Shown: positions 1 to 34,330, counted from the stretch's first letter. The stretch is DNA of 34,330 nt from an uncultured Rickettsiales bacterium (GCA_964439415.1 CAYTOJ010000001.1:3680-38009); one strand, 5' to 3'. Numbers and translations are program-made. The notes: generated by a model from the letters alone, not told the origin.

Positions 1-3
1 TTT

Positions 4-1038
4 ATGGAATACAAACACGTCTGCTCCGCCTCCCCTTTCAGCTTTTTCGCCAGATTCAGGCGCAATCATAGGGCGCTGGTATCACTGTGGCTATTGGGCG
101 GAATGTTCATTATATCCCTGTTCGCTGAAATGCTGGCCAATGATAAGCCGATACTGGCAAGTTATAACGGCAGGCTTTTCTTTCCGGTTTTCAAAAATTA
201 TTCTGAAACCGCATTCGGCGGAGATTTTGAAACCGGAGCGGATTATAAAGACCCTTTCCTGGTATCACGCATTGAGGAAAACGGCTGGATGTTCTGGCCA
301 CCGGTAAGATTTTCCTACAGCACGGTCAGCCGTGATCTGGAAGCACCAGCGCCAGCGCCACCCAGCCGCCTGAACTGGCTGGGTACTGATGACCAGTCCC
401 GCGATGTGCTGGCGCGGGCTATTTACGGCTTCCGTATTTCAATTCTTTTTGCGCTGGCTCTGACATTTATCAGCATAAGCTTAGGATTATTTCTGGGCGC
501 GCTACAGGGCTTTTATGGCGGCAAAACCGATTTGGCTCTGCAGCGCCTGACGGAAATATGGGACGGCCTGCCAATGCTGTATATGCTCATAATACTTGCA
601 AGCATAGTGAAACCGGATTTCTGGTGGTTGCTGATGCTGCTCTCCCTGTTCAGCTGGATGGGCATAGCAGCCCTGGCGCGTGGCGAATTCCTGCGGGTGC
701 GCAACTTTGATTATGTGCGCGCTGCCCGCGCTTTAGGTGTATCTGACACTAATATTATGTTCCGGCATATCCTGCCTAACGCCGTTGTATCCTCTCTCAC
801 CTATGCGCCTTTTGTGTTCTGCGGCGCTATTGGCGCTTTAACCTCGCTTGATTTCCTTGGGTTTGGCCTGCCCCCCGGATCACCTTCCCTGGGGGAGATG
901 GTATCACAGGGCAAAAATAATCTGCATGCGCCGTGGCTGGGCTTTACTGCCTTTTTCACCCTGGCAATCACGCTATCACTGGCAATGTTCATAGGTGAGG
1001 GTGTACGGGATGCCCTTGACCCCCGCAAGTACACTTAA
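4..1038 (+). CDS. yejE: ABC importer permease, YejE-like (DppC/OppC family; microcin C/oligopeptide-type transporter)
   Basis: The 344-aa ORF is collinear over its full length with E. coli YejE as I recall it. Shared motifs include NYSE..FGG, NWLGTDD..RDVLAR.IYG.RIS, the EAA-loop RNFDYVRAARALGVSD..I.RHILPNA, PSLGE..GKNNL.APWLG and GEGVRDALDP. It has multiple hydrophobic spans. Confidence 0.9.
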   Translation: MEYKHVCSASPFSFFARFRRNHRALVSLWLLGGMFIISLFAEMLANDKPILASYNGRLFFPVFKNYSETAFGGDFETGADYKDPFLVSRIEENGWMFWPPVRFSYSTVSRDLEAPAPAPPSRLNWLGTDDQSRDVLARAIYGFRISILFALALTFISISLGLFLGALQGFYGGKTDLALQRLTEIWDGLPMLYMLIILASIVKPDFWWLLMLLSLFSWMGIAALARGEFLRVRNFDYVRAARALGVSDTNIMFRHILPNAVVSSLTYAPFVFCGAIGALTSLDFLGFGLPPGSPSLGEMVSQGKNNLHAPWLGFTAFFTLAITLSLAMFIGEGVRDALDPRKYT

Positions 1039-1772
1039 GCAGAGATTTTCGCTGCCCAGCGGGAGTTGATTTTACCTTCATAAATTGCGCGCCCAACGAT
1101 AACGCCGGATATTTTATTATATGGCGGAGTTTTCAGCTTCATTAAATCGTCAGGCGTGGAGACGCCGCCTGATAATATAAGCGGTATGGAAACTCTGCCG
1201 GCCAGTTCCAGAGTCTGGTCAAAATTGGGGCCATTCAACATACCGTCCCGCTCAATATCTGTATGCAGTATTGCGGCAACGCCTGCATCCTCATACGATA
1301 ATGCCAGGTCAATTGCGGAAATACGGGAACCATGCAGCCAGCCATCGGTTGCCACCATGCCATTCTTAGCATCAAGGCCAACTACTATTCTGTCAGGATG
1401 TTTACGGCAGGCCATTTTTACCATTTCAGGGTACTTTACCGCAATTGTTCCCAGTACTACCCTCTCTACCCCCGTATCCAGCCATTCATCTATCTGCTCC
1501 AGGCTTCTCATTCCACCACCCAGTTGCAGCTTTATTTTGCCTACATCCAGCATTTCCTGGATGATTCTTTTGTTCACCGGGCGACCCTGCATGGCACCAT
1601 CCAGATCAACCACATGCAGCCAGGTGTGGCCATCGTTAAAAAAATCCCGTGCCTGCTCAACCGGGGATTCGTTGAACACGGTAGCTTTGTCAAAATCGCC
1701 TTGCAGCAGGCGCACCGCCTTACCGCCCTTTATGTCGATAGCCGGATATACTGTCAGTCCGTTTGATGCCAT
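1035..1772 (-). CDS. hisA: ProFAR isomerase (1-(5-phosphoribosyl)-5-[(5-phosphoribosylamino)methylideneamino]imidazole-4-carboxamide isomerase)
   Basis: 245-aa ORF with HisA hallmarks: YPAIDIKGGKAVRLLQGD, LHVVDLDGA, LQLGGGMRS and GVIVGRAIYEG. Confidence 0.93.
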   Translation of the reverse strand: MASNGLTVYPAIDIKGGKAVRLLQGDFDKATVFNESPVEQARDFFNDGHTWLHVVDLDGAMQGRPVNKRIIQEMLDVGKIKLQLGGGMRSLEQIDEWLDTGVERVVLGTIAVKYPEMVKMACRKHPDRIVVGLDAKNGMVATDGWLHGSRISAIDLALSYEDAGVAAILHTDIERDGMLNGPNFDQTLELAGRVSIPLILSGGVSTPDDLMKLKTPPYNKISGVIVGRAIYEGKINSRWAAKISA

Positions 1773-1794
1773 ATTATTTACCAGGTTAGGTGTT

Positions 1795-1829
1795 TATACC
1801 CATCGCACTTCAAGAGTGCGATAGGTATA
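1795..1829. repeat. Palindromic intergenic element, family A copy 1 (14-bp arms, loop TTCAAGA)
   Basis: Sequence is TATACCCATCGCAC-TTCAAGA-GTGCGATAGGTATA with one arm mismatch, followed by TCTTTTATTTTTT. It is nearly identical to the copy at 22820-22855. Confidence 0.75.
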
Positions 1830-1865
1830 TCTTTTATTTTTTCGCAAACTTGAGAGCGGCAAACT

Positions 1866-3698
1866 TTACTTTTTGCCAAGGAATTCATCCACTTTGCTAT
1901 TTCGATTAGTATCTATCCACCAGGTATCGGTAAAACCTAAATCATATTTTGGCATAACGTCCGGCCTGCCGAATCTATCCCAGTAGGCCACGCGGTACAT
2001 GCCAGAATGCCAGTTGGGAACTACATAATGATTCCACAGCAGCACCCGATCCAGCGCAGAGACGGTTGCTACCAGGTCGTCATAACTCTCCACCGCCAGA
2101 AGTTTCTCCACCAGTTCATCCACCACCGGATTTTTAATGCCGATTATATTACGGCTGCCCCTGGTATCCGCCGCCTGGGATGTCCAGTAATCTATCTGCT
2201 CATTCCCGGGGGACATGGACTGCGGAAACACATTCACCATCATGTCGAAATCGAAGCTCTCTTTACGCTTCTGATACTGGGCGCTATCCACCAGCCGCAC
2301 ATGGGCTTTAATGCCAAGCCGTTCCAGGTTTTTGATGTAACCTGAAAATACACGCTCGAAGGATGCTGTTTCAATCAGGAATTCAATTTCAAAGGGTTTG
2401 TCATCAGTGCCTTTTAAAATGTTATTCTCCAGCTTCCAGCCAGCCTCCATCAGTAGTTGCTTAGCTTTGAGAAGATTATCTCGGCTGTTGCCGCTGCCAT
2501 CATTCTTTGGTGGGTTATATTCAGTGGTAAAAACCTCAGGTGGCAGCTTATCCTTGTATTTATTTAAAATCTCCAGTTCCCGCCCCTGTGGTATGCCTTT
2601 GGATTCAAAAGCTGAATTGCCGAAATAACTGCGGTTGCGTTTGTACAGGCTGTAAAACAGGTTCTTGTTAGCCCATTCGTAATCAAAGGCGTAATTTAAA
2701 GCTTCCCGGGTTTTAGGGTTTTTGAACTTTTCCCGCCGGAGATTAAACACGAAGCCCTGCATTCCGCTGGGGTTTTCATGTTTGAACTCGCCTTTCTTCA
2801 GTACTTCAGCTTTCACTGCCGGGGAATCATAGGCGGTGGACCACATGCGGGCGATGTTCTCCAGCCGCATATCGTATCTTCCGGCTTTCAGTGCCTGCAC
2901 CGCCACAGTCTCGTCACGGTAATAATCAAAAACCATTCGCTCGAAATTATAGCGGCCACGGTTTATGGGCAAATCCTTGCCCCAGTAATCCTCGCGCCGC
3001 TTGTAAGTGATGGAGGCTGGCGGTTGGGTCTTCTCCACCACATATGGCCCGCTGCCGATAATGGGGGTAAGCGTGGTTTTATCAAATTCATTAGCGGTGA
3101 AAAACGCCTTGGAGATAATCGGCAATGACGCGCCGACTATTATAGGCAGTTCCTTATTGGTAGTGTTGGCGAAGGTGAATTTCACTTCCTCAGCGGAAAG
3201 CTTTTCACAGGTTTTTACATCCCGCAGCAGCATCCGGTAATTGGGGTGGCCTTTGCTTTTGAGTGTATCAAAGCTGAAAATTACATCCTCAACGGTAACT
3301 GGCTTGCCATCGCTCCACTTCGCCTCCGGGCGGAGTTTGAATTTCACCCAGGATTTATCATCCGCCACTTCCACGCTGGAAGCCAGCAGGCCGTAAGCTG
3401 AAAAAGGCTCATCCTTGGAGTTTTGCAACAGAGTTTCAAATATATATTCCGAGCCTACCGCGCTGATACCTTTAAGAACGAAAGGATTCAGATTATCAAA
3501 AGTGCCAATCATGGAAAGGCGCACTGTACCTGCCCTGGGCGCGCCTGGGTTTACATACTCAAAATTCTTGAAATTAGTGGGGTATTTAAGCTCGCCGTAA
3601 GTTGCAAAACCATGCATGGGCGTAGATGCATAACCTGTTGATGATAATAGAGCAAATCCAATTACAGCCGCTGCCCGCGTCAACTTTAAAATCACCAT
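1866..3698 (-). CDS. yejA: ABC transporter periplasmic substrate-binding protein, family 5 (YejA-like)
   Basis: 610-aa ORF with an N-terminal signal peptide (AAVIGFALLSSTGYAS). Length and sequence are typical of YejA/OppA-class SBPs (RPEAKWSDGKPVT.EDV.FS, GSGPY, DYW). Confidence 0.87.
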   Translation of the reverse strand: MVILKLTRAAAVIGFALLSSTGYASTPMHGFATYGELKYPTNFKNFEYVNPGAPRAGTVRLSMIGTFDNLNPFVLKGISAVGSEYIFETLLQNSKDEPFSAYGLLASSVEVADDKSWVKFKLRPEAKWSDGKPVTVEDVIFSFDTLKSKGHPNYRMLLRDVKTCEKLSAEEVKFTFANTTNKELPIIVGASLPIISKAFFTANEFDKTTLTPIIGSGPYVVEKTQPPASITYKRREDYWGKDLPINRGRYNFERMVFDYYRDETVAVQALKAGRYDMRLENIARMWSTAYDSPAVKAEVLKKGEFKHENPSGMQGFVFNLRREKFKNPKTREALNYAFDYEWANKNLFYSLYKRNRSYFGNSAFESKGIPQGRELEILNKYKDKLPPEVFTTEYNPPKNDGSGNSRDNLLKAKQLLMEAGWKLENNILKGTDDKPFEIEFLIETASFERVFSGYIKNLERLGIKAHVRLVDSAQYQKRKESFDFDMMVNVFPQSMSPGNEQIDYWTSQAADTRGSRNIIGIKNPVVDELVEKLLAVESYDDLVATVSALDRVLLWNHYVVPNWHSGMYRVAYWDRFGRPDVMPKYDLGFTDTWWIDTNRNSKVDEFLGKK

Positions 3699-3729
3699 CC
3701 CACCCCTGCTTTGTAATTTCCTGCCTGAA

Positions 3730-3813
3730 TATACCTAAAACACTTGAAGAGTGTTCTGGGTATAGATGAAGTTCTCGGTGTACCTAATGCACTCTTGAAG
3801 TGCGATAGGTATA
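3730..3813. repeat. Two adjacent degenerate family-A palindromes (3730-3764 and 3778-3813)
   Basis: The copies are TATACCTAAAACAC-TTGAAGA-GTGTTCTGGGTATA and GTGTACCTAATGCAC-TCTTGAA-GTGCGATAGGTATA. The loop of the second copy is the reverse complement of the loop in the 1795 and 22820 copies. Confidence 0.6.
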
Positions 3814-3984
3814 GGTTAAATCCACACTTCTTCATACGCGAGCAGTATAATAATGCAAATCTTATCCATATATACAATACTGCATGATGGACTGGATAAA
3901 AACCAGGGCTATTAGTAATTCAGAATCCAAGTGTTTCTCTGCTTTCTTCATAATTTTTTTACGAATGGACTATAAGTTCCGGCT

Positions 3985-5943
3985 GTGAACCTGAATAAAA
4001 AAACAATACCCCGGTTTCGCAGTCTGCCGTTAGCTCTAACGGTTGCGGTGTCATGCATGGCGCTGTCTGCCTGCGACTACCTGATACGCCCGGAAAAAGT
4101 TGACCCTAAGCTGGGTTTGGATAAGCAGGATTATGAGGAACTGAACTCACGCAGAATTGCAGATGCTGCCAGGATTCGGGATGAATCAGCCAGAGCTGAT
4201 AAAAACATCCCCCCCATACCAGGGCTGAGTACTGGTATATCAAGCCCGCCGCCGCCGAAGATTGGGGAGGATGTAATAGTCTCCCTGGCGGTGACGGATG
4301 ATGTACCCCTGCGTGATGTACTGGTGGAGCTTACCCGCCTGGCGGGAATTGACCTGGAGATGGGACAGGGAATTAAGGGCGGCGTTATCTTCAAAGCGCA
4401 GAATCGGCCTTTAAGTGAAGTTATAGAGCGCATATGTATGCTTGCAGGTTTGAGATACAGCCTGTCCAAGGGGATATTGAAGGTTGAGGCTGATACGCCG
4501 CTGGTGAAGAACTATACCATAGATTTTCTGAACATAGAGCGGAACGCATCGGGCGGAATTTCGGTCAATACCAATGTGCTATCCGGAGCTGGCGGTGATT
4601 CAGGATCGCTTAATACCGGTTCTAATGAAAGCATAGATACGAAAGTTGAGAGCGACCTGTGGAAAGCTCTGGAGAATACAATCCAGGCGATATTAACCGA
4701 TAATCCCGTGCAGACCAGCAAGGAGAAGCAGAAGCTGAAGCAGGCGGAAGTGGTGGATAAGGTTCAGATGCCAACGGCTGTGTCACCCGCAGCGCTTCAG
4801 GGGATGCCTGCGAATGCGCAAACTGGACAGGTTGTGTCTGAGGCTCCGTTTAACAGTGTTAATGGATCGCCCGCGCCTGTGGCCTCACCTGCTCCGCCGA
4901 GTATAAAGCCTATGCAGGCTGAACTTAGCCCTGCCGCCGGGGGAGATGAAACGCCGGATGCTAAATCTGAGAAATCAGATGCATTTTTTGTGATTAACCG
5001 CCAGGCGGGGATACTGACAGTAAAGGCAACTACGGTTCAGCATAAAAAGATCGCTGATTACCTTGAGAAACTCAGAATTTCCGCATCATCACAGGTATTG
5101 ATTGAGGCTAAGATAGTTGAGGTGACATTAGGCAAGCAGTTTCAATCAGGCATTAACTGGCAGGCGGTTTTCAATGGCAGTACCAATATAGGACTTAATT
5201 TCAGTGATTTTGACCCGGCTACAACCGGTAATCAGATAGCCTTCACATTAAAGCCTGATCTTGGGCTTAACCTGGAGACTGCCGTAAAACTTACCGAGCA
5301 GTTCGGTACTTCGCGCACTCTCTCCAGCCCCAGGCTCACCGCTATGAATAATCAGCAGGCGGTGCTTACCTTCGCTAAAAACCAGGTGTATTTTGAAATC
5401 AAAGTGGTGAGGGAGCAGAATACATCAAATTCAAATAACCAGAGCCTGCTTACCGTGGATAGTACCGCCAAAACAGTACCGATAGGTATTATCCTTAACC
5501 TTCAGCCATCCATAGATGTAGTTAATAATGAAGTCACACTCAGCGTGCGGCCAACATTATCCAGGATTACGGAGTTTGTGGATGATCCATCAGTTGCCTT
5601 CCTGGCCTCACAAAGCAAGGATGTTACCGTTCCGCCGAATAAAATACCGATAGTTGAGGTGCGGGAGATGGACTCAATGCTTAAATTACAAAGCGGCCAG
5701 ATAATGGTAATGGGCGGCCTGATGGAGGATAAAAGCAATAACACTGATAAGGGCGTGCCTGATTTAAGCGACCTCCCCGGAATAGGCGGATTATTTAAAT
5801 CAAAGAACTACTCAAACAGCATGGTTGAACTGGTGATTTTCATCAAGGCGACTATTGTATCGCCCCGTATCGGCAATGTCCATGATGCCGACAGGGGTAT
5901 TTACAAGAGATTCACCAATGATCCAAGACCGCTGAAACTCTAA
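3985..5943 (+). CDS. Outer-membrane secretin lipoprotein (GspD/PilQ/MshL superfamily)
   Basis: 652-aa ORF with a GTG start and a lipoprotein signal with lipobox (ALSAC|D). It has an N-terminal secretin-N-type domain and a P/A-rich linker. The C-terminal secretin core includes LSSPRLTAMNNQQAVL, IPIVEVREMDSMLKLQSGQIMVMGGL, DKGVPDLSDLPGIGGLFKSK and ELVIFIKATIV. Confidence 0.85.
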   Translation: MNLNKKTIPRFRSLPLALTVAVSCMALSACDYLIRPEKVDPKLGLDKQDYEELNSRRIADAARIRDESARADKNIPPIPGLSTGISSPPPPKIGEDVIVSLAVTDDVPLRDVLVELTRLAGIDLEMGQGIKGGVIFKAQNRPLSEVIERICMLAGLRYSLSKGILKVEADTPLVKNYTIDFLNIERNASGGISVNTNVLSGAGGDSGSLNTGSNESIDTKVESDLWKALENTIQAILTDNPVQTSKEKQKLKQAEVVDKVQMPTAVSPAALQGMPANAQTGQVVSEAPFNSVNGSPAPVASPAPPSIKPMQAELSPAAGGDETPDAKSEKSDAFFVINRQAGILTVKATTVQHKKIADYLEKLRISASSQVLIEAKIVEVTLGKQFQSGINWQAVFNGSTNIGLNFSDFDPATTGNQIAFTLKPDLGLNLETAVKLTEQFGTSRTLSSPRLTAMNNQQAVLTFAKNQVYFEIKVVREQNTSNSNNQSLLTVDSTAKTVPIGIILNLQPSIDVVNNEVTLSVRPTLSRITEFVDDPSVAFLASQSKDVTVPPNKIPIVEVREMDSMLKLQSGQIMVMGGLMEDKSNNTDKGVPDLSDLPGIGGLFKSKNYSNSMVELVIFIKATIVSPRIGNVHDADRGIYKRFTNDPRPLKL

Positions 5944-5969
5944 ACTAATTCCTAAGTTGTACTAAAGAC

Positions 5970-6734
5970 ATGATGAGAACTACTATAAAATATGTTTTTC
6001 TTACCGCGATCAGGGACAGGCTATTTTTCGCCATATTCGGCCTTGGTATCGTCAGCTTTCTGATATCCTGCTTTTTTGGTGCAGGTACAGTTACGGAAAT
6101 TCAGGAAACCCGGCTTGCCTTTGCAGCGGGAAGCCTGCGTGTGACGCTGGCGCTGGGTCTGATCGTATTCGTCTGCTTCCATATAAGGCGGATTTTTGAA
6201 AGCCGTGAGCTGGACGTAATCCTGACAAAACCCATGAGCCGCCTGACATTTATAATGTCATACCTCAGCGGCCTGGTATTTGTGGCGTTTCTACTGGCGG
6301 CTTTCGCCTGCCTGCTGATTATGCTGCTTGGCCGCTTCCAGCAGCCTCAGCCAGCTTTATTATGGGGTTTCAGCCTGTTTCTGGAGGGGATGATAGTGTT
6401 ATCCTTCGCGCTGTGTGTATCCCTTATCGTCAAAAGCGCTGTTCTCTCGGTTCTAGGTTCAATCAGTTTCTATTTAATCGCCCGTATGATGGGTTTTTTC
6501 ATGTTCATGGTGCATAACCCCACCATGCAGGGGGGGGCTAAAGGGCTTGGTACTAAGTTCATCAAAGTGGTATCGGTTATTGTGCCACGCTTGGATCAAT
6601 TCGCCCTTTCCGAGTGGCTGGTGTACGGGGTGGATTATAAAGCTGCGCTTACTCTGATAGTTCTTCAGGCTTTTGTTTACATACCTTTTCTTGTTTCAGT
6701 TGGGTATTTTGATTTCAGAAGAAAGCAATTTTAG
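5970..6734 (+). CDS. Polytopic inner-membrane protein, ABC-2-type permease-like
   Basis: 254-aa ORF with about 6 hydrophobic segments. The layout is reminiscent of ABC-2 permeases: N-terminal IRDRLFF, loop ESRELDVILTKPMSRLTFI, C-terminal FDFRRKQF. It starts 26 nt after the secretin stop. Confidence 0.55.
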   Translation: MMRTTIKYVFLTAIRDRLFFAIFGLGIVSFLISCFFGAGTVTEIQETRLAFAAGSLRVTLALGLIVFVCFHIRRIFESRELDVILTKPMSRLTFIMSYLSGLVFVAFLLAAFACLLIMLLGRFQQPQPALLWGFSLFLEGMIVLSFALCVSLIVKSAVLSVLGSISFYLIARMMGFFMFMVHNPTMQGGAKGLGTKFIKVVSVIVPRLDQFALSEWLVYGVDYKAALTLIVLQAFVYIPFLVSVGYFDFRRKQF

Positions 6735-6737
6735 CGT

Positions 6738-7448
6738 ATGAGAAAAAGCTTGCGCAAAGACTGGGCGTTGTTGTTTTTCTTCTCATTGCAGGCTTTTTTC
6801 TGGTGGGAAAACAAAGATGTTATCCCTAAGCTTGCCATAGTCACGCCGCCGCCCACAATGCGCGAGATTTACGGCTTCTCACTGGGTGACAGGCAGTTTT
6901 ATTTCCGCCTGCTGGCATTTGAGATGCAAAGCCTGGGGGATACTTTTGGCCGATCCACCCCGTTGAAGGATTATAACTTCGCATTGCTACAAAAATGGTT
7001 CTTCCGGTTGGATGAGCTGGATTCAAAATCCAACGTGCTGCCGTCATTAGCGAGTTATTATTACAGCAATTCACAGAATCCTGAGGACTGTAAATATCTG
7101 GTGGAATACCTGGAGCAGCACGCAAACAAAAATATAGAGGAAAAATGGTGGTGGCTTGCGCAAGCTGCGTACTTAGCCAATCATAAACTCAAAGATAAAG
7201 AATGGGCGCTACGTATAGCCATAAAGTTGCAGGATCTGAAGCGTAAGGATGTTCCAATCTGGGTGCGCCAGCTTCCGGCCTTTATTTATGAACAGATGGG
7301 CGAGCGTGAACAAGCCATGCGTATCATAGTGGATATTCTGGATCACAAAGAGCTTTATTCAGACGGTGAACTTAACTTCATGCGCTATTTCATTGAAGAC
7401 CGCCTGAAGAAAGAAATTCCGGAAGCATTTATCGAGCCTAAGAAATGA
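6738..7448 (+). CDS. Hypothetical protein, N-terminal hydrophobic anchor plus helical-repeat-like body
   Basis: 236-aa ORF starting 3 nt after the upstream stop, so probably translationally coupled. I recognise no family. It is W/Y/K/E-rich and predicted helical. Confidence 0.6.
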   Translation: MRKSLRKDWALLFFFSLQAFFWWENKDVIPKLAIVTPPPTMREIYGFSLGDRQFYFRLLAFEMQSLGDTFGRSTPLKDYNFALLQKWFFRLDELDSKSNVLPSLASYYYSNSQNPEDCKYLVEYLEQHANKNIEEKWWWLAQAAYLANHKLKDKEWALRIAIKLQDLKRKDVPIWVRQLPAFIYEQMGEREQAMRIIVDILDHKELYSDGELNFMRYFIEDRLKKEIPEAFIEPKK

Positions 7449-7455
7449 CTAGTCG

Positions 7456-7505
7456 CTCCCCAGGTGGTATTGCCTCTCGTATCCCACCCGCAAGCGGTGG
7501 GGGAA
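7456..7505. repeat. Family-B G/C-tract element, short (internally deleted) copy
   Basis: It shares CTCCCCAGGTGGT...ATTGC.T.T..TCCCACC.GC.AG..CGGTGGGGGAA with 21186-21332. It contains the hairpin CCCACC-CGCAAGC-GGTGGG. Confidence 0.55.
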
Positions 7506-7517
7506 TCTACGCAGCGC

Positions 7518-7835
7518 TCATCTCTCCATATCCACTGAGCTTCGAAGGGCAACTGTTTCTGCAACGCTTGCTGCCAATTGTAATCGCCCGTTAGATTTCT
7601 CATTGATCTTCTGAATATGCTCTGGGGAACAAAATGACTTTACTATTGCTCCTAGGATGTGTGCGGTATCAGGATCAGCATCACCCATAATCTCAGCAAT
7701 TGACCCTGTAGCCATGAGCAATCTACGTCTTGCCATGACCCTATCATTATCAGTATGTTCGCCGGTGACAACAGCGTCCAAGGCTTCTATGCGTTTAACA
7801 AGATTAACCACTTTTTTTATTGATGCTGCATCCAT
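7518..7835 (-). CDS. Hypothetical small protein (105 aa)
   Basis: The ORF has AGGA 8 nt upstream of its ATG. I recognise no family, and it is isolated between repeat B and a 290-nt AT-rich spacer. Confidence 0.4.
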   Translation of the reverse strand: MDAASIKKVVNLVKRIEALDAVVTGEHTDNDRVMARRRLLMATGSIAEIMGDADPDTAHILGAIVKSFCSPEHIQKINEKSNGRLQLAASVAETVALRSSVDMER

Positions 7836-8123
7836 TGTTCTATCCTATAGTTTTAGTTCTCGTGCGTATGTTACTTAACCCACAGTGCTAAAGTTAGATG
7901 GAAGCACGTTGTTTTATCAACTCATCTGGATAAGGTGAATTGCCAGAGTAGCAAAGAAATATGAAATAATTAAGACGAATTAATGAAAAAACCGAGTCTG
8001 AAGTCATTTGCATTTAACTTCCCAGGTCAACATAGCAGGTGAGTTACAGGTTATGAACTGATTTGCGATTTGCATTTTCTCCACAGTTAAAATATAGGCA
8101 TTGCTAAACAACAGGAATGATCA

Positions 8124-8849
8124 ATGGCACAAAGAACAGTGCTGGTAACCGGCGGCACACGCGGCATCGGTGAAGCTATTTCAAGAGCGTTCAATGAGGC
8201 GGGCTATAAAGTAGTGGCAAATTATGCCGCTAACGACCGTGCGGCGAAAAAACTACATGATGAAACCGGAATCGCGGTGTATAAGTGGGATGTAGGGAGT
8301 TTTGAGCAATGCGCCCAGAGTGTCGCGCTGATTGAAAAAGAGATTGGCGCAATTGAAATACTTGTGAACAATGCCGGAATCACCCGTGACGCGCCCTTAC
8401 ATAAAATGAGCATGGAGCAGTGGGATGCGGTGATTTCAACCAATTTAACCTCAGCATTCAACATGTGCAAGGTGGTGGTGGATGGAATGCGCAAGCACGG
8501 ATTTGGGCGTATTGTAAACATCAGTTCCATTAACGGGCTATTAGGGCAATTCGGGCAGACCAATTATTCAGCCGCAAAGGCCGGGCTCATCGGCATGACT
8601 AAAGCGCTGGCGCGGGAGACTGCCAGCAAAGGCATCACCGTTAACGCGGTTGCGCCCGGCTATATTGATACTGAAATGGTTCGCGGAGTGCGGGAGGATA
8701 TTCTGGAGAAAATAATCTCCGGCATACCTGTCGGCAGGCTTGGCCGCGCTGATGAAATTGCCCGCTGTGTATTGTTCCTGGCCTGCGACCATGCCGGATT
8801 CATCACCGGTGAGACTATCTCCGCCAACGGCGGCCAGTTAATGGATTAA
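8124..8849 (+). CDS. phbB: Acetoacetyl-CoA reductase (SDR family)
   Basis: 241-aa ORF with TGGTRGIG cofactor motif, NNAGITRD, catalytic S...YSAAK, and PGYIDTEM typical of PhaB/PhbB. AGGA lies 8 nt upstream of the ATG. Confidence 0.88.
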   Translation: MAQRTVLVTGGTRGIGEAISRAFNEAGYKVVANYAANDRAAKKLHDETGIAVYKWDVGSFEQCAQSVALIEKEIGAIEILVNNAGITRDAPLHKMSMEQWDAVISTNLTSAFNMCKVVVDGMRKHGFGRIVNISSINGLLGQFGQTNYSAAKAGLIGMTKALARETASKGITVNAVAPGYIDTEMVRGVREDILEKIISGIPVGRLGRADEIARCVLFLACDHAGFITGETISANGGQLMD

Positions 8850-8910
8850 AAAAACAAATTTTTGTAAAAGATTCGTTTCTTCCTTGAGTGAGTCTTTGTA
8901 TAGTGCGCCT

Positions 8911-9579
8911 ATGCGTACACTGTATCATTCCATTATGTGCCCTCTAAGCCGCAAGGTGCGTATGCTCATGCGTGAAAAGGGCTTGAATTATGAGTTGAAG
9001 GATGAACCATTCTGGGAGCGGCGGGAAGCTTTTCTCAGCATTAATCCTCTAGGCGAAGTTCCCGTGCTGGTGGAGGAGAGCGGTCATGTAATCTGCGATT
9101 CCTACCCGATAATTGAGTATCTGGAGGAGGCCTACCAGCAGAACAATTTTTTAGGCACAACCCCTGGCGAACATGCGGAAGTGCGGCGGATTATATCCTG
9201 GCTGGATAACAAGTTTTATGCTGAAGTTACCCGCCCTCTACTGTTTGAGCGTTACTACGGGCGCTTCATTTTAAGATCACAGGCCAATTCCGAGGTAATC
9301 AGGAACTGCAAGCATAATCTTAAAAATCATCTCGTATATTTCTCCGGCCTTATCCTGCGCCGTGGCTGGCTTGCGGGGGAGCGCATCACCCTGGCTGATC
9401 TGGCGGCGGCTGGTCATGTTTCCTGCCTGGATTATTTTGATGATATAAGCTGGAAGGACTATCCGAAAGTAAAGGAATGGTATTCGGTAATGAAATCACG
9501 CCCATCGCTGCGTTCAATACTGCTTGAGAGGATAAGCGTAATCAAACCCCCTGCGCACTACGAAGACCCGGATTTTTAG
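8911..9579 (+). CDS. Glutathione S-transferase family protein
   Basis: It has a GST N-terminal thioredoxin-like fold (LYHSIMCPLSRKVR, NPLGEVPVL, SYPIIEYLEE) and a helical C-domain. The ORF is open from a TTG at 8884, but I prefer the ATG at 8911. Confidence 0.82.
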   Translation: MRTLYHSIMCPLSRKVRMLMREKGLNYELKDEPFWERREAFLSINPLGEVPVLVEESGHVICDSYPIIEYLEEAYQQNNFLGTTPGEHAEVRRIISWLDNKFYAEVTRPLLFERYYGRFILRSQANSEVIRNCKHNLKNHLVYFSGLILRRGWLAGERITLADLAAAGHVSCLDYFDDISWKDYPKVKEWYSVMKSRPSLRSILLERISVIKPPAHYEDPDF

Positions 9580-9677
9580 ATATCATCATGTGATAGATTT
9601 AGGTTGCTTTACATTTATCTACTAATTATTCTTACCGAATTATTCAATATATTCAATAAAGTATCAGGCAATAAACC

Positions 9678-10991
9678 ATGCAAACTTCCACGGCTCAGAA
9701 GATAGAACGGGACTATAAAGTAGCTGACATTAGTCTTGCTGATGCTGGCAGGCGCGCCATATCACTGGCTGAGACTGAAATGCCGGGCTTAATGGCTCTG
9801 CGCAAGGAGTTTGGTGCACAGAAGCCGTTGCAGGGCGCACGTATAGCGGGATGTCTGCATATGACGGTGGAAACTGCGGTATTGATAGAAACTCTTGCCG
9901 CGCTTGGTGCGGATATAAGGTGGAGTTCATGCAATATATACTCCACACAGGATCATGCGGCGGCAGCTATTGCGGCAACTGGCATACCAGTATTTGCTTG
10001 GAAGAATGAGACTGAAGAAGAATACGAATGGTGCATCATGAAAACCATTTTCGGTGAGAATGGCTGGAAACCTAACATGATTTTAGATGATGGCGGCGAT
10101 CTCACCCAGATGATGCATGATAGATACCCTGAACTTATCAAGGATATCCGTGGCATATCGGAGGAGACTACTACAGGCGTGCGCAGGCTCTATCAGATGG
10201 AAATGGATGGCACGCTCAAATGCCCGGCGATTAACGTGAATGATTCCGTCACCAAGTCCAAGTTCGATAATCTCTACGGCTGCCGGGAAAGTCTGCTGGA
10301 TGGGCTGAAACGCGCAACTGATATAATGATTGCGGGCAAAACTGCGGTAGTGGCAGGCTTCGGCGATGTCGGCAAAGGCTCAGCCGCTGCGCTCAAAGGC
10401 CAGGGTGCGCGGGTTATAGTAACTGAAATTGACCCTATCTGCGCCCTGCAGGCAGCAATGGAAGGCTACGAGGTTACAACCATGGAGGCAGCGGCGGCTC
10501 ACGCCGATATTTTCGTCACCGCGACCGGAAACAACGATATTATTACAATCGAGCATATGCGCCGGATGAAAGACCGGGCGATTATCTGCAATATCGGCCA
10601 TTTTGATAACGAGATTCAAATCAGTGCCTTGCGTAATTTGAAATGGACTGAAGTAAAACCGCAAGTAGACGAAGTGGAATTCCCCGATGGTAAAAGGCTG
10701 ATAGTTCTTGCTAAAGGCCGCCTGGTGAATCTTGGCTGCGCGACCGGCCACCCCAGTTTTGTTATGAGCTTCTCTTTCACTAACCAGGTGCTGGCGCAAA
10801 TGGAGCTTTGGAATAATAACCAGAACTATCAGAACAAAGTTTACGTTCTGCCAAAACGGCTGGATGAGAAAGTGGCCTTCCTGCACCTGGATAAACTGGG
10901 CGTAAAGCTCACCAAACTCACCCCAAGCCAGGCAGGCTACCTGAACATTAAACCGGAAGGCCCCTTTAAGCCAGAGCATTACAGGTATTAA
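9678..10991 (+). CDS. ahcY: Adenosylhomocysteinase
   Basis: 437-aa ORF with [37 protein letters not shown] motif GFGDVGKG, and HFDNEI. Confidence 0.95.
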
Positions 10992-11003
10992 TCGGACACT
11001 GCA

Positions 11004-11522
11004 TTAGTGCATCCGTTTCTTACGCAGGTACACCAGCCATGCGCCCTCACCGCCCAGGTTGGCTGGGGATTTCTGATAGGAACTTATATAATCCGAGAAA
11101 GGCTGTATGGAAATCCACCCGGCGAAGGAGGAAGCTATGGTAGGCTCCCCCCTGCCCTTTCCGGTTATAATGTGCAGGAATCTTTTCTGCCGGGTATAAT
11201 TATCGCGGATGAAATCCAGCAGCAGGCCATAGGCCTTCTCCAGGCTGGCTCCGTGCAGGTCAAGCACGGCATCGGGCTTGCGTTTGTTTTTTCTTAGCTC
11301 CCTTAAAACACTCTCCTGCAAACCATCCTGGGGAACATGGGCAGTTTTGGGCGGCTCCAGTTGCAGCGTTTGCCGCTTGCGCACCACCACCTTTTCTGCC
11401 TTAACTTCAGCAGCCACACGCTTAGCAGCCTTCAGGCGTTCCGTACTGCTGGTCGCCCTGATCCACTCATCACCGTCATCATCATCTATACCGCTGCCAT
11501 CTGAAGTGCCACAATTTTTCAT
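11004..11522 (-). CDS. Smr domain-containing protein
   Basis: 172-aa ORF with a C-terminal Smr domain (LDLHG..L..A...L..F, IITGKGRG). Confidence 0.82.
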   Translation of the reverse strand: MKNCGTSDGSGIDDDDGDEWIRATSSTERLKAAKRVAAEVKAEKVVVRKRQTLQLEPPKTAHVPQDGLQESVLRELRKNKRKPDAVLDLHGASLEKAYGLLLDFIRDNYTRQKRFLHIITGKGRGEPTIASSFAGWISIQPFSDYISSYQKSPANLGGEGAWLVYLRKKRMH

Positions 11523-11648
11523 GTCACTCCGGCGGTATATTTTTTATTTGTTGAGGGGGGCGCACCCCCCGGCCTACAGCCTCCCCCCTTCGCGCTGGCG
11601 CAGGTCGCTACGCTCCAAGAAGGCAACTCTTGAAATGCGAGAGGCATA

Positions 11649-13541
11649 TTAGAATCCATACTCATTCCCGGCTATCGCCTTGAATTCCAGTGTTTTTGGC
11701 AGAAGCACATACATATTCCCCGCCTGCTTCATATATCCCGCTTTCTCCGCCGCTAAAGCACCATTGCCCCAGAAGTAGTCCAGCCGGGTGGGGCCTTTAA
11801 TTGCGCCGCCGGTATCCTGCGCTATCAGCAGGGCGGTAAGCTTGCTTGCCGGGTAGCTTGGAGTCTCCGGTATTGAGGAATTCAGGAATATGGGCACACC
11901 GTAGGCAATGAAGTTTTTATCCACCGCCACTGAGCGCTGCGGCGTGAGCGGCAAGCCTTGCGCCCCTACTGGCGGGGTGGTGCGCTCCTCAAAAAATACA
12001 TATGAAGGGTTACTTTCCATAACTTCCCTGGCCATTGCGGGATTATTCCGGAGCCAGTTGATTATCGCCGGGGCGTTCAAATGCTCCCGCTCTAGTTCAC
12101 CCATATCCACCGGCGTTGCACCGATAGGGTGGTATTCATGGCCGTTCTGCGCGGCAAAACCTATGCGCTGCTTCGTTCCATCAGGAAATAACAGCCTGCC
12201 GGAGCCTTGTATCTCCATGAAAAAAACCTCTACCGGGTCTGCCGCCCAGGCAATCTCCAGCCCTTGCCCGTCTAAAACGCCGCTATTAATCTCTGCCCGG
12301 CTATAATATGGCAGGCTTAAATCAGATGGTTTGCGGTAAATCGGGTGGGAATATTCAGGCGTTTTAACCCGGCTGGCTTTAACGTCTATCTCGTAATATC
12401 CGGTAATTAAACCCTTGGCTTCGCCGTTATTGGTGACTGCGTAGGGGGAGAAATAATACTCAAAGAAACGCCTGGCATTTGTACCGCTGTAATTATTTGA
12501 TGCCGCCGCCTGGCAAGCAGAAGCCCAGTGCGATACTGTTCCCATCTCTACTGCCGCGCCTATATTATCCTCCGGGCTTTTTGCCAGCAGCTTGCCGCAG
12601 GATTCTTTAAACGGCGGCAGAGCAGCTTCCACAGCATCATCACGCCATCCCGGAATATCGGCAAAGTCGGCTCTTGTCAGCTCCATATGATCCGGCCTCT
12701 TTACGGCACATGATGCCAGAAACAGTAGCCCTAGGGTTATCAGTGCTTTGTTTATGTTATTCTTAATATTGGATTTCATTAATGCCTCCCGCACTTTCGC
12801 CAGCCTTATGGTTTTGGAGAATGAATATATCCACGCCTGGATGAATCCATCAAGCCCGTAAAGTATAAACCGCCGGATAAAATACGCCTTAAAGAATGCG
12901 GTGAAAGGCTCAGTTAAAACCCTCAGCAGCGTTGGCGCGGGTTTTCCCCTTCTAATCCAGTCCTCCGCCTGCATAGTGGTGTATGAGTTTATCTTTGCAG
13001 TCTCATGGGCATAACCCCGGAAACTTCTGTGATATACCAGGCTTTTCAGGTGTTTGAGGCTCCCTTCCCTCACCACTACTGAATCATGAACGGTGGAATC
13101 ACGGAAGCCCGCTTTTGTTTTGTTGTAAAAGCGAATGGCGCGGGTTTTAACGCAGTAGCGGCGTGGGTTTTCCTCACCGGGCAGCATCAATGCGCAATCC
13201 ACCGAGAAAGCAGCAATGCTTGAATTGGTTGTAAGGCTTGGAAAAAGCGCGGTTATTTCACTGACTAATTCCGCGCTGGCGGCCTCATCTGCATCCAGGT
13301 TCAGTATCCAGTCATTACGGCAAAGCGATTCACCGAATATCTTCTGCGCACCGTAACCGCGCCACTGGTTGAACTCCACCCGCGCACCCAAAGCGGCGGC
13401 AACTTCTATGGTGTCATCCTCACTACCGCTGTCAATAACTATAACCTCATCCACCCAGCCAATCACCGATTCTATGGTTCTGGCTATCCTGTCCGCCTCA
13501 TTCTTAGCGATAATAAATATGGATACTGGCAGGCGATTCAC
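11649..13541 (-). CDS. mltA: Single 630-aa ORF joining a family-2 glycosyltransferase (aa 1-254) to murein lytic transglycosylase MltA (aa 255-630)
   Basis: The N-terminal part is GT2 (IIAKNEADRIARTIES, VIVIDSGSEDDT, LDADE). The C-terminal part is MltA (GYYEI, GSGRLLFPDGT..IGFAAQNGHEY.PIG, NPSYVFF, SVAVD, IAQDTGGAIKGP.RLDYFWG). The internal ATG at 12779 is preceded by GGGAGG and followed by a lipoprotein signal (LLFLASC). Confidence 0.85.
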   Translation of the reverse strand: MNRLPVSIFIIAKNEADRIARTIESVIGWVDEVIVIDSGSEDDTIEVAAALGARVEFNQWRGYGAQKIFGESLCRNDWILNLDADEAASAELVSEITALFPSLTTNSSIAAFSVDCALMLPGEENPRRYCVKTRAIRFYNKTKAGFRDSTVHDSVVVREGSLKHLKSLVYHRSFRGYAHETAKINSYTTMQAEDWIRRGKPAPTLLRVLTEPFTAFFKAYFIRRFILYGLDGFIQAWIYSFSKTIRLAKVREALMKSNIKNNINKALITLGLLFLASCAVKRPDHMELTRADFADIPGWRDDAVEAALPPFKESCGKLLAKSPEDNIGAAVEMGTVSHWASACQAAASNNYSGTNARRFFEYYFSPYAVTNNGEAKGLITGYYEIDVKASRVKTPEYSHPIYRKPSDLSLPYYSRAEINSGVLDGQGLEIAWAADPVEVFFMEIQGSGRLLFPDGTKQRIGFAAQNGHEYHPIGATPVDMGELEREHLNAPAIINWLRNNPAMAREVMESNPSYVFFEERTTPPVGAQGLPLTPQRSVAVDKNFIAYGVPIFLNSSIPETPSYPASKLTALLIAQDTGGAIKGPTRLDYFWGNGALAAEKAGYMKQAGNMYVLLPKTLEFKAIAGNEYGF

Positions 13542-13661
13542 TGATACCTCAACGGAACGATGATTTTGGTTAATATTTTAACCTTCAAAAAATTGTTACA
13601 ACATACTGTATAACAACATTCAGGCAATAGAAGTAAAATTGGCTGTCAAAAACGAATAGTA

Positions 13662-13690
13662 TTGACCAGAATTTGTGCGTATGCTATTGT
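13662..13690 (+). promoter_or_regulatory. Candidate sigma70-type promoter of the toxin-antitoxin operon
   Basis: TTGACC (13662-13667), a 17-nt spacer, then TATTGT (13685-13690). AAGGA and the ATG at 13713 follow. Confidence 0.4.
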
Positions 13691-13712
13691 CATACAAAGA
13701 AGGATTCTATTT

Positions 13713-13985
13713 ATGTTGGAGAATGCAGCCACAGCCGTCCTGAGTGTGCGCGTCAGCCCCAATGAGCGTATACTGCTTGAGATGGCGGCAGAACAATCAC
13801 GCACCACGCTCAGTGATTTTATCCGCCGCAAGGCAATAGAAGCGGCAGAGGCTGATGTGCTTGAGCAGAAAACTTTTATTATTGCCGCCGCTGACTGGGA
13901 AAAGTTTGAGGCATGGGCTAATTCCCCCGCTAAAGATGTGCCACCCCTGCGAACTCTTGCAGCTACGCGCCCTGCATGGCAATAA
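13713..13985 (+). CDS. Type II antitoxin, DUF1778/TacA-like ribbon-helix-helix
   Basis: LSVRVSP.ER.LLE.AAEQS..TLSDFIRR.A.EAAE is typical of DUF1778 antitoxins paired with GNAT toxins. The ORF is open from 13662, but the ATG at 13713 has an SD. It overlaps the next gene by 10 nt (ATGGCAATAA). Confidence 0.82.
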   Translation: MLENAATAVLSVRVSPNERILLEMAAEQSRTTLSDFIRRKAIEAAEADVLEQKTFIIAAADWEKFEAWANSPAKDVPPLRTLAATRPAWQ

Positions 13986-14485
13986 TACAGCCACCCCGCC
14001 GACTTACTTCAACGGATGATCGAAGTTCATTTGATTGTGGCCGGGAATCTATGAATCACTGGTTTCGCCGCCATGCCTGGCACAATCATGAATCCGGAGT
14101 ATCTCGCATCAGTGTGGTAAGCGATAGCATCACCGACCAGATCGCTGGTTATGTTAGCCTCTCAGCGGCGCAGATTGAACGCGAACATTTTCCTAAAGCC
14201 CAGCAACGCAACCAGCCAAATCCCATACCTGCATTGCTTATAGGCCAACTTGCCGTTGATAAACGCTACCAAGGACAGGGGATTGCACGCTCACTCATGT
14301 TTTTTGCACTCTCAACTATAGTGCGTCTATCCAAGGAAATCGGCTGTTTCTGTGTACTTACACATCCACTTGATGATGGCGTCCGCGCATTCTACCGCGA
14401 TTTTGGATTTGAAGACTTACCTTTCGACCCGCGCCATAGCATGGTCATTCGTATCAAAGAACTTGAGAATAACGGATTTTCTTAA
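13976..14485 (+). CDS. GNAT-family acetyltransferase toxin (TacT/KacT-like)
   Basis: 169-aa ORF with an N-terminal L..DDRSSFDCG.ESMN.W motif and a GNAT core (LIGQLAVDKRYQGQGIARSLM, FY..FGF). It is coupled to a DUF1778 gene. Confidence 0.82.
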   Translation: MAIIQPPRRLTSTDDRSSFDCGRESMNHWFRRHAWHNHESGVSRISVVSDSITDQIAGYVSLSAAQIEREHFPKAQQRNQPNPIPALLIGQLAVDKRYQGQGIARSLMFFALSTIVRLSKEIGCFCVLTHPLDDGVRAFYRDFGFEDLPFDPRHSMVIRIKELENNGFS

Positions 14486-14826
14486 CGTGCGAATTTGTTT
14501 ATAAGCAATTCAAGCAGCTTTGCAGGCAGCGGAATATACAAAGCATCCGTGCAACCAATTTTAATAGCTTCCAGGATATTCTCACTGCTGTCATGCGGCT
14601 TTAAAAGCAGAATTATTTTTAATTCTCGCCTGGATTGCAATAGCTTACGAGTAATTTCCCGCCAGCCAGCCAATGCCTCAAGAAAAACCAGATTCACGCC
14701 TGCACCAGAGCCGTGCAGGAAATTCAAATAATCATCATTCTCCAGCAGGGTGGTAAAACTTATGCCTGCCTCTGCGAAGGGCGGATCAAAGTGGTTTATG
14801 GTATTGCCCAAGATAAGGGCTTGCAT
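14482..14826 (-). CDS. Stand-alone receiver-like (pseudo-receiver) protein, degenerate phospho-acceptor pocket
   Basis: The 114-aa ORF aligns by eye to the CheY-like (beta-alpha)5 pattern. The acidic pair is GN, the acceptor position is E (LVFLEAL), and the conserved K is I (ALYIPLP). Confidence 0.45.
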   Translation of the reverse strand: MQALILGNTINHFDPPFAEAGISFTTLLENDDYLNFLHGSGAGVNLVFLEALAGWREITRKLLQSRRELKIILLLKPHDSSENILEAIKIGCTDALYIPLPAKLLELLINKFAR

Positions 14827-15015
14827 GTTTGCACTACAATGATGATTTTAATAATCAAATGAGTAAACGCATGAATCTTTTTGTAAAGCGCAATTTCGAG
14901 CTTGCCTAAGCCTGACTTATAGCCCTTAGCGGTTGCTTCTTTATGTAGAGCGTGGACTTACATATTGATATAGCGCGTTATTTCAAACAGATTACAAATA
15001 ACCTTCCACAACGCG

Positions 15016-15774
15016 CTATAGGTTATTCAGTGTTTTAAGCGTATCATAATCAGTGAGATTAATGCTTATAGGCGTTATGGTGACGTAGTTGCGGCTGATA
15101 GCCTCAATATCACTTTCTGCAACCACAACACTGTGGCGGTTGCTGCCGCCTATCCAGTAATATGGCTTGCCTCTGGGGTCACGGCACATGGTGACGTTCT
15201 CCCCTATACTGCGAACCCCCTGCGGGGCGGCTATGATTCCCGCAACTTTATCCGGTGGACAGTCCGGGAAGTTAACGTTCATAAGAACATGTTCAGGCCA
15301 TTTCAGATGCAGCAGCTTTTTTATAACTTGCGGGGCATACCGCTCCGCCGTTGCCCAATGAATCGGTTTATGATCAGTAAAACTCTGGCTGAGGGCGATT
15401 GATGGTATGCCAAGCAGCGTCCCCTCCATCGCGGCGGCTACAGTTCCTGAATAGGTTACATCCTCCCCCAGGTTAGACCCCCGGTTAACGCCGGATAGAA
15501 GGAGTTCCGGCCTTTTCATTCGCGTAGAGAACAGCGCCTTGCAGGCCACCAGTACCGAATCAGTAGGCGTACCGCTGATAGCATATTTCCTGCGGCTTAC
15601 CTGGCGCATCCGCACTGGCAGATGCATGGACAGGGAGTGGGAGGTTCCGCTCTGCTCAGTCTCCGGCGCGGCTATCCATACATCCTTACTGAAATGCTCC
15701 GCTATATTCTGCAGAACTTTAAGGCCTGGAGCATTTACTCCGTCATCATTGGAGAGCAATATACGCAAATTCAC
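15016..15774 (-). CDS. surE: 5'/3'-nucleotidase SurE
   Basis: 252-aa ORF with ILLSNDDG..APG, SGTPTD and SG.N.G.N.G.DV.YSGTV.AAMEG. Confidence 0.93.
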   Translation of the reverse strand: MNLRILLSNDDGVNAPGLKVLQNIAEHFSKDVWIAAPETEQSGTSHSLSMHLPVRMRQVSRRKYAISGTPTDSVLVACKALFSTRMKRPELLLSGVNRGSNLGEDVTYSGTVAAAMEGTLLGIPSIALSQSFTDHKPIHWATAERYAPQVIKKLLHLKWPEHVLMNVNFPDCPPDKVAGIIAAPQGVRSIGENVTMCRDPRGKPYYWIGGSNRHSVVVAESDIEAISRNYVTITPISINLTDYDTLKTLNNL

Positions 15775-16265
15775 CCGAAATATTTGATAGCTACCAGCAA
15801 CCCACCCAGGGCGAATATCATACTGCCGATTTTAAGGAGCAACTGGTTTATCTTATTGTCAATATCCTGACGCAAGGATTTAAAACCTGAATCCATCTCC
15901 TGGCGGATGGACTTAAAGTTAGCATCCATCTCCTGCCTTATGGCTTTGAATTCAGAATACATTTCCTGACGGATGGATTTGAAGCCAGCGTCCATTTCCT
16001 GACGGATGGATTTGAATTCGGTCGCAACCTCCTGCTTAAAGAGTGTCATTTCCTCTTTAAAGGAGAACAGGCCTGACTTCAAACCATACGTATCTGTTTT
16101 TAGTTCTATGAATTCGTCTTTCTTGACTAATGCCGCATCATTTTCCTTACGTATATCCGTTATATATGAAGCGATTACTACCGCCTGCTCCTCAGGCATA
16201 CCTAGGGCGGTGATGGACTTCACAAATTCGTATCTATCCGGACTGCTGTTGCTGGCGCTACTCAT
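15771..16265 (-). CDS. DUF1640-like coiled-coil protein with five 11-aa repeats and a C-terminal membrane anchor
   Basis: 164-aa ORF with N-terminal YEFVKSITALGMPEEQA (DUF1640-type), then (E/G/N)FKSIRQEMD(A/S) x5, and a C-terminal hydrophobic helix. It overlaps surE by 4 nt. Confidence 0.7.
   Translation of the reverse strand: MSSASNSSPDRYEFVKSITALGMPEEQAVVIASYITDIRKENDAALVKKDEFIELKTDTYGLKSGLFSFKEEMTLFKQEVATEFKSIRQEMDAGFKSIRQEMYSEFKAIRQEMDANFKSIRQEMDSGFKSLRQDIDNKINQLLLKIGSMIFALGGLLVAIKYFG
15855..16019. repeat. Five tandem 33-bp coding repeats
   Basis: The repeats encode EFKSIRQEMDA / GFKSIRQEMYS / EFKAIRQEMDA / NFKSIRQEMDS / GFKSLRQDIDN (residues 83-137 of the 164-aa ORF). Confidence 0.9.
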
Positions 16266-16275
16266 AATACATTGG

Positions 16276-16303
16276 ATTATAGCATAATATAACCACTAAT
16301 CAA
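16276..16303 (-). promoter_or_regulatory. Candidate promoter for the DUF1640-like/surE unit
   Basis: On the minus strand there is TTGATT (16303-16298), a 16-nt spacer and TATAAT (16281-16276). Only 10 nt separate the -10 box from the ATG at 16265 and there is no SD, so the mRNA may be leaderless. Confidence 0.35.
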
Positions 16304-16602
16304 TCCCCATGCTTGTCACATTTCATGAAGTAGATTTCATAAACAACCTCTAAGAGGTTGTTGTCGATTTCGCTATAGCGTCAGCGAAAACGGCAGTTTT
16401 CGAGAGTCCAGCGTTTAGAAAACAGCGAAGCTGTTTTTAGCGCAGACGAAGTTCCAGTGTATTCTACATACATGAAACTTGGTCAGCGCAGACAAATGAC
16501 GCAGGCACTTTCGTGCCGAGTAATTTGCAGCGCAGCGACATAAGTCGCTTAAGCAAAAAATGCCGTTTGCAGCAAGCTAGAGTAGAAATCGGCAAAAACC
16601 TC

Positions 16603-17988
16603 TTAGATTTTATCAGGCTTGCCAGCGATACCGAGCACCAGAGCATCCGGTTTTATCAGTTGTTTAGCCATTTTATTAACATCCTCCAGCGTTACCGCTT
16701 CAATCAGGGCGTTACGCTTATCAAGATAATCCATGCCTAGATCGTATTTCTGCATAACCCCCAGAAAATAGGCGATTTTTGCGTTGGTATCCAGCACCAG
16801 CGGGAATGATCCTGTAATGTAGCTTTTTGCATCCTTAAGTTCATCCTCAGTCACACCCTTTTCCGCCAGCAGTGTGAGTTGTTCACTCACTTTATCCAGT
16901 GCCATTTTTACATCGGAATTTTTGGTACTGAATGAGCCTTGCAGGTAGGCTGATCCGTCCAGAGTCTCAGAGCTTGCGCTGATGCCATAAGTAAGGCCGT
17001 TCTTCTCGCGCAATTCCCGCATCAGGCGCGAAGTAAAACCACCACCGCCAACTATATGATTCAGCACAAAAGATGTGATATAATCAGGGTGCTGCCTGGG
17101 TAGCCACGGCAGACCAAATATCACGATGCTTTGCGGAATATCCCGTTCGGTTATTTCCATACCGGGCGTTGGTTTCACAGGCTCCGGCAAGGCTGATACT
17201 TGGCTTGCTTGAGATAGTTTTATACCTGCGAAGGCATTGTTTAAAAGCTGCTTCAGATCATCAGGCTTAATATCCCCCACTACGGAAATGATTATACCAT
17301 CCCTCAGATTAAACAGGTTGCTGCGTTGTTTTTCCAGATCAGCCCTGGTGACTGAGTTCACGCTTTTATCATTTGGGTAATGCGCCCAGCCATAGGCGTG
17401 ATTGCCGAAAAACTTTTTCCGCCATATTTTCTCAGCACTGAATGCCGGTTGCTGTTCCTGGCTTTTAAGATCACTAAGCAGATTGGCCTTAGCCAGTGTT
17501 AGTTCCTTGCTGTTAAATGCAGGCTTAGCCAATGAAAGGCCAAGCAGGTGGAATGCTTCCTGCCTGTTTGTGCTTAAGGTTTTTAGAGTTACAACAAAAT
17601 CGTCCTCATCAGCTTCATAGCCAAGCTCTATCGCCAGTTCATCCAGACGGGCGTTGAAGGCTCTTGAATCCAGGTTGCCAGCGCCTTTCGTCAGCATTCT
17701 TGCCAGTAACTGCGTGACCCCGGCCTTTATTGGTGGCTCATAGGCGTAACCTGATCGGCGGAAGATAATATTAGCCGATATAACAGGAACGGACGAATCC
17801 TCAATCAACCAGGCACTGAGGCCATTATCCGCCTGCACTTCCACTGGTTTTGCTGCATGGGCTGGAAGTAACGGCAGGAAAAAAATAATGAGAAACAAGG
17901 CTACAAAAACCGCAAACCTGACACTAAAGCCTTCAGGTTTTTGGCTTGTAGGTTCAGGCTTCAGTTTTTTTTTCATATCCATTCTCAT
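16603..17988 (-). CDS. M16 family (pitrilysin-like) peptidase, non-catalytic-type subunit
   Basis: 461-aa ORF with a signal/anchor segment and M16 fold similarity. It lacks HxxEH and overlaps the upstream M16 gene by 4 nt. Confidence 0.82.
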   Translation of the reverse strand: MRMDMKKKLKPEPTSQKPEGFSVRFAVFVALFLIIFFLPLLPAHAAKPVEVQADNGLSAWLIEDSSVPVISANIIFRRSGYAYEPPIKAGVTQLLARMLTKGAGNLDSRAFNARLDELAIELGYEADEDDFVVTLKTLSTNRQEAFHLLGLSLAKPAFNSKELTLAKANLLSDLKSQEQQPAFSAEKIWRKKFFGNHAYGWAHYPNDKSVNSVTRADLEKQRSNLFNLRDGIIISVVGDIKPDDLKQLLNNAFAGIKLSQASQVSALPEPVKPTPGMEITERDIPQSIVIFGLPWLPRQHPDYITSFVLNHIVGGGGFTSRLMRELREKNGLTYGISASSETLDGSAYLQGSFSTKNSDVKMALDKVSEQLTLLAEKGVTEDELKDAKSYITGSFPLVLDTNAKIAYFLGVMQKYDLGMDYLDKRNALIEAVTLEDVNKMAKQLIKPDALVLGIAGKPDKI

Positions 17989-19340
17989 TTACTGCCATCC
18001 GGCAGAAGGTAGCCGGCAACTGAAGTTTTGTGTTCAAATAGGTGTCGTGCTGCTTGCTGCACATCCTCAACCTTCACCGCATCCAGCTTGTCCTGCCAGG
18101 TGGTTATGTAATCAAGATCAAGGCCGGAGGTAAGGGAGAAGCCAACGAATCTGGCCATGCGAAACAGCCCCTCCTGCCCATATATAAGCTGCGCCGCCAT
18201 TTTGTTTTTCGCCCGCTGCAAATCCGGCTGACTGATAGCGCTGGTGTAGGATTTGCGGGTTTCTTCATCAATTATCGTATTGATTTTATCCATGTACTCA
18301 GCCTTCAATGGCACTGCCCCAAGCGTAAAAACTGACTTGCTCAGGCTGGCGTTATCATAACTGGCGAATACTTCCGTAGCCAGCTTCTCCTTCTCCACCA
18401 GCCGCTCATATAACCTTCCGGTATAATCAGCTCCCAGCAGGTATTCCAGAACCAGCAGGGGAATACCGTGCGCGGCATCGCTGCCAGTACTACCGGGAGC
18501 TTGATACATGCGGTAAATAGCCGATTGTTTTGCCTCGCTATTACGCAAAGTGATTTCTGCGGAAGCTTTAGGTTCCAAAACCATGTTGCGCGCTTTAACC
18601 GGCTTTTCACCTGCTGGTATTACCCCGTAATATTGATTGGCCAGCTTCTCCAACTGCTCACGGCTAATATCCCCCGCAACTATGAGCGTGGCATTGGAAG
18701 GGTTGTAATAGCGTTTATAGAAACTCCTCAGATCATCCAGGGTGAGGCTTTCTATTTCATTATCAAAGCCGATAATCGGGCGGCCATATTCGTGATTGCG
18801 AAACAGTACTGCCCGCATTTCATCAGTCAGTAGGCGCGTGGGGTTGTTATCCAGCACCTGGCGGCGTTCCTCACGGATAACTTTTTTCTCGTTTTTAAAT
18901 TGCTCCGCGTCCAGTTTCAGGTGCGTCATCCGCTCAGCTTCAAGTTCCATCACCAGGGGCAGTTTATCGCTGGATATGTTCTGAAAAAAAGCAATCTGGT
19001 CGTAACTGGTGAAGGCGTTGTCATGCCCACCGTTACGCGCTACCGTTTTGGAAAAATCACCAGGTAATATTTTCTCCGACCCCCGGAACATCATATGTTC
19101 CAGAAAGTGCGCCGCGCCTGACTTTCCCCACGCATCCTCAGCCGCCCCGGCATAATACCATACTGAGTGACTGACTGCCGGAACCTTGTGGTTTGGAATA
19201 TAAACCACTTTCATTCCATTAGCCAGATCCCAGCTTTCTATTTTTAAGCTCTCTTCAGCATTTACAACCGGAGTATACAGGGCGAATATCACTGATAAGG
19301 CAGCGGCTTTTATGCACCACTTACTGTTATTTCTTATCAC
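17985..19340 (-). CDS. M16 family zinc peptidase (catalytic HxxEH present)
   Basis: 451-aa ORF with a signal peptide and the inverted zinc motif GAAHFLEHMMFRGS, followed by the downstream E of the M16 signature. Confidence 0.88.
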   Translation of the reverse strand: MIRNNSKWCIKAAALSVIFALYTPVVNAEESLKIESWDLANGMKVVYIPNHKVPAVSHSVWYYAGAAEDAWGKSGAAHFLEHMMFRGSEKILPGDFSKTVARNGGHDNAFTSYDQIAFFQNISSDKLPLVMELEAERMTHLKLDAEQFKNEKKVIREERRQVLDNNPTRLLTDEMRAVLFRNHEYGRPIIGFDNEIESLTLDDLRSFYKRYYNPSNATLIVAGDISREQLEKLANQYYGVIPAGEKPVKARNMVLEPKASAEITLRNSEAKQSAIYRMYQAPGSTGSDAAHGIPLLVLEYLLGADYTGRLYERLVEKEKLATEVFASYDNASLSKSVFTLGAVPLKAEYMDKINTIIDEETRKSYTSAISQPDLQRAKNKMAAQLIYGQEGLFRMARFVGFSLTSGLDLDYITTWQDKLDAVKVEDVQQAARHLFEHKTSVAGYLLPDGSK

Positions 19341-19743
19341 TTACTTTTTCCTGTTGCGGCTTTTTGGAATCGCCACCAAGTTTAATGCTGGGAAAAGATT
19401 TTTTAGAAGATTCCTTTTTCTGCGCCGCGTTTTCCTCATCCACCGTATTGCGTATGCTGCTATCTGCCTGCGCTGCCCCGACTTTCTGCAATAGATTCCT
19501 CTCAGCGCCGGATAACGAGTTTATCGGCTTTGCAGGCATAGTAACAGGGCTGGCTGCTTCCCCAGTTTTTGGCGGGGTCAGGTCAAAATCCGGCGGAACG
19601 GATAAAGGCGGGTTCGGCAACACGCTGAATTCATCCGGGGCTTCGTTGGCAATGCCTAAAGTCTCCCGCACTGACGAGCCATCGCACCCGGCCAGTATTC
19701 CAACGCTAACCAGCAGAAAAGCTGTTTTGATAAATTTATCCAT
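19327..19743 (-). CDS. DUF3035-type lipoprotein
   Basis: 138-aa ORF with lipobox LAGC, then APDEFSVLPNPPLSVPPDFDL.PP, which is typical of DUF3035. It lies immediately downstream of lspA, as is common in Alphaproteobacteria. Confidence 0.78.
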   Translation of the reverse strand: MDKFIKTAFLLVSVGILAGCDGSSVRETLGIANEAPDEFSVLPNPPLSVPPDFDLTPPKTGEAASPVTMPAKPINSLSGAERNLLQKVGAAQADSSIRNTVDEENAAQKKESSKKSFPSIKLGGDSKKPQQEKVSDKK

Positions 19744-20233
19744 GATCCGTTTTTTTAAATGATTCTAGGATTAATAACGCCACGCCGATGAATATGCAAC
19801 TATCGGCGATATTAAATGCAGGCCAGTGATAAATTCCGATATGAAAGTCGAAGAAATCAGCCACCGCCCCGTATAAAAATCTGTCTATGGTATTGCCTAT
19901 AGCGCCACCGCAGATCAAAGCATAAGAAACGGCATTATAAAGCGCAGGATTTTTCGTATACAAATCTATTATAAAACAGGTGATAAGCAGCGCGCCGAGA
20001 ATAAGCAGAAACGGCATCAACTGCCCGGCGTTTGAGAACATGCCGAAGCTTACCCCCTTGTTCCACACCATCACCAGGTTGAAAAACGGCAGGATATTTA
20101 TAGCTTGTTGCGTCTCTGCAAGCAGGGAAATCAGATATTGCTTGGATAGCTGATCCAGGAATATGGTCAGCAGCATCAGGCTTATAAATATTTTATTATT
20201 CCTGCTGCGCAAATGCTGCTTTTGCTCCCTCAA
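19736..20233 (-). CDS. lspA: Lipoprotein signal peptidase (signal peptidase II)
   Basis: 165-aa ORF with four TM segments and the motifs DQLSK, NKGVSFG, GGAIGNTIDR and FNIAD. Confidence 0.92.
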   Translation of the reverse strand: MREQKQHLRSRNNKIFISLMLLTIFLDQLSKQYLISLLAETQQAINILPFFNLVMVWNKGVSFGMFSNAGQLMPFLLILGALLITCFIIDLYTKNPALYNAVSYALICGGAIGNTIDRFLYGAVADFFDFHIGIYHWPAFNIADSCIFIGVALLILESFKKTDHG

Positions 20234-21161
20234 TATCCAGGCTTATCTGCTTCGCCAGTTGTGGCAAATCATCGAACTTTCTTTCACTGCGGATATACTC
20301 CAGAAATTCCAGCTCTAAGCGCATACCGTATAAAGACTTCTGCGCAAAATTCAACAGGTGCGCTTCCAGAGAATGATTTCTTCCGTCAACTGTGGGTTTC
20401 ATACCAAGGTTAGCCACTGCCTGAAATTTCTGCCCGGAAACATATGCATAACAGGCATACACACCATTCGGCGGGAGTATTATTGAACGCGGCAGGTTGA
20501 TATTGGCAGTTGGGAAGCCGATTGTGCGACCCTGCTTGCGTCCCGTGAGAACCTTGCCTGTAAGGGAGTATGGCCGCCCCAGCATTAGCCTTATTCCATC
20601 CATATTGCCTTGCCGGATATATTGCCTGAGGTCAGTTGAGGAATATTTAGCACCTGTTAAAGCCTGCCGTTCAGCACTAACAGAGGTATAGCCGAAAGTA
20701 CCGACGGATGCATATTTCTGCAGCATTTCCGGCGCGCCCTGGCGTTTGAACCCGAATGCGAAATCATCTCCGGTGACTATATGTCCGGCGTGCAGGGCGC
20801 GAATTAAAATATCCTGGATAAAAGTCTCGGCGCTCATCCGGCTTAAGCTTTGATTAAACCGCAGCGCGAAGAAAATCTCCGCCCCTATTTTCTTCAGGCT
20901 ACAGGCTTTATCATAGAAGCTTTGAATCCTGATAGTATGGTCATTTTTATTGTGTACAAGGTTCCCCTGCCGCAGAAAGAAAGCCCTGGGGTGAGGCTCA
21001 AAACTTAAAACAGCGAATGCAAGATTTTCCCGCTCCGCAATTTTCTGTGCCGTGCTTAGTACTTTTAAATGCCCCAGATGCAGACCGTCAAAATTGCCAA
21101 TCGCTAATACTGCTGGCCTGGCCAGAAGCGCGGCTTTCTCAATATCCCTGATTATGAGCAT
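20196..21161 (-). CDS. ribF: Bifunctional riboflavin kinase / FMN adenylyltransferase
   Basis: 321-aa ORF with GNFDGLHLGH, FEPHP and GFPTANI, plus a C-terminal riboflavin kinase domain. Confidence 0.93.
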   Translation of the reverse strand: MLIIRDIEKAALLARPAVLAIGNFDGLHLGHLKVLSTAQKIAERENLAFAVLSFEPHPRAFFLRQGNLVHNKNDHTIRIQSFYDKACSLKKIGAEIFFALRFNQSLSRMSAETFIQDILIRALHAGHIVTGDDFAFGFKRQGAPEMLQKYASVGTFGYTSVSAERQALTGAKYSSTDLRQYIRQGNMDGIRLMLGRPYSLTGKVLTGRKQGRTIGFPTANINLPRSIILPPNGVYACYAYVSGQKFQAVANLGMKPTVDGRNHSLEAHLLNFAQKSLYGMRLELEFLEYIRSERKFDDLPQLAKQISLDIEGAKAAFAQQE

Positions 21162-21185
21162 AGCCGCTTATGTAAAAAATTACGT

Positions 21186-21360
21186 AACTCCCCAGGTGGT
21201 CTGCTGTCGTAAATATACATTGCTTGTCTCCCCCACCGCGAGCATAGGGGGATTAAGGGGGAGGAATGTGTTGGTACTACGGGAAGAAGAAAGATCCCCC
21301 CCCCTAGCCCCCTTTGTGCCCGGTGGGGGAAGCCGAGAGGCAGTACCGATACTTGGGCAG
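21186..21360. repeat. Family-B G/C-tract element, long copy, with internal 10-bp inverted arms and a C9 tract
   Basis: It shares TTGCTTGTCTCCCCC and CATAGGGGGATTAAGGGGGA exactly with the reverse complement of 34251-34300. Arms TCCCCCACCG (21229-38) and CGGTGGGGGA (21321-30) are inverted. The C9 tract is at 21296-21304. Outer boundaries are approximate. Confidence 0.6.
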
Positions 21361-21368
21361 TTAAAAAA

Positions 21369-21971
21369 TTATTTAGAAAGCCCATTGATTTTTTTGCTGA
21401 GCAGTTCATTAAGCTTGGCTATACCACCCTGATTCAGCACTGAAGAAAATTCTGAGCGCTGCGTGGTAAGCAGGCTTACGCCTTCAACTACCATGTCCAC
21501 TATTTTAGGTGCGCCGTTATTATTATACACCCGGTAGTTAACGCTGATAGGCGCTTTTCCTGGCCGTTCAATCTGCGTGCTTACCACTTGCTGCCCGTCC
21601 CCCTCAGCTCGAACATTCAGGATTTTAAAACCCACGGATGTATAATCCTCAACCCGTGAAGTGTAGGTAAGGAGCAGAAACTGGCGGTAGAGATTTATAA
21701 ACTCCCGGCGCTGTTCTTCAGTTGCGCTACGGTTGAAACGCCCAAGCACATATTTACCAACCCAGTCAAAATCCACGGAATTATTGATGATCTCGCCCAG
21801 CGCCTGCCTTTTCTGCTGCGGTGTAGAATCCTTTTTAGAGACAGCTTCCACGGCCTGCCTGCCAAGTTCACTCACGAACTGTCTGGATGCATCACCGTCG
21901 CCTTGAGTATTGGCGAGAGCAGAGGTTGAGAACGTCAGCAGAAGTACAAAAAACGCGAAAAACCTATTCAT
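21369..21971 (-). CDS. mlaC: Phospholipid-binding periplasmic protein MlaC/Ttg2D family
   Basis: 200-aa ORF with a signal peptide and Tgt2/MlaC-type sequence (DFDWVGKYVLGRFNRSATEEQRREF, Y.....Y, VDMVVEGVSL..T.R.EF). Confidence 0.82.
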   Translation of the reverse strand: MNRFFAFFVLLLTFSTSALANTQGDGDASRQFVSELGRQAVEAVSKKDSTPQQKRQALGEIINNSVDFDWVGKYVLGRFNRSATEEQRREFINLYRQFLLLTYTSRVEDYTSVGFKILNVRAEGDGQQVVSTQIERPGKAPISVNYRVYNNNGAPKIVDMVVEGVSLLTTQRSEFSSVLNQGGIAKLNELLSKKINGLSK

Positions 21972-22136
21972 TGATCTAAACCCGATAGTTTAACAAGTAA
22001 CCTTAGATAGCAGCATCATACCGCCTATGCATCAAAAAAACTGCGGCTTGTCCATGACGCTATATTGAAAAATTACTTCCTAAGTCGTAATAATATTTTT
22101 ACAATGATATGTATATAATGTCCTTCAGGGGAATTA

Positions 22137-22391
22137 ATGTCTGATCTGGAAAAGGAAATAACCGTATATAATAAGCAACTGCCATCCTTGCTTAAGGATG
22201 AAGGTAAGTTTGTTGTTATTTATGGCGAAGATATAATAGGCGTCTACAGCGCTTATGACGATGCTTTAAAGGCTGGGTATGAAAAAGCGCTTCTAAATCC
22301 TTTTTTAGTAAAAAAAATCAGAGGTACTGAATTAATAGCGCACTTTACGAGAGAAATAATCCCCCGTGCCTCACATAACAGCGATAATTGA
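22137..22391 (+). CDS. Small hypothetical protein (84 aa), antitoxin-like size, first gene of a two-gene cassette
   Basis: AGGGGA lies 5 nt upstream of the ATG. The core EGKFVVIYGEDIIGVYSAYDDALKAGYE..LLNPFLVKKI is conserved-looking, but I could not assign a family with confidence. It overlaps the next ORF by 26 nt. Confidence 0.6.
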   Translation: MSDLEKEITVYNKQLPSLLKDEGKFVVIYGEDIIGVYSAYDDALKAGYEKALLNPFLVKKIRGTELIAHFTREIIPRASHNSDN

Positions 22392-22818
22392 GGGGCATGG
22401 CCCCGTCATTACGGCATATATCGGCCTAAGCTTTCATAGGGCTACGGCTATGCGTTCTGCTGGAAAAACTGTTCCCAATTTCCTGCCATGTAATTTATTA
22501 ATAGATACAGGGGCGAGTGCAACTTGTGTGGATATAAGTTTGATTAGAGCACTTAGTTTAAGTCCAACGGGAAGCAGTCCTATACACACCCCATCCACCG
22601 GCTCCACCCCGCACTTCGTGAATACATACGATATATCATTGATTATCCCGGGGAATGGAAATACCTCCGGGCAACCAAAAGTCATCGAGGCTCTACCCAT
22701 AATGGAGTGTAATTTTGAAACACAATCTATAGATGGTCTTCTAGGCAGAGATGTGCTTTCACAGTCAAGGATGATATACAGCGGCCATGATGATATGGTA
22801 ATGCTTAGTATTATTTAG
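22366..22818 (+). CDS. Retropepsin-like (clan AA) aspartic protease
   Basis: 150-aa ORF with a GTG start. It has the catalytic LLIDTGASATCVD motif and the C-terminal IDGLLGRDVL motif typical of single-lobe bacterial retropepsin-like proteases. Confidence 0.75.
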   Translation: MPHITAIIEGHGPVITAYIGLSFHRATAMRSAGKTVPNFLPCNLLIDTGASATCVDISLIRALSLSPTGSSPIHTPSTGSTPHFVNTYDISLIIPGNGNTSGQPKVIEALPIMECNFETQSIDGLLGRDVLSQSRMIYSGHDDMVMLSII

Positions 22819-22819
22819 C

Positions 22820-22855
22820 TATACCTACCGCACTTCAAGAGTGCGATTAGGTATA
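22820..22855. repeat. Family-A palindrome copy (possible terminator between convergent genes)
   Basis: Sequence is TATACCTACCGCAC-TTCAAGA-GTGCGATTAGGTATA followed by TCTTTTATGTTTCTTC. It fills the 41-nt gap between the protease stop and the ntrY stop. Confidence 0.75.
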
Positions 22856-22859
22856 TCTT

Positions 22860-25001
22860 TTATGTTTCTTCTATAGCAAAAGAAGCTTTTGCGCCGCCTT
22901 GGGGCTGGTTCTCAAGTTTCAGTTCGCCGCCGTGTTCCTCGATGATTTTTTTCACTATGGCCAGCCCCAGCCCTGTACCTTTTTCCTTGGTTGTAACATA
23001 CGGTTCGGTCAGGCGGTGCATCATGTCCTGCGGGTAGCCCCTGCCGTTATCGCAGATTTCAACACGGCAATGATGATCTATTACTTGTATGCTCATATGG
23101 ATTGCAGGAGAGAAATCCGCGCCGCGCATGGCCGCTTCCTCAGTCAGTGCTTCCGCCGCATTTTTCAGCAGGTTGGTAAACACCTGGCCGATATGCCCTT
23201 CATCCCCTTCAATTATAATTTCAGGCTCCGCAGCTTCTAAATGAAATGCTACTTCCGGGGCGGCGGTTTCCTGAGTGAAAATTGAGCGGCGGGCGAGGCC
23301 AACGATATTAAACGCCTGCTTGCGCGGTGCTGGCATTCTGGCAAAGCCCACGAATTCCTCAACCATCCGGCCTATATCCTTCACATGGCGGGTTATGGTG
23401 TCGAGGTATTTATTGAAGCTTTCTTTCTCCTCATGCAGCGTTGGCTCAAATTTACGTTTGAGTCGCTCCGCCGAAAGCTGGATGGGGGTGAGCGGATTCT
23501 TCATTTCGTGCGCTACCCGCCGCGCAATATCCGACCATGCCGCGCTGCGTTTGGCACTCACCAGACCTGTGATATCATCGAAAGTGATAATAGCGCCGTA
23601 AGGCTCGCCTTTAGTTGCATCCGGGACTGCACGCACCAGCAGCATAATCACCCGCCCGGCGCGGTTCAGGGTTATCTCCTGCTCCTGCCTGCGCGCTTTG
23701 GAAGCCGCGTCTCTCGCTATTAACGAGAATTCCGGTAATATGTCAGCCAGATTAACCCCTTCAAATGAGGCTTCCTCAAGCCCCAGGATATTACATGCCT
23801 GTGGGTTGATCAAAGTGACACCAAGATTATGATCCAGCGCAATCACCCCGGCGGAAATGCCTGACAGCACTGTTTCAATAAAAAAACGCCGCGATTCTAA
23901 CAGATGGTTGGAATCCATCAGTTTCTGCCTTTGCTCCTCAATTTCCGCTGCCATGCGGTTGAATGAGCGCGCCAGGTTGGATATTTCATCCTTCCTGCTG
24001 CCTACCTCAATACGCGCCGTAAAATCACCATCCTTAATCTTCTCCGATGCGATGATGAGCTTACCAATAGGGCGGATAAGCTGACCTGAGTATTTAACGC
24101 CATAATGCACGGCCAATAACACCATCAGCACTGAAAACATGGTGAACAGCACTAAAACCTTACGCTGCAACTGTTCAATCCTGCTTTTTACCAGTACATA
24201 TTCAGCTACTGCGCCTTTAGCGCCCTGCATGTATTCTAAAACCCTGGCATCTATAAAACGCCCCGTGACCAGGTAAGTATCCGCACTATCCAGCGCCACT
24301 ACGGCGCGCACCCTGTCCCCCTGCTCGGCAGGCAGAACCGCAACCTCCCCTTCCCTCGCCTTATCGAAAGCCTCCCTGGGCAATTGATCAAAACTGAGTG
24401 AGAAGCTTAAATCAGTCTGCGCGATAATTCTGCCGCCGCTGATTACCACCGCTTCAGTGAGGGAACGCAGTGCCGCCTGGCCTGAGACAATACGGCTGAA
24501 GAATTTGGGATTGCTGTAGGCCATACCGATTTCCCGGTTAAGGTCGCCCGCCATGGCAGTTGCATCCGCCCGGAGTATCTCCACATGCTCCTTAAGGTAT
24601 GCCTCCGCTACTTCGGTAGAGCTTTCCAGCGCGGTGGAGACCCGCTCATCAAACCAGCTTTTTATGCCGTAGTTAAAGAATATGGCGGAGAATATCGTGA
24701 CAATCGCCGCCGGAAGCAACGCCACCAGGCAGAAACGCGAAATAACCCGGCTTTGCAGGCTGCCGCCCGCTATCCCGCGCCTGACTCCCGCCATCATCCG
24801 CAGTATGTTATATAAAAGTAATGCAGATAGCGCGGCGATAAAGAAAACATCCAGCCAGATCAGTTTATCAAGCCTCGCCAGGGCGGACTGGCTGGGAACA
24901 CCACGGCTATGCAGCGCGTAGAACGTTATCACCGCTGAACATACTGTGCCTGATGTCAGTACCAGCGATACTACTTTAGGAATTTTATAGGCTGCTATCA
25001 T
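22860..25001 (-). CDS. ntrY: Sensor histidine kinase, NtrY-type (TM-HAMP-PAS-HisKA-HATPase)
   Basis: 713-aa ORF with N-terminal TM helices, a HAMP domain and a PAS domain. The H-box AWSDIARRVAHEMKNPLTPIQLSAERL is characteristic of NtrY. N and G boxes are present (NLLKNAAEA, DNGRG, GTGLGLAIVKKIIEEHGG). Confidence 0.87.
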   Translation of the reverse strand: MIAAYKIPKVVSLVLTSGTVCSAVITFYALHSRGVPSQSALARLDKLIWLDVFFIAALSALLLYNILRMMAGVRRGIAGGSLQSRVISRFCLVALLPAAIVTIFSAIFFNYGIKSWFDERVSTALESSTEVAEAYLKEHVEILRADATAMAGDLNREIGMAYSNPKFFSRIVSGQAALRSLTEAVVISGGRIIAQTDLSFSLSFDQLPREAFDKAREGEVAVLPAEQGDRVRAVVALDSADTYLVTGRFIDARVLEYMQGAKGAVAEYVLVKSRIEQLQRKVLVLFTMFSVLMVLLAVHYGVKYSGQLIRPIGKLIIASEKIKDGDFTARIEVGSRKDEISNLARSFNRMAAEIEEQRQKLMDSNHLLESRRFFIETVLSGISAGVIALDHNLGVTLINPQACNILGLEEASFEGVNLADILPEFSLIARDAASKARRQEQEITLNRAGRVIMLLVRAVPDATKGEPYGAIITFDDITGLVSAKRSAAWSDIARRVAHEMKNPLTPIQLSAERLKRKFEPTLHEEKESFNKYLDTITRHVKDIGRMVEEFVGFARMPAPRKQAFNIVGLARRSIFTQETAAPEVAFHLEAAEPEIIIEGDEGHIGQVFTNLLKNAAEALTEEAAMRGADFSPAIHMSIQVIDHHCRVEICDNGRGYPQDMMHRLTEPYVTTKEKGTGLGLAIVKKIIEEHGGELKLENQPQGGAKASFAIEET

Positions 25002-25002
25002 C

Positions 25003-25479
25003 CTAACCTGTAATCTGACTATATACCAGAGTACGCATCAATAGCGCATTTTCCGGTGGGTTGGATTTATAATAGCCTTCCCGCCGCGCATATTCTCTGA
25101 AATTAAACTGTTTATATAAATTAAGGGCAGGGATGTTCTGCTCTGATACTTCCAGAAAAACCTTTGGGATATTAAACATACGTGCAGTAGCCAGGCAGTC
25201 AGACAGCAGCATCTTCGCCGCACCGCTGCGGCGCGCATGAACGGCGCTGCACAGGTCAATAACCTCAATCTCATCACAGGTTATCCGCCAGATTATAAAA
25301 CCTGTAATCTCCTGATGTTCAGCGGAATTTTCCCTGCAGGCCAACGTTACGGTATAAGTTTTATCTGCCACAACATTGCGCATAGGCTGGATGCCCCGCC
25401 ATGGAAAACATGAAGCATATATTTCCAGGATGTTCTCTGTGTAGTCCGGCTTGAACGGAATCAGGATCGCAGCAGACAT
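25003..25479 (-). CDS. rimI: GNAT N-acetyltransferase, RimI-like (ribosomal-protein-alanine acetyltransferase)
   Basis: 158-aa ORF with GNAT motif A (VHARRSGAAKMLL), LEVSEQNIPALNLYKQFNF and RREGYY. Confidence 0.75.
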   Translation of the reverse strand: MSAAILIPFKPDYTENILEIYASCFPWRGIQPMRNVVADKTYTVTLACRENSAEHQEITGFIIWRITCDEIEVIDLCSAVHARRSGAAKMLLSDCLATARMFNIPKVFLEVSEQNIPALNLYKQFNFREYARREGYYKSNPPENALLMRTLVYSQITG

Positions 25480-26456
25480 TGAAATCCTTTAAAGCCGTTT
25501 AAAATCTCCATCTCTTCCATCGCCGTTATCTTAAATCCCGCGTCATGCGCCAGCCTGGTGATGTAATCGGCGCTGTGTGCAAAGCGCGTGGTTCTCAGTT
25601 CATAGTCACTGCCGGGTTGGCTTTTCTCCAGCGAGAATGCGAAAACCCCGCCCGGCTCTAAAGCTGACATTACGCCCTTGAATATACCGCTTAAATCACC
25701 ATTGTGTTGCAAGGAATAGGCGGCGGTGATGATTCTATATTTCTGTTTGGTATTAACCAGGCTTTCCTCCAGATTCGCTAATGCCAGGCCGTCATAGAGT
25801 GGTTTTTCATCCCTCATTTTGCCTGCGGCGGTAGATAACATCTCCGGTGTCAGATCAATCCCGTGCAGGGGGGCTGCGTAGCCACGGAGAAGCTCACCAA
25901 GCAGGCCGGTTCCGCAGCCAATATCAAGTATAGGGGCGGGGTAAGCAATATCGCTGGCATGGCGTAGCAGAGAGTCCAGCAGCAGAACATGCCCACGGTA
26001 GTTAAAATCCTCAAGGAATGTGCGCTCATAATCAGCGGCAAAATTGCGGTAGTAAGTAATCACCAGATCATCTGGAATTTTGCTGATTTTAGCCACCCCG
26101 CATAAAGCCAACATGTATTTTATGTCATCCAAGTCTGGGCTGGAAATCAGGGCTTTCTTGAAATATCCGGAAGCTTTTACTGGCCGCCCTTTTTGGAGGT
26201 AACAATAACCTATATTATACAGCAGGTTATTATCATCAGGGCGCAGGAAAAGCGCGATTTTAAAGCGCACAATAGCATCACCATAATTGCCTGCATTCAT
26301 ATATTTAAGCCCAAGCTCCTCATTGGTCTGGTCAAGGTGCTTGAATTTTTCTTTGATGACAGGCAGTTGTAATAACAGACTATCATATTCCCGCTTTACA
26401 GCAGTTAATAGCCCGTCCAGGCCTTCAAACAGCGGATTATTTTTGCCATCTTTCAT
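25461..26456 (-). CDS. TPR-repeat protein fused to a class I SAM-dependent methyltransferase
   Basis: 331-aa ORF with N-terminal TPR-like repeats (YGDAIVRFKIAL, YNIGYCYLQKGR) and C-terminal motif I ILDIGCGTGLLGELL. Confidence 0.8.
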   Translation of the reverse strand: MKDGKNNPLFEGLDGLLTAVKREYDSLLLQLPVIKEKFKHLDQTNEELGLKYMNAGNYGDAIVRFKIALFLRPDDNNLLYNIGYCYLQKGRPVKASGYFKKALISSPDLDDIKYMLALCGVAKISKIPDDLVITYYRNFAADYERTFLEDFNYRGHVLLLDSLLRHASDIAYPAPILDIGCGTGLLGELLRGYAAPLHGIDLTPEMLSTAAGKMRDEKPLYDGLALANLEESLVNTKQKYRIITAAYSLQHNGDLSGIFKGVMSALEPGGVFAFSLEKSQPGSDYELRTTRFAHSADYITRLAHDAGFKITAMEEMEILNGFKGFQCLLRS

Positions 26457-26468
26457 AAACTACGGTAA

Positions 26469-26505
26469 ATATACTCAAAACACTTGAATAGTGTTTTGAG
26501 TATAT
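26469..26505. repeat. Family-A-related perfect palindrome (15-bp arms, loop TTGAATA)
   Basis: Sequence is ATATACTCAAAACAC-TTGAATA-GTGTTTTGAGTATAT. Its arm sequence is related to the 3730-3764 copy. Confidence 0.65.
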
Positions 26506-26710
26506 TGTTTATATGTTTGCGCATGGCAGCCCCACCAGCCCCATGCGCTTATATACTGCTCGCGGATTAACTGCAAAAAAATCCATACATCAGAGGCGCG
26601 AGCAGTATACTAAATTAGTTAATATCTTTCTAATTAGCCTAAGTTTCGACTTTAATAAAATATTTACGGATAAGCACATAAAGTGCCGTTCTAAACCATA
26701 AGGATATCGA

Positions 26711-27541
<831 letters not shown>

Positions 27542-27561
27542 ACACCATTATACTCTAACAT

Positions 27562-28296
27562 ATGACTGATTCAGTAAACAGTGAAGAGATCGGCAAATTT
27601 GAGAAAATAGCCGCCGAGTGGTGGGATGCAGAGGGCAAATTCAAGCCCCTGCACCAGATGAACCCGGCGCGGCTGGAGTTTATCACCGCGCATCTGGCAA
27701 CGCGCACAGGCAGGCAGAGAAGTGGTGGCAAGTACCTGGCAGGGCTTGATATACTGGATGTTGGCTGTGGCGGCGGGCTGATTTCAGAACCGCTGGCGCG
27801 CCTGGGGGCGAATACCACCGGAATTGATGCCGGGGAGGAGAATATAAAAATAGCCATGCTTCACGCAAAAAAATCCGGCCTGGAGATTAACTACCGCCAT
27901 AGCACGGTGGAGGGTGAACTGCTGGCAGGCGGCACAACCTATGATGCTGTGGTAAGCATGGAAGTGGTTGAGCATGTGGAAAATCCCGAACGATTCATAA
28001 AAGATTGTGCCAAGCTTTTAAAGCCAGGCGGTGTGATGTTTTTATCCACGCTTAACCGCACGGTTAAGTCGCTGATTCTGGCGAAAATCGGGGCTGAGTA
28101 TGTACTGCGCTGGGTGCCGAAGGGTACGCATGACTGGAATAAGTTTATAAAGCCGTCTGAGATTTCCAAATGGCTGCGCGATGATGGCATGAGCGTGGGT
28201 GATATAAAAGGCATGAGCTATAACCCGTTAATAAGCGAATGGCACTTAAGCCCGGATATCAGTATGAATTACCTTGTCTTTGCCCACTTGGGTTAA
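27562..28296 (+). CDS. ubiG: Ubiquinone biosynthesis O-methyltransferase
   Basis: 244-aa ORF with FEKIAAEWWD..GKFKPLH..NP.R, motif I ILDVGCGGGL.SEPLARLGA.TTGID, and VV..EVVEHV. Confidence 0.92.
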   Translation: MTDSVNSEEIGKFEKIAAEWWDAEGKFKPLHQMNPARLEFITAHLATRTGRQRSGGKYLAGLDILDVGCGGGLISEPLARLGANTTGIDAGEENIKIAMLHAKKSGLEINYRHSTVEGELLAGGTTYDAVVSMEVVEHVENPERFIKDCAKLLKPGGVMFLSTLNRTVKSLILAKIGAEYVLRWVPKGTHDWNKFIKPSEISKWLRDDGMSVGDIKGMSYNPLISEWHLSPDISMNYLVFAHLG

Positions 28297-28371
28297 GCCC
28301 GGCGCAAATTTTCCTTTGCTCAGGCGGTATGATTTGCTAGATAAGTGGCCAAATAAACGCATGGGTTTGAA

Positions 28372-31065
28372 TTGTCAGATATTGTTGGTACTTCCGAGTT
28401 AACGCCAATCTCCATTGAAGCGGAGATGAGGAAGTCCTACCTGGATTACGCCATGAGCGTAATCGTGAGCCGCGCCATACCGGATGTGCGGGACGGCCTG
28501 AAACCCGTACACCGCCGCATTCTCTACGCCATGGGCGACAGCGGCTGCAATTACGATAAGCCTTACCGTAAATCCGCCCGCATCGTGGGTGATGTTATGG
28601 GTAAATACCACCCCCACGGTGATTCCGCCATTTATGATGCATTGGTGCGCATGGCGCAGGATTTTTCCATGGGTGCAACGCTGATAGACGGGCAGGGTAA
28701 CTTCGGCTCGCTGGATGATGACCCCCCTGCGGCAATGCGTTATACTGAATCGCGCCTTGCGAAAATCTCCCACTCCATTCTGGACGATCTGGACAAGGAA
28801 ACGGTGGATTTCCAGGACAACTATGACGGGTCGGAGCAGGAGCCGGTGGTACTCCCCGCCCGTTTTCCCAATATTTTAGTCAATGGCGGCGGCGGTATAG
28901 CCGTTGGTATGGCTACCAACATACCGCCCCATAACCTAGGCGAAGTGATAGATGCGACCATCGCCCTGATTGATAACCCGGAAATCAGCGCGGATGACTT
29001 GCTACGCATAGTGCCCGGCCCTGATTTTCCCACTGGCGGGCAGATAATGGGGCGCGCAGGCTCCCGCAGTGGTTTGCTCACCGGGCGTGGTTCAGTGGTA
29101 GTGCGTGCCAGAGCCACGATTGAGCAGAACAAGCAGGGTCGGGAATATATCGTCATCCACGATGTGCCATACCAGGTGAACAAGGCGCGTGTGCAGGAAC
29201 GCCTGGGGGAACTGGTACGGGATAAGAAGATTGAAGGCATATCCGAAGTGCGCGACCTGTCCAACAGCGAAGGCGTGCGCGTGGTGATAGACATCAAGCG
29301 CGATCACCAGGCGGATGTAGTGCTGAATCAGATATACCAGTACACGCAGTTGCAAAGCTCTTTCGGCATGAACATGCTGGTGTTGTCCAACCGCATCCCG
29401 AAACTCATGGGTTTGCGCGAGATGCTGCGCGATTTCGTGAAATTCCGGGTGGAGGTTGTCACCAACCGCACGCGCTATCTGCTGCGCAAAGCGCGGGAAC
29501 GGGCGCATATTTTGATCGGTCTGGCCACGGCAGTAGCTAATATTGATGAAGTAATCGCGGTGATAAAAGCGGCGCGGGATGGCGCTGAGGCTCGTACCAA
29601 CCTGTGCGCTCGCTGGTGGCAGGCGGGGGACGTGCTGCCGTTTATCAACCTGATTGGCGATACCAGTAACACCCTGCAAGATGGCAAAATAAAGTTCACC
29701 GATGCTCAGGCCAGAGCAATCCTTGATCTCCGTCTGCAACGTCTGACCGGGCTGGAGCGGGACAAGATTGATGAAGAACTGAAAGCCCTGGCTGAGGAAA
29801 TTAAAGGTTATATCGCCATTCTCTCCTCGCGGGAGAAACTGCTTGGTGTAATTAAGGATGAACTGGCGGCAATTCGTAGTGAATTTGCCATACCGCGCCG
29901 CACCGAGATAATTGACGCGGAAGGCGAAGTGGATATTGAAGACCTGATCCAGCGTGAGGATTGCGTAGTAACAGTCACCCACAACGGCTATATCAAGCGT
30001 GTGCCGCTGGGGGCTTACCGGGCGCAGAAGCGCGGCGGCAAGGGGCGTTCCGGCATGACCATAAGGGAGGAGGACGTTACCACCGAACTGTTCATAGCCA
30101 ATACCCATACACCGATAATGTTCTTCTCCAATATCGGCAAGGTGTACCGCCTTAAAGTTTACAAGCTGCCGGTGGGAACACCGCAAGCCAAGGGCAAGGC
30201 GCTGGTGAACCTGCTGCCATTGCTGCCTAATGAAAAGATCACCACTTTCATGCCAATGCCGGAGGATGAAAGCGCTTGGGAAAGCCTGAACATTTTCTTT
30301 GCAACATCCCGTGGTAATGTGCGCCGGAATGACCTTTCCGATTTCCATAATATCCAGGTGAACGGAAAAATCGCCATCAAGCTGGAGGAAGGCGACAAAC
30401 TGGTAAATGTTGTCACCTGCGTGGAGACTGACCATATCCTGCTGACCACCCGCAAGGGCAAATGCACACGCTTCCCGGTTGATGCCGTGCGCGTGTTCAA
30501 GAGCCGCACCTCAGACGGTGTGCGCGGTATGAAGCTGGAAAAGGGGGATGAAGTAAACTCCATGTGCGTGCTCTCCGGCATTGATATAGACATTGAAACC
30601 CGCGAGGCTTACCTGAAAATGGCGACAGCACTGCGCAAACACGCAAGTGAGGAGCGCAAAGACGATGCCCAACTGGAACTGCCGACAATTGATGCGAAAA
30701 AGTTTGAGGATCTGGCACTGCGGGAGCAGTTTATACTTACCATCACCAGTAATGGTTTCGGCAAGCGCACATCAGCCTTTGAATACCGCCTGACCAACCG
30801 TGGCGGCAGCGGCATTATCAATATTGAATGTACACCACGCAATGGCGAGGTGGTAAGCAGCTTCCCCGTCGCCGAGACTGACCAGATAATGCTGATGACC
30901 AACGCCGGGCGTATCTTCCGCACGGAAGTTTCCAGCATCCGCATAACTGGCCGCAACACTCAAGGGGTGATAGTTCTGCGCAGTGACGATTCTAACCCGG
31001 ATGAGCAAGTTGTTTCCGCCGCACGAGTCGCCGACGAGGACGAGGACGAAACCACAGGGGAGTAA
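28372..31065 (+). CDS. gyrA: DNA gyrase subunit A
   Basis: 897-aa ORF with a TTG start. It has the [22 protein letters not shown], the active-site Tyr context [10 protein letters not shown], a GyrA-box-like [10 protein letters not shown], a beta-pinwheel CTD and an acidic tail. Confidence 0.95.
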
Positions 31066-31110
31066 ATCTACCGGGGAATTTGTATTCTGACTTCTCGCCC
31101 CCAGGCTTTA

Positions 31111-31428
31111 ATGCAATTGCTACTTTTTAGCTATCCTATAGAGCAATTAGTAGCTGAGCTTAAAAAATACCCCTGGGATGCTGATAAAGAAATAGTAACT
31201 CTAACCCGTCTTCATCTTACAAGTGTGGTAGACAGATACTTGTTGGGGGAATTGACTGAGCTAGACCTTGATTTATGGTCTAATGCTATCGAGTCACGGG
31301 AAGATATAGGCTTTGAAAATGGGTATGAAGAAGTTTTGCGGGAAGCTATACATCAATTGGCTAACCCTCTTCTAACTGTACCTTTGAACATAAGAACGGC
31401 GCAATCACTGCGGGAGAGTATTTGTTAA
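31111..31428 (+). CDS. Hypothetical small acidic protein (105 aa)
   Basis: The ORF lies in a locally AT-richer stretch. There is no strong SD and I recognise no family. Confidence 0.5.
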   Translation: MQLLLFSYPIEQLVAELKKYPWDADKEIVTLTRLHLTSVVDRYLLGELTELDLDLWSNAIESREDIGFENGYEEVLREAIHQLANPLLTVPLNIRTAQSLRESIC

Positions 31429-31431
31429 GTT

Positions 31432-31725
31432 ATGAGTACTAACTTACAAAAAATTGACTCTATCCTGATAAGTGAGGATATAGAAGGCCTTATTGAAATG
31501 GGCGCACCTGCGGATGAATACAGTGATGAAGCTGCTCAGATAGTTGCCACGTTGGAGGCAATGGATACATCTTCAATCACTATGGAAACTGTTCTTGTGA
31601 TAGTGTCTTTCATCTGGATGAAAAGTTTTGAACTCTCTCAGGAGGATATGGCACTCCGCCTGTCTGCAATTAAACGCATTTCGCACAACATTTTTCTGCT
31701 ATACAACTCGCATCTAGAGAATTGA
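31432..31725 (+). CDS. Hypothetical small acidic protein (97 aa), DUF1871/immunity-protein-like flavour
   Basis: It starts 3 nt after the previous stop. The EGLIEMGAPADEYSDEAAQIV pattern resembles small helical DEY-motif proteins. The assignment is weak. Confidence 0.5.
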   Translation: MSTNLQKIDSILISEDIEGLIEMGAPADEYSDEAAQIVATLEAMDTSSITMETVLVIVSFIWMKSFELSQEDMALRLSAIKRISHNIFLLYNSHLEN

Positions 31726-31774
31726 TAATCACATGGGGAAATAGCTCTTTAAAAAATCATAAAATAAATCATGC

Positions 31775-32992
31775 TTAAAATCTTACCACCTGACAGCTTT
31801 TTAAGTGGGCAATTCTAAACACCATCCACCCCCAGATTGCGGAAAGCAGAGAGCCGCTGATTACGCCTATTTTCACCAGGTTCTGCGCTGATTCCTCATG
31901 AAACGCCAGTAAGCCGATAAATAAGCTCATGGTGAATCCTATGCCAGCGATTACCGATACGCCGTAGATATGCATCCAGCTTGCCCCCTCCGGCCTTTGC
32001 GCCAGCCTGGTTTTCACTAATAGCCAGACACTGCCGAATATACCTATCTGTTTGCCTATAAATAACCCCAGAATTATTCCAAGGGGCAGAGGATTCAGAA
32101 TATCGCCCACACTCATGCCTGCAAAATTCACCCCGGCGCTGGTGAGCGCAAAGACCGGCAGCACCAGAAAACTTACCCAGGGGTGCAGCATATGCATACA
32201 CCTGTTCAGCGGCGAATGGTGATTCTGGCTTTTATCCCGCATGGGTATAGCCATACCCACCAGCACCCCGGCCAAGGTGGTATGCAGGCCGGCATGGTAA
32301 AAACAGAACCACAGGTAAATACCTGCCAGAAAATAGGGCGTCAGGTGACGTATATTCTTCAGGTTAAGCAGCAGCAGGAAGCCTGCGCCTAATAGTGATA
32401 ATAATAACGGAATAAGGCTTAAATTGGCATTATAGGCGATTGTGATGATAAGAATCGCCCCCAGATCATCAAAAATTGCCACCGCCAGCAGAAAAACCTT
32501 AGCCGCCTGCGGTACGCTCCGGCCTACCAGGTTCAGTACGCATAACGCAAAGGCTATATCAGTGGCGGATGGTATCGCCCACCCTGACAGGTTAGCACCG
32601 TGCCTGAAATTCATCGCCAGGTATATAATGGCAGGTATCAGCATTCCACCGGCAGCGGCAGCAAGCGGCAGCATCACCTGCCCTTTTTTGGACAGCACCC
32701 CCTCCAGCATTTCCCTTTTCAGTTCCAGCCCCACCACCAGAAAAAAGAACACCATGAGAATATCCTTCACCCAGTCCTTAAACGCGTGGGTGGCAACAGA
32801 ATCACCAATGCCGAAACTAAGCGGAGTTTTTATAACCTGCTCATATATTCCGCTCCAGGGAGAGTTAGCGAAAATCAGCGCCATTACCGCCGATATTATC
32901 ATCACCACGCCGCTGGCTGATTCCGTTCTGATAAAATCAGCAACTAACTTACCGGGATTCTTCAGCCGCTTAACCATCATAACCTTTAACAT
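31775..32992 (-). CDS. nhaA: Na+/H+ antiporter NhaA
   Basis: 405-aa ORF with about 12 TM segments and NhaA signatures (IPSATDIAFALCVL, AIFDDLGAI). The start may be one of the nearby internal Met codons. Confidence 0.92.
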   Translation of the reverse strand: MLKVMMVKRLKNPGKLVADFIRTESASGVVMIISAVMALIFANSPWSGIYEQVIKTPLSFGIGDSVATHAFKDWVKDILMVFFFLVVGLELKREMLEGVLSKKGQVMLPLAAAAGGMLIPAIIYLAMNFRHGANLSGWAIPSATDIAFALCVLNLVGRSVPQAAKVFLLAVAIFDDLGAILIITIAYNANLSLIPLLLSLLGAGFLLLLNLKNIRHLTPYFLAGIYLWFCFYHAGLHTTLAGVLVGMAIPMRDKSQNHHSPLNRCMHMLHPWVSFLVLPVFALTSAGVNFAGMSVGDILNPLPLGIILGLFIGKQIGIFGSVWLLVKTRLAQRPEGASWMHIYGVSVIAGIGFTMSLFIGLLAFHEESAQNLVKIGVISGSLLSAIWGWMVFRIAHLKSCQVVRF

Positions 32993-33722
32993 TTAATGTC
33001 TGGGATACCTTGATAAAAGCTTGCAGTATTTTACTGTCTCCCGCATCCACTTCGTATTCGGGATGCCACTGAACGCCAAGGCAGAAGGGATGCGCCGGAT
33101 ATTCAATCCCCTCGATTACTCCATCATCAGCGATTGCGTTTATAACTACCCCCCTGCCCGGTTTATCCACCGCCTGATGATGCGCCGTATTCACATTCAT
33201 GGCTAAACAATCGGTAATGCGGTGCAGCAAAGTAGCGGGCTTGATGCTAACCACATGGCCAGGCTGACTGCGGGGGGCTTTCTGCTCATGCTCCAGACAG
33301 TTATGCACAGCATCAGGGATATGCTGGATAAGCGTACCACCCAATACCACATTCAGCAACTGCTCCCCGCCGCAGATGCCGAGTATTGGCTTGTTCTGCT
33401 CCAGGCAGGCTTTTAATATGGCATATTCAAATCTGGTGCGGTTTTCCTTTAAGGTGACGCTTTCGTGTTTCTCAGCCGCGCCGAACATTGCCGGGTCTAC
33501 ATCGAATGCGCCGCCAGTCACCACCAGGCCATCAATGATTGCTAAATAATCCTCCAGCGCTGAAATTTCATGCGGCATGGGCATAGGCACACCACCGACT
33601 TTGCTGATGGAAGTGCAGTAATTCTCCCGCAGGGCATACCAGGGCATGACGGAATAACCACCCCCGGCTTCATGATCCATAGTCAGCCCTATAATCGGCT
33701 TTCCGCTTTTCTTTTGCCCCAT
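32970..33722 (-). CDS. Class I glutamine amidotransferase, peptidase C26 / gamma-glutamyl-GABA hydrolase (PuuD-like) family
   Basis: 250-aa ORF with nucleophile elbow ILGICGGEQLLN, AHHQAV and GVQWHPEY. Confidence 0.85.
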   Translation of the reverse strand: MGQKKSGKPIIGLTMDHEAGGGYSVMPWYALRENYCTSISKVGGVPMPMPHEISALEDYLAIIDGLVVTGGAFDVDPAMFGAAEKHESVTLKENRTRFEYAILKACLEQNKPILGICGGEQLLNVVLGGTLIQHIPDAVHNCLEHEQKAPRSQPGHVVSIKPATLLHRITDCLAMNVNTAHHQAVDKPGRGVVINAIADDGVIEGIEYPAHPFCLGVQWHPEYEVDAGDSKILQAFIKVSQTLNVKGYDG

Positions 33723-33774
33723 GAAGCAATAGTAGGAGACATGAAAAAATTATCAAGATTATAAGAATGATAAA

Positions 33775-34227
33775 ATGATGCAGGAAGCTTTAAAACTGGC
33801 AAGAGCGGCAGCAGACTGCGGAGAAGTGCCCGTAGGGGCTGTGCTGTTTGATCCTGTAACTAGAGAGATAATTTCCGCCGCGCATAATCTGTGTGAGAGC
33901 CTGCATGATCCCACCGCCCACGCTGAAATGATCACCATCCGCAAAGCCTGTGAAATCAACAGGCAAACACGGCTGGAAGGGCTGGACATGTATGTAACGC
34001 TGGAACCATGCGCCATGTGCGCGGCGGCAATATCCCACGCCCGCATCAGGCGTTTATATTACGGTGCTAATGATATGAAAATGGGCGCGGTGGAGAACGG
34101 AGTACGCTTTTATAACAGTCCCACCTGCCACCACCGCCCGGAGGTCTACAACGGCATTCTGGAAAGCGAGTGCGCCAGCCTGCTGCGGGATTTCTTTACC
34201 AAGATGAGATATACCACTCACAAATAA
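33775..34227 (+). CDS. tadA: tRNA adenosine(34) deaminase
   Basis: 150-aa ORF with EVPVGAV and the CDA zinc motifs HAEM and LEPCAMCAAA. Confidence 0.92.
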   Translation: MMQEALKLARAAADCGEVPVGAVLFDPVTREIISAAHNLCESLHDPTAHAEMITIRKACEINRQTRLEGLDMYVTLEPCAMCAAAISHARIRRLYYGANDMKMGAVENGVRFYNSPTCHHRPEVYNGILESECASLLRDFFTKMRYTTHK

Positions 34228-34248
34228 TTGCAAAAAATCAATTCTCAA

Positions 34249-34330
34249 ACACATTTCCCCCTTAATCCCCCTATGTTCACAGTGGGGGGAGACAAGCAAC
34301 ATTCATTCCGGCAAGCAGACCTTGGTAATG
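34249..34330. repeat. Family-B element copy in inverted orientation, truncated by the window end
   Basis: The reverse complement of 34251-34300 reads GTTGCTTGTCTCCCCCCACTGTGAACATAGGGGGATTAAGGGGGAAATGT. This aligns to 21220-21270. Confidence 0.6.

Follow-up and report, generated by a model that had tools for sequence, protein, structure and literature searches.

A small gene followed directly by the gene of a retropepsin-like aspartic protease forms a two-gene module that is patchily distributed and mobile. The copy studied here lies in a 34,330-nt stretch of DNA from an uncultured Rickettsiales bacterium, and the whole of that stretch is referred to below as the window. An earlier note, made from the sequence alone, had read the two genes as a candidate toxin-antitoxin (TA) or defence-like module. 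The overlapping gene pair itself was confirmed, while this first interpretation was only partly supported. We propose that the pair is a type II TA-like module in which the small partner restrains a cytoplasmic aspartic protease, a reading that we judge about evenly balanced between right and wrong and for which we infer binding, inhibition, toxicity and trigger. The points that speak for it are the conserved coupling of the two genes, an active-looking enzyme, an asymmetric linkage, mobility, the presence of several copies in one genome and a conserved tail in the partner. Against it stand the lack of a DNA-binding fold, of an enrichment in defence genes and of any copy in a cultured phage.

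The two proteins

The pair consists of ORFs of 84 and 150 aa that overlap by 26 nt, with boundaries exactly as the earlier note had placed them (Table 1). The good Shine-Dalgarno sequence that it had reported before the shorter ORF, AGGGGA at 4 nt from the ATG, is there, and so are both motifs that it had reported in the longer product, DTGA and IDGLLGRDVL. Homology searches at E ≤ 1e-3 returned 71 homologues of the protease and 28 of the partner. Since both ORFs have conserved homologues, they are genes and not chance ORFs.

Table 1. Features of the gene pair and of its flanks (positions counted from the first letter of the window)
Feature	Position	Strand	Remarks
mlaC (MlaC)	21369-21971	-	flanking gene
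Candidate sigma-70-type promoter, TTGAAA-18 nt-AATAAT	22065-22094	+	10/12 match; in the AT-rich region 5′ of the pair, GC 0.34
Shine-Dalgarno-like AGGGGA	22127-22132	+	4 nt 5′ of the partner ATG; read off the sequence
Small partner gene	22137-22391	+	ATG start, 84 aa, pI 5.6
Conserved partner tail motif, E-L-I-A-H-F-T-R-E-I	22329-22358	+	residues 65-74; column conservation, 122 distinct sequences
Retropepsin-like aspartic protease gene	22366-22818	+	GTG start, 150 aa, conserved N-terminus MPHxT
Catalytic D47-T48-G49-A50	22504-22515	+	invariant among 59 aligned family members
T-P-S-T-G	22588-22602	+	residues 75-79; T75 nearly invariant (n = 59); T75, P76 and T78 invariant in the 12 closest
G-L-L-G-R-D-V-L, second retropepsin signature	22735-22758	+	G-R-D/N helix region; 59-sequence alignment
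REP-like palindrome	22817-22858		between the protease gene and ntrY, which converge; -18.1 kcal/mol, z -5.1
ntrY (NtrY)	22860-25001	-	flanking gene

The HMM search of the 150-aa protein that the earlier note had proposed matched two of the Pfam models it named, Asp_protease_2 (PF13650) and gag-asp_proteas. The score against PF13650 was marginal, 25.1 bits for a cut-off of 24.3; this domain is carried by most homologues of the protease, and the paralogues in the same genome score 36-40 bits. Matches to Pfam were limited to these two models and RVP. The catalytic motif region reads LLIDTGASATCVD. In the AF2 model, the T-P-S-T-G segment sits between two strands at the position of the retropepsin flap, to which we provisionally assign it. 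Inside the second signature, G127 and L131 are invariant and L125, R128 and D129 nearly so (n = 59), with R128 and D129 each present in at least 90% of the 59 protease sequences; GLLGRDVL aligns with IIGRDAL of the HTLV-1 protease. Among solved structures, the family profile matches HTLV-1 protease and Ddi1.

AF2 modelled the protease as a single-lobe retropepsin beta-barrel (pLDDT 94.8, pTM 0.87). When this model was compared with the PDB using Foldseek, Rickettsia ApRick (5c9f, TM 0.70) and FIV protease (TM 0.73) were recovered with a probability of 1.0. No signal peptide or membrane segment was found in the protease, whose maximum 19-residue hydropathy is 1.25 and whose first 8 residues contain no K or R. 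Because there is neither a hydrophobic segment nor a signal-peptide-like N-terminus, it is reasonable to regard the protein as a cytoplasmic enzyme that requires dimerisation. The Pfam, AF2, Foldseek and hydropathy results thus agree with the earlier description of a single-lobe retropepsin without a secretion signal. Judged from the invariant DTGA, the nearly invariant GRD and the confident predicted fold, the protease looks catalytically active.

A family search of the 84-aa partner, also proposed in the earlier note, found a conserved family comprising 2,923 clusters (50% identity) at E ≤ 1e-3, of which 838 remain when the threshold is lowered to E ≤ 1e-10. No Pfam or NCBIfam entry matched it, and searches of Pfam, NCBIfam, PADLOC and PHROGs gave nothing significant by which the family could be named. 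Comparison with the PDB, by sequence profile or by fold search, produced no meaningful match. Neither Pfam and NCBIfam nor the PDB profile and fold searches revealed an HTH, RHH, AbrB, Phd or other DNA-binding signature. Since no DNA-binding fold is recognisable in the partner, there is no indication of the autoregulation that type II antitoxins typically exert; a DNA-binding, autoregulating antitoxin is not required in every TA type. The AF2 model of the partner (pLDDT 74) predicts a long N-terminal helix (residues 3-21), a beta-beta-alpha-beta core (strands 25-29 and 32-37, helix 40-51, strand 57-60) and a poorly predicted C-terminal tail.

Confidence in this tail is low, with a mean pLDDT of 57 for residues 61-70 and of 48 for residues 71-80, yet its sequence is conserved. 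The consensus across the family is E-x-[VI]-x-[FY]-[FIV]-[ST]-R-x-[LIV], and over 122 distinct partner sequences E65 is found in 89%, S/T71 in 95% and R72 in 96%. Divergent partner subfamilies have their own internally conserved hydrophobic tails, for instance PALTLGILRA or LPASxxY..HA. Antitoxins have disordered C-termini and, by analogy, a tail that is conserved yet modelled with low confidence and specific to each subfamily fits a cognate-specific interaction segment. The partners of relatives end in a conserved Cys-His/Pro-Thr, which we considered as a functional motif and rejected, as this end is the conserved ATG-CCN-CAY (MPHxT) start of the protease gene read in the other frame.

The partner resembles DUF5678 (PF18929) in size and in a GK[FWY]V.I...g...G core, and differs from it by an extra N-terminal helix and by the conserved tail. 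A Foldseek search of BFVD with the partner model, whose pLDDT is only 74, returned two Pandoravirus proteins annotated as DUF5678 (TM 0.54-0.60, probability 1.0, E ~0.01), and among predicted viral structures an unnamed 80-aa protein showed 31% identity and a TM of 0.68 to the partner. The DUF5678 HMM did not match the window partner, nor any protein in the whole genome at E ≤ 1; a few relatives of the partner gave faint matches (E 0.0012-0.1), the best of them at 19.0 bits for a cut-off of 23.2. Membership was rejected, since the window protein and its 28 close homologues all fall under the Pfam cut-off. The partner may be described as DUF5678-like in its predicted fold, a weak resemblance, and not as a member of that family.

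No fusion of partner and protease was found among the longest members of the partner family. Several of these proteins, 174-222 aa long, contain two tandem copies of the domain (P0115, P0152, P0156, P0142, P0163, P0209 and P0215). In P0228 (264 aa) and P0220 (165 aa) the partner domain is fused to an unannotated helical N-terminal extension, and the extensions of both have a common '...RGEL.D.S...' segment just ahead of the domain.

Linkage of the two genes

Linkage was analysed from both directions. Starting from the protease, in a sample of 51 metagenome loci and 24 IMG/VR loci, the partner was located directly upstream in 61/61 testable core-family proteases. The same position was found in 3/3 further genomes among the 401 Acidobacteriota genomes sampled, and 3/3 look-ups by exact protein gave the same partner-protease arrangement. 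Starting from the partner, we examined species-representative genomes, in which the 79 loci sampled cover at least ten phyla. Results showed 57 intact adjacent pairs, one pair with an IS between its genes, 11 loci in which the protease is missing and about seven in which it is disrupted (frameshift, stop, IS3 insertion or truncation); three of the protease-less genomes have no family protease anywhere. Several of the loci sampled from the protease also hold a broken protease beside a full-length partner. An intact family protease without partner was not seen in the loci sampled from either direction. The tight coupling that the earlier note had read from a single locus therefore extends to a synteny of the two families that holds essentially everywhere (61/61 from the protease, 57/79 intact from the partner).

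The spacing of the two genes was counted where they are adjacent and the alignment of the protease begins at its residue 1. The extremes are an overlap of 25 nt and a gap of 13 nt, one mis-called outlier excepted, and overlaps of 13 nt and of 1 nt are the commonest. The loss of the protease can be followed in three loci situated between a citrate synthase and a MacB gene, with DNA 99% identical and partners 100% identical: compared to L007 (4256-4699), L006 and L008 carry an in-frame deletion of 177 nt that removes protease residues 3-61, DTGA included. In L007, partner and protease share one reading frame, with a stop codon and a single further codon between them.

IS elements were observed inside or beside the module at L044 6111-7627, at L076 6247-7488 and at L034 5051-5899 and 6444-7427. 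The IS cases seen comprise an IS3-type element interrupting the protease, a transposase between partner and protease, and transposases flanking an orphan partner.

This one-sided dependence is the pattern predicted by a toxin with its neutraliser, and it is less readily accounted for by an enzyme that simply has a cofactor. The asymmetry compares differently ascertained samples, and the broken proteases may reflect neutral decay of the larger gene. Strict co-occurrence taken by itself would be just as likely with an obligate cofactor or with a dedicated substrate. Such a pair, non-toxic and with a cellular function outside conflict, would have the partner as a processed precursor, a chaperone or an activator of the protease, and it is the alternative that survives best, though we hold it to be unlikely. 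Strict co-occurrence together with translational coupling would follow from it directly, and the hydrophobic conserved tail of the partner, which resembles a retropepsin cleavage site, the lack of a DNA-binding domain and the mostly housekeeping neighbours would also agree with it. For a mere substrate or activator, however, it is odd that intact partners occur in protease-free genomes and beside inactivated proteases. There is, moreover, no third conserved gene to use a processed product, and a rare and patchy distribution on plasmids and prophages, with several divergent copies per small genome, is atypical of a housekeeping pathway.

Distribution, related systems and candidate mechanism

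Members of the pair occur in at least ten phyla. The protease was found in 0/40 relatives of the same order as the host, and about 1% of the 401 sampled Acidobacteriota genomes carry the protease family. The only match of the plasmid search was pNYY1_5 of Methylobacterium radiotolerans, which carries the pair annotated as 'hypothetical protein' and 'aspartyl protease family protein'. Copies in prophages are placed between tail genes and integrase, or near the gene of a head-tail connector, and no copy of the pair was found in cultured-phage genomes. Flanking genes vary from locus to locus. The earlier note had envisaged an enrichment in defence islands, which was not borne out: the 110 ORFs closest to the pair at 37 loci are for the most part unrelated genes with housekeeping roles, with a few transposases and HNH nucleases and one methylase, and no defence or TA family recurs among them according to Pfam, where only the IS1 transposase does (5 ORFs). 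Some loci of the pair adjoin HigBA-like or ParE/antitoxin pairs.

In the IMG/VR phage contig L193 (6010-9043, minus strand), the pair adjoins a block of three genes encoding 601, 74 and 336 aa (phrog_5467, function unknown) and has a head-tail connector gene nearby. This block may be another accessory or defence cassette.

The host genome (1.9 Mb) contains three divergent partner-protease pairs in all, and the partner profile recovers the two paralogous partners, on contigs C35 and C120, with E values of 5.5e-6 and 3.5e-5. Both additional pairs are strongly diverged; the second is at G000 contig C35:7563-8332 (L010 1196-1911) and the third at contig C120:3304-4009 (L011 1471-2161, minus strand). 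The C120 pair has as its immediate neighbours a ParD-like antitoxin and a ParE-like toxin of 68 aa that looks truncated. A fourth retropepsin-like gene (130 aa, DSGA) is situated on contig C78 (L012 366-758, minus strand), immediately 3′ of fusA. It has a 69-aa ORF after it instead of before it, and no partner of the window type was found there.

The vicinity of integrase or repressor-like genes in some prophage copies, and the order of a regulator gene followed by a protease gene as in immR-immA, would also agree with a mobile-element switch of the ImmR/ImmA or LexA kind, gated by a protease that cleaves the small regulator on a signal. We consider this improbable, since neither HTH, RHH nor any other sign of DNA binding was seen in the partner, most copies stand alone as islets amid housekeeping genes with no element to regulate, and the window copy sits between mlaC and ntrY.

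Comparison with type II TA systems (ParDE, HigBA, Phd-Doc) gave likenesses at several levels. The module shares with them two small, overlapping and co-directional genes with the putative neutraliser first, a patchy and mobile occurrence (chromosomes, plasmids, prophages), genomes with several divergent copies and the proximity of other TA pairs. As in those systems, orphan 'antitoxins' are common while orphan 'toxins' were not seen in the sampled loci, and the C-terminal segment of the upstream protein is conserved but predicted to be disordered. Unlike in type II TA systems, the effector would be a retroviral-type aspartic protease, and the partner shows neither a known antitoxin fold nor a domain that binds DNA. 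To our knowledge, proteases of this type are not a known class of TA toxin, and neither the effector class nor the partner fold matches a TA family found in the literature searched. The statement of the earlier note that such pairs have no characterised function agrees with our search, as no description or function of the pair was found in the literature covered.

Among known proteases, Rickettsia APRc/ApRick (5c9f) and Pseudomonas RimB and RloA have in common with the window protease a single-lobe clan AA fold, the DTG motif and an expected homodimer. RimB we take to represent Pfam family PF05618. All three differ from the present protease in that the latter is always accompanied by a small partner, and ApRick, in addition, is membrane-associated whereas the window protease has no membrane segment. 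According to one report, Pseudomonas RloA is secreted by means of a signal peptide and RimB acts with the ATP-grasp enzyme RimK (PMC12239564). Unlike RloA, the window protease has no signal peptide. Its assignment to the RimB/RloA type was rejected on this ground, on the lack of RimK or RloBC neighbours and on its match to Asp_protease_2 and not to PF05618.

We also compared the pair with the PADLOC candidate defence system PDC-M08. The PDC-M08B models gave weak matches, through the retropepsin core, to 34/59 members of the protease family (best E 1.4e-6); the window protease scores E 7e-4 and a paralogue E 5.7e-7. With the PDC-M08A models, a threshold as loose as E ≤ 10 still gave no match among the 28 partner proteins. 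With the B component matched at superfamily level and the A component unmatched, PDC-M08 was rejected; no publication on this system was found in the literature searched.

The TA-like reading would involve the following steps. The partner and protease genes would be co-transcribed and translationally coupled. The downstream product would be a cytoplasmic aspartic protease of retropepsin type, whose active site needs dimerisation, and the upstream product a small DUF5678-like globular domain with a hydrophobic, subfamily-specific tail that is unstructured alone. The partner would bind its cognate protease through this tail, either as a pseudo-substrate in the cleft or by blocking dimerisation, and would thereby keep the protease silent. 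If the partner were lost, outpaced or degraded, the free protease could cleave cellular or phage proteins and growth would stop. Loss of the carrying element, stress and phage infection are possible triggers, and the outcome would be either the stabilisation of the carrier plasmid, prophage or islet or the abortion of an infection. In a broader and more tentative form, which we regard as possible though doubtful, the pair would represent a widespread, unrecognised TA or abortive-infection class, composed of a latent cytoplasmic retroviral-type aspartic protease and a DUF5678-like neutraliser whose cognate pseudo-substrate tail makes it a consumable 'decoy substrate' antitoxin. We know of no TA type that uses such a decoy-substrate mechanism.

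If true, these proposals would add aspartic proteases as a new catalytic class of TA or defence effectors and would introduce a new principle of neutralisation. They would also provide a first function for a partner family of ~2,900 clusters without Pfam entry, and a cellular role for those bacterial retropepsins that are free-standing; how these relate to the proteases of retroviruses is a matter of long debate. With its 84 + 150 aa the system is compact. It is present in the cultured Methylobacterium radiotolerans (pNYY1_5) and Paraburkholderia sp. BCC1885, and it is amenable to standard toxicity-rescue assays and to existing aspartic-protease inhibitors.

Setting of the window copy

The earlier note had described the pair as compositionally distinct, with its own AT-rich promoter region, ending in a palindrome and inserted between mlaC and ntrY. 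Each of these claims stood in part. The hand counts of G+C on which the first was based are exact (46/120 in the pair, 32/60 in gyrA) and the shift is real: GC content is 0.418 in the pair (0.373 in the partner gene, 0.444 in the protease gene) vs 0.478 in the genome. It is modest, nonetheless, at the 6.8th percentile of 682-nt windows of the genome (sd 0.039), and makes a weak argument. As for the promoter, one candidate is present in the AT-rich spacer before the pair (Table 1), but the number of sigma-70-like matches 5′ of the pair does not exceed that in shuffled sequences.

The hairpin at the end of the pair is real. It is imperfect, about 43 nt long, and belongs to a family of which 62 contigs of the genome carry at least 82 copies that are 35 nt or longer. 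Dispersed over the host genome in this way, it counts as a REP-like host repeat and not as part of the cassette. The word depth in the source metagenome shows a spike at 22818-22918, and the palindrome family gives 30- to 40-fold spikes. In its position between two convergent genes, the palindrome could be a bidirectional terminator.

With regard to the insertion, none of the 40 relatives of the same order has the protease. A clean insertion is not demonstrable. In none of 12 relatives were mlaC and ntrY adjacent; they were on different contigs or far apart. As the two genes are never neighbours in the relatives checked, there is no empty site for comparison, and the site is better described as a synteny break. 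In the freshwater metagenome that was the source, independent contigs run across both junctions of the pair (21757-22167 and 22619-23097), and no alternative joint at these junctions was found in contigs of the source sample.

That the window copy is a decaying remnant, or cargo that hitch-hikes in this genome and no longer has a function, is quite improbable and the least favoured of the alternatives. The GTG start of the protease and the extreme C-terminus of the partner, which differs from that of relatives by a frame change, make expression of this copy less than certain, and decay is seen at many other loci. No RNA run searched contained this stretch of DNA. On the other hand, each ORF has its full length with all invariant family residues kept, the tail motif E65...F70-T71-R72 is intact and the Shine-Dalgarno sequence is good.

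Elsewhere in the window, the spacer between ribF and mlaC shows a second spike of depth at 21202-21403 (150-180 vs ~4), and one contig of the source sample skips positions 21237-21320 in this spacer.
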